From contig CAVHPP010000009.1 of NCBI GenBank assembly GCA_963638105.1, positions 351-64,350 of the forward strand: 64,000 bases of DNA. Direction: 5' to 3'. Source of the DNA: Agathobacter rectalis (GTDB taxonomy: Bacteria; Bacillota; Clostridia; Oscillospirales; Acutalibacteraceae). The position numbers and the translations under genes were made by a program. Shown piece by piece: positions 1-64,000 of the stretch; the first letter of the stretch is position 1; each line of letters starts with the position of its first letter. The notes under the pieces were generated by a model, which was given only the letters and a program-made list of their open reading frames with translations, made no database searches and was not told the DNA's origin.

Positions 1-26
1 TTCCACCAGGTGGATAAGAATACATA

Positions 27-2063
27 ATGCTGCATAAAAAATGGGTGATCCGGCAGGCAGACAAAGAGGCTGCCTCTGCCATTAGCGAACAATTCAATAT
101 CGACCCGTTTTTGGCATTTTTGCTGGTGTCTCGCGGACTGACGGACGACCTGGCGGTGCAGGAATTCCTCCACCCCGGGGAGGCGCTGTGCGCTCCGGAG
201 GGCTTTGCGGATATGGAGGCGGCTGCCGCCAGACTGCAACAGGCGCTGGACAGCGGCGAACGAATATGCGTGTACGGAGATTATGACTGTGACGGTGTGA
301 CCGCCACAGCTTTGCTATACTCTTTTTTAGAAGCCATGGGCGGCAATGTGATCTACTATATCCCGGATCGGGAAACAGAGGGCTACGGCCTGAACAAAGC
401 TGCCCTTGACACCCTGGCCGCCACGGGCACCGGTCTGATTGTCACGGTGGATAACGGTATTTCGTCTGTGGACGAGGCAGAGTATATCTACCGGCTGGGT
501 ATGCAGCTGGTGGTGACCGATCATCACCAGGTAGGCGAACAGTTGCCCCGCGCAGAGGCGGTGGTGAACCCCCACAGAACAGACAATCAGCTGCCCTTTA
601 CGGACTTTTGCGGCGTGGGCGTGGCTTTTAAGCTGGCTTGTTGTTTGTATGACGGTGAGCCGGCGGAGTTGTTGGAGCAGTTTGGCGACTTGGTTGCCAT
701 CGGCACTATGGGCGATCTGGTTCCCTTGGTAGGGGAGAACAGGGCGCTGGTGCAGGCCGGTTTGCGCACCTTGCAAGAGGAACCGCGCCCCGGCTTATAT
801 GCCTTGTTACAGGCTGCCGGTGCCGGGGAAGAACTGAGCGGCACCGATGTGGCCTTTAAGCTGTGCCCCCGCATTAACGCTGCCGGGCGAATGGACAGTG
901 CCCTGCGGGCGCTGGAACTGCTGCTGGCGGAGGATGAAGAAACGGCTGCGGCGCGCGCCCGTCAGCTGTGCGACGATAACGCTTTGCGGCAAGAGCTGGA
1001 ACATAAAATCATAGACGATATTACCGCCAAGCTGGCTGCGGACCCGACACCCTTGCGCCGGCGTGTACTGGTGGTGGCCGGGGAGGATTACCACCCGGGG
1101 GTCATCGGCATTGTGGCGTCCCACCTGGTAGAGCGCTACGGCAAACCTACTGTGGTGCTGGATATGAAGGCAGACGGCACCGCCTGCGGCTCCGCCCGGA
1201 GCATTGAGGGCTTTGACCTGTATCGGGCCGTGGCGGCGTGCAGTGATGTACTCACCCGCTTTGGCGGCCACCCTATGGCTGCGGGTATGGGTTTGGCAGT
1301 GGCAGATATTCCTATTTTTACAACGGCCATCAATGACTACGCTGCCAAGGAATATCCCCGTATGCCGGCTTTGCAGCTGCATTTAGATTGCAAGCTGTCC
1401 CCGGCGTACTTGACCTTAGATTTGGCGGAGAGTTTGCAGCTGCTGGAGCCTTGCGGCACAGACAATCCGGCGGCGCTGTTCGGGCTGTTCCACTTGCAGC
1501 TGGTGTCTGTCAGCCCCCTGGGGACAGAGGGCAAGCATATACGCTTGGAAGTAGAAAAAAAAGGTCGCCGTTTGCGAATTGTGCAGTTTGGCGTGAAGCC
1601 GGAAGACTTCCCCTATGTGCCCGGCGATTTTATCGACTGCGCGGTACAAATTTCTAAAAATCCCTACAAGGGCAAGGTCTATCTTTCTGTGCGGGCGGCA
1701 GATGTGCGCCGCAGCGGCACGGATGACGACCGATATTATAACGAACTTTACGATTACAGAGCCTTTTTGCAAAACGGCACCCACCAATACCCGGTGTACC
1801 CGGATCGGCAGGTGTGCGCTACGGTTTATCGGTTCTTAAAGAGCCGGGGCGGCTGGGATTTTGGCACCGAGGAGCTGTATTTTGCCCTGCAAAAAGGGGC
1901 AACCTACGGACAGGTGCAAGTGGCGCTGAAAGCCCTGCACCAGGCGGGACTGATTCGCCGTGGTAAAAGCCAAATTCGCCTGGCACAGCCTGCGGGCAAG
2001 GTGGATTTGGAAGCCACGCCCATATTGCGAAAACTGAGAGAGGGTGCAAGCCTTGGAGAATAA
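27..2063 (+). CDS. recJ: single-stranded-DNA-specific exonuclease RecJ
   Basis: 678-aa ORF with DHH-family motifs (DYDCDGVT, VTVDNG, VVTDHHQ) and a DHHA1-type GGHPMAAG motif. Confidence 0.9.
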   Translation: MLHKKWVIRQADKEAASAISEQFNIDPFLAFLLVSRGLTDDLAVQEFLHPGEALCAPEGFADMEAAAARLQQALDSGERICVYGDYDCDGVTATALLYSFLEAMGGNVIYYIPDRETEGYGLNKAALDTLAATGTGLIVTVDNGISSVDEAEYIYRLGMQLVVTDHHQVGEQLPRAEAVVNPHRTDNQLPFTDFCGVGVAFKLACCLYDGEPAELLEQFGDLVAIGTMGDLVPLVGENRALVQAGLRTLQEEPRPGLYALLQAAGAGEELSGTDVAFKLCPRINAAGRMDSALRALELLLAEDEETAAARARQLCDDNALRQELEHKIIDDITAKLAADPTPLRRRVLVVAGEDYHPGVIGIVASHLVERYGKPTVVLDMKADGTACGSARSIEGFDLYRAVAACSDVLTRFGGHPMAAGMGLAVADIPIFTTAINDYAAKEYPRMPALQLHLDCKLSPAYLTLDLAESLQLLEPCGTDNPAALFGLFHLQLVSVSPLGTEGKHIRLEVEKKGRRLRIVQFGVKPEDFPYVPGDFIDCAVQISKNPYKGKVYLSVRAADVRRSGTDDDRYYNELYDYRAFLQNGTHQYPVYPDRQVCATVYRFLKSRGGWDFGTEELYFALQKGATYGQVQVALKALHQAGLIRRGKSQIRLAQPAGKVDLEATPILRKLREGASLGE

Positions 2064-4311
2064 AAAACCAATACCCCCGGTGCCGGCAGCGGCAGAGTTG
2101 CCCCCGGAACAGACGGCGGACCATAAGCCTTATGACGATGGGTTTGCGCCGTTCTTTGCGGAAATTCAAAAGAAACCCCAGTATGACAGCGCCCGGATCG
2201 AAAAGGCCTATTCCTTGGCCCGCTCTGCCCACGAAGGGCAGTTTCGCCGTTCCGGGGAGCCGTATATTATGCACCCGGTGGCGGTGGCGAAAATCCTGTT
2301 TGAACTGGGTATGGACAATGAGTGCATTATCGGCGCGCTGCTCCACGATGTGGTGGAGGACACGCCCTATGACATTGACTATATCTCCCGCGAGTTTGGC
2401 CCGGAGGTGGCGCTGTTGGTGGACGGCGTAACCAAGCTGGGTCAGATCCCTCTGTCTACCCGGGAGGAAGTACAGGCGGAGAACATTCGCAAAATGTTTA
2501 TGGCCATGAACCGGGATGTGCGGGTGATTATCATTAAGCTGGCGGACCGGCTGCATAATATGCGCACCGCCAAGTTTTGGCCCCCGTATAAGCAGCGGGA
2601 GAAGAGCCTGGAAACCCTGGAGATTTATGCTCCCATTGCCCATCGGCTGGGTATTCGTGCCATTAAAGAGGAATTAGAGGATCTGGCAATTTTTTATCTG
2701 GATCCCATTGCTTATAAGGAAATTGAGCAGAACCTGCGCTTAAAGCAGGTGGAAGGCGAGCGCTTCTTAGCGGATATTAAGGCGCAAATCCGCGCCAAGT
2801 TAGAGCCGATCATGAAGAATGTCCAGATCACTTCTCGGGTGAAGTCCGTCCACGGAATCTTCCGCAAGGTGTATATTAAGGGCAAGGATTTTGAACAAAT
2901 CTTTGACATTTACGCCGTGCGCATTATCGTGGACTCTATGATTGACTGCTACAATGCCTTGGGTATTGTGCACGATATGTTTACCCCTCTGCCCGGTCGG
3001 TTTAAGGACTACATCTCTACCCCCAAACCCAATATGTACCAGTCCCTGCACACCACAGTGCTGGGCCCCGGCGGCATTCCCTTTGAAATTCAGATTCGCA
3101 CCTGGGATATGCACCGCACGGCAGAGTACGGTATCGCTGCCCACTGGAAGTATAAGCTGGGCAAAGGCGGCAAGGACTCCATTGACAATCGGTTGGAGTG
3201 GATCCATAAAATGCTGGAGACCGGTGAGGCATCCACCAACGCTGAGGATCTGGTGCGCAACATTAAGGGCGACCTGTCCTCGGATGAGATCTTTGTGTTT
3301 ACCCCCAATGGGGACATTAAGAATTTGCCCAGCGGCGCCACGGTGATCGACTTTGCCTATGCTATTCACTCGGCGGTGGGCAACCGTATGACCGGCGCCA
3401 AGGTCAACGGCAAAATTGTGCCCTTAACCTATAAGCTGAAAACCGGCGAGATTTGCGAGGTGCTTACCAGCAATCAGCCGGGCAAAGGCCCGTCCAGAGA
3501 CTGGTTGAAAGTGGTGACCACCGGCGAAGCCCGGTCCAAAATTCGCTCCTGGTTCAAGAAAGAGCGGCGGGACGAGAATATCGTCCAGGGCAAGGCTGAG
3601 GTGGATCGAGAGCTGCGGCGGAACTTTATCCGCCTGGACGGCGAGCAGTACGACGCCTTTTTGCAGCGGATCGCCGAGCGCCAGCACTGCGCTTCCGTGG
3701 AGGATTTTTACGCCACCGTGGGCTATGGCGGGCTGGTCATCAGCCGTATGATGCCCGGTATCAAGGACGAATATAATCGCAACTGGCGCCAGGCAGAGGA
3801 GCCTACCCAACAGGCAAAAGCGCCGGAGCGCCCCCGCAAATCCGGTGGCAGCAGCGGCGGCGTAATCGTGGAGGGCATTGACAACTGCCTGATCAATATG
3901 GCCCGTTGCTGTACGCCGGTACCCGGTGAGGAGATTGTCGGCTTTATCACCCGGGGCCACGGGCTGACCATTCATCGGCGGGACTGTGTGAATGTGCCCC
4001 GTGACTTGGCAGAGTGCCCGGAGCCGGAGCGCTGGGTCAAGGCCCGGTGGGACGAATCCGTGCAGGTGGAGACTATGTCCACCCTGGAGGTCTATGCCAT
4101 TGACCGGGACGGCTTGGTGCTGGATATTGCCAACGCCATGTCCAAGGCTCATGTGAAGATCCAGTCTATTAACGCCAGACCCATTAACGAAGGCAACTGC
4201 CTGACCACCCTGACCTTGTCGGTAAACAGCCGGGAGCACCTGGAAAATGTGGTCAAGATTTTGAAGAAGATACCCAGTGTGTATCATATTGAGCGAGGTG
4301 CAGGACGATGA
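2044..4311 (+). CDS. relA: bifunctional (p)ppGpp synthetase/hydrolase (RelA/SpoT family)
   Basis: HD hydrolase motif (LLHDVVEDT), synthetase region (YAVRIIV, MYQSLHTTV, FEIQIRT), TGS region and C-terminal ACT-like region. GTG start overlaps the recJ 3' end, so the exact start is uncertain. Confidence 0.92.
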   Translation: MQALENKKPIPPVPAAAELPPEQTADHKPYDDGFAPFFAEIQKKPQYDSARIEKAYSLARSAHEGQFRRSGEPYIMHPVAVAKILFELGMDNECIIGALLHDVVEDTPYDIDYISREFGPEVALLVDGVTKLGQIPLSTREEVQAENIRKMFMAMNRDVRVIIIKLADRLHNMRTAKFWPPYKQREKSLETLEIYAPIAHRLGIRAIKEELEDLAIFYLDPIAYKEIEQNLRLKQVEGERFLADIKAQIRAKLEPIMKNVQITSRVKSVHGIFRKVYIKGKDFEQIFDIYAVRIIVDSMIDCYNALGIVHDMFTPLPGRFKDYISTPKPNMYQSLHTTVLGPGGIPFEIQIRTWDMHRTAEYGIAAHWKYKLGKGGKDSIDNRLEWIHKMLETGEASTNAEDLVRNIKGDLSSDEIFVFTPNGDIKNLPSGATVIDFAYAIHSAVGNRMTGAKVNGKIVPLTYKLKTGEICEVLTSNQPGKGPSRDWLKVVTTGEARSKIRSWFKKERRDENIVQGKAEVDRELRRNFIRLDGEQYDAFLQRIAERQHCASVEDFYATVGYGGLVISRMMPGIKDEYNRNWRQAEEPTQQAKAPERPRKSGGSSGGVIVEGIDNCLINMARCCTPVPGEEIVGFITRGHGLTIHRRDCVNVPRDLAECPEPERWVKARWDESVQVETMSTLEVYAIDRDGLVLDIANAMSKAHVKIQSINARPINEGNCLTTLTLSVNSREHLENVVKILKKIPSVYHIERGAGR

Positions 4312-4760
4312 TTACCGTATTACAGCGTGTGCAGCGCGCCAAAGTGGAAATAGACGGCAAGACCGTGGGTGCCACCGAACAAGGACTGTTGATTCTCCTG
4401 GGCGTGGCCGAAGGCGATACGCGAGCAGAGGCAGACAAGCTGGTAAAAAAAATTGCCAACTTGCGGATCTTTGAAGATGAAAACGGCAAGATGAACCTGT
4501 CGCTCTTAGACATTGATGGCGGGGCGCTGGTGGTGAGCCAGTTTACCCTGTGTGCGGACTGCTCCCACGGGCGGCGCCCCAGCTTTATCCGTTCCGCCCC
4601 GCCGGCACAGGCCAACGAACTGTATGAATATTTTACCCGGGCACTGGGGGAGCAGGGCGTGTCCCATATTGAAACCGGTGTGTTTGGCGCCGATATGGCA
4701 GTGACACTCCTAAACGACGGCCCGGTGACCATTATACTTGACACAAAGGACTTGAAGTAA
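4308..4760 (+). CDS. dtd: D-aminoacyl-tRNA deacylase
   Basis: 150 aa with a typical Dtd N-terminus (MITVLQRV..A.V) and the SQFTL motif. ATGA overlap with relA. Confidence 0.92.
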   Translation: MITVLQRVQRAKVEIDGKTVGATEQGLLILLGVAEGDTRAEADKLVKKIANLRIFEDENGKMNLSLLDIDGGALVVSQFTLCADCSHGRRPSFIRSAPPAQANELYEYFTRALGEQGVSHIETGVFGADMAVTLLNDGPVTIILDTKDLK

Positions 4761-5377
4761 TGCAGATCAAATCAGCCACCTTTGGCCAGTTGCAGAACAA
4801 CTGCTACCTGGTCACGGACGAAGCCGGCGGCCGCAGTGCCCTGGTGGATTGCACGGAATACAGCGACAAGATGAAAGATTTTATCGGCGACGCCAAGCTG
4901 GATTATATTCTGCTGACCCACGGCCATTTTGACCATATCGGCGGCGTAGCGGCGGTAAAGGCTGCCACCGGCGCCAAGGTGGTTATCAGCGCCGAGGATG
5001 CCCCGATGCTCACTTCCTCTCGCAAGTCGCTGGCGGCGTTTTCGTTTCTCTCTCAAGAGCCGGCGCAGGCGGATATTTTGGTGCAGGACGGCGATACCGT
5101 CACCCTTGGTGGCACGGTCTTTACCGTGCTGGCCACGCCCGGTCACACCCCCGGCGGTGTTTGCTACATTGCAGAGGACTGCATTTTTAGCGGCGACACG
5201 CTGTTTTTCTGCTCTTGCGGGCGCACGGATTTTCCCGGCGGCAGCAGCAAAGAAATTATGGAGAGCCTGCAAAAACTGGCGACCCTGCCCGGGGACTATA
5301 CCGTCTATCCCGGCCACGATCGCTTTTCCACCCTGAATTTTGAACGGCAACATAACCCGTATATGAAGAAATTATGA
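4760..5377 (+). CDS. MBL-fold metallo-hydrolase (glyoxalase II-like)
   Basis: HxHxDH motif (LLTHGHFDHIGG), later TPGHTPG. TAATG overlap with dtd. Confidence 0.85.
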   Translation: MQIKSATFGQLQNNCYLVTDEAGGRSALVDCTEYSDKMKDFIGDAKLDYILLTHGHFDHIGGVAAVKAATGAKVVISAEDAPMLTSSRKSLAAFSFLSQEPAQADILVQDGDTVTLGGTVFTVLATPGHTPGGVCYIAEDCIFSGDTLFFCSCGRTDFPGGSSKEIMESLQKLATLPGDYTVYPGHDRFSTLNFERQHNPYMKKL

Positions 5378-6813
5378 TTTTACGCGTCATTAACCACCCT
5401 TATGAATTTGATATGAAGAACCTGTGCATCACCTTCTTCCCCCATGAGAAGATCCGTTTGGAGGGGGAGGAGGACCCGGTGGTGGTTACCACCCGTCGGG
5501 AGACGGACGGGTCCTTTTTTGTGTCTGCCAAGGTATACGATGTGTACCGGGAGACAACAGCCAAGCCGGAACCGGCAGACGAGGAGCACCTGGTGCTGTC
5601 CGTTACCCTTTATCGGCTGCTTAGCGGTATATTAGGTTTTGCACCCCCTTGGGGCGTGCTGTACGGCGTGCGCCCGGCTAAATTGATGCACCGGCTGTGC
5701 GCCCAAATGGGGGACGATGCGGCGGTTGCACACTTCCAGACTGCCTTTTTGGCCCAAAAAAGCAAGGCGGAGTTGGCCCATGAAGTGATGCTCCATGAGA
5801 ACCGTTCCATTGCTCGCTCCGGGCCAAAGTCGTTCTCTCTCTATGTGTCTATTCCGTTTTGCCCCACCCGGTGCGCTTACTGCTCCTTTGTGTCTCATTC
5901 GATTGAAAAGACCCACAAGCTGATGACCCCTTATGTGGATCTGTTGCTGCGGGAGCTGGAGGAGACAGCCAAGTACGCCAAAGAATTGGGGTTGGAGCTG
6001 GCCACCGTGTATTTCGGCGGCGGCACGCCCACCACATTATCGGCGCAGGATTTAGGGCGCATTTTCAGCACCATTGAACAGAATTTTGACCTTTCGCACC
6101 TGATGGAGTATACGGTGGAGGCCGGTCGACCGGACACGGTCACCCGGGAGCGGCTGGAGGTCATTCAAGCCGCCGGGGTGCAGCGGATCAGCATTAACCC
6201 CCAGAGCTTTAACGACAAGGTACTGGAGGCCATTGGTCGCCGCCATACGGCGCAGCAAACGCTGGACGCCTTTGCGCTGGCGCGGGATTGCGGCTTTGAC
6301 CATATCAATATGGACTTTATCGCCGGGCTGCCGGAGGACGATCTGCCGTCTTTTCAGCGCAGTATTCAAACGGCGCTGGACTTGCAGGCAGAGTCTATTA
6401 CCGTGCACACCTTGGCTCTGAAAACCTCTGCCTATATGGTTACAAGAGAACAGACCTTTGATTTGAAAGATCGGCTCACCGTATCCAATATGGTGGACTA
6501 TGCCGGGCAGACTCTCCACGGCGCCGGATACTATCCCTACTATATGTACCGGCAGAGCAAATCTCTGGGCAATTTGGAGAATGTAGGCTGGTGCAAGCCG
6601 GGTTATGATTGTCTTTATAATGTGTATATGATGGACGAGACCCACACGGTGCTGGCAGTGGGTGCCGGCGCGGTGACCAAGCTGCGGGGCCAAAACAGCG
6701 GTATGATCGAGCGGATCTATAATTATAAATACCCCTATGAGTACATTCGGGATTTTGATACCCTGTTGGAGCGTAAAAAGCGCATACCCGGCTTTTATGC
6801 GGAATATGATTAA
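5374..6813 (+). CDS. hemZ: HemN-family radical SAM protein (HemZ-like coproporphyrinogen dehydrogenase homologue)
   Basis: CxxxCxxC radical SAM motif (CPTRCAYCSF), GGGTPT motif, long N-terminal extension as in HemZ. Confidence 0.8.
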   Translation: MILRVINHPYEFDMKNLCITFFPHEKIRLEGEEDPVVVTTRRETDGSFFVSAKVYDVYRETTAKPEPADEEHLVLSVTLYRLLSGILGFAPPWGVLYGVRPAKLMHRLCAQMGDDAAVAHFQTAFLAQKSKAELAHEVMLHENRSIARSGPKSFSLYVSIPFCPTRCAYCSFVSHSIEKTHKLMTPYVDLLLRELEETAKYAKELGLELATVYFGGGTPTTLSAQDLGRIFSTIEQNFDLSHLMEYTVEAGRPDTVTRERLEVIQAAGVQRISINPQSFNDKVLEAIGRRHTAQQTLDAFALARDCGFDHINMDFIAGLPEDDLPSFQRSIQTALDLQAESITVHTLALKTSAYMVTREQTFDLKDRLTVSNMVDYAGQTLHGAGYYPYYMYRQSKSLGNLENVGWCKPGYDCLYNVYMMDETHTVLAVGAGAVTKLRGQNSGMIERIYNYKYPYEYIRDFDTLLERKKRIPGFYAEYD

Positions 6814-6882
6814 ACAGACGGTTGAAATAGACATTTTTGGCGGATTGTATAGCGTAATTCTACAAAAACTTTGCAAATTGTA

Positions 6883-6911
6883 TTGCAATTCTTTACCCTC
6901 TGTAATATAAT
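6883..6911 (+). promoter_or_regulatory. sigma-A type promoter (TTGCAA-17 nt-TATAAT)
   Basis: Near-consensus hexamers with a 17-nt spacer, about 20 nt upstream of the ATG at 6931. Confidence 0.6.
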
Positions 6912-6930
6912 GACAGTACGGAGGGATATT

Positions 6931-7323
6931 ATGGCTAAGAAATTCGGTGATCTTTTTGGCAATATGGACGATGTGTTCTCCGGTGCCAAAATTTCTAATT
7001 TTGATTTAGACGATGTGCTGAGTCGTACCCGTACCTTTACGGAGGAAGTCAGCAAAAAAAGTGCGGAGGCTTTGGAGCTGTCCCGCAAAAAAGTGGAGTG
7101 TCTGGATATAAAGGCCAAGTTGAGCAAGGCGTATGAGAAGTACGGCCGACTGGCGTATGACGCGGTGCAGCAACCTCAGTTGCAGCAGGCGGAGGCGCTG
7201 GAAAGCTGCGGGGCGGAGATCACCGCTTTGCGCGCCAAGCTGGATCAGCTGACGGCGGAGCTTGAGGCCGCCAAGAATCCGACGGTCACCACTGTTCGTG
7301 ATGACGATGTGAGCGTATCCTGA
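6931..7323 (+). CDS. hypothetical coiled-coil protein (130 aa)
   Basis: ATG at 6931 preceded by GGAGGG. Heptad-like, Ala/Leu/Gln/Glu-rich sequence. I prefer this start over the upstream start at 6871, which has no RBS. Confidence 0.55.
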   Translation: MAKKFGDLFGNMDDVFSGAKISNFDLDDVLSRTRTFTEEVSKKSAEALELSRKKVECLDIKAKLSKAYEKYGRLAYDAVQQPQLQQAEALESCGAEITALRAKLDQLTAELEAAKNPTVTTVRDDDVSVS

Positions 7324-7348
7324 CCCCACGCAAATAGAGGAAGAAGAA

Positions 7349-7390
7349 AGCAGTGTATGGACCCTATGGTCTGTGCGCTGCTCTTTTTTT
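7349..7390 (+). terminator. rho-independent terminator
   Basis: 15-bp stem containing several G-U pairs (7349-7363 / 7368-7382) followed by a T7 run. Confidence 0.6.
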
Positions 7391-7406
7391 CACACCGGGT
7401 GATGGA

Positions 7407-9080
7407 ATGGAACTGACAACCAAACAAAAGTACCTGTCCGCTGCGGGCTTGCTGTTGATAGCCACGGCTGCCGTTAAGGTGATCGGTGCGGTGTATAAAA
7501 TCCCGCTGACCGGTCTGATCGGCGCCACCGGGCGGGGCTATTTCTCTACGGCTTATACGCTGTTTATGCCTGTTCATGCCATCACATTGGGCGCCTTTCC
7601 CATTGCTTTGTCCGGACTGGTCAGTAAGTACCGTGCTACCGGTGACAGTGCACGGGTGGCGGCCTTGCAGCGCAGTGCCCGCGGGTTGTTCTTTTGGATC
7701 GGTCTTGCCGGCTTGGCGGTAATGGTGCTGCTGGCCGGACCGTATACCCGGCTGGTGGCCGGTGCGCCAAAGGCGGTTTATACGGTGCTGATCCTGGCGC
7801 CTACGGCGCTTTTTTCCGCTATGGCGGCTGCCCGCCGTGCTTTTGCGGAGGGGCACCTGAATATGGTGCCGACTTCTGTTTGCCAGGTGTTGGAAGCACT
7901 GTTCAAGATGGTGTTCGGTCTGCTGTTTGCCAAGCTGTCTATGGGGCGGCTGTACCAAATTTACTTAGATACCGGCATGGTACTGGGCAATCGGGCAGAG
8001 AGTGAAACGGCGGCGCTGTCTATGATGTACCCGGTAACGGCGGCCTGCGCCATGCTGGGGGTGACCCTGGGGGCGTTGGCGGCTTGGGTGTATGCGGCGC
8101 TGTACGATCGGTTCCGTTATCCTTGCCGTCTGCCGCGGCAGCAGCTGCCCGGTGGCGCGACCCGAGAGCTGGTACGGTTTTCCCTGCCGCTGGTGGGGGC
8201 AACGGTGATCCAGAGCCTGTCCGGGTTTGCAGATACTGCCAGTGTGCAGATGTGTCTGGGGCTGTGCGGTACAGAGCAGTTGCAGCAGATCTTTGCAGTG
8301 CCGCTGTCGCTGACCAAGGTAGCGGAAAAGGATGTGGTCACTTATGTGTACGGCCTGTATTCTACCGTGCAGGATTTTGCCCACCTGGTGCCGTCCCTGA
8401 CCATGGCGTTGGGCGTGGCGGCGGTGCCGGCGCTGTCCGGGGCTTATCAGGACCAGTCCGCCCGTTTTGGCAGCCTGTATGCGGGTATCTTAAAATATAC
8501 GGTGATCTTGGGCGCCGCCGGCAGTGGGGGACTGGCGCTGTTCTCTTATGAGGTGCTGTCTTTGTTTTACGGCACTTCGTCACCGGACCTGGTACTGGGG
8601 TGCCACCAACTGCTGTTTTGGTTTGCCTTTACTGCGCTGCCGGCCGCTTTATCCTCTACCTGCGTGTTCGCTTTGCAGGCGCTGGGCTATGCCAAACGGC
8701 TGCTGCTGCCCTTTGCTCTGACGGCGGTGCTGCGGGTGGGGCTGAACTTCCTTTTGATCCCCAATGGGCGGTTCCATCTTTACGGCTCGGCTGTCGCCAC
8801 TGCCGTTTCATTTTTGTTTCTTTCTGTCTATTGTTTGGTGCTGATGCGTAGGATCACTAAGGTCAAATTCTCCCGGACAGAGGTGTTCGCAAAGCCGGTG
8901 TTGGCGGTAATTTTTTCTTGTCTGACGGTGAAAGGTGTGGCCGGTGCGTTCTTTACCCAGCTGCAAAATACCTGGAATTTTGTCTTATCTGCGGTTTTAT
9001 TTTCGGCAGTTCTAACAATTTTGTTGCTGTTCTTTGGTACACTTTCCACAAAAGATCTGCATTTTGCCGGAGAAAGGTAA
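7407..9080 (+). CDS. MOP-superfamily polysaccharide/lipid II flippase (YabM/SpoVB/MurJ-like)
   Basis: About 14 predicted TM segments. It sits where yabM lies in the Bacillus yabM-mazG(yabN)-yabO-yabP-yabQ-divIC block. Start chosen at MELTTKQKY. Confidence 0.75.
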   Translation: MELTTKQKYLSAAGLLLIATAAVKVIGAVYKIPLTGLIGATGRGYFSTAYTLFMPVHAITLGAFPIALSGLVSKYRATGDSARVAALQRSARGLFFWIGLAGLAVMVLLAGPYTRLVAGAPKAVYTVLILAPTALFSAMAAARRAFAEGHLNMVPTSVCQVLEALFKMVFGLLFAKLSMGRLYQIYLDTGMVLGNRAESETAALSMMYPVTAACAMLGVTLGALAAWVYAALYDRFRYPCRLPRQQLPGGATRELVRFSLPLVGATVIQSLSGFADTASVQMCLGLCGTEQLQQIFAVPLSLTKVAEKDVVTYVYGLYSTVQDFAHLVPSLTMALGVAAVPALSGAYQDQSARFGSLYAGILKYTVILGAAGSGGLALFSYEVLSLFYGTSSPDLVLGCHQLLFWFAFTALPAALSSTCVFALQALGYAKRLLLPFALTAVLRVGLNFLLIPNGRFHLYGSAVATAVSFLFLSVYCLVLMRRITKVKFSRTEVFAKPVLAVIFSCLTVKGVAGAFFTQLQNTWNFVLSAVLFSAVLTILLLFFGTLSTKDLHFAGER

Positions 9081-9161
9081 AAAAAACCGCTTGGCTACTT
9101 GAAATTTCGCGTTATATCATATATAATTTCTTGGAACGAGTTGATCAAAAGAGGCGTCGGT

Positions 9162-9989
9162 ATGGCATTGGATTTTATACGCAAAGAGCACTATAATACG
9201 GAGGATTTAATTCGCATTGTGGCGCTGCTCCGTGCCCCCGGCGGCTGTCCCTGGGATCAGGCGCAGACTCATGCTTCTATCAAGAAGAATTTTATTGAGG
9301 AGACCTATGAGGTCATTGAGGCTATCAACCGGCAGAGCACTGCGGGATTGCAGGAGGAGCTGGGCGATGTGTTGCTTCAGGTTGCGCTTCATGCCCAAAT
9401 GGAGGCAGAAGCAGGTCGCTTTGATTTTAACGATGTAGCGGACGGAATTTGCAAAAAGCTGATTTTCCGTCACCCCCATGTGTTTGGCGATGTAAAGGCC
9501 GAGAATACGGACGACGCGCTTGCCAGCTGGGACGCTGCCAAGTTAAAAGAAAAAGGAATGAAAAAAGTCAGCCAGTCCATGGTGAGTATTCCCCGGGAAT
9601 TGCCGGCACTGATGCGCGCCCAAAAAGTGCAGCATAAGGCTGCGAAGCAAGGGTTTGACTGGCCGGATCGCTCCGGCGCAATGGACAAGCTGAATGAAGA
9701 GATTAACGAGCTCAAAATCGCTTTGGACCAAGGAGAGCCTAGCAGCATTGCGGACGAATTCGGCGATGTGCTGTTCTCCTGCGTAAATATTGCCCGCTTT
9801 ATCGGCGTAGACAGTGAAGAGGCCTTGACCGCAGCCACGGACAAGTTCCTTTCCCGCTATGTGTTGGTAGAGCAGCTGGCAGCGGAGCGCGGCATGGAGA
9901 TGAAATCGTCTACCTTGCAGGCGCTGGACGCCCTTTGGGACGAAGCAAAACAAATATTATCCGATCAATCGGAAATGGAGGAAATGTAA
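9162..9989 (+). CDS. mazG: nucleoside triphosphate pyrophosphohydrolase MazG
   Basis: Tandem MazG domains (CPWDQAQTH, EETYEVIEAI, EELGDVLLQV; second copy DEFGDVLFSCV). RBS AAAGAGG lies before the ATG at 9162. Confidence 0.88.
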   Translation: MALDFIRKEHYNTEDLIRIVALLRAPGGCPWDQAQTHASIKKNFIEETYEVIEAINRQSTAGLQEELGDVLLQVALHAQMEAEAGRFDFNDVADGICKKLIFRHPHVFGDVKAENTDDALASWDAAKLKEKGMKKVSQSMVSIPRELPALMRAQKVQHKAAKQGFDWPDRSGAMDKLNEEINELKIALDQGEPSSIADEFGDVLFSCVNIARFIGVDSEEALTAATDKFLSRYVLVEQLAAERGMEMKSSTLQALDALWDEAKQILSDQSEMEEM

Positions 9990-10262
9990 ATGAACAAAAC
10001 TGAACTGGCAGCTGCCGTAGCTGCAAAGACCGAACTTTCCAAGAAAGACGCTGAAGCCGCAGTAAACGCTGCTTTGGCTTCCATCACCGACGCACTGGCT
10101 GAGGGCGACAAGGTTGCTCTGGTTGGCTTTGGTACTTTTGATGTGAAGACCCGTGCTGCCCGCACCGGCCTGAACCCCCGCACCAAGGAGACCATCCAGA
10201 TCCCCGAGGCAAAGGTTCCGTCCTTCAAGGCCGGCTCCGCCCTTAAGGACGCTGTGAAATAA
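9990..10262 (+). CDS. hup: DNA-binding protein HU
   Basis: 90 aa, [11 protein letters not shown]...GFGTF..R.AR.GRNP.T typical of HU/IHF. Confidence 0.95.
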
Positions 10263-10278
10263 GTCTTGTTTTTATGTG

Positions 10279-10313
10279 CAGGCATCCGTATCTTGCGGGT
10301 GCCTGTCTTTTTT
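10279..10313 (+). terminator. rho-independent terminator after hup
   Basis: 10-bp stem CAGGCATCCG/CGGGTGCCTG followed by TCTTTTTT. Confidence 0.7.
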
Positions 10314-10323
10314 GGAGGTCAGT

Positions 10324-10566
10324 ATGCGACTGGATAAGTACCTGAAAGTCAGTCGAATCATCAAGCGCCGCACGGTGGCCAACGAGGCCTGCGACGCCGG
10401 GCGCGTCAGCGTGAACGGCAAGGTGCAGCGCGCGTCCTACGATGTAAAGGTGGGGGACAAGATTGAGGTGGCTCTGGGCCAAAATCGCCATACCTACTTG
10501 GTCAAGGCTGTGCAGGAGCACGCGCTGAAAGAGGACGCCGCTCTTATGTATGAACCCCTGGACTGA
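10324..10566 (+). CDS. yabO: S4-domain RNA-binding protein (YabO-like)
   Basis: MRLDKYLKVSRIIKRR S4 signature. GGAGG RBS. Synteny with yabP/yabQ. Confidence 0.85.
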   Translation: MRLDKYLKVSRIIKRRTVANEACDAGRVSVNGKVQRASYDVKVGDKIEVALGQNRHTYLVKAVQEHALKEDAALMYEPLD

Positions 10567-10570
10567 CATA

Positions 10571-10612
10571 ATCACCCGCCGGAGCGCATAGGCTCTATCG
10601 GGTGATTTTTTT
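10571..10612 (+). terminator. hairpin plus T7 run directly abutting the yabP start codon
   Basis: ATCACCCG (10571-10578) pairs with CGGGTGAT (10599-10606), followed by T7, then ATG at 10613. Confidence 0.6.
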
Positions 10613-10885
10613 ATGGAACAGAAAAAGACGACCGGTCACAGCCTGACCCTGTGCGATCGGGAAAAGTTGACGCTTACCGGCGTGACCGATGTGGACGCTT
10701 TTAATGAAGAAGAAATTACGGTAATTACAGACTTTGGGGAACTGACGGTGAAGGGTGAGCTGTTGCACGTGGAGGCGCTGGACCTGGAATGCGGCGGTAT
10801 GCAGATCACCGGCAAGGTGACGGCGTTACTCTATACCCGGCACCGGGAGGGCGGCGGATTGTTTGACCGTCTGTTCCATGGGTAA
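10613..10885 (+). CDS. yabP: sporulation protein YabP
   Basis: 90 aa. The L.L.DR..L.LTGV..V..F.E pattern is typical of YabP. Position upstream of yabQ/divIC. Confidence 0.8.
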   Translation: MEQKKTTGHSLTLCDREKLTLTGVTDVDAFNEEEITVITDFGELTVKGELLHVEALDLECGGMQITGKVTALLYTRHREGGGLFDRLFHG

Positions 10886-11378
10886 GGCACTGTTGGCCTT
10901 TTTCCTGTTGGGACCGGCGCTTTTTCTGCTTTATGATGTGCTGCGGTTTTGGCGCAGCTTGCGGGGGAGTAGGCGAGCGACATTTTTCGCTGATATGGTG
11001 TGGTGGTTGGTTGCCGCCTTTAGCTGCTACACGCTGTTTTTGGCCTACACCGGTGGGGTGATCCGTGCCCTTTGCCTGGTGGTATGCGGCGGTGGTTTTG
11101 CCTGCGGATATTTTACGCTGGGTACGCTGACCGGACACCTGTGGGCGCGCCTGGAGGAGCGCTTGGCGGATAAACGCAAAAAACGGCGAAAAAAACGGAA
11201 AATCCTGCAAGAAAAAGCAAAAAAACTATTGCAATCCCCCTATAATATATTATATAATAAATTAAACGCACAAAAGCGAAAACGGAAAAGAAAAAGACAT
11301 CTCGCAGCTGCGGCTGCGCCGGAACAAAGAAGTGTTGAGTATGATTCAAAATTTGAAGAACTCCATGAAGCGGAGTAA
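10878..11378 (+). CDS. yabQ: spore cortex biosynthesis protein YabQ-like, with a basic C-terminal tail
   Basis: Three or four TM segments followed by a Lys/Arg-rich tail. ATG at 10878 overlaps the yabP stop. Synteny supports the call. Confidence 0.65.
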   Translation: MGKALLAFFLLGPALFLLYDVLRFWRSLRGSRRATFFADMVWWLVAAFSCYTLFLAYTGGVIRALCLVVCGGGFACGYFTLGTLTGHLWARLEERLADKRKKRRKKRKILQEKAKKLLQSPYNILYNKLNAQKRKRKRKRHLAAAAAPEQRSVEYDSKFEELHEAE

Positions 11379-11649
11379 GTACCTGCGCCTGCTTTTAGTG
11401 GTGCCTATGGTGGTGCTGTTTCTCTATTGCAGTGTGACTCTGGTGAATCAGACAGCGGACATTAGCCGCATGCAAAAGCAAAAGCAGACTCTGTCTGCCC
11501 AACTGGCTTCCGTCCAGCAGGAAAATGCCCGACTGGAAGAAGTGGTAGGCGCCGACAACAAGGACGACTACATTGAGCAAAAAGCCCGAGAGAAGGGTTA
11601 TGTAAAAGGCGACGAGATCGTGTTTTACGATATTTCCGGCACGGAATAA
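11341..11649 (+). CDS. divIC: septum formation initiator (DivIC/FtsB family)
   Basis: N-terminal TM segment followed by a coiled coil (QKQKQTLSAQLASVQQENARLEE) and a C-terminal ..Y.EQKAREKGYVK.DE motif. The start could be 11332, 11341 or 11365. Confidence 0.7.
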   Translation: MIQNLKNSMKRSKYLRLLLVVPMVVLFLYCSVTLVNQTADISRMQKQKQTLSAQLASVQQENARLEEVVGADNKDDYIEQKAREKGYVKGDEIVFYDISGTE

Positions 11650-11662
11650 ACAGAACAAATAC

Positions 11663-11709
11663 AAGGGGGCAGCAATCAGGTTAGAACTTTTTGCTGCGCC
11701 CCTTTTTTA
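11663..11709 (+). terminator. rho-independent terminator after divIC
   Basis: Stem AAGGGGGCAGCAA / TTGCTGCGCCCCTT followed by a T run. Confidence 0.8.
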
Positions 11710-11731
11710 TTGCAAAAAGGTGGACAAGCGT

Positions 11732-12574
11732 ATGAGAGAGATCAAAGCAGAAGCGATCACCGCGGCGGTGCGGCAGCTATGCATTACGGCCAATAAAGTG
11801 CTGCCGGAGGATCTGGTACAGTGTATCGGCTGTGCTCGACAGACGGAGCCGAATTCCACGGCCAAGAGTATTCTTGGCGATTTAGAGAGCAATTTGACGG
11901 CAGCTAAGGAACTGGATCTGCCCATTTGTCAGGATACCGGTATTGCAGTTGTGTTTGCCGAGATTGGGCAGGATGTGCATATTGTCGGCGACTTTGAAGC
12001 GGCGGTGCACGCCGGCGTATCTGCCGGCTATACGGACGGCCTGCTGCGCAAGAGCGTGGTGCGAGACCCGTTTTTTGATCGGGTAAACACCGGCGACAAT
12101 ACCCCTGCCGTGATCCACACCCGCCTGGTGCCCGGGGATCGGGTACGGCTGACGGTGGCGCCTAAGGGCTTTGGCAGCGAGAATATGAGCGCTCTGCGTA
12201 TGTTTACCCCTGCCGCCACACGGCAGGACCTGGTGGATTACATTGTGGGCGCAGTGGAAAAGGCCGGTTCCAATCCTTGCCCGCCGGTGGTGATCGGCGT
12301 GGGGATCGGCGGCGATTTTGAAAAGTGTGCCCTGCTGGCAAAGGAGGCGCTGTGTCGCCCGCTGTCCCGTCGCAATCCAAACCCGGATTATGCGGCATTG
12401 GAGCAGGAGCTGCTGGAGAAGATCAACGCACTGGACATCGGCCCTCAGGGATTTGGCGGCCAAACCACAGCGCTGGGTGTAAATATTGAGACCTACGCCA
12501 CCCACATTGCCGGGCTGCCGGTGGCGGTGAATGTAGGCTGCCATGTGACCCGGCACGCAACAAAGGAACTTTGA
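11732..12574 (+). CDS. Fe-S type hydro-lyase, alpha subunit (class I fumarate/tartrate hydratase)
   Basis: MREI.. N-terminus, LPICQDTG and later conserved Cys residues typical of FumA-N/TtdA. About 280 aa, the length of an alpha subunit. Confidence 0.85.
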   Translation: MREIKAEAITAAVRQLCITANKVLPEDLVQCIGCARQTEPNSTAKSILGDLESNLTAAKELDLPICQDTGIAVVFAEIGQDVHIVGDFEAAVHAGVSAGYTDGLLRKSVVRDPFFDRVNTGDNTPAVIHTRLVPGDRVRLTVAPKGFGSENMSALRMFTPAATRQDLVDYIVGAVEKAGSNPCPPVVIGVGIGGDFEKCALLAKEALCRPLSRRNPNPDYAALEQELLEKINALDIGPQGFGGQTTALGVNIETYATHIAGLPVAVNVGCHVTRHATKEL

Positions 12575-12578
12575 TTTT

Positions 12579-13694
12579 ATGGAATTACAAATGACTGCCC
12601 CCTGTCTGCTGGGCCTGGAGGGCTTGGTAGCAGAGGAATTAAGACAAATGGACGCCCGGGAGGTGACCGCCGAGAACGGTCGGGTGTTCTTTAACGGCGA
12701 CGAGGCCATGCTGGCCCGTGCCAATATCAACAGCCGCTTTGCGGAGCGGATCCTGATTGTACTGGATCGCTTTACGGCGGTGACTTTTGAAGAACTGTTC
12801 CAGGCGGTACGACGATTGCCTTGGAGTGAATTTATCGGCAGCACAGACACATTTCCCGTGAAAGGGTACTCTATTTCCTCCACACTGCACAGTGTGCCGG
12901 ACTGCCAAAAAATCATCAAAAAAGCTGTGGTCGAGAGCCTGAAAGAGGACTACCGCATCAACTGGTTTGACGAGACCGGCCCGGTGCACCAAATCCAGTT
13001 CTCCATACTGAAAGACCAGGTGACCATTATGCTGGACACCACCGGAACCGGCCTGCACAAGCGGGGCTACCGCCCGGAGAGCAATGCCGCTCCCATTCGG
13101 GAGACTTTGGCGGCGGCGCTGTGCAGCCTGTCCCGCCTGCGGCATTACCACACGCTGTATGATCCTTTTTGCGGCAGCGGCACGATTCTTATTGAAGGTG
13201 CCATGCTGGCAGCCAATGTGGCGGCGGGGATCAACCGCAATTTTGCCTGCGATCGCTGGGGCTTCGTGCCGGAGGCGGCCTGGAAGCAGGAGCGCGCCCG
13301 TGCCCACGAGAACATTAAGACAGACATTGATTTTCAGGCGTTCGGGTCCGATTTGGATCCCCACGCCATTGAATTGACCGCCATCAACGCCAAGCGGGCC
13401 AGGGTGGGGCAGTACCTGCACCTGGACACGACGGATATTGCCGATTTTAGCCCCCAAACGGAGCGGGGCACCTTGGTGACCAACCCGCCCTACGGCGAGC
13501 GTATGCTGGATATTCGAGAGGCGGAGCGGCTTTATCGCTTAATGGGCGAGAAGTTCAGTCCCCGCAAGGGCTGGAGCTACGGCGTCATTTCGCCGGACGA
13601 ACAGTTTGAAAAGTGCTTCGGCCGCAAGGCGGACAAGCGGCGCAAGCTGTATAACGGTATGATCAAATGTCAATTTTATATGTACTTTAAGTAA
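12579..13694 (+). CDS. THUMP-domain class I SAM-dependent RNA methyltransferase (RlmL/YpsC-like)
   Basis: N-terminal ferredoxin-like/THUMP region, DPFCGSGT SAM motif and NPPYGER catalytic motif. Confidence 0.85.
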   Translation: MELQMTAPCLLGLEGLVAEELRQMDAREVTAENGRVFFNGDEAMLARANINSRFAERILIVLDRFTAVTFEELFQAVRRLPWSEFIGSTDTFPVKGYSISSTLHSVPDCQKIIKKAVVESLKEDYRINWFDETGPVHQIQFSILKDQVTIMLDTTGTGLHKRGYRPESNAAPIRETLAAALCSLSRLRHYHTLYDPFCGSGTILIEGAMLAANVAAGINRNFACDRWGFVPEAAWKQERARAHENIKTDIDFQAFGSDLDPHAIELTAINAKRARVGQYLHLDTTDIADFSPQTERGTLVTNPPYGERMLDIREAERLYRLMGEKFSPRKGWSYGVISPDEQFEKCFGRKADKRRKLYNGMIKCQFYMYFK

Positions 13695-13705
13695 AGGGTG
13701 TTAGG

Positions 13706-15334
13706 ATGGATTACAAAGAGAAATACCGGCAGTGGCTTGATTTTGCCGACCCGGACACCAAGGCGGAACTGGAAAGCCTGACGGACGAAAAAGAGATCGA
13801 GGATCGGTTCTATAAGGATCTGGCCTTTGGCACCGGCGGCCTGCGGGGCATTATGGGCGCCGGGTCTAACCGGATGAACCGCTACACCGTAGGTAAGGCC
13901 ACCCTGGGTCTTGCCAATTATTTGAAATCCACCGGCAAGGCAGACTTGAAAGTGGCGATCGCTTATGACTCCCGCAACAACTCGGCGGATTTTGCCAAGA
14001 CAGCGGCGGGCATTTTTGCAAACTGCGGCTTGCAGGTGTATCTGTACGAGCGGCTGGTGCCGGTGCCGGTGCTGTCTTTTACCACCCGGTATTTACACTG
14101 TGACGCAGGGGTGATGATCACCGCCTCCCACAATCCCAAGGAATATAACGGCTACAAGGTGTATGACGCCAAGGGCTGCCAGCTGTGCACCGCAGACGCG
14201 GCGGCAGCACTGGACTACATTAACGCGGTAGACGATTACAACGCCATTCCCTTTTGCAGCGACCATGCAAATATCCACCCGGTAGGGGACAGGGAGCTGG
14301 ACGCCTTTATCGCTGCGGTGGAGCAACAGAGTCTATATACGCAGCCGTCGGATTTGAAGATCGTTTATACCCCGCTCCACGGCACCGGCAATGTGCCTGT
14401 GCGCCGGGTGCTGCGGAATATGCATGTATCTGTGGTCAAGTCCCAGGAACTGCCGGACGGCAATTTCTCCACTGTGCGCAGTCCCAACCCGGAGGAAAAG
14501 GACGCCTTGACCTTGGCTATCGCCCAAGCAAAGGCAGAGGGGGCGGACCTGGTGCTGGGCACTGACCCGGACTGTGACCGTGTGGGCATTGCGGTGCGTG
14601 ACGGCGACGATTATGTGCTGTTTACCGGTAACCAAACCGGCGCGCTGTTGGTGCAGTTTGTACTGACCATGAAGAAAGCGCAGCTGAACGAAAAATCCAC
14701 CCTGGTCAAGACCATTGTGACCAGCGACCTGGGCGCTAACATCGGGCGCAGCTTTGGCTTGCAGATTGAGGAGACCCTCACTGGGTTTAAGTATATCGGC
14801 GACAAGATCAATACTTACGAGCAGACCGGGGACAAGGAATTTGTCATCGGCTATGAGGAGAGTTACGGCTACTTGGTGGGTACCCACGCCCGGGATAAGG
14901 ACGCGGTGGTGTCCGCTATGCTCATCTGCCAAATGGCCGCCTGGTATAAAAATCAGGGCAAGACCCTGGTGGACGCATTGCATGCTGTTTATGAGGAATA
15001 CGGCTATTATTTGGACGCGTTGGACAGCTTTGTGCTAAAGGGCAAGGACGGCGCCGAAAAGATCGGGGCGCTGATGCAGACTTTCCGCGCCGGCGGTGAC
15101 CAAATGTTTGCCGGTGTGGAGCGGGTACAGGATTTTGCCAAGGGGATCGGTGATCTGCCTAAGGAAAATGTGCTGAAATTCCTGTTTACCGACGGCTCCT
15201 GGTTGGCGGTTCGCCCCTCCGGCACGGAGCCGAAGATCAAGGTGTACTACTCCATTGTGGATCCGGATAAAGCAGCCGCCCACAGCCGCCTGGCCGCCTT
15301 GCAGGCACAGATCAAAGAGATGATCGGAGAATGA
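13706..15334 (+). CDS. phospho-sugar mutase (phosphoglucomutase/phosphomannomutase family)
   Basis: Active-site loop TASHNPKEYNGYK, metal-binding GTDPDCDR, sugar-binding GYEESYG. Confidence 0.9.
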   Translation: MDYKEKYRQWLDFADPDTKAELESLTDEKEIEDRFYKDLAFGTGGLRGIMGAGSNRMNRYTVGKATLGLANYLKSTGKADLKVAIAYDSRNNSADFAKTAAGIFANCGLQVYLYERLVPVPVLSFTTRYLHCDAGVMITASHNPKEYNGYKVYDAKGCQLCTADAAAALDYINAVDDYNAIPFCSDHANIHPVGDRELDAFIAAVEQQSLYTQPSDLKIVYTPLHGTGNVPVRRVLRNMHVSVVKSQELPDGNFSTVRSPNPEEKDALTLAIAQAKAEGADLVLGTDPDCDRVGIAVRDGDDYVLFTGNQTGALLVQFVLTMKKAQLNEKSTLVKTIVTSDLGANIGRSFGLQIEETLTGFKYIGDKINTYEQTGDKEFVIGYEESYGYLVGTHARDKDAVVSAMLICQMAAWYKNQGKTLVDALHAVYEEYGYYLDALDSFVLKGKDGAEKIGALMQTFRAGGDQMFAGVERVQDFAKGIGDLPKENVLKFLFTDGSWLAVRPSGTEPKIKVYYSIVDPDKAAAHSRLAALQAQIKEMIGE

Positions 15335-15591
15335 ATATGACAGCGAAAAAAGAGGCCGTGCAGGCGTATATAGACCGGGTGCTGGCGCCGAAGATCCAAG
15401 GCGACGGCGGCTGGGTAGAATTTGTATCTTTACAGGGTGATCGCTTGACCCTGCGCTTTCGTGGCGAGTGCTCCAAGTGCCTGATCCTTCACCGGTGCGT
15501 GGCGTGGATTGAAGAGCAGCTGAAGGCGGATATGCATTTGCAGCTGACGGTGGAGCCGGTGCGGAAGAAACCTTATTTTCAGGATCGTTAA
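15331..15591 (+). CDS. NifU-like (Nfu C-terminal domain) small protein
   Basis: 86 aa with the pattern I...L.P.IQGDGG.VEFV....D.L.LRF.G.C..C. ATGA overlap with the upstream mutase gene. Confidence 0.6.
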   Translation: MNMTAKKEAVQAYIDRVLAPKIQGDGGWVEFVSLQGDRLTLRFRGECSKCLILHRCVAWIEEQLKADMHLQLTVEPVRKKPYFQDR

Positions 15592-15603
15592 GGAGGTGCA
15601 GGT

Positions 15604-18537
15604 ATGGCACATATTAAAGTGGAACGGCGTTCTATGCGCCCGGAAGAGTGGACGGACCTGCGCTTTTGTTGGCTGAAACGCTATATTTACAGCGAAAAAT
15701 GGGAGATCGAAAACCTGATGATCCGGGACGCCCGCCAGGTGGCAGAAATGGATTTTCAGTTCTATCCCGGTGAGCCGCGGCCCTTAAAGCGGGGGGATAT
15801 GTATTTCACCCCGGACGGCACCGCCTTTATGACGGCGGATGTGCAGGTGCCAAAGCACTTGCAGGGGCAGGAACTTTGGTTCTCTTTAAAAACGGCGGCG
15901 GAGATTTGTGTGAAGGTCAACGGCCGCTATGTAGGCGGCGTGGATCCGAACCGGGAGCGTATGCTGCTGTCGCCCTATGCGGATACGACGGAGACCCTGC
16001 ATTTTGAGATGATGGGGTACAACCGCTCCAAGCCGGACGATGAGCGTAACCCGGAGAGTCTGTCTGTTCGCGGCTGCCGCCAAATCTTTGAGGGCGCGTA
16101 TCTGTGCACTGTGGATCACGCGGTGCAGGATTTGGTCTATGACTTTGAGCTGCTGCTGGATATTGCCGGCAGTGACCTGTTTAATGAAGATTACCGTTCG
16201 TTCCTGAACCGGGAGCTGAACAATGCCATGAACTGCCTGGACTTTACCGACGACGGCGTAACCGGCGTGGCGGCGTGCCAAGCTTATCTTAACGATGTAG
16301 TCTTTGCCAACGATACTTACAAAGGCGCCGGGGATGTGGCGCTGATCGCCCACAGCCACCTGGATATTGCCTACTACTGGCGGCGGATCCACGCGGTGCA
16401 GAAGAACTTGCGCACGGTGCTCATTCAGCTGCGGTTGATGGACCGCTACCCGGACTTTAAGTACACCCACACCCAGCCCTATGTGTATGAGACACTGGAA
16501 AAATATTACCCGGATGTGTTTGCCGAGTTGCAGGAGAAGGTGGCCCGGGGTCAATTTGAGCCGGTGGGGGCTATGTATGTGGAGCCGGACTGCAATATCC
16601 CGGCGGCAGAGAGTCTCATTCGCCAGTGCCTTTACGGCCAGCAGACCTATCAGCGTATGTTTGGCAAGCGGGTGAATAATGCTTGGCTGCCGGATGTGTT
16701 CGGCAACAGCTGGATTCTGCCCCAGATTTTGAAAAAATGCGGGGTGGACTACTTTGTCAGCAACAAAATGTCTACCTGGAATGATACCAACCGCTTTCCC
16801 CACAACAACTTTATTTGGCGGGGCATAGACGGCAGCAGCGTGCTGGCTTGCGTGCCGCCCACCCACTTTATCACCTGGAACGCCCCCTCCCAAATTCAGG
16901 CCAACTGGGAGGCGTATATTGACAAGGACACCGGCGGTCAGACTATGAATATGTTTGGCTACGGCGACGGCGGCTCCGGCTGCACGGAAGAGATGATCGA
17001 GCTGATGCATCGGTTCTCCAAGGTGTCCGTACTGCCCAAGTGCACCCACATGGGCGGCGCTGAATTCCTGGAAAAGAATTTGAAAGACAATGAGAACTTG
17101 GAGACTTGGGACGGCGAGCTGTACCTGGAAATGCACAGGGGCACCTTTACCACCAAGAGCGATCTAAAGCGCGCCAATCGGCGGCTGGAAAACAAGTTCC
17201 GCTTGGCGGAAATGCTCACCGTGCTGCGTGGCGAGAATCGCACACCGGAGATCACGGCCCTTTATAAGAAGCTGCTGATCAACCAGTTCCATGATATTTT
17301 GCCCGGCTCCCATATTCACCCGGTGTTTCAGGACGCCATGGCAGATTATCGAGAGATTGAGACGGCGCTGGACGCCATGATCGGCACCGGCAACCGCTAT
17401 TTTAATCCGCTGAACTTTACTTATGACGCCCTGACGTTTGTGGAAAACAAACGGGGCACCGCCACCCGTATGGGCAAGCGAGGCAACTGGCTGTTGCCCA
17501 ATTTGGCACCCCTGGGCAGCGGCACCCTGCGCAAGTCCGCCTATCGCGGCGACTGGCTGCAAGTGGACGGCAATCGGATAGACACCCCATTTTATACCGT
17601 TCGGCTGAATGCGGACGGCTCCGTTGCAAGCCTGTATGACAAAAAAATGCAGCGAGAGTGGACGGACGGCGCCTTTAACAAACTGACCCTTTATGAGGAT
17701 AAACCCGGCAACTATGACGCCTGGGACATTCTGCCCAATTACAGAGATAAGCAAGTGCCCTTGACCGTGGCGCAGCCGCTGACTTTGATCGAGCAGGACA
17801 GCGAGAGCGTCACTTTCAAGACCGTGCTGCAAACAGATAAATCCACCTGGACACAGTACCTGCGGCTGTTCCGCAGAGACGGCGCCATTGAGGTGGAAAA
17901 TCAGGTGGACTGGCAGGAGAAGCATGTGCTGGCCAAAGTGCTGTTTGACTGTAATGTGCTGGCTCGGCAGGCCCTGTGCGACACCTCCGCCGGTTATATT
18001 GCCCGGGACACCCACCGCAATACCACTTGGCAGCAGGCTCGCTTTGAGTGCTGCCACCACAAGTGGTGCGATCTCAGCGAGACGGACGGCGGCGTCGCCA
18101 TCTTAAACGACGGGAAGTACGGCGTAGGCTTTTTGGAAAATCAGATCAGTCTGTCCCTGCTGCGTTCTCCCATTCGCCCGGATGTAACGGCGGATATGGG
18201 CCACCACAGCTTTTGCTACCGCATTGTGCCCCATGCCGGCGATCCGGTACAGGCGGGGATTAACCGCCGAGCGCTGCAATTCAACCAGCCGCCCATCAAG
18301 AGTGATGTGGCCTACAACGGCACGGACTTTGCGCCGCTTTATTTACAGGCTATGAAGTTCTCTGAGGACGGGGATCGCATTGTGGTACGCTTGAGTGAGC
18401 AGGACGGCCGCCGTGGCACCCTGCGCCTGCCCCGCAAGGTACAGGTGCTGAATATGCTGGAAGATGTGGAGCGGGAGACGGATTCCGTTGACTACACGCC
18501 CTTTGAAATTTTGACCCTGGGGTGGCCGGTAGAATGA
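15604..18537 (+). CDS. glycoside hydrolase family 38 alpha-mannosidase (cytoplasmic, no signal peptide)
   Basis: 977 aa. N-terminal GH38 metal-site motif HSHLDIAYYW, mid-region QFHDILPGS. AAGGAGG RBS. Confidence 0.9.
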   Translation: MAHIKVERRSMRPEEWTDLRFCWLKRYIYSEKWEIENLMIRDARQVAEMDFQFYPGEPRPLKRGDMYFTPDGTAFMTADVQVPKHLQGQELWFSLKTAAEICVKVNGRYVGGVDPNRERMLLSPYADTTETLHFEMMGYNRSKPDDERNPESLSVRGCRQIFEGAYLCTVDHAVQDLVYDFELLLDIAGSDLFNEDYRSFLNRELNNAMNCLDFTDDGVTGVAACQAYLNDVVFANDTYKGAGDVALIAHSHLDIAYYWRRIHAVQKNLRTVLIQLRLMDRYPDFKYTHTQPYVYETLEKYYPDVFAELQEKVARGQFEPVGAMYVEPDCNIPAAESLIRQCLYGQQTYQRMFGKRVNNAWLPDVFGNSWILPQILKKCGVDYFVSNKMSTWNDTNRFPHNNFIWRGIDGSSVLACVPPTHFITWNAPSQIQANWEAYIDKDTGGQTMNMFGYGDGGSGCTEEMIELMHRFSKVSVLPKCTHMGGAEFLEKNLKDNENLETWDGELYLEMHRGTFTTKSDLKRANRRLENKFRLAEMLTVLRGENRTPEITALYKKLLINQFHDILPGSHIHPVFQDAMADYREIETALDAMIGTGNRYFNPLNFTYDALTFVENKRGTATRMGKRGNWLLPNLAPLGSGTLRKSAYRGDWLQVDGNRIDTPFYTVRLNADGSVASLYDKKMQREWTDGAFNKLTLYEDKPGNYDAWDILPNYRDKQVPLTVAQPLTLIEQDSESVTFKTVLQTDKSTWTQYLRLFRRDGAIEVENQVDWQEKHVLAKVLFDCNVLARQALCDTSAGYIARDTHRNTTWQQARFECCHHKWCDLSETDGGVAILNDGKYGVGFLENQISLSLLRSPIRPDVTADMGHHSFCYRIVPHAGDPVQAGINRRALQFNQPPIKSDVAYNGTDFAPLYLQAMKFSEDGDRIVVRLSEQDGRRGTLRLPRKVQVLNMLEDVERETDSVDYTPFEILTLGWPVE

Positions 18538-18938
18538 GCGGCTGGCAAATTGCACTGATCGTTGCCGCCGTGCTGCTGCTTGGCTTGGTGCTGTTGCCGG
18601 CATTTAACCGCCGGCAGGTGCGGCGTATGCCCCCGGATCAGCAAATTCTACTGATTATGAAGCAAGCCAAGGGGCTGCACTATATCCGCAATGTATCCGG
18701 CGGCAAACAGGGATTTCTCTACTATGTTAAGAACAAGCGCAAAATTCTGGTTTATCCTTGGGTGCGCCGGGGCCGTGTGCGGGTCATTACCAAGAAAGAC
18801 CCCTTTGACCGCTGGGACTACCCGGAGGAGCAGGCACCCTTGACCCGGGAGGAGCGGACGCAGGCACGGCGGGTGCTGGCAGACTATGTCCGGCGCTCAA
18901 ATCAGCGGATCGTTTGGAAGGACGAAACGGAACAGTAA
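18534..18938 (+). CDS. hypothetical membrane-anchored protein
   Basis: ATGA overlap with the mannosidase stop. One N-terminal TM segment followed by a basic soluble region. No family recognised. Confidence 0.45.
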   Translation: MSGWQIALIVAAVLLLGLVLLPAFNRRQVRRMPPDQQILLIMKQAKGLHYIRNVSGGKQGFLYYVKNKRKILVYPWVRRGRVRVITKKDPFDRWDYPEEQAPLTREERTQARRVLADYVRRSNQRIVWKDETEQ

Positions 18939-19277
18939 AAAGCTAAAGCCCAGCCAAATCAGCGTAAAGGGCAGGCAGATTTGGCCCCATAAATTCAGCG
19001 GCACCCGGCTGTAATCCCAAACGCCCATACCCAGCGCCCGGTTGAAAATCAGGCCAAATACCAGTTCTACTCCGGTGATGATTCCGGCACCCATTAGGCA
19101 CTTGAGCGCCAGCGGCAAACCCGGTTGCGTGCGCTCCAGGCAGTAAAAGGCTGCTAAGATGATCCCACCGGCAAAGAACATGGAGTAATGTGTGCGGCCC
19201 CGGTACACCAGCTCTATGGTGCAGTAGGCGGTGCCGCCGAACAGAAAGCGAAAAAGATAAAAGAAAAAATCAGTCAT
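18897..19277 (-). CDS. small integral membrane protein (4 TM), family uncertain (possibly DUF1113/CmpB-like)
   Basis: 126 aa, hydrophobic throughout. Its 3' end overlaps the convergent ORF 18534-18938 by 42 nt. Confidence 0.5.
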   Translation of the reverse strand: MTDFFFYLFRFLFGGTAYCTIELVYRGRTHYSMFFAGGIILAAFYCLERTQPGLPLALKCLMGAGIITGVELVFGLIFNRALGMGVWDYSRVPLNLWGQICLPFTLIWLGFSFLLFRFVLPNDPLI

Positions 19278-19309
19278 ACCGTTAGCATACCCCTAAGGCA
19301 GGTGATTAT

Positions 19310-20653
19310 TTGCAACTGGATAGAGAAGCCCGGCAGCTTTTAGATCTGCTGGAACAGGCAGGCTACCGCGCCTATGCGGTGGGCGGCTGCGTGCGTGACG
19401 CCTGTATGGGTCGGGCGTATGCGGATATTGATCTGTGCACCTCTGCACTGCCTCGGCAGACGGAGACGGTGCTGGCAGCGGCCGGCATACGGTATATTGA
19501 GACCGGCTTACAGCACGGCACGGTCACCGCTGTTCTAAACGGCAAGACCTATGAGATTACCACCTTTCGTACAGACGGCAGCTATACGGACAGCCGCCAC
19601 CCGGACGGGGTGACCTTTGTGTCGGAGGTGGAAACGGACCTGGCGCGCCGAGATTTTACCGTCAACGCCATGGCTTACCACCCGGTGCAGGGATTGGTCG
19701 ATCCCTTTGGCGGGCAAGCGGATATGAAAGCCAAGTGCCTGCGGTGCGTGGGAGAGCCGCGCCTGCGGTTTACCGAGGACGCGCTGCGCATTCTCCGCGC
19801 CCTGCGCTTTGCCGCCGTTCTGGGCTTTACCTTGGAGGAAGAAACGGCAAAGGCTGCTTTTGAACTGAAAGAGCGGCTCCATCTGGTGTCTGCCGAGCGG
19901 ATCTATGTGGAACTGAAAAAGCTGCTCCTTGGTAATTGGGCCTTTGATGTGCTGGTGGATTATAAAGAAATCATCGGTGTGGTGGTGCCGGAGTTGGTGC
20001 CTGCCTTTGACTGTGCCCAACAAAACCCATGGCATGTGTACGATGTGTTTACCCATATTGCCAGGTCTGTGGAGGCGGCGCCTATGGACGCGGACTTGCG
20101 GTTGGTCATGCTCTTTCACGACACCGGTAAACCGGCGTGCAAAACCACGGACGAAGAAGGCATTGACCACTTTTACGGTCATCCGACTGTCAGCGAACAG
20201 CTGGCAAAAGCGGCGCTGGAACGGTTGAAAGCAAGTCGTGCCAGTATGCAGCGTATTTTGCCCCTGATCCGTTACCACGACGGTCATATTTTAACGGACG
20301 AAAAGAGTATCAAGCGTTGGCTGAACCGGCTGGGCCCGGCAGGCACGCTGGATCTGATTGATGTTAAGACGGCGGACCTGGCGGCGCAGAATTTGGCCCG
20401 TACCCAGCCGGAGATTGAGGAGCTGTACCGTACCAAGACGCTGCTGCGGGAGATCTTGGAGCGGGGCGACGCGTTCTCTTTGCGGGATCTGGCTATCGGC
20501 GGCAAGGAACTGCTGGCGCTGGGATACCGTGGCAAAGCCATCGGCGGGGCGCTGGATGCGCTGCTTTCCGGGGTGATTGCCGGAGAAGCAGAGAATGACC
20601 GGGCGGCACTGTTGCATTATTTGGCGGCGCTGAACTTGCCCAAATCAGAATAA
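19310..20653 (+). CDS. cca: CCA-adding tRNA nucleotidyltransferase
   Basis: GGCVRD motif, DIDL, RDFT.NA and a C-terminal HD-type region. TTG start. Confidence 0.88.
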   Translation: MQLDREARQLLDLLEQAGYRAYAVGGCVRDACMGRAYADIDLCTSALPRQTETVLAAAGIRYIETGLQHGTVTAVLNGKTYEITTFRTDGSYTDSRHPDGVTFVSEVETDLARRDFTVNAMAYHPVQGLVDPFGGQADMKAKCLRCVGEPRLRFTEDALRILRALRFAAVLGFTLEEETAKAAFELKERLHLVSAERIYVELKKLLLGNWAFDVLVDYKEIIGVVVPELVPAFDCAQQNPWHVYDVFTHIARSVEAAPMDADLRLVMLFHDTGKPACKTTDEEGIDHFYGHPTVSEQLAKAALERLKASRASMQRILPLIRYHDGHILTDEKSIKRWLNRLGPAGTLDLIDVKTADLAAQNLARTQPEIEELYRTKTLLREILERGDAFSLRDLAIGGKELLALGYRGKAIGGALDALLSGVIAGEAENDRAALLHYLAALNLPKSE

Positions 20654-20666
20654 TTCTTAAAAAAAT

Positions 20667-20724
20667 AAGCGGACAAACCCTTTGCGAAATTTGGCGCAAT
20701 TTTGGGGTTTGTCCGCTTTTTTTA
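20667..20724 (+). terminator. rho-independent terminator after cca
   Basis: 14-bp stem AAGCGGACAAACCC / GGGTTTGTCCGCTT with a long loop, followed by a T7 run. Confidence 0.7.
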
Positions 20725-20787
20725 TTGCCCGGATGTGACAAATTCGGCCTGCCTTGCCGGCTATACTGGGAGCAAGGGGGCGAGGGC

Positions 20788-21588
20788 TTGCAAGTGGTGT
20801 ATGTGGATGTGTTGCTGGTGGTCAATTTCTTTATGACCCTTCTGCTGTTGCTGCTGACGGCAGCGCTGACCAAGCAGCCCCGGCGTTCCGGTCGATTGTG
20901 CATAGCCGCGATGCTGGGGGCGGCGTACAGTCTGATCTTATTGGCGCCCAAGCTGCCCGCCTGGGTAGTGGTGCTCTCTAAAATCGCCGTTGCGCTGGTA
21001 CTGGTACTGGCAGCCTTTGGCTTTGGGTCTTTTAAGAAGTACCTGCGGTGTCTGCTGTGCTTCCTTGCTGCCAATTTTGTCCTGTTGGGCTTCATTGTAG
21101 GGGTGTGGTTGCTGTTTCGTCCCCGGCGTATTGTGGTCAAGAACAGCGCCGTTTATTTTGATCTGCCTGCCCGCACGCTGCTGTTGCTGGCACTGGCGGC
21201 GTATGTGCTGGCGCTGCTGATCCTGCGGCTGTATGAGAAGCACGCCGGGCGTCGGGCACTCTTAGAACTGACCATAGATACCGGGGCGCGCAAAGTGCGC
21301 TGCTTTGCTTTGGCAGACAGCGGCAACCGGTTGCGAGAACCATTCTCCGGTGCGCCGGTGATTGTGGCTCGTCGCAGTTTGTTTCCGGATACGGAAACGC
21401 CCCGGGTGATCCCGTACCAAACCGTGGGCGGCGAGGGTATGCTCACTGCCTTTCGTCCCCGGCAGGTGACAGTACATAGCGGCAAGCGACGGGGTGCAGT
21501 GGGGGAGGTGTATGTGGCGCTGAGTGATCATATCCAAAATGAAGACTACCAAGCGGTGGTCAATCCAAAAATATTTTCCTGGGAGTGA
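20788..21588 (+). CDS. spoIIGA: sigma-E processing peptidase SpoIIGA
   Basis: Five N-terminal TM segments, aspartic protease motif LADSGN, located immediately upstream of sigE. TTG at 20788 follows AAGGGGG. The track's upstream start at 20725 lacks an RBS. Confidence 0.85.
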
Positions 21589-21593
21589 CAAGC

Positions 21594-22295
21594 ATGTTAG
21601 CAAGAATGATAGACTGGGTGCGGCGACTGTTTCGTCGAGAGTGCCATTATATCAACGGGCCGGAGACCCTGCCGCCCCCTTTGACCCGCGAGGAGGAAGA
21701 AACGGTGATGAACGAACTGCGGGCGGGGGACAACACCCATCGGGAGCTTTTGGTGGTGCGCAATCTGCGGCTGGTGGTGTACATTGCCAAGAAGTTTGAC
21801 AGCTGCCAAACCGCCACGGAGGATTTGGTGAGTATCGGCACCATCGGGCTGATGAAAGCGGTGCGCACCTTTGATCCCAATAAGAATATTAAGCTGGCCA
21901 CTTACGCCTCTCGCTGCATTGAAAATGAAATCCTCATGCACCTGCGAAAGGTGTCCAATATGAAAACGGAAATGAGCTTTGATGAACCGCTTTCTGTGGA
22001 CTGGGACGGCAATGAATTGACCTTGAGCGATGTGCTGGGTACAGAGCCGGACGCAGTGTCGGAGCTCTTAGAGGACGACGACGAAAAGCGGCTGCTGCGT
22101 GGAATTGTTCGGCGCTTGCCGGAGAAAGAACAGCGACTGATGGTGCAGCGGTTCGGTTTGTTCGGCGCTCGGGTACATACCCAAAAGCAGTTAGCGGATC
22201 AAATGGGCATTTCTCAGTCTTATATTTCTCGGCTGGAAAAGCGTATTTTATCAAAGATCCGCAAGGAAATGCAGCGGGAATGTGCCAAATCGTAG
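21594..22295 (+). CDS. sigE: sporulation sigma factor SigE (pro-sigma-E)
   Basis: Pro-sequence followed by YI.G.E.LPPPL. Regions 2-4 of a sigma-70 family protein ([20 protein letters not shown]). GGGAG RBS lies 8 nt upstream. Confidence 0.92.
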
Positions 22296-22324
22296 TTGAC
22301 AAACGGTCGCGTTTGTGGTACTCT
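22296..22324 (+). promoter_or_regulatory. promoter of the 5S rRNA gene (TTGACA-17 nt-TACTCT with a TG extended -10)
   Basis: Perfect -35 hexamer starts 1 nt after the sigE stop. TGG lies immediately before the -10 hexamer. The predicted start is within a few nt of the 5S 5' end. Confidence 0.6.
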
Positions 22325-22333
22325 ATCTTACGC

Positions 22334-22450
22334 AGTCGGTGCTGATTGTGATGAGGGTCCACCCGTTCCCATCCCGAACACGGTAGTTAAGCTCATTCAC
22401 GCTGACAATACTCGGAGGGCGACTTCCCGGGAAGATAAGTAGTGCCGACA
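22334..22450 (+). rRNA. rrf: 5S ribosomal RNA, free-standing copy
   Basis: Conserved loop C/helix III core CCACCCGUUCCCAUCCCGAACACGG and AGUUAAGC. Terminal helix GUCGGUGC.../...GUGCCGAC. About 117 nt. Confidence 0.85.
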
Positions 22451-22456
22451 TAAAAA

Positions 22457-22493
22457 CACGGTCCGTAGACAAAGCTATGGACCGTGTTTTTTT
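22457..22493. terminator. bidirectional terminator between the 5S rRNA gene and the convergent DUF378 gene
   Basis: Stem CACGGTCC / GGACCGTG flanked by A5 on the left and T7 on the right. Confidence 0.8.
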
Positions 22494-22497
22494 GCGC

Positions 22498-22707
22498 TTA
22501 TTCCTCTGTGATCTTGCCCTTGCCAAACAGCAAGCTAATACACCACACGGCAGCCAGACCCACAATGGCATAGATAATCCGAGCAAAGATTGCGTCCTGC
22601 CCGCCGCAGATCCACGCCACAATGTCAAACTTGAACAGCCCGATGCTGCCCCAGTTGATCCCGCCGATAATGGTTAGGATCAGTGCAATATTGTTGAGTA
22701 CACGCAT
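22498..22707 (-). CDS. DUF378-family small membrane protein
   Basis: The ALILTIIGGINWGSIGLF motif is characteristic of DUF378. GGAGA RBS lies before the Met at 22707. Confidence 0.8.
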   Translation of the reverse strand: MRVLNNIALILTIIGGINWGSIGLFKFDIVAWICGGQDAIFARIIYAIVGLAAVWCISLLFGKGKITEE

Positions 22708-22720
22708 AAATTTCATCTCC

Positions 22721-22761
22721 AAAAAATTAAGTCATTGCTATCTTTCCCATAGCAATGACTT
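22721..22761 (-). terminator. rho-independent terminator after manA
   Basis: 13-bp perfect stem AAGTCATTGCTAT / ATAGCAATGACTT, followed on the minus strand by AATTTTTT. Confidence 0.8.
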
Positions 22762-22786
22762 TTTATGCGTGTTGTTGTATTTTCGA

Positions 22787-23740
22787 TTAAATAGAAGTGA
22801 CAAGCATTTCTAATTGACCGCTGACGGCAAAGTTGTCGTACCCGGCAGGCACCAGGAAGCTGTCGCCTTTTTGCAACAAACGGCCGTCAATGGTGCCGTT
22901 GCCGTCGGTGACTAAGATGTGCTGAAAACTCTCTGTACCGGCAGCCAGCTGTACCGTGTCGCTGACAGCATAATGATAAACGGTGAACAGTGGGCAACGC
23001 GCCAGCAGTTGCCGGCTGCCGCCGCCTACATCTTCTTTTTGCCCCATGGGCTGCGTATCATATTTGGGCGGCTCCGGCACGGCTACATCCAGCGCTTTGG
23101 CCACATGCAGCTCCCGGGGCTTGCCGTCTGCGCCCCGCCTGTCATAGTCGTACACCCGGTAGGTCACATTGCTGTTTTGCTGAATTTCGGCGATCAGCGC
23201 GCCCTTGCCGATGGCGTGCACCGTGCCCGCTTCTATAAAGAATACATCGCCCTTGTGAATATCTACATGGTTGAGCACCTGTGGCAGCGTGTTGTTCTCA
23301 ATGGCGGCTTTGAATGCTTCCTTGCTGATCTTCTCCTTAAAGCCATAGATCAGCTGGGCACCGGGGGCTGCGTCCAGTACATACCACATCTCGGTCTTGC
23401 CGAATTCGTTTTCCACACGGCGGGCATAGTCGTCATCCGGGTGCACTTGAATAGACAGGTTGTCCTTGGCGTCAATCAGCTTAATGAGCACCGGAAAATA
23501 GGGAAATCGGGCGGCGTTGGTGCCGCAAAGCGCTTCTTTGCCCACAGACTCTACCACCTGCTCCAAAGGCTGACCGTCATAGCTGCCGCCGTCGATGGTG
23601 TTCATACCCGCCTGGTGGCAGGCAAGCATCCAACCCTCTGCCAATTTGGGCAGGTCACTTTGAAACCCAAAGTCCTCTCGCAGGCGCTGACCGCCCCAAA
23701 TATAATCCTTAAAGATGGGCTGTAATTTTAAAATCTCCAT
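22787..23740 (-). CDS. manA: class I mannose-6-phosphate isomerase
   Basis: KDYIWGG N-terminal motif, zinc-site motif LSIQVHPDD, VHAIG. Start chosen at MEILKLQP, preceded by AGAGGAAA. Confidence 0.9.
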   Translation of the reverse strand: MEILKLQPIFKDYIWGGQRLREDFGFQSDLPKLAEGWMLACHQAGMNTIDGGSYDGQPLEQVVESVGKEALCGTNAARFPYFPVLIKLIDAKDNLSIQVHPDDDYARRVENEFGKTEMWYVLDAAPGAQLIYGFKEKISKEAFKAAIENNTLPQVLNHVDIHKGDVFFIEAGTVHAIGKGALIAEIQQNSNVTYRVYDYDRRGADGKPRELHVAKALDVAVPEPPKYDTQPMGQKEDVGGGSRQLLARCPLFTVYHYAVSDTVQLAAGTESFQHILVTDGNGTIDGRLLQKGDSFLVPAGYDNFAVSGQLEMLVTSI

Positions 23741-23860
23741 AGTTGTTTCCTCTGTTTTCATTGATTTCTCAGATATAATAACAAAAAAGGACTTCACTTT
23801 CAAGCCGGGATAGTGTAAAATATGGGCAAATCTATTTTACAAACTGGGAGGTGGGCGCCT

Positions 23861-25765
23861 GTGGCCGTTTTAGATGTACAAAACTTAACCTTGTCTTTTG
23901 GGGAGCGCACACTGTTTGCCGGTGTGTCTTTCTCCATCAAAGAGCGGGAGAAAGTGGGCTTTGTTGGCGCCAACGGCGTGGGTAAGACCTCGCTGTTTAA
24001 GGTGATCTGCGGCGACTACACGCCGGACAGCGGCGGCGCCTTTCTCTCTAAAAATTGTAAGCTGGGCTATATGGAGCAGCACACCTGCTCCGCCGGCAAT
24101 ACTGTGTGGAACGAACTGGTCAGCGTGTTTGCGCCGTTAATGGAACTGGAGCGCCAACTGGAGGAAGTGGGCGCGCGCCTGCGCAGCGGGCAAGGGGACA
24201 CAGCGGCGGATATTGCCCTGCAAGACCGTTTGACAGAGCAGTTCCAGCGGGAGGGCGGCCTGACTTATAAATCCATGACCCGCTCGGCGCTGCTGGGGCT
24301 GGGCTTTACGGAAATGCAGTTTGATATGTCCACGGACAAGCTGTCCGGCGGACAGAAGTCTAAGTTGATTTTGGCAAAGCTGCTGCTGTCCAAGGCAGAC
24401 TTTTTGCTGCTGGACGAACCTACCAACCACCTGGATATTCACGCGGTGGAGTGGTTGGAGAGCTTTCTTTCCGATTTTAAGGGCGCCTGCCTGATTGTGT
24501 CCCACGATCGCTATTTCCTGGATCGTATTACGGACAAAACCATTGAACTGGAAAATCAGAAGATCCGCTGCTTTAGCGGCAACTACTCTGTTTTTTTGCA
24601 AAAAAAGGCGGCGGAGCAAAAGGCCATTGCCGAGAAGTACGACAATGATATGAAGGAGATCGCCCGCCTGGAGGGCATTATTGCCCAGCAACGGCAGTGG
24701 AATCGGGAGAAGAATATTAAAACGGCCGAGAGCAAGGAAAAGGTGATCCAGCGTATTCGTGACCAATTGGTCGTGCCGGACGCCAAGTTGCAGAAAATCC
24801 GCTTTGACTTTACCCCCAAGTGCGTTAGCGGTGAGGATGTGCTCAGCTGCGACGGTTTGTCTAAGTCCTTTGATGGCAAAGCGCTGTTCCGTGATGTGTC
24901 CTTTGATATTAAGCGGCAGGAGCGGGTGTTCCTGCTGGGGGATAACGGCTGCGGTAAGACCACGCTGCTTAAAATTCTCACCGGCGAATACCCTCGCCAG
25001 GACGGCACTTTTCGCTTTGGAAGCAACTTACTCACCGGCTACTTTGACCAGGTGCAGGCCAAGCTGGACCTGACTAAAACGGTGATCGGCGAGGTGTGGG
25101 ATACCTTTCCCCAAATGACAGAGACCCGGGTGCGCAATGCGTTGGCGGCGTTTCTGTTTAAGGGAGAAGAGGTGTATCGGCCTTTGTCCGTGTGTTCCGG
25201 CGGTGAGCGTGCTCGTGTGGCACTGCTAAAGTTGATGCTGGGCGGCTATAACTTCCTGCTGCTGGACGAGCCCACCAACCACTTGGACGCAGCCTCACGG
25301 GAAGAACTGGAAAATACGCTGCTTCATTATGACGGCACCATGCTCATTGTGTCCCACGACCGATATTTTATCAATAAGCTGGCTACCCGGGTGCTGGAGC
25401 TGACGCCCACCGGGGTACAAAGCTATACCGGCAATTACGACGACTATATGGCCCATCGTGCGGTCACACAGCAAGGGACAGCTGCCGTTAAAGAAAAACC
25501 AAAGACCAATTCTTATAAAGAGCAAAAGGAGCGGGCCTCCCGTCTGCGCAAGCTGCGCACCGCCGTTACCCGACTGGAAGCGGAGATTGAGGAAACGGAG
25601 ACGGAAATCGAGGAACTGCAAGCGCAGCTGTCTGCCGGTGCGGACTACCAAGCGCTGATGGACCTAACTGCTAAGCTGGACGCAGCCACCGCCCGCAGAG
25701 ACGATCTGTACGCCCGGTGGGAGAATGCAAGCGAGGAACTGTCCGCCGGTGAGGAAGAAGTATGA
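23861..25765 (+). CDS. ABC-F family ATPase (two ABC domains, no TM domain)
   Basis: Two Walker A motifs (GANGVGKT, GDNGCGKT), two LSGG signatures (LSGGQKS, CSGGERA) and a C-terminal coiled coil. GTG at 23861 follows GGGAGGTG. Confidence 0.9.
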   Translation: MAVLDVQNLTLSFGERTLFAGVSFSIKEREKVGFVGANGVGKTSLFKVICGDYTPDSGGAFLSKNCKLGYMEQHTCSAGNTVWNELVSVFAPLMELERQLEEVGARLRSGQGDTAADIALQDRLTEQFQREGGLTYKSMTRSALLGLGFTEMQFDMSTDKLSGGQKSKLILAKLLLSKADFLLLDEPTNHLDIHAVEWLESFLSDFKGACLIVSHDRYFLDRITDKTIELENQKIRCFSGNYSVFLQKKAAEQKAIAEKYDNDMKEIARLEGIIAQQRQWNREKNIKTAESKEKVIQRIRDQLVVPDAKLQKIRFDFTPKCVSGEDVLSCDGLSKSFDGKALFRDVSFDIKRQERVFLLGDNGCGKTTLLKILTGEYPRQDGTFRFGSNLLTGYFDQVQAKLDLTKTVIGEVWDTFPQMTETRVRNALAAFLFKGEEVYRPLSVCSGGERARVALLKLMLGGYNFLLLDEPTNHLDAASREELENTLLHYDGTMLIVSHDRYFINKLATRVLELTPTGVQSYTGNYDDYMAHRAVTQQGTAAVKEKPKTNSYKEQKERASRLRKLRTAVTRLEAEIEETETEIEELQAQLSAGADYQALMDLTAKLDAATARRDDLYARWENASEELSAGEEEV

Positions 25766-26994
25766 GTGAACCAAAAATTGTCATCGGCGCCGGTGCTGCC
25801 GGGCTGACCGCCGCGGCTGTGTGTGCCGAGGGGGGCAGCCGTGTGCTGCTGATTGAAAAAATGGAGCGTCCCGGGCGCAAACTGCGCATTACCGGCAAAG
25901 GGCGCTGCAATGTGACCAATGCGACCTTTGACCTGCAAGGGCTGTTGGAGCACATTCCTACCAATCCGCGGTTTTTGTATTCCGCCTTTTCTCATTTTAT
26001 GCCCTATGATACCATCGCTTTGATAGAGGATTTGGGCGTGCCTACTAAGATTGAGCGGGGGGAGCGGGTATTTCCGGTATCGGATAACGCAACGGATATT
26101 GTGGACGCCTTGGTGCGCCGTGCCAAAAAAGCCGGTGTGCAGTTCCTGCAAGGCACGGTGGAGCGGCTGGAATTGACCGAGGACGGTCGGCGGGTACAGG
26201 CGGTGCACCTGACCGACGGCCGCCGCTTGACCTGCGACAGCGTGGCGGTTTGTACCGGCGGGTGCAGCTATCCGGCCACCGGCTCTACCGGCGACGGCTA
26301 TACCTTTGCTCGTCAGTGCGGCCACACCATTGTGCCCATTCGCCCGGCGTTGGTGCCTTTGGTGTGTGATAATAATTTTATCCCGGAGCTGCAAGGGCTG
26401 AGCCTGCGGAATATTGAAATTCGGGTGACCCAAGGAAACAAGGAAGTCTATACGGATTTCGGCGAAATGCTGTTTACCCACTATGGGGTTAGCGGACCGG
26501 TGGTGCTCTCTGCCTCCAGCCATTTGACACAGCCGGAGCGGGGGGTGTATAATCTGCATATCGACTTAAAGCCCGCGCTGGCCTTTGATGTACTGGATCG
26601 GCGGGTGCAGCGGGACTTTTCCGCGTTGCAAAATAAAGATTTGATCAACGCCTTGGGTGGGCTGCTGCCCCGGAAGCTGATTCCGGTATTTGTACGCCGC
26701 AGCGGGCTGGAACCGGGCAAGAAGGTCAATCAGATCAGTCGGGAGGAGCGCCACGCGTTGGTACGGCTGATGAAGGACTTTGCCGTGCATATCACCGGCT
26801 TTCGCCCGGTGGAGGAGGCCATTGTTACCGCCGGGGGCGTAGATGTGCGCCAGGTGTTGCCAAAGACTATGGGCTCCAAGTTGGTGGAAAATTTGTACTT
26901 TGCCGGTGAGGTGCTGGATGTGGACGGCTACACCGGCGGGTTTAATTTGCAGATCGCCTTTTCCACCGGCACTTTGTGCGGCCAAAACCTGTAA
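25762..26994 (+). CDS. NAD(P)/FAD-dependent oxidoreductase, HI0933/YhiN (BaiN-like) family
   Basis: N-terminal dinucleotide fold IVIGAGAAGLTAA, GKGRCN motif and C-terminal GGFNLQ.A..TG, all typical of this family. Confidence 0.85.
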   Translation: MSEPKIVIGAGAAGLTAAAVCAEGGSRVLLIEKMERPGRKLRITGKGRCNVTNATFDLQGLLEHIPTNPRFLYSAFSHFMPYDTIALIEDLGVPTKIERGERVFPVSDNATDIVDALVRRAKKAGVQFLQGTVERLELTEDGRRVQAVHLTDGRRLTCDSVAVCTGGCSYPATGSTGDGYTFARQCGHTIVPIRPALVPLVCDNNFIPELQGLSLRNIEIRVTQGNKEVYTDFGEMLFTHYGVSGPVVLSASSHLTQPERGVYNLHIDLKPALAFDVLDRRVQRDFSALQNKDLINALGGLLPRKLIPVFVRRSGLEPGKKVNQISREERHALVRLMKDFAVHITGFRPVEEAIVTAGGVDVRQVLPKTMGSKLVENLYFAGEVLDVDGYTGGFNLQIAFSTGTLCGQNL

Positions 26995-27015
26995 TTCTAA
27001 AAGGGGGATTTTTTT

Positions 27016-27681
27016 ATGATGATCAATGTTGCCATTGACGGACCTGCCGGCGCAGGCAAGTCCACCATCGCCAAGGCGGCAGCCAAGGCGCTGGGCTATA
27101 TTTATGTGGACACCGGTGCGCTGTATCGCACGGTGGCGCTGGGCGCGGTGCGCGCCGGCGTCTTAGAATCGGACGACGGCATTGCTGCGTTGCTGCCAAA
27201 TTTGCAGGTGGAATTGAAGTTTGTGGACGGCAGCCAGCATGTATACCTGAACGGAGAAGATGTGTCCGATCTGATTCGCACGCCGGAGATTAGTATGGGC
27301 GCGTCCAAGGTCAGCGCCGTGCCTGCGGTGCGGGCGTTCCTGTTAGACTTGCAGCGAGATTTAGCGAAGAAAAACAATGTAATTATGGATGGTCGGGATA
27401 TTGCCACCGTGGTGTTGCCCAATGCCCAGGTAAAGATCTTTTTGTCCGCTACGCCGGAGTGCCGCGCTCGTCGCCGGTACAAGGAACTGGTGGAAAAGGG
27501 ACAGACGGTGACCTATGAAGATGTGCTGGCGGATGTGAACCGCCGGGACTACCAGGACAGCCACCGGGAGATCGCCCCGCTGAAACCCTCTGCCGACAGC
27601 ATTATGGCGGATACCTCAGAGCTGGACTTGCAGCAGTCCACCGACCTCATCATCAATATCATTCGGGAGCATACAAAATGA
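27016..27681 (+). CDS. cmk: cytidylate kinase
   Basis: IAIDGPAGAGKST P-loop, YVDTGALYR, GRDIATVV. Confidence 0.93.
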   Translation: MMINVAIDGPAGAGKSTIAKAAAKALGYIYVDTGALYRTVALGAVRAGVLESDDGIAALLPNLQVELKFVDGSQHVYLNGEDVSDLIRTPEISMGASKVSAVPAVRAFLLDLQRDLAKKNNVIMDGRDIATVVLPNAQVKIFLSATPECRARRRYKELVEKGQTVTYEDVLADVNRRDYQDSHREIAPLKPSADSIMADTSELDLQQSTDLIINIIREHTK

Positions 27682-28334
27682 AAGAATTTGACTACACCCA
27701 GGTAAAACATTACAAAACCTACGGCTTCATCAAGACCGTATTCCGCCCGCTGGTGAAGCTGGTGTACAAAATGCGCTTTAAGGGGCTGGAGAACATTCCC
27801 AAGGGTCGCACCAATTATATTGTGGCCATCAATCACACCTGCGCGGTTGACCCGGTGTTTGTGGCGTTACCTAAGGAGGTGCCGCCTCTGCATTTTATGG
27901 CCAAGGCGGAACTGTTTAAAAATCCCATTGCCGCTTGGTTTATGACACGGATGTACGCCTTCCCGGTGCGCCGGGGTAAGGGCGATACCTCTGCTATTGA
28001 CTACGGCGTGAAAATCATAGAGGAAAATCATGTGATGGCCATTTGTCCGGAGGGTCGCCGCATTAAGGATAAGGACGGTGTGCCCCAAAAGGCCAAGGCC
28101 GGTGTGGCGGTGATCGCCAAGGCCACAGGCGCCGATGTGCTACCGGTGGCCATTTGCTGCGACGGCAAAATCAAAGCGGGCAAGCAGGTGACCGTGCGCT
28201 ACGGTAAGCTGCTGACCCAGGCAGACCTGGGGCTGGATCGAGAAGAACTGGGTCCCCACGATATTAAGGACGCTGCCGGTAAGGTGATGGACGCCATTAC
28301 CGCCCTGTGGGAGGACGAGAGAGCGTGCAAATAA
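27678..28334 (+). CDS. plsC: 1-acyl-sn-glycerol-3-phosphate acyltransferase
   Basis: HX4D motif (NHTCAVD), FPV.RG, CPEGRR. Confidence 0.85.
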   Translation: MKEFDYTQVKHYKTYGFIKTVFRPLVKLVYKMRFKGLENIPKGRTNYIVAINHTCAVDPVFVALPKEVPPLHFMAKAELFKNPIAAWFMTRMYAFPVRRGKGDTSAIDYGVKIIEENHVMAICPEGRRIKDKDGVPQKAKAGVAVIAKATGADVLPVAICCDGKIKAGKQVTVRYGKLLTQADLGLDREELGPHDIKDAAGKVMDAITALWEDERACK

Positions 28335-30373
28335 GACTGGCAAAGACCGCCGGCTTTTGCTTTGGCGTCAACCGGGCGGTGGAACTGTTGTATGACAAAG
28401 TGGAGGCAGGGGAGCGTGTGTGCACCCTTGGCCCCATTATTCATAATGCCCAGCTGGTGGGTGATCTGGCGAACCGAGGGGTCAAGATTATTGATCGGGT
28501 AGAGGACTGCCCGCCCGGGTATCAGATTGTGGTACGCACCCATGGGGTGGACAAGTGTGTGGTGGAGGAAATGGAGACACGCCATTTGCCCTTTACGGAC
28601 GCTACATGCCCCTTCGTTTTGAAGATTCATCGTATTGTGGGCAGTCAGTCCCCGGACACCACGGTGCTCATTGCCGGAGACGCGGATCACCCGGAAGTGG
28701 TAGGTATTCGATCTTATTGCCCCGGCGCCAGCTATGTGTTTAAAAACGCCGAGGAATTGCAGGAGATCCTAAAAAGTGGAGCAATTTCACCAAGCGACCC
28801 GATGATTTGCGTTTCTCAGACCACATTTAGCCTAAAAGAATGGAAAAAGTCTGAGAAAATTCTTAAAAAGGTATGTACAAATACCAAAATTTATAGTACA
28901 ATATGCAATGCTACTTCTGAAAGACAGGAAGAAGCGGCGGCTCTGTCCAGGGAGTGCGACGCGATGCTTGTGATCGGAGGTCGCCATTCATCAAACACCT
29001 GTAAGCTGCGAGATGTGTGTGCTGCGAACGCGCCTACCTTTCTGATTGAAACGGCGGCGGAGTTGCGCGACCTGCATCTTAGTGCCTATACGGTGGTTGG
29101 TGTTACAGCCGGGGCGTCTACGCCGTCGGCAATCATCAAGGAGGTACTCAAAACCATGTCCGAAGAAATTAAAGAAAAGGAAGTTGAAACAACTTCAGCC
29201 GCTACTGAAGAAGTTGTGGAGACAGCAGATGCGAATCAGGCCGCTGAGGCTGCTGTCAACACATCTGCTGATGGTGAGGCATCCTCATTCGCAGAAATGC
29301 TGGAAGAATCCTTTAGCGAAGATGATAACAGCAAGGTCGTAAAGGGCACTGTTGTAAACATCACACCCACCGAGGTATTCGTTGATGTAACCGGCAGAAA
29401 GCAGACCGGTGTGATCGCACTGGCTGATCTTTCCGCAGAGCCGGTGGATAAAGCAGAGGATGTTGTCAAAATCGGCGATGTACTGGACCTCGTCATCATG
29501 AAAACATCCGATGAAGAGGGCGTTCTGAAGCTTTCCAAGAAGCTGGTGGACGCATTCAAAGGCTGGGACGAAATCGTTGCAGCGCATGAGAACGACGAAG
29601 TGCTGGAAGGCACCGTTGTTGCTATCGTAAAGGGCGGCGTTCTGGTAACCGCCAAGGGCACCCGCGTGTTTGTGCCCGCTTCTCTTACCGGCGTACCCCG
29701 CGGTCAGGAGCTGGATGTGCTCAAGGGCACAACCGTTCGCTTCAAGGTCATTGACCTGAACCCGGCTCGCCGTCGTGCCGTTGGCTCCATTAAGGTGGTA
29801 GCCAATGAGGAGAAGAAAGCTCAGCAGGAAGCTTTGTGGGCTACCCTGTCCGAGGGTCAGAAGTTGACCGGTACCGTGAAGTCCCTGACCAGCTACGGCG
29901 CGTTCGTAGACATCGGCGGCATTGACGGTATGATCCATATCAGCGAGCTGAGCTGGAACCGCATTAAGCACCCCAGCGAGGTTGTTAAGGTTGGCGACAC
30001 CGTAGAGGTGACCATCAAGAAGCTGGATGACGAGAACAAGAAGATCTCTCTTGGCTTCAAGAAGCTGGAGGACAACCCGTGGGAGATCCTGAAGCGCGAT
30101 TATCCTGTGGGCACCGTTGTGGATGCTAAGATCGTTGGCCTGGCTGCCTTTGGTGCCTTTGCCAATGTGATCCCCGGTATTGACGGTCTGATCCATATCA
30201 GCCAGATCAGCTGGGATCGTGTAAAGACCCCCGGCGATGTGCTGAAGGTGGGCGATGAAGTGAAGTGCGAGATCACGGACATTGACTTTGACAAGAAGCG
30301 TGTCAGCCTGTCCATGAAGACTTTGCTGCCCAAGCCGGAAGAGGGCATTCCCGCTCTGTCCGACCAGGACTAA
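28325..30373 (+). CDS. ispH: bifunctional 4-hydroxy-3-methylbut-2-enyl diphosphate reductase (IspH) / ribosomal protein S1 fusion
   Basis: The N-terminal ~280 aa carry IspH motifs (AGFCFGV, ATCPFV, SQTT, TIC.AT..RQ, SSNT). An acidic linker follows, then four S1/OB repeats (G.V..I....VFVD etc.). This fusion is commonly annotated in Clostridia. Confidence 0.9.
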
Positions 30374-30387
30374 TTGATTAAAAAAAG

Positions 30388-30418
30388 ATCCCGCTTGCGG
30401 TTGCAGGCGGGATTTTTT
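30388..30418 (+). terminator. rho-independent terminator after ispH/S1
   Basis: Stem ATCCCGCTTGC / GCAGGCGGGAT followed by a T6 run. Confidence 0.8.
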
Positions 30419-30431
30419 GTGCTTGTATTTA

Positions 30432-30461
30432 TAAAAAAGAGCCGCTGATGTCAGCGGCTCT
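30432..30461 (-). terminator. rho-independent terminator of the convergent minus-strand gene
   Basis: Stem AGAGCCGCTGA / TCAGCGGCTCT. On the minus strand it is followed by TTTTTT. Confidence 0.8.
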
Positions 30462-30468
30462 TTTAGGC

Positions 30469-31074
30469 TCAGTCAATGGGTGGGTCCTGTTCCTCGCTAA
30501 ATAGTGTGTTAATTACCGCTTCATAGACGCGCACCGGATTGGCCTGGAATTTCTCTTTAACTGCCTGGGCCTGTGCCTTGGTGGGCATATAGAGCTTGAG
30601 CGCCATAAAGTCCCGGTCAATATCGCTTACATGCAGTGTCACCTGGAAGGCATTGCCGTCCGGCTCAATATCCACTCGATTCTCACGCTGATATGTCTCC
30701 TTGGCCAGCGCCCGTTGGCAACAGGCAATGCTCTTTTCCCGCATGGTCAGCGGCAGGTCGTTCTCAATCAGTTCCACCGCCGCTTTGCACTGGGGCGTAG
30801 CGTACAACCGATCGTCTTTTTCTACGATTTGACCGGCGGCTTTCAGCCGGTCAATGGAGTCGCAAATCTCAAAATAATTGGCAATGCAACCGGCAGTCAG
30901 CGCGTCGGTAATATTCTTAATGCTCAGGGGCTTTTCAATATTGGCAAGAATATAGCACACCATAGCAGAAATAGAGCTTTTTGCGCGCAGGCCGCCGTCC
31001 TCAATGCCTGCCGTAAAGGCGTCGAATTGCAGCCCGGGATTGTAAGCGCCGTCTTTTGGATTTAGATTTTGCAT
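30469..31074 (-). CDS. hypothetical protein, possibly DUF4364 family (winged-helix-like N-terminal region)
   Basis: 201 aa counted from MQNLNPKD, preceded by AGGTGA. The segment ISAMVCYILANIEKPLSIKNITDAL...NYFEI resembles DUF4364. The family call is from memory only. Confidence 0.5.
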   Translation of the reverse strand: MQNLNPKDGAYNPGLQFDAFTAGIEDGGLRAKSSISAMVCYILANIEKPLSIKNITDALTAGCIANYFEICDSIDRLKAAGQIVEKDDRLYATPQCKAAVELIENDLPLTMREKSIACCQRALAKETYQRENRVDIEPDGNAFQVTLHVSDIDRDFMALKLYMPTKAQAQAVKEKFQANPVRVYEAVINTLFSEEQDPPID

Positions 31075-31143
31075 AAAATCACCTGATTTATCCATAGAAA
31101 TAAGGCCATAACTTGGACCGGTGACTATTTTACCACAATCGGC

Positions 31144-31172
31144 TTGAACTTGCAATTCATTTGTGCTATTAT
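31144..31172 (+). promoter_or_regulatory. sigma-A type promoter (TTGAAC-17 nt-TATTAT, with TG upstream of the -10)
   Basis: Hexamers and spacing counted in the sequence. Lies upstream of the DUF1858-trmK-nif3-rqcH-ispDF gene string. Confidence 0.55.
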
Positions 31173-31232
31173 GTCAAAGTAGGTTATACTATATATTGTA
31201 TAACGGATTTAATCGTACCGGAGGACAACAAA

Positions 31233-31433
31233 ATGACGGAAATTACAAAAGATACAGTGATCGGCGATATTTTAGACATTTGCCCGGACGCAGCCCCTTA
31301 CTTTTTGCAGATGGGTATGCACTGCCTGGGTTGCCCCGCCTCTCGGGGTGAGACGGTGGAGCAGGCTTGCGCTGTGCACGGCGTAGATACGGACGATCTG
31401 CTGGAGCAGATCAACGCTCTGATCCAAAAATGA
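31233..31433 (+). CDS. DUF1858 / hybrid-cluster-protein-associated redox disulfide domain protein
   Basis: 66 aa with T.IGDIL...P.....L...GMHCLGCP.S..E...E.A..HG. GGAGGA RBS. ATGA overlap with trmK. Confidence 0.75.
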   Translation: MTEITKDTVIGDILDICPDAAPYFLQMGMHCLGCPASRGETVEQACAVHGVDTDDLLEQINALIQK

Positions 31434-32062
31434 TCCATTTGACCCCGCGATTGCAGGCTGTGGCGGACCTGGTGCCGCCGGATTGCGCGGTGGCGGATAT
31501 TGGCTGCGACCACGGCTATGTGAGCGCCTATTTGGTGCAACAGGGGATTGCGTCCCGCGTGGTGGCTGCCGATGTGCGCCCGGGGCCGCTGGGTGCCTGC
31601 CGCCGATTGGTAGATGAACTGGGCTTGACCTTCCAAATTCAGACCCGCCTTTGCAGTGGACTGACGGATATTGCAGATGCCGAGTGCGATGCGGTAATTT
31701 TGGCAGGTATGGGCGGAGAGCTGATTGCTGAGATTTTGTCCGCCTGTCCGTATATACATAAAAAAACATTGATTTTGCAGCCCATGACCCACCCGGAGGT
31801 CGTGCGGCAATTTTTGTATACAAATGGCTTTGAAATTCGCTGCGCCCGGGTGGTGCAGGAGGGACGGCATCATTATTTGGTGCTGCTGGCTGTACCCGGC
31901 AGTGCGCCGGAGGACTATACCCCGGCGGATTTGTATTTGGGCGGGATCACGGATTTTAGCGACAAGGCTTATTTTGAGCAGCTGATCCGCTACCTGCGCA
32001 ATCGCCAAAAGGGCGGCGCAGATACGGCGGCTGTGATCCGCGCCATTGAGGAAAAATTATGA
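31430..32062 (+). CDS. trmK: tRNA (adenine22-N1)-methyltransferase TrmK
   Basis: L..RL..VA..V.....VADIGCDHGY and AGMGG motifs. Followed by a nif3-like gene, as in the Bacillus yqfN-yqfO pair. Confidence 0.85.
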   Translation: MIHLTPRLQAVADLVPPDCAVADIGCDHGYVSAYLVQQGIASRVVAADVRPGPLGACRRLVDELGLTFQIQTRLCSGLTDIADAECDAVILAGMGGELIAEILSACPYIHKKTLILQPMTHPEVVRQFLYTNGFEIRCARVVQEGRHHYLVLLAVPGSAPEDYTPADLYLGGITDFSDKAYFEQLIRYLRNRQKGGADTAAVIRAIEEKL

Positions 32063-32805
32063 TGACTGTTGCAGATATTAACAACTGGATCAATACCGTT
32101 GCGCCTTATGACACCATGGAGGAGTGGGATAATTCCGGCTTCTTGGTGGGGGATATGCAGGTGCCTGTGCGCCGTTGCGTGTTGTCCCTGGACGCAACCC
32201 TGGCGGTGGTGGACTTTGCCGTGGGTATGGGGGCCGAGTTGATCCTGACCCATCATCCGCTGATCTTCCACGGGCTAAAGCAGGTCTATACCGGCACGCC
32301 GGTCAGCGAACTGGTGCAAAACGGCATTGCGCTCATCAGCGCCCACACCTGTTTTGACAAGGCGCCCGGCGGCATTGGCGACAGTATGGCCGCCCTGCTG
32401 GGACTGACGGACCTGACCCACAGCGACGACGGTTTTTTGACCGTTGGTCGTCTGCCCCAGGCGATGAGTGTGGACGATTTTGCCGCTATGGCCGGTGAAG
32501 TGCTGGAAAGCGACGGCTTGCGCTATACAGACACGGAGGCACTGATTGAGACCGTTGCCGTTTGCGGCGGCGCCGGCGGTGAATTTTGGCGGCAGGCGCA
32601 ACAGCTGGCAGACTGCTATCTTACCGGTGAGGTGCGTTACCATGATCTGCTGGAAGCGGCGGAGGCGCAGTACCCGGTACTGGCTGCCGGTCATTACGAG
32701 ACCGAGTACGCCGCCTTTATGACCTTAAAAGAAAGACTGGAACAGGCGTTCCCGGATGTGGAATTTATTTGTGCACCGCAGAAGAACCCTGTGCTGACGG
32801 TGTAA
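32059..32805 (+). CDS. Nif3-like dinuclear metal centre protein (YqfO family)
   Basis: The THHPLIF and ISAHT..D motifs and the C-terminal GHYETE motif are typical of NIF3. Confidence 0.88.
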   Translation: MMTVADINNWINTVAPYDTMEEWDNSGFLVGDMQVPVRRCVLSLDATLAVVDFAVGMGAELILTHHPLIFHGLKQVYTGTPVSELVQNGIALISAHTCFDKAPGGIGDSMAALLGLTDLTHSDDGFLTVGRLPQAMSVDDFAAMAGEVLESDGLRYTDTEALIETVAVCGGAGGEFWRQAQQLADCYLTGEVRYHDLLEAAEAQYPVLAAGHYETEYAAFMTLKERLEQAFPDVEFICAPQKNPVLTV

Positions 32806-32807
32806 AT

Positions 32808-34481
32808 ATGGCACTGGATGGTATTTTTTTGCACTGCCTGCAACGGGAGATTGCAGACGGTGCGGTGGGGGATCGGGTGGACAAGATCCACCAGCCTACC
32901 AAAGAGGAGATCGTGCTGACCCTGCGGGGTCGCAGCGGCGCCAAAAAGCTGCTGCTCAGCTGTCGTCCGGACAGCGCCCGTGTGCATTTTACAGAGTATG
33001 CGCCGGAGAACCCGGCCAAGCCCCCTATGTTTACCATGCTGCTGCGTAAGCTGCTGCAAGGCGCACGGCTGGACGATGTGACCCAGCCCGGTCTGGAGCG
33101 GGTGCTGGAACTGCACTTTACCGGCACCAATGAGCTGGGAGATCGGGTCACCTACCGACTGGTGATTGAGATTTTAAGTCGCTACGCCAACATTTTGCTG
33201 CTGGATGGCAACGGTAAAATTATAGATTGTATTCGCCGTATGACCGGCGAGACCGGCAACCGGCGGCTGCTGCCCGGGGTGGACTACACTTTACCGCCGC
33301 CCCAGGACAAATTGAATATTCTCACCGAGGATTTAGACACCATTACCCATCGGCTGCAAACCTGCGGCGCTACCGGCGCCAAGGCAGTGCAAAGCACCCT
33401 TTTGGGCGTGTCTCCCATTATCTGCCGGGAGGTGGAGCATGGGCTGACCTTGGAGCAGTTGCGTGCCTTTGCGCTGGCACCGTCGCCCACGGTGGTGCTG
33501 GACGGTGTGCCTAAGGACTTTGCCTTTACGCCGATTCACCAGTATGGTGATTTGCTGGAATGTCGTAGCTTTGACAGTCCCAGTACGCTGCTGGACTTCT
33601 TCTTTTACGAGCGGGTGCGGCTGGCGCGGATCAAGAGCCGCAGCGCCGATCTGTTCCATCACCTGACCACCCTGCAAGAGCGGGCGGTGCGCAAGGCGGA
33701 AAATCGGCGGCAGGAGCTGCTGGACTGCGCGGATAAGGACAAGTACCGCATTTACGGCGACCTGATCACCTCCAACCAATATGCGCTGGAGAAGGGCGCG
33801 CCCTTTTATGATTTAGAGAATTATTATGAGCCGGGCACGGTGGTGCGTATTCCGGCAGACCCGGCGCTGAGCCCCTCGGCTAACGCCCAAAAATATTATA
33901 AAGACTATCGCAAAAAGCAGGTGGCGGAGCAAAAACTCACCGGCTTTATTGCCCAGGCAGAGGCGGAAGCAGCGTATCTGGACAGCGTGCTGGACGCTTT
34001 AAGTCGTTCCTCTACCGACGCGGAAATTTCTGCCATTCGGGCAGAACTGACCGCCGGGGGCTATCTGCGCCACCGGGGCAAGGAAAAGCCCGCCAAGGCG
34101 CTGAAGCCGCTGGAATACCAAACGGCGGACGGCTTTCGCATTTTGGTGGGCCGCAACAATGTGATGAACGACAAGCTGACCTTAAAGACGGCAGCAGGGG
34201 AGGACTACTGGTTCCATACCCAGGATACCCCCGGCTGTCATGTGGTGCTGGTCACGGCCGGGCGGGCACCGTCGGAGTCGGCGCTCCATGACGCTGCGGT
34301 ACTGGCGGCCTACAACAGCAAGGCGCGCGCGTCCTCCAATGTGCCTGTGGACTATACCCGAGTCAAATTTGTAAAGAAACCTGCCGGTGCCAAGCCCGGT
34401 CGGGTGATCTATACAGATTATAAAACAATTTTTGTGACCCCCACCCGGGAGGAAACAGAGAGGATGAACCAACTTGGCTAA
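32808..34481 (+). CDS. rqcH: ribosome quality control protein RqcH (NFACT/FbpA family)
   Basis: MALDGIFLHCL...I.KIHQP N-terminus, central coiled coil, C-terminal NFACT-R region (WFH....PG.HVV). Confidence 0.88.
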   Translation: MALDGIFLHCLQREIADGAVGDRVDKIHQPTKEEIVLTLRGRSGAKKLLLSCRPDSARVHFTEYAPENPAKPPMFTMLLRKLLQGARLDDVTQPGLERVLELHFTGTNELGDRVTYRLVIEILSRYANILLLDGNGKIIDCIRRMTGETGNRRLLPGVDYTLPPPQDKLNILTEDLDTITHRLQTCGATGAKAVQSTLLGVSPIICREVEHGLTLEQLRAFALAPSPTVVLDGVPKDFAFTPIHQYGDLLECRSFDSPSTLLDFFFYERVRLARIKSRSADLFHHLTTLQERAVRKAENRRQELLDCADKDKYRIYGDLITSNQYALEKGAPFYDLENYYEPGTVVRIPADPALSPSANAQKYYKDYRKKQVAEQKLTGFIAQAEAEAAYLDSVLDALSRSSTDAEISAIRAELTAGGYLRHRGKEKPAKALKPLEYQTADGFRILVGRNNVMNDKLTLKTAAGEDYWFHTQDTPGCHVVLVTAGRAPSESALHDAAVLAAYNSKARASSNVPVDYTRVKFVKKPAGAKPGRVIYTDYKTIFVTPTREETERMNQLG

Positions 34482-35151
34482 TGTGGCTGTGATTGTGGCT
34501 GCCGGTTCCGGCAGCCGTATGCAAAGTGCAAAGAACAAGGTGCTGCTGCCCCTGTACGGCACGCCGGTGATTGCCCGTACGGTGGCCGCTTTTGCGGACC
34601 TGCCCCAGGTGGACGAGGTGCTGGTGGTTTGTCGCCCTGCGGATGTGGACGCTATGTCCGCCTTGCTGCCGCAGGAGAAAGTGAGCTTTGTCTTTGGCGG
34701 CAAGACTCGCCAAGAGAGTGTGCAAAATGCAGTAGACACCATTGATGACTGCGACCTGCTGCTGATCCACGATGGTGCCCGACCCCTGGTGACCCGGGAT
34801 GAGATTTTAGACACCTTGCATCGGGCGGAGGAGACCGGCGCGGCGGCCACCGGCGTGTTTGTAAAAGACACCATTAAGGTAATCAATGATGACTATGAGA
34901 TTACGGACACCCCGGATCGCTCCCAACTGATTGCCATTCAAACGCCCCAGATTTTTCGCTTTGATCTGTACAAGCAGGCCATGGAGAAGGCCAAGGCCGA
35001 GGGCGGAGATTTTACCGACGATTGCAAGCTGATGGAGAACCTGGGTGTGCCGGTGTCCGTTGTGATCGGCGAGTATACCAATATGAAGATCACCACCCCG
35101 GAGGATCTGCCCATGGCAGAGGCGATCTTAAAAGCAAGGGAGGCAGAGTAA
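34474..35151 (+). CDS. ispD: 2-C-methyl-D-erythritol 4-phosphate cytidylyltransferase
   Basis: [11 protein letters not shown] motif, IHDGARP. The start is TTG at 34474 or GTG at 34483. Confidence 0.92.
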
Positions 35152-35624
35152 TGCGTATCGGCCACGGCTACGATGTACATAAACTGGTGGAGGGTCGCCC
35201 ACTGATCTTAGGCGGTGTGACCGTTCCGTTTGAAAAGGGTCTGCTGGGGCACAGCGATGCGGATGTGTTGCTCCACGCCATCTCTGACGCCCTGCTGGGC
35301 GCGGCGGCGCTGGGCGACATTGGCCACCTGTTTCCGGATACAGACGACCGCTGGAAAGGGGCGGACAGCCTAAAGCTGCTTGCGGAAGTGGTGCGGGTAC
35401 TGGCCGACCGGGGTTATCAAATTGAGAATATCGACGCCACCCTTTTGGCCCAGCGGCCGAAATTGGCGCCGTATATAGATGAAATGCGCGGCAACATTGC
35501 CGATGCCTGCCGGGTGGATATAGCGCAGGTCAGCGTAAAGGCGACCACTGAGGAGGGACTGGGCTTTACCGGCACCGGCGCAGGGATGGCAGCCCACGCT
35601 GTGGTGCTGATTGAAAAAGCGTAA
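35151..35624 (+). CDS. ispF: 2-C-methyl-D-erythritol 2,4-cyclodiphosphate synthase
   Basis: [32 protein letters not shown] overlap with ispD. Confidence 0.95.
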
Positions 35625-35654
35625 GTCGCTGCAAAGAGGGGGAGTATGTAAAAG

Positions 35655-36515
35655 ATGATGGAAACAAAGGCGCGGATGCGGGCAGCTGTCTTCGGTATCT
35701 GCGTCAACCTGTGCCTGTTTATGGTGAAGCTGTATGTGGGTATTTCCACCAACAGCATTTCCATTTATGTAGACTCGCTGAATAACGCGCTGGACAGCGT
35801 GGTATGTATCCTCGCGCTGGTGGGATTTTGGCTTTCCGTGCGCACCTCGCCCAAGTACCCGTTCGGGTTAGGTCGGGCGGAGGATTTGACCGGGTTTATC
35901 ACCGCGGTGGTGATCGTGGGCACCGGCTTCGGCTTCGGTTATGTGTCCTTGGAGCGAACCCTGTACCCGGCGCCGGTGTGGTTCTCGGTGCGCTATGCGG
36001 TGATCATTGCGGCAACGGCGGTGGTGAAGCTGCTGCTGGGCGCGTACTATAAGTTTAAGGATCGGCGCCATCCGTCGCCGGTACTGAAAGGGCTGTTTAC
36101 GGACAGCGTGCTGGACTTCTTTATCACTTTGTCCACCCTGATCTCCTTTACCCTGACTCGGGTAGTGGGGGTACCGGTGGACGGCTACTTTGGTATTGCC
36201 ATCAGCGCGGTGTTGCTGATCAGCGGCGCTAAGTCCTGTGTCTCCTCCTTTGCCTGTATTTTGGGCAAGCGAGAGACGGAGGATTGCGACCGTGCCCGGG
36301 CATTGCTGGCGGCACAGCCGGGGGTGACCGGTGTAGCCAATGTGCAGTGCCACCGCTACGGACGGCACTTGGCCTTTACGGCGGATGTAACGACGGATCA
36401 AACTACGGTAGAAGCAGCGGCGCAGTTACAAGAGGGGCTGCGGGCGCTTTTGCAGGCAGAAATGGGTGCGGACTTTACGGCGGCAATCAGCCCCGGCGCA
36501 CCGACCGCCAAATAG
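35655..36515 (+). CDS. cation diffusion facilitator family transporter
   Basis: Six TM segments plus a cytoplasmic C-terminal domain. TM2 motif S..VDSLNNALD resembles the CDF signature. Confidence 0.7.
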   Translation: MMETKARMRAAVFGICVNLCLFMVKLYVGISTNSISIYVDSLNNALDSVVCILALVGFWLSVRTSPKYPFGLGRAEDLTGFITAVVIVGTGFGFGYVSLERTLYPAPVWFSVRYAVIIAATAVVKLLLGAYYKFKDRRHPSPVLKGLFTDSVLDFFITLSTLISFTLTRVVGVPVDGYFGIAISAVLLISGAKSCVSSFACILGKRETEDCDRARALLAAQPGVTGVANVQCHRYGRHLAFTADVTTDQTTVEAAAQLQEGLRALLQAEMGADFTAAISPGAPTAK

Positions 36516-36542
36516 AACAAAACAAAAACGGGGGAGTAACAA

Positions 36543-37889
36543 ATGTCTAACAAGAAAGGGGCTCTTTTAACAGAAGAGCAAAGATTGGAAAAGGTGCTGG
36601 CTAAAAAAAAGCGCAGGAAGATCGCACTGAAAATTTTTATCGGCTTTTTAATCGTCTTGGCGCTGTTTGTGGGGATCACTACCTTGATCTCCGTAATCGG
36701 TATTCAGTCTAACATCAATAAGGCCCACAATTACGGCTCTGCCGGTTGCGCCCAGCTGGAATACAGCGTAGAGGACAACGGCTATGTGAACATAAAGAGC
36801 GACAAGGGACTGAAAGTGATGCAGCTGACGGATGTACATATTGGCGGCGGCTGGATGTCTATTAAAAAGGACGCTATGGCGATCAATACCGTAGCCACAA
36901 TGATCCGGGTAGAAAAGCCGGACTTCGTGGTAGTCACCGGCGACATTTCTTACCCGGTGCCGTTCCAGGCAGGCACTTTCAATAACAAGTCCGGCGCCAA
37001 GATCTTTGCAGAGCTGATGGAGACCCTGGGCGTGTACTGGACTCTGGCTTACGGCAACCATGATACAGAGGCGTACAGCTATTACACGCGCGAGCAACTG
37101 ACGGATTTTTACCGCAGCGAGCAATACAAGCACTGCTTGCTGCAGCCCGGTCCGGAAGATGTGGACGGCGTGGGCAACCAGGTGATCAACATTGTCAACA
37201 GTGACGGCGTGATCACACGCGCTTTGATTACGCTGGACAGTCACTCTTATATTGACGGTGACGTTTTGGGTATTCGTTGGCTGTACGATAATATCCACGA
37301 GAATCAGATCAATTGGTACAAGCATGTGGTGCTGGATCTGGCAAAACGGAACCAAGACGCGGCCAAGGTTCTGCCTGCTGCCAAGCAGAAGTCCTATGCC
37401 CAGCTGGAAAAAGTGGTGCCCACTTCCGTCTTTTTCCACTTCCCTATGGAGGAGTACCGCTTGGCCTGGACCGAGTATGTGGAGAATGATTATAAAGATA
37501 CGGAAAATGTGAAGTACCGTTACGGTTTGCCCGGTGAGAGCGGCAAAGTGGTGTACTGCGGTATCCACCCGGATCAGCTGTTTGAGACGATGCAGGAGTT
37601 GGGCAGCACGGATAGCACCTTCTGCGGCCATGATCATTACAACAACTTTTCCCTGAATTACAAAGGGATTAACCTGACCTACGGCTACTCTATTGACTAC
37701 CTGGCTTATGTGGGTATTTACAAGCAGGGCACCCAGCGCGGCTGCACCATCTTGGATTACGACCAAAACGGCGGTTTGGACTTCCACCAGGAGAATTATT
37801 ATCAGGACAAGTACCAGAACGACGCCCGTGAGTCCGTCACCATGCAGGAGATCACCACCTCCGGCTTGCCGGTGCTGGACGCACGATAA
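36543..37889 (+). CDS. membrane-anchored metallophosphoesterase (calcineurin-like)
   Basis: N-terminal TM segment. Motifs QLTDVHIG, GDISYP, GNHD and later GHDH. Confidence 0.75.
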   Translation: MSNKKGALLTEEQRLEKVLAKKKRRKIALKIFIGFLIVLALFVGITTLISVIGIQSNINKAHNYGSAGCAQLEYSVEDNGYVNIKSDKGLKVMQLTDVHIGGGWMSIKKDAMAINTVATMIRVEKPDFVVVTGDISYPVPFQAGTFNNKSGAKIFAELMETLGVYWTLAYGNHDTEAYSYYTREQLTDFYRSEQYKHCLLQPGPEDVDGVGNQVINIVNSDGVITRALITLDSHSYIDGDVLGIRWLYDNIHENQINWYKHVVLDLAKRNQDAAKVLPAAKQKSYAQLEKVVPTSVFFHFPMEEYRLAWTEYVENDYKDTENVKYRYGLPGESGKVVYCGIHPDQLFETMQELGSTDSTFCGHDHYNNFSLNYKGINLTYGYSIDYLAYVGIYKQGTQRGCTILDYDQNGGLDFHQENYYQDKYQNDARESVTMQEITTSGLPVLDAR

Positions 37890-37900
37890 TGCTTCTTTTG

Positions 37901-37936
37901 CGCACTGTCGGTTTTTGCCGACGGTGCGTATTTTTT
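37901..37936 (+). terminator. rho-independent terminator
   Basis: Stem CGCACTGTCGG / CCGACGGTGCG followed by TATTTTTT. Confidence 0.75.
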
Positions 37937-37998
37937 GTCTCTTTTTGGCGGGCGGATTACGGAAAATCGGATTTTTTATGAAGAATTTTGAAATCCTA

Positions 37999-38026
37999 TT
38001 GACAAATGGAAAAAACTTGCTAAAAT
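37999..38026 (+). promoter_or_regulatory. groESL sigma-A promoter (TTGACA-16 nt-TAAAAT)
   Basis: Consensus -35 hexamer and a good -10 hexamer immediately upstream of the CIRCE element. Confidence 0.75.
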
Positions 38027-38031
38027 AAGTA

Positions 38032-38058
38032 TTAGCACTCGGGAGTAAAGAGTGCTAA
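38032..38058 (+). promoter_or_regulatory. CIRCE operator (HrcA binding site)
   Basis: Perfect TTAGCACTC-N9-GAGTGCTAA inverted repeat between the promoter and groES. Confidence 0.95.
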
Positions 38059-38093
38059 CGCAAAAACAAATACTTTTGACGAGGTGAAAAGTT

Positions 38094-40021
<1,928 letters not shown>

Positions 40022-40148
40022 TGCCGCGCGAGATGATGCGGCACAAGGCTCCAAATCTTTGATTTGGGAGCAAAGGTCCGGTGGACCTTTGCGTAGCCGC
40101 ATGGTCGATGTGTTGCGGAAATAACCGCAAATAAACATAGCAAAATTT

Positions 40149-40179
40149 GGCCGTTGTGCGTATGCACGGCGGCCTTTTT
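40149..40179 (+). terminator. rho-independent terminator closing the groESL transcript
   Basis: Stem GGCCGTTGTGC / GCACGGCGGCC followed by a T5 run. It lies about 125 nt after the groEL stop. Confidence 0.7.
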
Positions 40180-40283
40180 GCGTGATATGGATCGGTTTTG
40201 ACGGAACATAGGTTTATACGCATGGCAGAGCAGTCATCAAAATTGAACACACTGAAATATCTGTACCACTTATCTACAATGTA

Positions 40284-40312
40284 TTGACTTTTTACCTCTT
40301 AGGGGGTACTAT
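40284..40312 (+). promoter_or_regulatory. sigma-A type promoter (TTGACT-17 nt-TACTAT) of the 1429-aa gene
   Basis: Hexamers and spacing counted in the sequence. GGAGGTG RBS at 40360-40366. Confidence 0.6.
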
Positions 40313-40374
40313 ATAGCCGATTTTGGTGCAGTCTGTTTTCTTCTGCCCAAAAAGGAAATCGGAGGTGCAAATCT

Positions 40375-43300
40375 ATGCGCAAAAAACTAACCGGCAAACG
40401 GCTGATTGCAGTTTTCCTTGCAGTGCTGATGGCACTCACTTGCTTTACTGCTCTGCCTTTTGCTGCTTCTGCCGCCACCCCGGCAACTTCTGCCGGTGGT
40501 AAGTATGTTTTTGCCTATTTTACCGGCAACAACACCAGTGAACAGAAGATTCGCTTTGCTGTTTCTGACGACGGCTACAACTTTACTGCCATCAACGGCA
40601 ACCAGCCTGTTGCAGAGCAGACTACCGGTACCGGCTGTGCCCGTGACCCGTACCTGTTCCGCGGCCAGGACGGCTACTACTATATGGTAGCAACGGATAT
40701 GGACGCTTCCCTTGGCTGGTGGGATGTGAACGACGCTATGACCGTGTGGCGTTCTGCGGATCTGGTAAATTGGTCCGATGAGTCCCATATCTCCATTAAG
40801 GATGTGAAGAATGCAGACGGCACTTCTGCTTTGCCTGCCAATGAAACGGTTCATTGCTTTTGGGCGCCTCAGGTGATCTGGGACGCTTCCACCGGCAAGT
40901 ATATGGTGTATTTCTCTCTGTCCACCTCCAGCTTTACCGGCGGTTCAGAACAGAAGATTTATTATATGCTTACGGACAATCTGATGGATGTGACCCATTA
41001 CAGCGCGCCTCAGTTGCTGTATAAGAATCCCAACGGTGACGCCTCTATTGATGCGGATATTATGTACGACTCCGCAAACGGCATTTATTATATGTATTAT
41101 AAGAATGAGGCGGACGGGGAGAAGACCATCTACTATGTGTCCTCCACGGATCTGAAAGACGCGGAGCAGTATTCCGCCTGCACGCCTGTTAAGGTTTACA
41201 ACAGCCGTTCCACAAAAATGGAGGGGTGCAACTCCCACTTTATTACCGGCACCAACACCATGGTGATGCTGGCAGATGAGTACGGCAACAGCGGTCACTA
41301 TCTGGCGTTCCAGTCTACGGACTTTAAGAACTTTGAAAAGCTCACGGACAGCCAGTATACCTTGAACCAGCTGTCTCCCCGTCACGGCTCCGTGCTGGCC
41401 ATTACCGATGAGGAATATAATACCATGCTCAAGGCCCAGCGCTCTACGGATATGCGCTATCGCTTTGACTCCGACCTGAACCTGACCTCTGACTGGACCT
41501 ATACCAAGCAGACGGATTCCAGCGGCTACACCTATGAGTACCAGCTGAACAAGGCCGGTATTGCAGAGCAGGGCGGCAAGCTGTGGCTCAATCAGGGTCA
41601 GGTGTTTGTCAACGACCCGGTGATTCAGGCACTGATGAAAACAGACAGCTTTACCGTGTCCTTTAGCCACACCCGGCTGACGGACGATAACGACCTGGGC
41701 ACTGCAGGCACCGTGTTTGCACTGGCTGCTGCGGACAAAGACTTTATCCGCGTTGGCTGCGACGGCACGCTTTCCGTTTATTCCGGCGGCGCCAATAAGA
41801 CCGCTGCCAACAAGGTGACCGTACCTGCCGGTCAGGAGGCCAACTATACCATTTCTTATAACGGCAAAGAAACAGTCCTTTATGTGAACGGCAAGCTGGC
41901 CGCCACAGTGGAGGGCGTGATTGATGCCCGGGAAGTAGCCGACGGCGCTGCATTTTATGTGGGTCTTGGCTATTCCGACGCGGCCAACAAAGACAATGCC
42001 GTGCGTATGATCGGCAATTACGGCAACTTGCAGTTCTCTGCCGCTTCTGCCCAGGGTACCCAGTCCCAGCTGACTACGCAGGTGGCTGCCTTTGAGGCCC
42101 TGCTTCAGGGCGGTAAGCTGTACACCAACGCTTCTGCTGCTTACGCTGCTTATGTGCAGGCCAACCGTCTGCTGGACGCTGTGCGTTACGGCGGGGTCGA
42201 TGTGTCTGCTGCCCGGCTGAAAGCAGCCACGGACGCACTGATTGCCGGTATGGCTGCCATGCGGGAATACACCCAGCCCCAGATGGGCAAGGGCTACTTT
42301 GGCACCACGGAGGCCACCGACGGCTACACCGATGTGCTGTACAGCACCAAGGATTATGTGTACAGTGGCGAAACCACCGCTGACAGCTACCAGAGTATCG
42401 GTTATGTGAACTTTAAGATCGCCAGCCCCAGCACCACCGTGCTGCTGAAAAACGGCGACAGCACCCCCGGCTTCCCGGTGGTTGTGGAGAGCAAAAAGAA
42501 AGAGAACAGCAGCGGCAGTATCTTCAACAAAAAGACCACTTACGGCAAGATCGCCTATGTGGCGCCTTTGAGCAGTGGCTTAATGCTCAATCACCTGTGG
42601 TACGGTTATGCGGATGCGGATGGTGCGTATAAAACCTGGCCCGGGAAGACCGCCACCAGCAACAACGCTACCTTTGGTTATCAGGCTGGCACCACGGCAG
42701 ATATGACCGCCAACCAGGACAATACCGGCACTTCCCGGTTCTGGAACAACCAGGCATTCCTGAACCCCACCTTCGGCACCAATGAATATGCCAAGACCTA
42801 CACCGGCTTACAGTTCACCGCCAAGGTGATCGGTAACCGGAACAATGAGAATACTGACAACGCAGCGGAGAACCTGACCCTGAACAGCACCCAGTATGTG
42901 CTTAATTACACGCCCCTGGCAAATGCTGTGGCCGGTCTGGACACCACCACGCAAAAGCAGGTAGCCACCCGGTACAAAGAGGGCGGGCTGGCAGATCTGC
43001 TGGCCAAGGCGGATACCGTTAGCGGTGTCAACCCGGCAGCTTATAACTATGCTTTTGATCTTTCCGGTGCAGTAGCTAACTATCAGGCTGACGCAGCCGC
43101 AGCGATGACTGCTTATCATGCAGCTACGGTAAACACCGCTGCCGATGTTTATACCAACTTGCGCACGGCAATGGACAACTGCATGAGCACCTACGCCGTA
43201 GGCAACACGGTGCTGGATAACGGTTCTACCAAATATGTGACTGCTTTGTGGAGCGACTTTCTACAGGCTTATCAGGCAGCACAGAGCGCTTTTGCCGACC

Positions 43301-44664
43301 TGAAAGATAATGACTATAAAAAGGACGGCAGTGCCCTGCAAACCTTGGCCGATAACTTGCAAAAGGCGTATGACGCCCTGTGCGGTTACGGTGCATACGA
43401 GGCACTGGACAGCGCAGTCAGCCGGGTAAAGACTGTGGTGGCTGCCGGTAAGGACGGCTACTATGCCGCCGACAAGTACCAAGCACTGGAGCAGGCCTTG
43501 ACCGATGTGTTGGCCACCGCCTACACCAAGGACGGCACCGCTTATGCGCTGAGCGAAAAGCAGCAGACGACCATTGACGCTTGCACGGCACAGCTGTTGT
43601 CCGCTTATACCGACTGTATGTACAGCAACCGGTTTAAGGTGACCTTTACCGCAGACGGTCAAACGGTCAGCACCGATTCTTACGACGCCAACGCCACAGT
43701 GACTCTGACTGCACCCAATGCCACCAACGGCACCTGGACCGTCAATGGCGTAACCGTAGCAGGGGAGGGCGCCAGCTACACCTTTGAGGTGGTGGCTGAC
43801 AGCGCCGTAACCTTTACCTCTGCCGCTGCGGCAGATACCGTGACGGTGACCAACCTGTCCGCCTTCGGCGACAGTGTGTACAGCCAGTACGCGGTGACTG
43901 CGGACAAGACCCTGTCTACCGTACTGGCAGCAGCCCCTGCCCGCACTTTGGTGGGCTACCACTTGGACGGCTGGCTTGTGAACGGCCAAAACGCCGCCAA
44001 GTTAGACAGCAGCAAGGCAGTGACTGCCTTTGCTAAGAACGGCACAGTCCTGATCAAGCCGGTGTACAGCGCCAATGCAGGTACATATACCTTTGACGCA
44101 CCGTATACCCTGACTTCCGATGCAGCAGACTTCCTGTGCTGGGCGCTGCCGGTAGACGGCAACACCTATCGTGTGGTCAGCTACTCTGCCACCTATAACT
44201 GCTACGCCACCGGCGCCAAGAGCGACTTTGTGGCAATTACGGAGTCCAACTTCAATCAGTACACCTTGCAGGGTGTGACTTCCATTGTCCAGTTGCAGCA
44301 AAAGGCACCCATTGCTTCCCTGCGCGGCGCTGGGGAAGACGCTTCTTCCCAGAACGGTCAGGTGTGGAACACAGAGATCGGCAAGCTGACCTTTGTGGCG
44401 CAATACACCCAGGGCGCAGACCCGGCCTATACGGTCACCGCCTGCGGCTTGGAGTTCAACAACGGCGCAGACGGTAAGGGCACCAAGACAGTGATCACCA
44501 AGTCCAACAGTCAGACGGACAGCTGCCAGTACCTGATCAGCTACACCTTCAGCAACCCGGCGGGGCAGACCTACTCTGCGCGCAGCTATGTGGTTTATAC
44601 AGACGGCCAGGGTCAGCGCCATACCTCTTACAGCCCGTGGACCAATGTGACTTTGGCAAAATAA
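40375..44664 (+). CDS. secreted multidomain protein: signal peptide, GH43-like five-bladed propeller, LamG/concanavalin-like domain, long uncharacterised C-terminal region with helical FIVAR-like modules and Ig-like repeats
   Basis: Signal peptide MRKKLTGKRLIAVFLAVLMALTCFTALPFAASA. GH43-type catalytic triad contexts RDPYLF, FWAPQV and KMEGCN. A LamG-like segment spans about aa 395-590. Repeated helical Y..A.W..F..A...A motifs. No LPXTG, SLH or choline-binding anchor seen. Confidence 0.75.
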   Translation: MRKKLTGKRLIAVFLAVLMALTCFTALPFAASAATPATSAGGKYVFAYFTGNNTSEQKIRFAVSDDGYNFTAINGNQPVAEQTTGTGCARDPYLFRGQDGYYYMVATDMDASLGWWDVNDAMTVWRSADLVNWSDESHISIKDVKNADGTSALPANETVHCFWAPQVIWDASTGKYMVYFSLSTSSFTGGSEQKIYYMLTDNLMDVTHYSAPQLLYKNPNGDASIDADIMYDSANGIYYMYYKNEADGEKTIYYVSSTDLKDAEQYSACTPVKVYNSRSTKMEGCNSHFITGTNTMVMLADEYGNSGHYLAFQSTDFKNFEKLTDSQYTLNQLSPRHGSVLAITDEEYNTMLKAQRSTDMRYRFDSDLNLTSDWTYTKQTDSSGYTYEYQLNKAGIAEQGGKLWLNQGQVFVNDPVIQALMKTDSFTVSFSHTRLTDDNDLGTAGTVFALAAADKDFIRVGCDGTLSVYSGGANKTAANKVTVPAGQEANYTISYNGKETVLYVNGKLAATVEGVIDAREVADGAAFYVGLGYSDAANKDNAVRMIGNYGNLQFSAASAQGTQSQLTTQVAAFEALLQGGKLYTNASAAYAAYVQANRLLDAVRYGGVDVSAARLKAATDALIAGMAAMREYTQPQMGKGYFGTTEATDGYTDVLYSTKDYVYSGETTADSYQSIGYVNFKIASPSTTVLLKNGDSTPGFPVVVESKKKENSSGSIFNKKTTYGKIAYVAPLSSGLMLNHLWYGYADADGAYKTWPGKTATSNNATFGYQAGTTADMTANQDNTGTSRFWNNQAFLNPTFGTNEYAKTYTGLQFTAKVIGNRNNENTDNAAENLTLNSTQYVLNYTPLANAVAGLDTTTQKQVATRYKEGGLADLLAKADTVSGVNPAAYNYAFDLSGAVANYQADAAAAMTAYHAATVNTAADVYTNLRTAMDNCMSTYAVGNTVLDNGSTKYVTALWSDFLQAYQAAQSAFADLKDNDYKKDGSALQTLADNLQKAYDALCGYGAYEALDSAVSRVKTVVAAGKDGYYAADKYQALEQALTDVLATAYTKDGTAYALSEKQQTTIDACTAQLLSAYTDCMYSNRFKVTFTADGQTVSTDSYDANATVTLTAPNATNGTWTVNGVTVAGEGASYTFEVVADSAVTFTSAAAADTVTVTNLSAFGDSVYSQYAVTADKTLSTVLAAAPARTLVGYHLDGWLVNGQNAAKLDSSKAVTAFAKNGTVLIKPVYSANAGTYTFDAPYTLTSDAADFLCWALPVDGNTYRVVSYSATYNCYATGAKSDFVAITESNFNQYTLQGVTSIVQLQQKAPIASLRGAGEDASSQNGQVWNTEIGKLTFVAQYTQGADPAYTVTACGLEFNNGADGKGTKTVITKSNSQTDSCQYLISYTFSNPAGQTYSARSYVVYTDGQGQRHTSYSPWTNVTLAK

Positions 44665-44676
44665 GGAGAAACAGGA

Positions 44677-44820
44677 ATGAAGAAACTGAAATATACCAAG
44701 CCTGAGGCGGAAGTGGTGCACTTCCAGCTGATGGACGGGGATCTGTACACCCTGTCCGGCGGTCAAAACGGTAACGAGACCGGCGGCGGCAGCGACCCCT
44801 TTGACGACAGCCAGTTTTAA
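44677..44820 (+). CDS. unlisted 47-aa ORF (MKKLKYTKPEAEVVHFQLMDGDLYTLSGGQNGNETGGGSDPFDDSQF), leader-peptide-like
   Basis: AAGGAGA at 44663-44669 lies 7 nt before the ATG and 12 nt after the upstream stop. GC3-rich, host-like codons. A strong terminator follows directly. Too short for the supplied ORF track. Confidence 0.6.
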   Translation: MKKLKYTKPEAEVVHFQLMDGDLYTLSGGQNGNETGGGSDPFDDSQF

Positions 44821-44831
44821 CGGCAACCTTG

Positions 44832-44865
44832 CAGACGGCAGCGCTCTTGCTGCCGTCTGTTTTTA
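44832..44865 (+). terminator. rho-independent terminator
   Basis: 11-bp perfect stem CAGACGGCAGC / GCTGCCGTCTG followed by TTTTTATGTTTT. Confidence 0.9.
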
Positions 44866-44990
44866 TGTTTTGGACAAAAATGTGAAAGTCCTTGCGCATA
44901 AGATACAAGACATTTGGTGAATATCGCATAAAAATAGGCAAAATCACGAAAAAACAGATAAAAAATCGTGAGTAATCGCTCACTTTTCTA

Positions 44991-45019
44991 TTGCAATTTG
45001 GATTTAATGGTGTTATGAT
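44991..45019 (+). promoter_or_regulatory. sigma-A type promoter of gdhA (TTGCAA-17 nt-TATGAT)
   Basis: Hexamers and spacing counted in the sequence, within an AT-rich intergenic region. Confidence 0.6.
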
Positions 45020-45035
45020 GAATTTGGCAAGGAGA

Positions 45036-45065
45036 TACTGAACAGAATTCCGTTTCTGTTCAGTA
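45036..45065 (+). promoter_or_regulatory. perfect 12-bp inverted repeat TACTGAACAGAA-N6-TTCTGTTCAGTA in the gdhA leader
   Basis: Lies 17 nt downstream of the -10 hexamer and 30 nt upstream of the gdhA ATG. No T run follows, so it is not a classical terminator. Confidence 0.6.
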
Positions 45066-45094
45066 CCAAATTATAACTGCCTGGGGGATTTTGT

Positions 45095-46444
45095 ATGAAT
45101 GCATATATTCAAAGCGTAATTGATACCGTTAAGCGCCGGGACAATGCCAAGCCTGAGTATATCCAAAGCGTGGAAGAAGTGTTTGGCTCCCTGTCACCGG
45201 TGATTGAGCAGCACCCGGAGTATGTGGAGGACGATATTCTTACCCGTATGGTGGAGCCGGACCGACTGATCACTTTTCGTGTGGCTTGGGTGGACGACGA
45301 CGGTAAGACCCGTATCAACCGTGGCTACCGTGTGCAGTTTAACTCATCCATCGGCCCGTATAAGGGCGGCTTGCGGTTCCATCCCAGCGTGAACTCCAGT
45401 ATTATGTATTTCCTTGGGTTTGAACAGACCTTCAAGAACAGCCTGACCGGTCTGCCTATGGGCGGCGCCAAGGGCGGATCGGACTTTGACCCCCGGGGCA
45501 AGAGCAAGGGCGAGGTTATGCGCTTTTGCCAGGCGTTTATGACGGAGCTGTACCGGCATATCGGCCCCAATGTGGATGTGCCTGCCGGCGACATTGGCGT
45601 AGGCGCCCGGGAGATTGGCTTCCTGTTTGGTCAGTATAAGCGTATTTCTGACGCATTTGAGAACGGCGTAATCACCGGCAAGGGTCTGTCCTACGGTGGT
45701 TCCTTGATCCGCCCGGAGGCCACCGGCTACGGCGCGATTTACTATACCTGTGAGGTGTTTAAGCACCAGCACGATGATATTAAGGGCAAGACTTTTGTGG
45801 TCTCCGGCTTCGGTAATGTGGCCTGGGGCGCGATTAAGAAGATCACCCAGTTGGGCGGCAAGGCGCTGACCATCAGCGGCCCGGACGGCTATGTGTATGA
45901 CCCGGACGGTATCGCAACGGAGGAGAAGATCAATTATCTGCTGGAAATGCGGGCCTCCGGTCGCGATCGCGTGCAGGACTATGCGGACAAATTCGGTGCA
46001 GAGTTCCACCCGGGAGAGAAGCCTTGGAGCGTTAAGGGCGATGTGATCCTGCCTTGTGCCACCCAGAACGAGGTGACCTTGGAGGACGCCAAGAAGATCG
46101 TTGCCAACGGCGTGAAATATTACATAGAGGTGTCCAATATGCCCACCACTGCGGACGCGCTTAATTACTTAATGGAGCAAAAAGGCCTGATCGTTGCACC
46201 GTCTAAGGCTGTGAACGCCGGCGGCGTGTGCGTGTCCGGTTTGGAAATGAGTCAAAACTCCCAGCGCCTGTCCTGGACAGCGGAGGAAGTGGACGCCAAA
46301 CTGCACCAGGCCATGATCAATATTCATCAGCATTCCGTAGAAGCCGCAGCGCGCTACGGTCTGGGCTATAACCTGGTAGCCGGTGCCAATATCGCCGGTT
46401 TTGAAAAGGTCGCAGACGCTATGCTGGCCCAGGGTATTTATTAA
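45095..46444 (+). CDS. gdhA: NADP-specific glutamate dehydrogenase
   Basis: 449 aa. KGGLRFHP and GGAKGG motifs, GFGNVAWG dinucleotide fold. Confidence 0.95.
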   Translation: MNAYIQSVIDTVKRRDNAKPEYIQSVEEVFGSLSPVIEQHPEYVEDDILTRMVEPDRLITFRVAWVDDDGKTRINRGYRVQFNSSIGPYKGGLRFHPSVNSSIMYFLGFEQTFKNSLTGLPMGGAKGGSDFDPRGKSKGEVMRFCQAFMTELYRHIGPNVDVPAGDIGVGAREIGFLFGQYKRISDAFENGVITGKGLSYGGSLIRPEATGYGAIYYTCEVFKHQHDDIKGKTFVVSGFGNVAWGAIKKITQLGGKALTISGPDGYVYDPDGIATEEKINYLLEMRASGRDRVQDYADKFGAEFHPGEKPWSVKGDVILPCATQNEVTLEDAKKIVANGVKYYIEVSNMPTTADALNYLMEQKGLIVAPSKAVNAGGVCVSGLEMSQNSQRLSWTAEEVDAKLHQAMINIHQHSVEAAARYGLGYNLVAGANIAGFEKVADAMLAQGIY

Positions 46445-46471
46445 AAATCCATTTTATCCCATAAATTCGTA

Positions 46472-46506
46472 ACCCCCGGTACGCTTTGTATCGGGGGTAT
46501 TTAATT
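46472..46506 (+). terminator. probable terminator after gdhA
   Basis: Stem ACCCCCG / CGGGGGT followed by ATTTAATT, a weak T tract. Confidence 0.5.
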
Positions 46507-46683
46507 GGCAATTATTGCTAAAATGTATCGCTAATGTTTGTGTAAATTGTATAATGAATTTTTATTATAAATGTGCTATTGTTTAGTTGAGAATAAAGAA
46601 TGAAGAAATGATAAAGCGGGAGGTGATTTGCACATATTTTGCGTTATTGTTTCACTCACTGACAAAAAGGAGAGAAGAATATA

Positions 46684-47973
46684 ATGAAAAAGACATTATC
46701 TGTATTTTTAAGTTTGGTTATGTTGCTTAGTTGCTTGTGCTTTGGCAGTATAACTGCACAGGCAGGAAAAGGAGAGGCAAAAAATATCACATCGTTATAT
46801 GATGCGGAGCACCAAACACTTTATATTCAAGGCAAAGGGAAAATTCCGGATGAGTATTTGGGATTGGAAGGAGATGCGGCCGATGATTGGCGTTGTACCT
46901 ATTTTCATCCGGATTCCACAATAACCATTACAGAACCGGACGGCACGGTAACAGTAATTGGACCGGATAATCCATTTGTGCAGGATACGCTGTTGCGGTA
47001 TCAGTATCCAGACTGGTATATGAATATGACACGCCATGTCAAAAAATTGGTAATAGGCGAGGGGATTACGGAAATCGGAGCTAGTGCATTTGCGGGCACA
47101 TTTGATTCTTTAGAGAAAGTTGTACTACCGAGTACATTGAAAACCATTAACAATTATGCGCTTTCAAATTCCAGTCTGCAAAGCATTACAATTCCAGCGA
47201 CCGTTCAACTGGTATATCCCGAGTTTATTTCTGGCAATAAAAACGCTAAAGTCATATTTAAGGGGAAGTCTACAAAAATTTTTGAATCCTATACGGGCAT
47301 GATTGGAAGTTATGATTATTTGCTTTACTGTCTGGCGGGTTCAAAAATTGAAAAGCAGTGCAAGTACTATGAAAAAAATAGTCAAGCAATAGAAAAAAGT
47401 AGGTTTAAGACCATCAAAACCCCGGCGCAGGTGAGCGGGGTAAAAGCCGGCACCACCGGCAGCACGGTAAAGCTCACCTGGAACAAGGCCAAGTACGCCA
47501 ATCGGTACAAGGTGCAGCGGTATGTGGTCAGCCAAAAGAAGTGGAAGACTTACGCTACTGTCACCGGCACCAGCTATACTTTTAAGAATATGGCCGGGTC
47601 TACCAATTACCGGTTCCGTGTAATTGGCGTGAACCGCATTTGCGATGCAGATTTTAGCGGCAAAGCCAGCAAGGAGTGCAAGGCCAAGACCAAGTTCGGC
47701 AAGGTGCTGGGCGTGAAAGTCAGCGCCAAGAGCGGCGCACTGAGCGTTAAGTGGAACGCCGTGCGAGAAGCGAAAAGCTACCAGGTGTATTACGCCACCA
47801 AGAAAGACGGCAGCTACAAGAAGCTGGGCACCGCCAACGGCACTTCCTTTAAGAAAAAGGTCACCAAAGGCAAGACCTACTATGTAAAAGTCCGTGCAGT
47901 CAAAAAGAACAGCAAGGGCAAAACCGTCTACGGCGCGTATTCCGATGTGAAGACTGTATATGTAGATTGGTAA
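46684..47973 (+). CDS. secreted BspA-type leucine-rich-repeat protein with two C-terminal fibronectin type III-like domains
   Basis: Signal peptide MKKTLSVFLSLVMLLSCLCFGSITAQA. LRR_5-like repeats (I.EGITEIGASAF.....L..V.LP.TL..I...A). Two FN3-like modules (V.L.W....A..Y.V.R; LSVKWNAV..A.SYQVYY). Confidence 0.75.
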   Translation: MKKTLSVFLSLVMLLSCLCFGSITAQAGKGEAKNITSLYDAEHQTLYIQGKGKIPDEYLGLEGDAADDWRCTYFHPDSTITITEPDGTVTVIGPDNPFVQDTLLRYQYPDWYMNMTRHVKKLVIGEGITEIGASAFAGTFDSLEKVVLPSTLKTINNYALSNSSLQSITIPATVQLVYPEFISGNKNAKVIFKGKSTKIFESYTGMIGSYDYLLYCLAGSKIEKQCKYYEKNSQAIEKSRFKTIKTPAQVSGVKAGTTGSTVKLTWNKAKYANRYKVQRYVVSQKKWKTYATVTGTSYTFKNMAGSTNYRFRVIGVNRICDADFSGKASKECKAKTKFGKVLGVKVSAKSGALSVKWNAVREAKSYQVYYATKKDGSYKKLGTANGTSFKKKVTKGKTYYVKVRAVKKNSKGKTVYGAYSDVKTVYVDW

Positions 47974-47999
47974 AATCGTTGCGGCGGTCGGGCGTGTGC

Positions 48000-48028
48000 T
48001 TGACCGCCGCTGCTGCGTATGTTAAAAT
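48000..48028 (+). promoter_or_regulatory. sigma-A type promoter (TTGACC-17 nt-TAAAAT)
   Basis: The -35 hexamer is embedded in the 3' arm of the hairpin GCGGCGGTC/GACCGCCGC (47981-48010). Confidence 0.55.
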
Positions 48029-48055
48029 GAGAAAAATCCTTTTGGCGGTGATCTG

Positions 48056-49369
48056 ATGGCTCATTATGAAGCCTATATTGCCCGGTATGGCGACCGGGAT
48101 TTTAACGAAATGCCCTTTAATGAGGTGGACGGGCTGATTTTTTCTCAGCTGGCGTATGTGGACTATGCGGGGATCGTTGGCGGCGCAGATGCTCAGTTCC
48201 AGACCCTGCTGGACGACGCGGCGCGGCAGTATTTTGCCCTGCACCCGGCGGAGGAGATCGACAACGAGATCGGCATTGTGCAAAAGGCGATTTATCTTTT
48301 GCAGCTGTGTGCAGACACCCGCCGCTACGGCAACACCCGGCTGTCCGCCTATGTGAATAATGTGAATATCAAGATCGACAAGCAATTCTCCGGCATTGGG
48401 TTCCACCTGAATGACGGCAGCCTGTTGGTGGCGTTCCGGGGCACGGACACCAGCATTACCGGGGTCAAGGAGTCGGCTATGCTCAGCTATATGTTCCCGG
48501 TGCCGGCCCAGATTGAGGCGCTGTACTATTTTCAGGAGACGGCGTCCCTGACCGAGGGCGATGTGCGGGTGTGCGGTCACTCCAAGGGTGGCAATTTGGC
48601 TGTCTTTGCCGCTGTGTCCTGCTCCAACTCACTGAAAAAGCGCATTCGCGGTGTGTATGAATATGACGCGCCCGGGTTTCCGGAGCCCATGGTGCACCGC
48701 TATGATTATTTGGAAATGCGGTATCGGCTGTTCTCTTATGTGCCGGAGCGGTCGGTGATCGGCTGTCTCTTAGAGCACAATGCAGATACCAAGATTGTGC
48801 AAAGCGAGAACGAGGGCTTAAAGCAGCACCAGGCCGCCTCCTGGGTGGTGGAGGACGACCGCTTTTGCTATGTGCCCAGTCGGGACGAGGCGTCGCTTTT
48901 TATTGAAAAGTACATAAAACTGGTGATGGACGATGTGGGGCCGGAGAATATGGAGACGGTGTTTGAGACCCTGTTTGCCTTTTTTGAAAGCGCCGGCATT
49001 ACCGATTACGAGGCGCTGCGGAGCTTTGACGCCGGGGATATGCTGCGCACCCTGTACTCCGTGACCGGCATTACCGAGGATCAGCGTCACCTGCTGGAGC
49101 ATACATTGAAGTTGGCGGTGAGCGATTTGTCCCGCCTGCTCTATAAAGAGAAGATCGAGGGCTACATTAAGCGCCTGGACGCGGTGATTGCCCCGGAGGA
49201 GACGGGCCGCACCAAATCCGGACTGCGCCGCAACGCGCGGGAGAAGAAAGAACCGGCCGTTAAAGAGAAAAAAGAAAAGGAAGAGAGAAAAGAGCCAAAA
49301 TCGAAAGAAAAAGCGAAGAAAGAACCAAAGCAAAAGAAAGAAAAGCCGGAAAAGCCGGCAAATAAATAG
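48056..49369 (+). CDS. alpha/beta hydrolase of the DUF2974 (Mbeg1-like, lipase-like) family with a Lys/Glu-rich C-terminal tail
   Basis: Nucleophile elbow GHSKGG, AFRGTD motif upstream, and a ~50-aa tail KKEPAVKEKKEKEERKEPKSKEKAKKEPKQKKEKPEKPANK. Confidence 0.7.
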   Translation: MAHYEAYIARYGDRDFNEMPFNEVDGLIFSQLAYVDYAGIVGGADAQFQTLLDDAARQYFALHPAEEIDNEIGIVQKAIYLLQLCADTRRYGNTRLSAYVNNVNIKIDKQFSGIGFHLNDGSLLVAFRGTDTSITGVKESAMLSYMFPVPAQIEALYYFQETASLTEGDVRVCGHSKGGNLAVFAAVSCSNSLKKRIRGVYEYDAPGFPEPMVHRYDYLEMRYRLFSYVPERSVIGCLLEHNADTKIVQSENEGLKQHQAASWVVEDDRFCYVPSRDEASLFIEKYIKLVMDDVGPENMETVFETLFAFFESAGITDYEALRSFDAGDMLRTLYSVTGITEDQRHLLEHTLKLAVSDLSRLLYKEKIEGYIKRLDAVIAPEETGRTKSGLRRNAREKKEPAVKEKKEKEERKEPKSKEKAKKEPKQKKEKPEKPANK

Positions 49370-49371
49370 GC

Positions 49372-49401
49372 AAAAGCCGCTGACAGGTGTCGGCGGCTTT
49401 T
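49372..49401. terminator. bidirectional terminator between convergent genes
   Basis: 13-bp stem AAAAGCCGCTGAC / GTCGGCGGCTTTT with A and T tracts inside the arms. Confidence 0.75.
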
Positions 49402-49412
49402 GTATATTATTC

Positions 49413-50018
49413 TTAATTCGATTCGTCTTTAGGCTTCAGATACTGGCTATTATACTTTTCAAGAAATAGCAGTACACTTTGCCTTAGCACTTCTATCTGA
49501 CTTTTCAGGTAATACTCGTCTTCAAACATAGCATAGTGCACACAGGCGCGCACAAAAATAAAGATCAGCGGCGTGATGACTGTATAGGGAATGCCGATCT
49601 TCGGCTCCAGCTCTTTTGCGTACCGGGTGTAACGCTCGTTGACCCCCTGAAAGAACTTCTTGCCGTGTTCAATGTACTTGGGCAAGGTGTAAACCTGGTA
49701 CATCAGGCGGTATTTTTTGCCGTGCTTTTTGGCGGTCCAGTAGGGAACCTCCTCAAGAAACCGCATCACATCTTTTGGGTCTGTGGGGGCCTTGGCCATA
49801 AAGTCGTCCTCCACCTTGGACATACAGTAGGCGGTGGAGTCGATAATCAGCTCGTCCAAATTCTTAAAATACACATACAGGTTGGCTTTGGTGCAGCCGC
49901 AGGCTTCTGCCAGCGCCTGGGTGCCGGTTCCGGTTAATCCGTTTTCCGCATAGCAGGCAAAGCATTTTTCCATCATTTCCTGCCGTTTCATATCATGCTG
50001 TTGAGGAATTCGCTTCAT
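49413..50018 (-). CDS. TetR/AcrR family transcriptional regulator
   Basis: N-terminal HTH (F...G...T....LA.A.G..KA.LY.YF..L..L) and a helical C-terminal domain. AGGAG RBS. Confidence 0.85.
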   Translation of the reverse strand: MKRIPQQHDMKRQEMMEKCFACYAENGLTGTGTQALAEACGCTKANLYVYFKNLDELIIDSTAYCMSKVEDDFMAKAPTDPKDVMRFLEEVPYWTAKKHGKKYRLMYQVYTLPKYIEHGKKFFQGVNERYTRYAKELEPKIGIPYTVITPLIFIFVRACVHYAMFEDEYYLKSQIEVLRQSVLLFLEKYNSQYLKPKDESN

Positions 50019-50150
50019 TGCTTGTTGCTCCTATGAGATAAATCCATTCGATTACTTAGGATAGCACATCTTATCAAAAGAAGCAAGTCACTTTCTGTGA
50101 AAAAAGGGACGATACACAAATCGCCCCTTTTTAATAGAAGATTTATAGGC

Positions 50151-50570
50151 TTAAACTCGAGTCACCCGAAAGCCGGTGCAGGCATAGCCGGTGTCCGTCA
50201 CCGGGTACTGCTTAAAGAACTGATACTGGGAGTAAGAACTGGAAAGAATTTCTCTGCCGTCCTCCTCAATGAACTCCACAATGTGGGGCACAAAACGCAG
50301 CGATTCAATATCCTCCGGGGTGCAGCCCTCGTGGTACTCGGTCATCAGGGCGGTGAACTTTTCCTTGGTAAAGGCCTTGGAGACGATACGCTCCGGGTCA
50401 ATGGGCGCAAACAGGGGAGAGATGATATAGTTTGTCTTGCCCACTTTGAGTGTAACGCAGTCGGTGAGCACCAGCACATCTTTTCCGCTTGCCTCCAAGG
50501 CTTCCAAAAAATTGCTCTTTAAGGTCTTGTAGTCACCGGGCAGGGTCAGATACGTTTTGCGGTCTATCAT
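50151..50570 (-). CDS. hypothetical protein (139 aa), no family recognised
   Basis: AAGGAGG lies 7 nt before the ATG. A terminator-like hairpin separates it from tetR. The amino-acid composition looks like a real protein, unlike the antisense ORF 50097-50522. Confidence 0.6.
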   Translation of the reverse strand: MIDRKTYLTLPGDYKTLKSNFLEALEASGKDVLVLTDCVTLKVGKTNYIISPLFAPIDPERIVSKAFTKEKFTALMTEYHEGCTPEDIESLRFVPHIVEFIEEDGREILSSSYSQYQFFKQYPVTDTGYACTGFRVTRV

Positions 50571-50661
50571 CGTGGATCCTCCTTAATTGCTATGACGGGT
50601 TGTGTAATGGGCAAATCATTGAAAATTGTAAAATAATTTTGTTCTATTTTACTATATTCTC

Positions 50662-50690
50662 TTCACAATTTCAATAGAATGTGGTAAAAT
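50662..50690 (+). promoter_or_regulatory. sigma-A type promoter of the MFS gene (TTCACA-17 nt-TAAAAT, TG extended -10)
   Basis: Hexamers and spacing counted in the sequence. The spacer contains one copy of the TTCTATT repeat, in inverted orientation. Confidence 0.55.
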
Positions 50691-50737
50691 AAGCCAAAAG
50701 AATAGGGCAACTCTATTCTATTTTAGGGGGAATAACT

Positions 50738-52102
50738 ATGAAAGCAAAGAATCCGGGCGCTTTGTCAGGGCGCACCTGGACCTCCATTCTGTTGTTTGGC
50801 CTGATCGGCCAGATTGCCTGGGTGGTGGAGAATATGTACTTCAGCCGTTTTATGCAAAATGAGATCACCCGCGCGCCTTATGCCACTACGCTGATGGTGG
50901 CGTTCTCCGCGCTGTTTGCCACACTGTCTACGCTGCTGGGCGGCGCCATCTGCGACCGTACCGGCAAGCGCAAGGTGTTTATCACCTGGGGGTATGTGAT
51001 CTGGGGCTTTACCATTATGGCCTTTGCCCTGATCCCCATGCAGCCGGCGCCGGATAAAGTCAAGGCCATGGTGATTTTGGTGGTTGTCATGGACTGCGTG
51101 ATGTCTGTGATCGGTTCCATCAGTAACGACGCGTCCTTTAACACCTGGATCACAGATATGACCAATACCGCCAACCGCAGCAAGGTGGATACCATTTTGG
51201 CAGTGCTGCCGCTGCTGGCCATTGCCGTTGTGTTTGTAGGCTTTGACGGGCTGACCAATGCCTCTGCCACCACCGACGACTGGAAAAAGTTCTTTATGCT
51301 CCTGGGTATTATACCCACGGTGGGCGGCCTGATCGGCGTGTTTTTGATGAAAGATAAGCCGGGTCTGCAAAAAAAGACGGACGGTAACTTTCTGGCCGAC
51401 TTTGTTTACAGCTTAAACCCGAAAGTCATCAAAGAAAACAAGCTGCTGTATGTTTGTCTGTCCGGTAATATGGTGGCGGCTATTGCATACCAGATCTATG
51501 TGAACTATCTGTTTAACATTATTGAGGGCACGCTGCAAATCAAGGATTATATTGTCCCGGTGGCCATTATCGGCCTGGCGGCGGCCGTGGGCTCCGTTTT
51601 GGTGAGTACCGCTATGGATAAAGTGGGCAAAAAGCACTTTTTCTATCCCACCATTATTGCCGGGATCATCGGCTGCGTAGTGATTTGGAGTGCTAAGTTT
51701 TTCGTAGGCAAAAACCTAAAGGCGGAACTGGCGATTTTAATTGTCGGCGGTATTTTGGTGATTGGTGTAACCCTGGTGATGGCAGGCTTGTTTACGGCTT
51801 CTTATCGGGACTGCATTCCAAAGGGCCGGGAGGGTCTGTTCCAAGGCTGTCGTATGGTACTGTATGTGCTGGTGCCCATGATTATCGGACCGCTGATTGC
51901 CCAGTTTATTATCAATCAGTATAATAAGGGCGTTACAGATAGCGCGGATATTGTGTATCCCATGGAGCTGTTCTTGGGCGCCGCCGCGGTGATGGTGTTC
52001 TGTTTTATTCCCGCCTCTGTTGTGCGCAAAAAGCAGGACGCGGTGCATGAAAAATTACTGGAAGAAATGAAAGAGGAACAGGCCAAAGCGTCTGCAAAAT
52101 AA
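50738..52102 (+). CDS. MFS transporter (GPH-like, about 12 TM)
   Basis: 454 aa, hydrophobic throughout, with a D-R-.-G-[KR]-R-K loop between TM2 and TM3 (CDRTGKRK). Confidence 0.75.
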   Translation: MKAKNPGALSGRTWTSILLFGLIGQIAWVVENMYFSRFMQNEITRAPYATTLMVAFSALFATLSTLLGGAICDRTGKRKVFITWGYVIWGFTIMAFALIPMQPAPDKVKAMVILVVVMDCVMSVIGSISNDASFNTWITDMTNTANRSKVDTILAVLPLLAIAVVFVGFDGLTNASATTDDWKKFFMLLGIIPTVGGLIGVFLMKDKPGLQKKTDGNFLADFVYSLNPKVIKENKLLYVCLSGNMVAAIAYQIYVNYLFNIIEGTLQIKDYIVPVAIIGLAAAVGSVLVSTAMDKVGKKHFFYPTIIAGIIGCVVIWSAKFFVGKNLKAELAILIVGGILVIGVTLVMAGLFTASYRDCIPKGREGLFQGCRMVLYVLVPMIIGPLIAQFIINQYNKGVTDSADIVYPMELFLGAAAVMVFCFIPASVVRKKQDAVHEKLLEEMKEEQAKASAK

Positions 52103-52186
52103 ATGTCGATAAGCCCTCTCCCCGGAGGGGGCTTATCCGATGCTTTTGCGGTGGCGGAATTCACCGTTTTGTAATCAAATTATGTC

Positions 52187-52215
52187 TTGACTTTAGGCCT
52201 TGTGTCCAGTATAAT
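52187..52215 (+). promoter_or_regulatory. pyr operon promoter (TTGACT-17 nt-TATAAT)
   Basis: Near-consensus hexamers 44 nt upstream of the pyrC ATG. Confidence 0.7.
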
Positions 52216-52258
52216 ATCTGTTTAGAACGAACAGCAATTTTGATGGAGAGTACAGAAT

Positions 52259-53536
52259 ATGACATTGCTTATTCAGAACGCGCGCTGCTGGAACGGCGGC
52301 GGGTTTCATACGGCAGATGTCCTCTTACAGGGAGGCAAAATAAAGTCCCTCGGCACCTCCATTTCCTCTGATGGGGTCAATGCCCTTTTTGACGCAAGGG
52401 GTCAGTATTTCCTTATACCGGGTTTCGTTGATGTGCATGTGCATCTCCGTGAGCCCGGTTTTTCTTATAAGGAGACCATTGCTACCGGGTCCGGGGCGGC
52501 TGCTGCGGCGGGCTATACCACCGTTTGCGCCATGCCCAATTTGTCCCCGGCGCCGGACACCCCGGCTCATTTGGCAGAGGAACAGGCGATCATTGACCGG
52601 GACGCCAAAATCCGGGTTTTGCCCTTTGCCTCTATTACCAGGGGGCGTAAAGGTAGTGGCGAATTGGTGGATTTTGAAGCGCTGGCACCAAAGGTGGTGG
52701 GCTTTTCCGACGATGGTTGCGGTGTGCAGGACGAGGGCTTAATGCGAGAAGCGATGGCGCGTTGCAAGGCGCTGAACAAGGTGATCTCCGCCCACTGCGA
52801 GGTCAACGACCTGCTGAACGGCGGCTACATTCACGACGGCGCCTACTGCAAGGCTCACGGTCACCGGGGCATTTCTTCCGCCTCCGAGTGGAAGATGATC
52901 GAGCGAGACTGCCGCCTGGCGGCGGACACCGGCTGCCGTTACCATGTGTGCCACATCTCCACCAAGGAGAGCGTGGAAGTGATCCGAGAAGCGAAAAAAA
53001 GCGGCGTGCCGGTCACCTGCGAGACCGGGCCCCACTACCTGGTACTGTGTGACGAGGACTTGCAGGAGGACGGCCGGTTCAAAATGAACCCGCCCTTGCG
53101 CAGCCGCAGCGATAAGGAAGCCCTGTTAGAGGGCGTAGCAGACGGCACGGTGGATGTGATCGCCACCGACCATGCGCCCCACAGTGCAGAGGAAAAAGCG
53201 AAAGGTTTGTCCGGTTCTGCCATGGGTATTGTGGGTCTGGAAACGGCATTCCCGGTGCTGTACACCAAGCTGGTGCGCACCGGCGTGATGACCTTTGAAA
53301 AGCTGATTCAAATGATGGCCGTGCGGCCAAGAGAAATATTTGACTTGCCGGTTGGCGAGATTGTCCCCGATGCACCGGCGGATTTGTGCCTACTGGACAC
53401 GGACTGTAACTGGACGGTAGACCCGGACAAGTTTGTGACCATGGGCAGGGCAACGCCTTTTGCCGGTTGGCAGGTGCAGGGCAAAAACAGATTGACGGTA
53501 TGGAGAGGAGAAGTCGTATATGAAGCCTTACGATAA
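52259..53536 (+). CDS. pyrC: dihydroorotase
   Basis: DVHVHLREPG metal motif, later HVCHIST and ATDHAPH. Confidence 0.93.
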   Translation: MTLLIQNARCWNGGGFHTADVLLQGGKIKSLGTSISSDGVNALFDARGQYFLIPGFVDVHVHLREPGFSYKETIATGSGAAAAAGYTTVCAMPNLSPAPDTPAHLAEEQAIIDRDAKIRVLPFASITRGRKGSGELVDFEALAPKVVGFSDDGCGVQDEGLMREAMARCKALNKVISAHCEVNDLLNGGYIHDGAYCKAHGHRGISSASEWKMIERDCRLAADTGCRYHVCHISTKESVEVIREAKKSGVPVTCETGPHYLVLCDEDLQEDGRFKMNPPLRSRSDKEALLEGVADGTVDVIATDHAPHSAEEKAKGLSGSAMGIVGLETAFPVLYTKLVRTGVMTFEKLIQMMAVRPREIFDLPVGEIVPDAPADLCLLDTDCNWTVDPDKFVTMGRATPFAGWQVQGKNRLTVWRGEVVYEALR

Positions 53537-54614
53537 GCAGTTGGTGCTGGAGAACGGCAAGCAGTTCTTCGGCTACGGTTTTGGCGCAGATAAGAGCGCC
53601 ATTAACGAGATCGTGTTTAATACCTCTATGGTGGGGTATCAGGAGATCGTTTCCGACCCCAGCTATACAGATCAAATGGTCGTGATGACCTACCCGCTCA
53701 TCGGCAACTACGGTATGACCGATGAGGATTATGAGACCAAGATCCCCACCATGGGCGGCCTGATCGTGCGGGAATACAACGATCAGCCCTCCAACTTCCG
53801 CTATACCAAGACCCTGTCCGAGGTGCTGGAGGAATACGGCATTCCCGGTATCAGTGGGATTGATACCCGTATGCTCACCCGCATCATTCGAGACGAAGGC
53901 AGCCAAAAAGTGGGCATTTTCCCGGCGGATATGCCCTATGACAGTGCCCTGTGGCAGGTGAAGAATTACACCATTCCCACGGATATGGTATCTCGGGTCA
54001 GCTGCAAAAAGCGCTGGTATTCCCGTACCCCTAACCACAAGTATGATGTGGTGGCCATCGACTGCGGGGTAAAGCTGAATATTATCCGCAAACTGAACGA
54101 AAAAGGCTGCAATGTGACGGTGGTGCCTTACGATACCACCGCAGAAGAAATTATGCGTATGCACCCGGACGGCCTGTTCCTGTCCAACGGTCCCGGTAAC
54201 CCGGAGGATGTGACGCCGGTGATTGAAGTGGTGCAGCAGCTGAAGGGCAAGCTGCCTATCTTCGGCATTTGCCTTGGGCACCAGATGATCAGCCTGGCGC
54301 TGGGAGCTAAGACCTTTAAGATGAAGTTTGGCCACCGGGGCGGTAACCACCCGGTAAAGCATTTAGAGAACGGCAAGATCGAGATCACCTCGCAAAACCA
54401 TTCTTACGCAGTGGATGTGGCGTCCCTGACCGGCACGGAGCTGGAGCTGACCCACATGAACCTGCTGGATCGCACCGCCGAGGGTGTGGCCTCCCCGGAG
54501 AACCGGCTGTTCTCCGTGCAGTACCACCCGGAGAGCGCACCCGGTCCTCAGGACAGTGCCTATTTGTTTGACCGGTTTATTGATTTGATGGAGGAGGCGC
54601 AGAACCATGCCTAA
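53520..54614 (+). CDS. carA: carbamoyl-phosphate synthase small (glutaminase) subunit
   Basis: GICLGHQ catalytic Cys motif, HRG.NHPV, QYHPE. Confidence 0.95.
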
Positions 54615-57600
54615 GCGTACAGATATTCATAAAGTATTGGTGATCGGTTCCGGTCCCATCGTCATCGGCCAGGCGGCGGAGTTTGACTACGCCGGCACCC
54701 AGGCCTGCCTTGCCCTGCGTGAGGAGGGCTATGAAGTGGTGCTTATTAACTCCAACCCGGCTACCATTATGACCGATACGGACATTGCCGATAAAGTCTA
54801 TATGGAGCCGCTGAATTTGGAATATGTGGCGCGTATTATTCGCCATGAGCGCCCGGACGCTATCTTGCCCTCTCTGGGCGGTCAAACCGGTTTGAACCTG
54901 GCGGTACAGCTGGCAAAAAAAGGCGTTCTGCAAGAGTGCGATGTAGAAATTCTCGGCACCAGCTTTGAGTCCATTGAGCGGGCAGAGGATCGAGAGCTGT
55001 TTAAGGAGCTTTGCCAGGGACTGGGGGAGCCGGTGTTGCCCTCAGAGATCGCAGAGACCTTGGAGGACGGTTTGCGTGCGGCTGCAGAGATCGGTTATCC
55101 CGTTGTGCTGCGCCCGGCCTTTACCCTTGGCGGCACCGGCGGCGGCTTTGCGGATGATGAAGAAGAGTGCCGTGTCATGCTGAAAAACGCCCTGGCCCTG
55201 TCACCGGTGCACCAGGTGCTGGTGGAAAAGAGCATTAAGGGCTATAAAGAAGTAGAATATGAGGTAATGCGGGACGCCAACGATACCGCCATTACCATTT
55301 GTAATATGGAGAATATTGACCCGGTAGGTATCCATACCGGCGACTCTGTGGTGGTGGCGCCCTCTCAAACCCTCACCAACAAAGAGTACCAGATGCTCCG
55401 TGACTCTGCACTGAAGATTATTCGGGAGCTGAAAATCGAGGGCGGGTGCAATGTGCAGTTTGCGCTGGATCCCCATTCATTCCAGTATTATCTTATTGAG
55501 GTGAACCCCCGCGTCAGCCGTTCCTCCGCCTTGGCTTCCAAGGCCAGCGGCTATCCCATTGCCCGGGTCAGCGCCAAGATTGCCGTGGGTATGCATCTGG
55601 ACGAGATCCCTATTGCCAACACCCCCGCTTCCTTTGAGCCTACCCTGGACTATGTGGTCACCAAGATCGCCCGGTTCCCCTTTGACAAATTTGCCGACGC
55701 CAACAATACCCTGAACACTCAGATGAAGGCCACCGGCGAGGTGATGAGCGTAGGTCGCACCATGGAGGAGAGCCTGCTTAAGGCGGTGCGCTCCCTGGAG
55801 ATCGGCGTTTGCCACCTGTATATGAAAAAATTTGACACGTACACCCAGGAGGAACTGCTGGACTATATCCACACCGGCACCGACGATCGGTTGTATGCCA
55901 TTGCTCAGTTGATCCGGCTGCGCTGCGATTTGAACCGCATTTATAATGCCACGAAGATTGATATGTGGTTCTTGGAGAAGTTCAAGAACATTGTGGACTT
56001 TGAGGCGGTGCTGCGGGCCAATCCCCGGGACGAACAGACCCTGCGGGACGCCAAAAAAATGGGCGTGTCCGACAAATATATCGGCCAGCTGTGGGGTATG
56101 ACGGAGGCGGAGGTTTTCAATCTGCGCAAGTCTATCAAGCTGTTCCCGGTGTATAAGATGATCGACACCTGTGCCTCTGAGTTTGACTCCTATGTGCCGT
56201 ACTTCTACTCCACCTATGAGGAGGAGAACGAGTCCGTTGTATCGGATAAAAAGAAGATCGTCGTGCTTGGCTCCGGTCCCATTCGTATCGGTCAGGGCGT
56301 GGAATTTGACTACTCCACCGTTCACGCCATTTGGTCCATTCGGGCCGCCGGGTACGAGGCCATTATCATCAACAACAACCCGGAGACCGTGTCTACCGAT
56401 TATACCACCTCGGACAAGCTGTATTTTGAGCCGCTGACGGTGGAAGATGTGATGAATGTGATCGAGCTGGAGCAGCCCATGGGCATTGTGGTGTCCCTGG
56501 GCGGCCAGACCGCCATTAACCTGGCACCTCCGCTGGACGCGCTGGGTGTGCCCATCATCGGTACCGATGTGGCTGCCATTGACCGGGCAGAGAACCGGGA
56601 CAGCTTTGAAAAGGTAATGGAAAAGCTGGGCATTCCCCAGCCTAAGGGCCTGGCGGTTACGGATATTGAAGAGGGCGTGCGCGTTGCCGCCTCCATCGGT
56701 TATCCTGTGCTGGTGCGCCCCTCCTTTGTATTGGGCGGTCGTGCCATGCAGATCGTTGCCAATGAGGAGAGCCTGCGTCACTACCTGCAAACGGCTGTGG
56801 AGATCAACACCGATCAGCCGGTGTTGGTGGATAAGTATATTATGGGTAAAGAGCTGGAGGTGGACGCCATCTGTGACGGCACAGATGTGTTCATTCCCGG
56901 TATTATGGAGCATGTGGAGCGCACCGGCGTGCATTCCGGCGACTCCATCAGCATTTATCCCACCTTCTCCGTCAGCCAGGCGGTCAAGGATAAGATCATT
57001 GATTATACTGTTAAACTGGGTACCGCCATCGGCATTGTGGGTCTTTACAATATCCAGTTTATTGCCGACAGCAACGACGATGTGTATGTGATTGAGGTGA
57101 ACCCCCGTTCCTCCCGCACGGTGCCGTTCCTGTCCAAGGCCACTTCCGTGCCTATGGCGCACATTGCCACCCAGGTGATCCTGGGCCACAGCTTAAAAGA
57201 GCAGGGCATTACGGAGGTGTATCCCCAGGAGAAAAAGCGCTGGTATGTGAAGGCGCCTGCCTTCTCCTTTAGCAAGCTGAAAGGGATGGACACTTATCTG
57301 TCCCCGGAGATGAAGTCCACCGGTGAGGCTATCGGTTACGACAAGAGCCTGACCCGCGCTCTGTATAAAGCGTTACAATCCAGCGGATTGCATGTGTCCA
57401 ACTACGGCACGGTGCTGGTGACCATTGCGGATCAGGACAAGCCAACGGCGCTGCCGCTGATTCGTCGGTTCTACGATCTGGGCTTTAATATTGAAGCCAC
57501 AGAGGGCACAGCCAAGTACCTGAAAGACCACGGCATTCGCACCCGGGTGCGGCAAAAGCTCACGGAGGACGACAGCGACGAGATCTTGATGGCCCTGCGC

Positions 57601-57792
57601 CAGGGGCACATTGCCTATGTGATTAACACCATTGATATTAACCACGGCGACAGCCACTCGGACGGCTCGGAAATTCGCCGGGCTGCGGTGGAAAACAATG
57701 TGACCATGTTCACATCGCTGGATACGGTAAAGGTGCTGTTGGATGTGCTGGAGGAGATCACTCTGGGCGTGTCCACCATTGACGCGGAGTAA
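54607..57792 (+). CDS. carB: carbamoyl-phosphate synthase large subunit
   Basis: 1061 aa. Duplicated ATP-grasp halves ([15 protein letters not shown] / [15 protein letters not shown]) and a C-terminal MGS-like domain. Confidence 0.97.
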
Positions 57793-57796
57793 GCGT

Positions 57797-58525
57797 ATGT
57801 ATAAACAAGGTATTTTTACAATAGAAGAAAACCGACCTCTGACTGCCAGCGTGTACCGTATGGTGCTGGCAGGGGACACCCGGTACATTACGGCGCCGGG
57901 CCAATTTGTGAACATTGCTCTGGCGGGCAAGTTCCTGCGCCGCCCCATCTCCGTTTGCGATTACGACAGCCGGACGGTGACCATCATCTATAAAGTGGTG
58001 GGGCAGGGGACGGCCCAAATGGCAACTATGCAGCCGGGGGAGAAGTTGGATGTGCTCACCGGCCTGGGCAACGGCTACACGGTGCAGAATGTGCACCACG
58101 CGCTGCTCATCGGCGGTGGTGTAGGCGTGCCGCCCCTTTACAACCTGTGCAAGACCCTGCGAGCCGCCGGGCAGCAGGTGACGGTAATCCTGGGCTTTAA
58201 CACGGCGGACGAAGTGTTCTACGCCGAGGAATTCGCCGCACTGGGTGCGGAGGTGCGGATCACCACCGTGGACGGCAGTGTAGGCACCAAGGGCTTTGTG
58301 ACGGATGCCTTTCCGGCAGAGTATGACTACTTTTATACCTGCGGTCCGCTGCCGATGTTGAGGGCGGTATATGACCGCTCTGCCACCTCCGGTCAGTTCT
58401 CCTTTGAGGAGCGCATGGGCTGCGGCTTTGGCGCTTGTATGGGCTGCTCCTGCAAGACCAAGTACGGCAACAAACGCATTTGTAAGGACGGACCGGTGCT
58501 GGTAAAGGAGGAGATCGTATGGTAG
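57797..58525 (+). CDS. pyrK: dihydroorotate dehydrogenase B electron-transfer subunit
   Basis: FAD/NAD-binding fold (RRPISV, GGGVGVPP) and a C-terminal 2Fe-2S Cys cluster CGFGACMGCSC. Confidence 0.92.
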   Translation: MYKQGIFTIEENRPLTASVYRMVLAGDTRYITAPGQFVNIALAGKFLRRPISVCDYDSRTVTIIYKVVGQGTAQMATMQPGEKLDVLTGLGNGYTVQNVHHALLIGGGVGVPPLYNLCKTLRAAGQQVTVILGFNTADEVFYAEEFAALGAEVRITTVDGSVGTKGFVTDAFPAEYDYFYTCGPLPMLRAVYDRSATSGQFSFEERMGCGFGACMGCSCKTKYGNKRICKDGPVLVKEEIVW

Positions 58526-59436
58526 ACCTGCGTGTGAATTTGTGCGGGTTGGAGATGGATAACCCGGTGGTTCCTGCCTCCGGCACCTTCGGCTTTGGCA
58601 AGGAATTCAGCGAATTTTATGATATTAACATGTTAGGCTCTTTCTCCTTTAAGGGCACCACGCGGGACGCCCGGTTTGGCAATCCCACTCCCCGCATTGC
58701 AGAGTGCACCGCCGGCATGATCAATGCCGTCGGACTGCAAAATCCCGGAGTGCACCATGTGATCCAGCATGAACTGCCGGAGCTGAAAAAAATCTTCCAC
58801 AAGCCGGTGATCGCCAATGTAAGCGGCTTTTCCGTGGAGGACTATGCTTATACCTGCCAGCTGCTGGACAAAGAGGAGCAGGTGGGGATTTTGGAAGTGA
58901 ATGTATCCTGCCCCAATGTGCACGGCGGCGGTATGAGCTTTGGCACCGACCCGGCCTGCGCCGCAGAAGTGACTCGGGCGGTAAAGGCAGTGACCACCAA
59001 GCCGGTGTTCATTAAGCTGTCGCCCAATGTAACGGATATTGTCGCCATTGCCAAGGCTTGTGAAGAAGCCGGGGCGGATGGTATTTGTCTGATCAACACC
59101 CTGCTGGGTATGCGCATTGATCTCCATCGGCGTCGACCGGTGATTGCCAACACCATGGGCGGCTTTAGCGGCCCGGCGGTGTTTCCGGTGGCGGTGCGTA
59201 TGGTGTATCAGGTGGCCGGTGCCTGCAACATTCCCGTGATGGGCTGCGGCGGCGTTACCAGTGCCCGGGATGTGGTGGAGATGATGATGGCCGGTGCCAC
59301 GGCTGTGCAGGTAGGCGCTGCCAATTTGGTAGACCCCTACGCTTGCAAAAAAATTATTGAGGATCTGCCAACTGTGTGCGCAGACCTGGGGATTGATAAA
59401 TTAAGTGATGTGATAGGAGTGGTAAATAATGGGTAA
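58519..59436 (+). CDS. pyrD: dihydroorotate dehydrogenase B catalytic subunit
   Basis: [23 protein letters not shown]-like GGFSGPAV. Confidence 0.95.
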
Positions 59437-60127
59437 AGATGTGATTGTGGCTTGCGATTTTGCAAGCGCAGAGGCAACCTTTGCATTTCTGGACAAATTC
59501 ACGGAGGAAAAACCCTTTGTAAAGATCGGTATGGAGCTGTATTACGCAGAGGGTCCGTCCATTGTGCGGGAGCTGAAAAAGCGCGGACACAAGATCTTTT
59601 TGGATCTGAAACTGCACGATATTCCCAATACGGTAAAGAAGTCCATGGCGGTGCTCAGCCGACTGGATGTGGATATGACCAATGTGCATGCTGCCGGTAC
59701 GGTAGAGATGATGGAGGCCGCGCTGGAGGGCCTGACCCGGCCGGACGGCACGCGTCCGCTGCTGATCGCCGTGACCCAGCTGACCTCCACCAGTGAGGAG
59801 CGCATGCAAAAAGAACTGCTCATCAACGCGAATATCAACGACACCATTGTGCAGTACGCCAAGAACGCCAAGACCGCCGGTCTGGACGGCGTGGTGTGCT
59901 CGCCGCTGGAGGCGGGCATGGTAAAGGAGGCCTGCGGCAAGGCCTTTATGACCGTGACCCCCGGCGTGCGCTTTGCAGACGGCGACCTGGGCGACCAGGT
60001 GCGGGTAACCACCCCTGCCAAGGCTAAAGAGATCGGTTCCGACTACATTGTGGTGGGCCGTCCCATTACCGCTGCCGATGACCCGGTGGCTGCGTACAGA
60101 CGCTGCTGCCGTGAATTTATAGATTAA
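59429..60127 (+). CDS. pyrF: orotidine 5'-phosphate decarboxylase
   Basis: The [16 protein letters not shown] and IVVGRPI motifs. Confidence 0.95.
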
Positions 60128-60138
60128 GGAGTGTTATT

Positions 60139-60780
60139 ATGACCATTACTAAGGAACAGATTGCAAAAGATTTGCTGTCCATTCGTGCTGTATTCTTAAA
60201 GCCGGACGATCCCTTTACCTGGGCTTCCGGTATTCACAGCCCCATTTACTGCGACAACCGGCTGACTCTGTCCGCTCCTGCGGTACGGAAAGATGTGGAG
60301 GCCGGACTGGCTGAGATTGTAAAAGAGAAGTTCCCGGAAGCGGAGATGCTGATGGGCACCTCCACGGCGGGTATTGCACACGCAGCCATTACCGCTACCA
60401 TTTTGGACCTGCCAATGGGTTATGTGCGCTCCGGTCATAAGGACCACGGCCGCCAAAACCAAATTGAGGGTAAAATGGAGCCGGGTACGAAGGTCGTGGT
60501 GATTGAGGATTTGATCTCCACCGGCGGCTCTGTGCTGGAAGTGGTGGATGTGCTGCGCCAGGCCGGTGCTCAGGTGCTGGGTATTGCCTCTATCTTCACC
60601 TACGGGCTGCAAAAGGGCGTGGAGCGCCTGGCTGCTGCCGATGTGGTGAATTACAGCCTGTCTGACTTTGATACCCTGTCCAAGGTGGCTGCCGCCGAGG
60701 GCTATATTGCAGACAAAGATATTGCCAAGCTGACCGCGTTCCAGAAGAACCCCCAGGACCCGGCTTGGATGGAACTGTAA
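60139..60780 (+). CDS. pyrE: orotate phosphoribosyltransferase
   Basis: PRPP-binding motif VVVIEDLISTGGS. F.W.SGI.SPIYCDNR. Confidence 0.95.
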   Translation: MTITKEQIAKDLLSIRAVFLKPDDPFTWASGIHSPIYCDNRLTLSAPAVRKDVEAGLAEIVKEKFPEAEMLMGTSTAGIAHAAITATILDLPMGYVRSGHKDHGRQNQIEGKMEPGTKVVVIEDLISTGGSVLEVVDVLRQAGAQVLGIASIFTYGLQKGVERLAAADVVNYSLSDFDTLSKVAAAEGYIADKDIAKLTAFQKNPQDPAWMEL

Positions 60781-60798
60781 GCAGAAGGAGTGATCTTT

Positions 60799-61725
60799 AT
60801 GCGCCATTGTTTAGATACAACGGACTTTACGGTAGAAGAGATCGACGATCTGATCCACTTGGCTACGGACATTATCGCCGACCCTAAGAAATACGCCCAT
60901 GTGTGCGACGGCAAAAAACTGGCAACCCTTTTTTTTGAGCCGTCTACCCGCACCCGCCTGTCTTTTGAAGCAGCGATGATGGAGCTGGGCGGCAATGTGC
61001 TGGGCTTTGCAGAGGCCAATTCTTCCTCTGCCTCCAAGGGCGAGACGGTAGGGGACACGGTGAAGATCGTGTCCTGCTATGCGGATATTATCGCTATGCG
61101 TCACCCGCTGGAGGGTGCGCCCCGGGTTGCCAGCTTTAAGAGCGATGTGCCCATTATCAACGCCGGGGACGGCGGCCACAGCCACCCCACCCAGACCTTA
61201 ACGGACCTGCTCACCATTTACCGGGAAAAGGGTCGTTTGGATCATTTGACCATCGGCCTGTGCGGGGATTTAAAGTTCGGCCGCACGGTGCATTCCCTCA
61301 TTAAGGCTATGTGCCGCTATACGGATGTGGAGTTTGTGCTGATCTCCCCAAAGGAGTTGGCAGTGCCGGATTATATCAAAACGGATGTGCTGGACGCTTC
61401 CGGTATGAAGTACACGGAGGTGGAGCACATGGAAGATGTGATGCCCCGGCTGGATGTGCTTTATATGACCCGTATTCAGAGAGAGCGCTTTTTCTCCGAG
61501 GATGAGTACCTGCGCCATAAGGATGCTTTTGTACTGGACCCGGAGAAGCTGGAAAGCGCCAAAAGCGACCTGACTATTATGCATCCGCTGCCCCGGGTCA
61601 ATGAGATCACCGTGGATGTGGACGACGACCCGCGAGCCAAGTATTTTGAACAGGCCAAGAACGGCAAATACATTCGTATGGCGCTGATTATGACGCTGCT
61701 GAAGTGGGGAGGTGCACTGGAATGA
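60799..61725 (+). CDS. pyrB: aspartate carbamoyltransferase catalytic subunit
   Basis: The [13 protein letters not shown] and HPLPR motifs. AAGGAG RBS. Confidence 0.95.
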
Positions 61726-62138
61726 CCATTGATTCGATCCAAAACGGCTATGTGCTGGACCATATCCCCGCGGGTATGGGTATGCGTATTTATAAGCTGT
61801 TGGGGCTGGACAAGACCGACGCCCAGGTGGCGCTGATCCAAAATGCCAAATCCTCTAAAATGGGTAAAAAAGATGTGCTTAAGATCGCCACGGACAAGTT
61901 TGACTTGAACTTGGACGCGGTGGCGTACCTGGCGCCCCATACCACCGTGAATGTGATTCGCGGCGGAAAAGCGGCGGAAAAGCAGGCGCTGCGTCTGCCG
62001 GAAAAGTTGGTGAATATGGTGCATTGCCCCAATCCGGCGTGTATCAGCAACCACGAGCATGTGGATGATGTGTTTACCTTAGTTGACCCGGACAAGGGCA
62101 CCTACCGCTGTCTGTACTGCGAGACCGCAGCCAAATAA
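61722..62138 (+). CDS. pyrI: aspartate carbamoyltransferase regulatory subunit
   Basis: I.NG.V.DHI N-terminus and C-terminal zinc Cys motifs (CPNPACIS ... CLYCE). ATGA overlap with pyrB. Confidence 0.93.
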
Positions 62139-62155
62139 AGTTTGTATAAAGAAAG

Positions 62156-62187
62156 AGAGCCATCGGTAAAACCGATGGCTCTTTTTC
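62156..62187. terminator. bidirectional terminator between pyrI and the convergent flavoprotein gene
   Basis: Stem AGAGCCATCGG / CCGATGGCTCT flanked by an A-rich left side and TTTTT on the right. Confidence 0.85.
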
Positions 62188-62199
62188 TGTTCTTATAAA

Positions 62200-62835
62200 T
62201 CAGTCAATAAAGTTGGTGAGAATGGCTCGCTCCGTTTTGGGCGGCTCCACGCCAGCGGCGGCACCGGCGGCTTTGCACTTTAAGAAGTAAGCCATATTCC
62301 GCGCCAGTACCCGCATCACTTGCAGACCCTCCAGGTCTTTCATCACATCCTCCGGGGTAAAGCCGTGAACCATATTCCAGTACCGGGAGGAGATCACCGG
62401 CATTTGGGCAATGGTAAAGTACTTGTTCAGCTGGTCCAGGGTAGCGGTGGTGCCTGCCCGGCGGGCACTGGCTACTGCTGCTGCGGGCTTTAAGTAGAAT
62501 GCACGGCCTTTGCCGCAGCCGTCGGAATAGAATACCCGGTCCATAAAGGCGGTCATATTGCCTGTGGCCGCTGCGTAGTGTACCGGCGAGCCAAAGATGA
62601 AGCCGTCCGCAGCCTTTGCCTTGGCTGTAAAGGCGTTCACCGGATCGTCGTCAAAGGCACATTTACCCAGCTTTACACAGCCATGGCAACCGATGCAGCC
62701 GCCAATGGGCTTGTTTCCGATCCAAAAGATCTCGCTGTCAATGCCTTCTTCTTGCAGTGTATGGGCGATCTCCGCCAGGGCTGTGTAGGTGCAGCCGTGC
62801 TGGTGGGGAGAGCCGTTGACCAATAACACTTTCAT
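62200..62835 (-). CDS. flavodoxin-like fold NAD(P)H-dependent FMN reductase / iron-sulfur flavoprotein
   Basis: MKVLLVNGSP...G.T N-terminus, Cys cluster GGCIGCHGCVKLGKC, FGSPVHY. Confidence 0.8.
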   Translation of the reverse strand: MKVLLVNGSPHQHGCTYTALAEIAHTLQEEGIDSEIFWIGNKPIGGCIGCHGCVKLGKCAFDDDPVNAFTAKAKAADGFIFGSPVHYAAATGNMTAFMDRVFYSDGCGKGRAFYLKPAAAVASARRAGTTATLDQLNKYFTIAQMPVISSRYWNMVHGFTPEDVMKDLEGLQVMRVLARNMAYFLKCKAAGAAAGVEPPKTERAILTNFID

Positions 62836-62847
62836 CGCTGTGCCTCC

Positions 62848-64000
62848 TTATCGAATTCGGTCAATGACCGCTTGTGCGTTTTTGTAAATTTCATCTGTAT
62901 CTGTGTTTAAGAACCGGCCGTTTTCGTAGATAATTCGTCCGTCTACCATAGTCAGGCGTACATTGGTTTTGGCACCGCTGTACACCAAGTTTTTGGTGAT
63001 GTTGTTGATGGGCTGCATATTGGGCCGGTGCAGGTCAATCACCGTTAGGTCCGCCAGCTTCCCGGGGGCAATGCAGTCTGCCTCCGGCAGTCCCATACAC
63101 CTAGCGGAGCCTGCGGTAGCCGCTTTTAATATGGCGTTGGCGTCTGCTGCTGCGGCGTTTTTCTCCCGCAGCTTTTGCAGTACGCAGATCAGGTACATTT
63201 CCCGGAACATATCCAGTGCGTTGTTGCTGGAGGGACCGTCTGTGCCCACCGCCAGGGGAATGCCCTTTTGCAACATTTCTTCCACCGGGGCAATGCCGCT
63301 GGCCAGCTTGGCATTGGAGCCGGCATTCAGCACTGCGTAAACGCCGTGTTTTTTATAAATGTCCAGATCCGCATGGTTGACCCAAACACTGTGAAATGCA
63401 CCGCCACCGTAGTTCCACAGCCCCAGTTGCTCAAACAGCGCCGTAGGGGTCATGCCGTAGCGGCCAATGCAGTCCTGCACCTCGCTCTCCGTTTCGCTGG
63501 CGTGCATATATACCGGCGCCTTGTACTTCTCTGCCAGCGCCGCTATGGCCTCCATAATGGCGCGGTCGGTGGTGTACTCGGCGTGGAACCCCAGTTGGTA
63601 GGACACCAGCGGGTGGTAGTTGTTGTAGGTGTTGTAGTATTCTTCCAGTAGCGCCGGGCTTTCCTTAAAATTATTGACCGCACCGCACATCACCGTGCGG
63701 AACCCGGCGTCCACGGCCGCCTTTGCCATGGCCTCCGGAAAGTAGTACATATCAAAGCAGGCGGAAATGCCGCTTTCCAAATACTCCAGGAACGCCAGCC
63801 GGGACAGGTGATAAATATCCTCTGCGGTCAGCTTGGCTTCCAAAGGAAAGATCTTGTCATACAGCCAGCTTTGCAGGGGCAGATCGTCGCTAAAGGAGCG
63901 ACCAAAGGTCATAGCCGAGTGGGTGTGGGCGTTCTTAAAGGCCGGCATCAGCAGATCGCCGTTCAGGTCGATCTCCCGGTCCGCTTTAACCCCCGGGTTC
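62848..64000 (-). CDS. amidohydrolase (MtaD/SAH-MTA deaminase-like), 5' end outside the window
   Basis: The reading frame stays open to the window edge (..REIDLNGDLLMPAFKNAHTHSAMT carries the HxH metal motif). Later HASE and GTDG motifs. Confidence 0.8.
   Translation of the reverse strand, partial: NPGVKADREIDLNGDLLMPAFKNAHTHSAMTFGRSFSDDLPLQSWLYDKIFPLEAKLTAEDIYHLSRLAFLEYLESGISACFDMYYFPEAMAKAAVDAGFRTVMCGAVNNFKESPALLEEYYNTYNNYHPLVSYQLGFHAEYTTDRAIMEAIAALAEKYKAPVYMHASETESEVQDCIGRYGMTPTALFEQLGLWNYGGGAFHSVWVNHADLDIYKKHGVYAVLNAGSNAKLASGIAPVEEMLQKGIPLAVGTDGPSSNNALDMFREMYLICVLQKLREKNAAAADANAILKAATAGSARCMGLPEADCIAPGKLADLTVIDLHRPNMQPINNITKNLVYSGAKTNVRLTMVDGRIIYENGRFLNTDTDEIYKNAQAVIDRIR

What the first reader, a model, noticed from the sequence alone, without database searches (positions are those of the whole stretch)
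44677..44820. Unlisted 47-codon ORF coupled to the giant glycosidase gene, with a RiPP/lasso-like leader signature but no maturation genes nearby
Seen in sequence: the ORF encodes MKKLKYTKPEAEVVHFQLMDGDLYTLSGGQNGNETGGGSDPFDDSQF and starts 12 nt after the stop of the 1429-aa gene. It has an AAGGAGA Shine-Dalgarno 7 nt upstream and host-like GC3-rich codons. It ends 11 nt before the strongest terminator in the region. It is missing from the ORF track only because it is shorter than 60 aa. Established knowledge: lasso-peptide precursors carry a Y-x-x-P leader motif bound by PqqD-like RRE domains, a Thr at position -2 of the cleavage site, and an Asp/Glu at core position 7-9 that closes the ring. 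This peptide has KYTKPEAEVV (Y-x-x-P) and a Thr two residues before a possible YTL|SGG cleavage. It has Glu at position 8 of the resulting 21-aa Gly/Asn/Asp-rich core, and Phe16/Phe21 could act as plug residues. The LSGG could alternatively be read as a double-glycine leader end. Inference: it may be an orphan RiPP precursor, or a new kind of small acidic partner peptide of the secreted GH43-like protein. Caveat: no lasso cyclase, leader peptidase, RRE protein, C39-peptidase exporter or radical SAM maturase is encoded in these 64 kb.
Basis: partly seen in the sequence, partly recalled or inferred. Interest (0 to 1): 0.7.

Follow-up and report, generated by a model that had tools for sequence, protein, structure and literature searches.

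The report
Small acidic partner gene of giant glycosidase
A real, conserved 47-codon gene sits directly behind a giant secreted glycosidase-like gene in an uncultured human-gut Oscillospiraceae bacterium; its start resembles a lasso-peptide leader, but no maturation genes were found within reach of the tools, and it looks more like a dedicated small partner of the giant protein, function still unknown.

Summary
ORF 44677-44820 (+) has the stated sequence, Shine-Dalgarno site, 12-nt gap after the 1429-aa gene, and a strong terminator.

It is a real coding gene. dN/dS is 0.10-0.22, variable sites fall 17/12/35 by codon position, and 60 of 65 loci carry an intact 47-aa product.

By sequence search the family is confined to a few uncultured gut Oscillospiraceae species, always between the giant GH43-related gene and gdhA. 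However, a distant relative of the giant gene (35% and 24% identity) is followed by a 54-56-aa ORF with the same layout: MKKxxYxxPxxExxxFxLxD...T(x)SGGQ, then an acidic Gly-rich tail ending in Phe. The small gene is therefore tied to the giant gene family.

The lasso reading is weak:
- YxxPx[A/L]EV[V/L] does resemble Clostridial lasso leaders, but scores only 5.5-8 bits.
- Its spacing to the proposed cleavage site is 3-4 residues too long.
- Curated models do not match.
- The putative ring/loop region carries natural in-frame indels.
- No RRE, B/C, C39 or maturase genes occur in about 73 kb; the only radical SAM gene is HemZ.

Best reading: an unmodified, bipartite small partner protein of the giant exoprotein. 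A trans-matured RiPP or a double-glycine peptide remains possible.

The parts
40375..44664 (+). Giant secreted protein gene (1429 aa). It has a Sec signal peptide, a GH43-related N-terminal domain, a LamG-like region, a long helical repeat region and beta-rich C-terminal domains. It is the upstream operon partner of the small ORF.
   Evidence: Translation shows the signal peptide. NF052546 arabinofuranosidase-like hit at 1.7e-25. Orthologues carry precomputed PF22847 Glyco_hydro_43_rel and PF13385. Weak PDB hit to GH159 7zei. Promoter-like sites at 40252-40312 follow the groEL terminator at 40149-40174.
44663..44669 (+). Shine-Dalgarno sequence AAGGAGA. It overlaps the giant gene's TAA stop and lies 7 nt before the ATG, a layout that suggests translational coupling.
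   Evidence: TAAGGAG is conserved in all aligned orthologues and in L012.
44677..44820 (+). Small ORF: 47 codons plus TAA. The product is acidic (pI 4.45, 5.15 kDa) and has no signal peptide and no Cys.
   Evidence: Coding status rests.
44692..44724 (+). Codons 6-16, Y-T-K-P-E-A-E-V-V-H-F. This is the leader-like / RRE-motif-like N-terminal element.
   Evidence: Y6, V13 and F16 are invariant and P9 nearly so in the family. Y, P, E and F are also kept in L069. The motif definition comes from PMC13381572.
44710..44757 (+). Codons 12-27: a predicted amphipathic beta-hairpin (strands 13-17 and 23-27 around the turn M-D-G-D). It ends in the conserved Y-T-L-S that precedes GGQ.
   Evidence: AlphaFold2 model from 12 sequences: strands E13-17 and E23-27, block pLDDT 71-76. 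L18, D20, G21, Y24, L26 and S27 are invariant.
44758..44793 (+). Codons 28-39, GGQNGNETGGGS: a flexible Gly/Asn-rich linker that tolerates indels. In the lasso reading it would be the ring and loop.
   Evidence: pLDDT is below 50 for residues 30-38. Natural alleles show +8, -6, -1 and -8 aa changes here. The corresponding region is longer and more acidic in L069.
44794..44817 (+). Codons 40-47, D-P-F-D-D-S-Q-F: an acidic tail ending in Phe.
   Evidence: P41, F42 and F47 are invariant in the family. L012 has DPFNEDEF and L069 ends in YESEF.
44831..44870 (+). Intrinsic terminator that closes the giant-gene/small-ORF transcription unit: a 13-bp stem, 4-nt loop and T-run.
   Evidence: -26 kcal/mol. 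L012 has a hairpin of different sequence at the same place, and so does L069.

Best explanation
The ORF is a genuine, translated small-protein gene. It forms a two-gene operon with the giant GH43-related exoprotein gene and works with, or on behalf of, that protein rather than as a stand-alone natural-product precursor.

Shown:
- It is co-transcribed with the giant gene: no promoter lies between them and one shared terminator follows.
- It is positioned for translational coupling, because the Shine-Dalgarno site overlaps the giant gene's stop codon.
- It evolves under purifying selection.
- A recognisable counterpart follows a very distant homologue of the giant gene.

Inferred architecture: a bipartite peptide.
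- A conserved N-terminal docking module: the extended Y-x-x-P segment plus an amphipathic beta-hairpin ending in T-(x)-S-G-G-Q.
- A length-variable, disordered Gly/Asn/Asp-rich linker.
- An acidic tip ending in Phe.

Inferred mechanism (speculative). The peptide has no signal peptide, so it is made in the cytoplasm, next to the just-finished C-terminus of the giant pre-protein. There it binds by beta-strand addition through its hydrophobic hairpin face. The acidic tail keeps the complex soluble or export-competent, or engages a second partner through the terminal Phe.
For: Real gene:
- dN/dS is 0.10-0.22.
- There is a third-position excess of variable sites, 17/12/35.
- 60 of 65 loci carry an intact 47-aa product.
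- The exact peptide occurs in 166 blocks of the public collection.

Operon layout:
- Searches show the layout. The same layout occurs in every contig and in the most divergent orthologue, L012, where the giant is 84% and the peptide 68% identical.

Deep linkage:
- L069 carries a GH43_rel gene (35% identical), then a 1647-aa protein homologous to giant residues 564-891 (E 1e-13).
- About 21 nt later comes MKKKNYETPWVEIEWFTLSDVVRTSGGQ...YESEF, followed by a terminator.
- Peptide-to-peptide local alignment scores 55, against 25 +/- 4.9 for shuffles (p about 1e-4). For the N-terminal 30 residues, none of 20,000 shuffles reached the observed score.
- A GH43_rel+LamG homologue that lacks the long C-terminal part (L067) has no such ORF.

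Architecture:
- AlphaFold2 predicts a hairpin plus a disordered linker.
- Natural indels are confined to the linker.

No enzymes:
-.
Against: - No experimental or structural evidence of binding exists. The AlphaFold2 model of the giant C-terminal region fused to the peptide was uninformative (mean pLDDT 45).
- The giant protein is Sec-exported while the peptide has no export signal, so the two share a compartment only transiently.
- The deep linkage rests on a single distant locus (L069), and the family HMM does not detect that peptide (3.8 bits).
- A conserved N-terminus with a variable C-terminus, and the conserved S-G-G-Q junction, are also what a leader/core peptide would show.
- The Y-x-x-P-x-[L/A]-E-V-[L/V] resemblance to lasso leaders is unexplained under this model.
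Confidence: 0.45

Rival explanations
1. It is an orphan RRE-dependent RiPP precursor, lasso-like or of an undescribed class. A PqqD-type RRE encoded elsewhere in the genome would bind the Y-x-x-P-x-[A/L] leader. The peptide would be cut after Y-T-L (window) or R-T-S (L069), and the acidic core would be cyclised (S1-E8 or G1-D7/D8/E9) or otherwise modified.
For: - The N-terminus fits the published RRE-binding motif [Y/W]xxPx[L/V/I/F/A]. The L009/L012 variants read K-L-K-Y-I-K-P-Q-L-E-V-L, the same contact pattern (K..W..P.LEVL) described for PbaA.
- It closely resembles Lachnospira leaders such as MKTWTKPELEVLAIEETAQ.
- It is the only one of 527 window sORFs reported by a Clostridial lasso-leader HMM.
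- Thr(-2), a small residue at +1 and an acid at +7 to +9 can be placed in both lineages.
- The pattern of conserved N-terminus and variable C-terminus is RiPP-like.
Against: - The HMM score is only 5.5-8 bits (p about 2e-4 to 7e-4 per sequence) and covers nodes 1-12 only; the E-T-A cleavage half does not align.
- Tyr is 20-21 residues from the cleavage site, instead of about 15-17 (table).
- NCBIfam and Pfam precursor models give nothing at E<=1.
- No RRE, B2 protease, cyclase, kinase or transporter occurs in 64 kb plus about 9 kb more, nor on L069.
- Natural alleles add 8 or remove 6, 8 or 1 residues inside the putative ring/loop/tail, remove Y-T-L, or change T25 to N. That is hard to reconcile with a sterically locked lasso.
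- Synteny with a non-RiPP gene is kept across very deep divergence.
Confidence: 0.17
2. It is a double-glycine-leader peptide. A C39-peptidase ABC exporter encoded elsewhere would cleave residues 1-29 after S-G-G. This would release a very acidic 18-mer (QNGNETGGGSDPFDDSQF; a 26-mer in L069) that acts outside the cell, for example as a signal or as a ligand of the giant exoprotein.
For: - L18-x-x-x-D22-L23-x-x-L26-x-G-G fits the classical consensus L(-12)xxxE(-8)L(-7)xxI(-4)xGG (established knowledge, Havarstein et al. 1995).
- S-G-G-Q is conserved between the window family and L069.
- The length-variable region begins right after GG.
- Export would put the peptide in the same compartment as the giant protein.
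Against: - The orthologue in L012 has S-D-G, with Asp at -2.
- Position -15 is His.
- L069 has Thr at -4.
- No double-glycine leader family in Pfam or NCBIfam matches.
- No C39/ABC exporter is found in the window (the only ABC protein, at 23822-25765, is an ABC-F type) or on L069.
- Allele P0010 lacks Y-T-L.
Confidence: 0.13
3. It is a small cytoplasmic protein whose function is unrelated to the giant protein and which merely shares its transcript. One possibility is an acidic tail-with-terminal-Phe mimic that binds some other cellular protein.
For: - The peptide lacks any export signal.
- The build of disordered Gly/Asn/Gln linker plus acidic tip ending in Phe recalls the C-terminal tails of SSB-type proteins (own knowledge; not tested).
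- No binding to the giant protein has been shown.
Against: - Linkage to the giant gene is kept in all 65 loci and in the distant L069 lineage.
- The Shine-Dalgarno site overlaps the giant gene's stop codon.
- An exhaustive HMMER search of 1.84 billion representatives found no family member outside this context.
Confidence: 0.15
4. It is not a gene: a chance ORF, or sequence conserved for an RNA or terminator function.
For: Short ORFs are abundant here. About 5% of database versions are frameshifted or read through.
Against: - dN/dS is 0.10-0.22 and there is a third-position excess of variable sites.
- Start, stop, length and Shine-Dalgarno site are conserved.
- There is no Rfam match.
- Most broken versions come from low-coverage or error-prone assemblies. 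L065 is an example, and so is L001, whose groEL and gdhA are also fragmented.
Confidence: 0.03

Closest known systems
Lasso-peptide precursors of Bacillota (paeninodin-like PbaA/PadeA; predicted LasA of Lachnospira, Butyrivibrio, Ruminococcus)
   Same: A short precursor-sized peptide starting MKK. It has [Y/W]-x-x-P-x-[L/V/I/F/A] followed by E-V-[L/V], which is the segment that docks as a beta-strand on the RRE. It has an acidic C-terminal part, and a Thr, a small residue and an acid can be placed like T(-2), residue 1 and the ring acid.
   Different: - The distance from the motif to the cleavage site is 3-5 residues longer.
- Residue 1 is not consistently Gly.
- Curated models do not match, and the match to a home-made leader model is only weak and partial.
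- There are no B1/B2/C/D genes nearby.
- Indels occur in the would-be ring and loop.
- The gene is locked to a giant glycosidase-like gene instead of a biosynthetic cluster.
Linear polyphosphorylated peptide (LPP) precursors (LppA; PMC13381572)
   Same: A Y-x-x-P leader recognised by a discrete RRE. The N-terminus is conserved and the C-terminus highly variable. The genes sit among polysaccharide-related genes. The precursor stays linear.
   Different: The extended LPP motif YxxPxVLxHQxIxFETxxS is not matched beyond YxxP. No SipW-like peptidase, HprK-like kinase, RRE or MsbA-like pump is nearby.
Double-glycine leader peptides (class II bacteriocins, ComC-type pheromones)
   Same: There is a hydrophobic/acidic periodicity before G-G. 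The variable 'mature' part begins right after GG. The size is small.
   Different: The peptide additionally has a YxxP N-terminus. One orthologue has D-G. The product would be strongly anionic. There is no C39 exporter or immunity gene nearby, and no family model matches.
Small accessory or escort proteins encoded next to large secreted proteins (for example, the small partner proteins of LXG toxins, or type III secretion chaperones)
   Same: A small, acidic, leaderless protein encoded in the same operon as a very large exported protein, and co-inherited with it.
   Different: Those partners are helical, usually 90-150 aa, serve non-Sec pathways and share no sequence similarity with this peptide. 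Here the cargo has a normal Sec signal peptide and the partner is only 47 aa with a beta-hairpin prediction. The comparison rests on general knowledge and was not tested.

Membership tests
Lasso-peptide precursor | RRE-binding leader motif [Y/W]xxPx[L/V/I/F/A] near the N-terminus | tested here: met
   The window has Y6-T-K-P9-E-A11. L009 and L012 have Y-I-K-P-Q-L, and L069 has Y-E-T-P-W-V. The L003 clade has Thr at the last position. The motif is as defined in PMC13381572.
Lasso-peptide precursor | Penultimate leader Thr at the canonical distance from the YxxP motif (Y/W about 15-17 residues before the cleavage site) | tested here: not met
   Thr(-2) is only obtained with Tyr at -21 (window, cut Y-T-L|S) or -20 (L069, cut R-T-S|G). 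In the 35 predicted precursors (29 distinct leaders) in PMC7533575 Table 3, the W/Y sits about 15-17 residues from the cut. Alleles with T25N and with Y-T-L deleted exist.
Lasso-peptide precursor | Core residue 1 is Gly (or Ala/Ser/Cys) and Asp/Glu lies at core position 7-9 | tested here: inconclusive
   S27...E34 (position 8) in the window family and G...D7/D8/E9 in L069 can be fitted. But the cut must shift by one residue between lineages, and the region is acid-rich, so the fit has little weight.
Lasso-peptide precursor | Encoded next to a lasso cyclase (Asn-synthetase-like), a leader peptidase (transglutaminase-like B/B2) and an RRE (PqqD-like B1) | tested here: not met
   Pfam scans of all ORFs of at least 150 aa and of the gap ORFs in the 64-kb window found none. 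None is present in a further 9 kb or on L069. The rest of the genome could not be read.
Lasso-peptide precursor | Match to curated or home-made precursor/leader profiles | tested here: not met
   NCBIfam and Pfam give nothing relevant at E<=1. An HMM of 29 Clostridial leaders gives 5.5-8 bits over nodes 1-12 of 19.
Lasso-peptide precursor | Mature product has a threaded lariat topology (-18 Da, protease and heat stable) | not testable with these tools
   This needs LC-MS/MS or NMR. Natural +8, -6, -8 and -1 aa alleles in the putative ring/loop/tail argue indirectly against a sterically locked fold.
Linear polyphosphorylated peptide (LPP) precursor | Leader consensus YxxPxVLxHQxIxFETxxS, and a cluster with SipW-like peptidase, RRE, HprK-like kinase, NTP-transferase and MsbA-like pump | tested here: not met
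   Only YxxP aligns; positions 6-19 of the consensus do not (comparison). None of the cluster genes is in the window.
Double-glycine leader peptide | G-G (or G-A/G-S) at -2/-1, with hydrophobic residues at -4, -7, -12 and -15 and an acidic residue at -8 | tested here: inconclusive
   In the window, G28-G29, L26, L23, D22 and L18 fit, while -15 is His. L069 keeps S-G-G with D(-8), V(-7) and F(-12) but has T at -4. L012 has D at -2. The consensus is from general knowledge.
Double-glycine leader peptide | Dedicated C39-peptidase ABC exporter nearby; match to leader family models | tested here: not met
   There is no Peptidase_C39 domain in the window, and the only ABC ATPase is ABC-F type. Neither Pfam nor NCBIfam matches the peptide.
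Protein-coding small gene (general) | Purifying selection in the reading frame, with conserved start, stop and ribosome-binding site | tested here: met
   dN/dS is 0.10-0.22. Variable sites are 17/12/35 by codon position. A 47-aa product occurs in 60 of 65 loci. The Shine-Dalgarno site is conserved.

The most novel reading that the evidence does not exclude
A leader-peptide-like docking motif (YxxP plus beta-strand, as used by RiPP recognition elements) may have been co-opted in a small protein that is an obligate partner of a family of giant GH43-related exoproteins in gut Clostridia. Alternatively, the peptide is the precursor of a new, very acidic RiPP or exported peptide that is matured entirely in trans and acts on the giant enzyme. 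Either way this would be an undescribed small-protein/giant-glycosidase module in a prevalent uncultured human-gut lineage.
Probability: 0.2. Interest if true: 0.7.

Novelty: new variant of a known kind. Interest (0 to 1): 0.42.

Why it matters
The organism is a prevalent, uncultured human-gut Oscillospiraceae: the exact peptide occurs in 166 blocks of the public assembly collection. The giant GH43-related exoprotein is probably part of how it deals with glycans.

A conserved, unannotated 47-aa partner gene is a concrete handle on how such giant exoproteins are made, exported or regulated. It also shows that small genes can be missed by length cut-offs and by profile searches: the distant relative was found only through synteny.

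If the peptide proves to be matured in trans, it would be a rare example of a RiPP-like precursor separated from its enzymes and tied to a carbohydrate-active protein. If it is unmodified, it cautions that YxxP-type 'leader signatures' alone over-predict RiPPs.

Tried and rejected
1. **Sequence-family searches for the peptide.**
   - Pfam and NCBIfam at E<=1 gave nothing relevant.
   - The word-indexed search of 5.8 billion proteins returned only close relatives.
   - An exhaustive HMMER profile search of 1.84 billion representatives gave 8 hits, all from the same family or broken copies of it.
   - A metagenome scan found 43 loci, all the same species group. The 57% hit, L065, is an error-ridden 1.6x-coverage contig.
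   - A degenerate DNA motif scan of viral contigs gave 0 hits.
   - Full-text searches for the peptide sequences gave 0 papers.
3. **Paralogues in the window:** none.
4. **RNA explanation:** no Rfam match at the locus.
5. **Read-through fusion with the giant gene:** rejected. The ORF is in frame in the window, but 58 of 65 loci have an 11-nt spacer.
6. **Extending the genomic view.** Three look-ups of window-edge proteins found nothing on record. One gave about 9 kb more, with no RiPP genes. The whole genome could not be scanned.
7. **AlphaFold2 of the giant C-terminal 193 aa fused to the peptide** (single sequence): mean pLDDT 45, with block means of 28-38 over the peptide part, so uninformative. 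An alignment for the fusion mis-aligned and was dropped.
8. **Other homologues of the giant gene.** L067/L068 (645 aa, no long C-terminal part) have no downstream small ORF. L070 was uninformative.
9. **An SSB-tail or clamp-binding-motif reading of the C-terminus** was considered from memory only. The SSB tip consensus ([DE][DE][DE][IL]PF, from memory) and the clamp-binding motif (QLxLF) do not fit.
10. **The radical SAM gene at 5374-6813** is HemZ, not a maturase.
Full report
**Observation.** The window sequence shows an ATG at 44677 and a TAA at 44818-44820. The translation is MKKLKYTKPEAEVVHFQLMDGDLYTLSGGQNGNETGGGSDPFDDSQF. The upstream 1429-aa ORF ends at 44664. AAGGAGA (44663-44669) overlaps its stop codon and lies 7 nt before the ATG. 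The strongest terminator-like hairpin in 38-47 kb is at 44831-44860: a 13-bp stem plus a T-run, folding at -26 kcal/mol. It begins 10 nt after the stop. GC3 of the ORF is 0.77, against 0.66-0.69 for neighbouring genes.

**Is it a gene?** An ORF of this length is not significant by itself, because 104 ORFs of at least 30 aa overlap these 12 kb. Comparative data settle the matter.
- The protein database holds about 20 clusters of close homologues. The exact peptide is listed in 166 blocks of the assembly collection, always after the giant gene.
- I extracted the ORF from 65 related loci. Sixty encode an intact 47-aa product.
- Among 27 distinct DNA alleles, 17, 12 and 35 sites vary at codon positions 1, 2 and 3.
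- Pairwise dN/dS is 0.10-0.22 at dS 0.5-1.5. The giant gene's last 449 codons give 0.06 and gdhA gives 0.02-0.03.
- The single outlier (dN/dS 0.96) involves an 821-bp contig at 2x coverage.
- Broken versions are rare and mostly come from poor assemblies: L001 also has fragmented groEL and gdhA, and L065 is riddled with frameshifts. One 1-nt deletion allele does recur in two assemblies.

The ORF is thus a real protein-coding gene under moderate purifying selection.

**Context and organism.** The window is ordinary chromosome of a spore-forming Clostridia. It carries recJ, relA, dtd, hemZ, yabP/yabQ, spoIIGA-sigE, ispD/F, groES/EL, gdhA and the pyr operon. The GroEL is identical to database entries named Oscillospiraceae bacterium, all from metagenomes. 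Only two GTDB species representatives carry the giant gene's C-terminal region.

Synteny is groES-groEL, giant gene, small ORF, terminator, gdhA, and it holds in all contigs.

No lasso cyclase, B protease, PqqD-like RRE, C39 exporter or SPASM maturase occurs in the 64 kb, nor in about 9 kb beyond its right end. The one radical SAM protein, at 5374-6813, is HemZ (TIGR03994, 2.8e-153).

**How wide is the family?** By sequence it looks closed.
- An exhaustive HMMER profile search of 1.84 billion representative proteins found only the family itself and broken copies of it.
- A metagenome scan found only the same species group.

Synteny reaches further. The giant protein's N-terminal 560 aa have many GH43-related relatives. 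One of them, P0093 (35% identical), lies on contig L069. There it is followed by a 1647-aa protein and then a 56-aa ORF. The 1647-aa protein is homologous to giant residues 564-891 (24% identity, E 1e-13). Its C-terminus resembles the giant's, although that part of the comparison is by eye only.

The small ORF starts 21 nt after the large gene and has a GGAGG-type ribosome-binding site. It is followed by a hairpin terminator and encodes M(CM)KKKNYETPWVEIEWFTLSDVVRTSGGQDQYDDEDDDDNPGGGGSGQNSYESEF.

Its layout matches the window peptide:
- M-K-K-x-x-Y-x-x-P-x-x-E-x-x-x-F-x-L-x-D, then T-(x)-S-G-G-Q;
- an acidic Gly-rich low-complexity stretch;
- a C-terminal [S/D]-[Q/E]-F.

A family HMM does not detect it (3.8 bits). 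The pairwise local score is 55, against 25 +/- 4.9 for 20,000 shuffles (p about 1e-4), and none of the shuffles reached the observed score for the N-terminal 30 residues. Combined with the identical position, this makes common descent the best reading. A shorter GH43_rel+LamG homologue without the long C-terminal part has no such ORF (L067). The small gene therefore travels with the giant-protein family, not with any biosynthetic enzyme.

**Anatomy.**
- Conservation within the family: M1, Y6, K8, V13, F16, L18, D20, G21, Y24, L26, S27, G29-E34, G37, G38, P41, F42 and F47 are invariant or nearly so.
- AlphaFold2 with the 12-sequence alignment predicts a beta-hairpin (strands 13-17 and 23-27, block pLDDT 71-76). 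The linker is disordered (residues 30-38, pLDDT below 50) and the tail is moderately confident.
- Natural alleles carry in-frame indels only in the linker and tail: +8 aa (a duplicated GGQNGNE[S/T] unit), -6, -1, and a 39-aa allele lacking GSDPFDDS. One allele lacks Y-T-L.
- The peptide has no signal peptide and no Cys. Its net charge is about -4 and its pI 4.45.

**The lasso/RiPP reading.** The published RRE-binding motif of Bacillota lasso and LPP leaders is [Y/W]xxPx[L/V/I/F/A]. The PbaA leader contacts its RRE through K-18, W-15, P-12, L-10, E-9, V-8 and L-7 (PMC13381572). The family fits this: the window has K-L-K-Y-T-K-P-E-A-E-V-V, and L009/L012 have K-L-K-Y-I-K-P-Q-L-E-V-L. It also resembles predicted Lachnospira leaders such as MKTWTKPELEVLAIEETAQ (PMC7533575 Table 3).

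Quantitatively it is weak. An HMM of 29 Clostridial leaders reports the family as the only hit among 527 window sORFs, but with only 5.5-8 bits, and it aligns only nodes 1-12 of 19.

Further points against:
- The cleavage half (E-T-A-x|G) does not align. Thr(-2) can only be had with Tyr at -20 or -21, rather than about -15 to -17.
- Residue 1 would be Ser in one lineage and Gly in the other.
- Curated models do not match.
- Indels in the would-be ring and loop are hard to square with a threaded lasso.
- No maturation genes accompany the gene in either lineage.
- The LPP consensus YxxPxVLxHQxIxFETxxS is not matched beyond YxxP.

I rate an RRE-dependent RiPP, matured in trans, at about 0.17.

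**The double-glycine reading.** L18-x-x-x-D22-L23-x-x-L26-x-G-G fits the classical leader consensus (general knowledge), and L069 keeps S-G-G-Q. However, L012 has S-D-G, no leader model matches, and no C39 exporter is in view. I rate it at about 0.13.

**Best explanation.** I favour a small, unmodified, bipartite protein that is an operon partner of the giant GH43-related exoprotein.
- Shown: the coding status, the operon layout, the coupling geometry, and the co-inheritance with the giant gene across deep divergence.
- Inferred: the N-terminal YxxP-plus-hairpin module is a docking element, and the acidic, Phe-terminated tail is a flexible effector or solubility arm.
- Speculative: the peptide is made beside the just-completed C-terminus of the giant pre-protein and acts on it before export.

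A direct test was uninformative. AlphaFold2 of the last 193 residues of the giant fused to the peptide, run as a single sequence, gave a mean pLDDT of 45.

**Novelty and interest.** No described family contains this peptide, and no paper in the searchable library holds its sequence. It is best described as a new variant at the border of known kinds: leader-type peptides and small accessory proteins. The finding is solid as a missed gene and as a conserved small-gene/giant-gene pair in a prevalent gut lineage. Its function is unproven, and the exciting orphan-lasso reading is not supported. Interest is moderate, at 0.42.

Noticed in passing
window 22335-22450 (+): A lone 5S rRNA gene (Rfam RF00001, 88 bits) lies directly downstream of spoIIGA-sigE. 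There is no 16S or 23S rRNA gene anywhere in the 64 kb.
   Followed up: no
window 44968-44983: The perfect palindrome GTGAGTAATCGCTCAC lies just upstream of the predicted gdhA promoter (TTGCAA at 44991 ... TATGAT). It is invariant in the window, L003, L009 and L012, although the flanking intergenic DNA diverges. It is a candidate operator for gdhA regulation.
   Followed up: partly
window 44662-44679; 65 related loci: In the window the small ORF is in frame with the giant gene (TAA GGA GAA ACA GGA ATG, a 12-nt spacer). However, 58 of 65 loci have an 11-nt spacer, so stop-codon read-through into the peptide is not a conserved feature.
   Followed up: yes
P0002, P0005, P0010, P0016, P0067/L063; L001/L062 and L002: Natural alleles of the peptide exist. 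One has an 8-aa duplication of GGQNGNE[S/T]. Others have deletions of 6, 1 and 3 (Y-T-L) residues. A 39-aa allele lacks GSDPFDDS. A 1-nt deletion in a C4 run gives a 74-aa read-through product and is seen in two assemblies.
   Followed up: partly
P0014 (633-bp contig): This variant has the normal first 33 residues but then continues with a different, longer acidic Gly/Ser/Asp-rich tail (…GGGDDSGSGDGSGDDAGRSDGTEGGEAA) without the DPF...F end. It may be a chimeric assembly or a real divergent allele.
   Followed up: no
L003 11019-14587, L004, L015/L016/L019 (downstream of gdhA): Cargo after gdhA varies between strains. Some strains carry an extra 717-746-aa Flg_new-like protein and a second LRR/fn3 surface protein between the LRR/fn3 gene and the Mbeg1-like gene. 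The window strain does not.
   Followed up: no
L069 5152-11849: In the distant lineage the giant protein is split into a 569-aa signal-peptide GH43_rel/LamG protein and a 1647-aa protein without a signal peptide, 45 nt apart. This is either a frameshift in the assembly or a genuine two-gene version. A further Big_2 protein of more than 1271 aa follows the small ORF.
   Followed up: partly
window 40375-41400 (giant residues about 43-340): The N-terminal catalytic-like domain is only weakly related to characterised enzymes: NF052546 arabinofuranosidase at 1.7e-25, far below its cut-off, and PDB 7zei GH159 at E 0.003. The window copy had no Pfam hit at E<=1, although orthologues carry a precomputed PF22847. 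Its substrate is unknown.
   Followed up: no
It is HemZ (TIGR03994, 511 bits), in the usual relA-dtd-MBL-hemZ arrangement, and is not a peptide maturase.
   Followed up: yes
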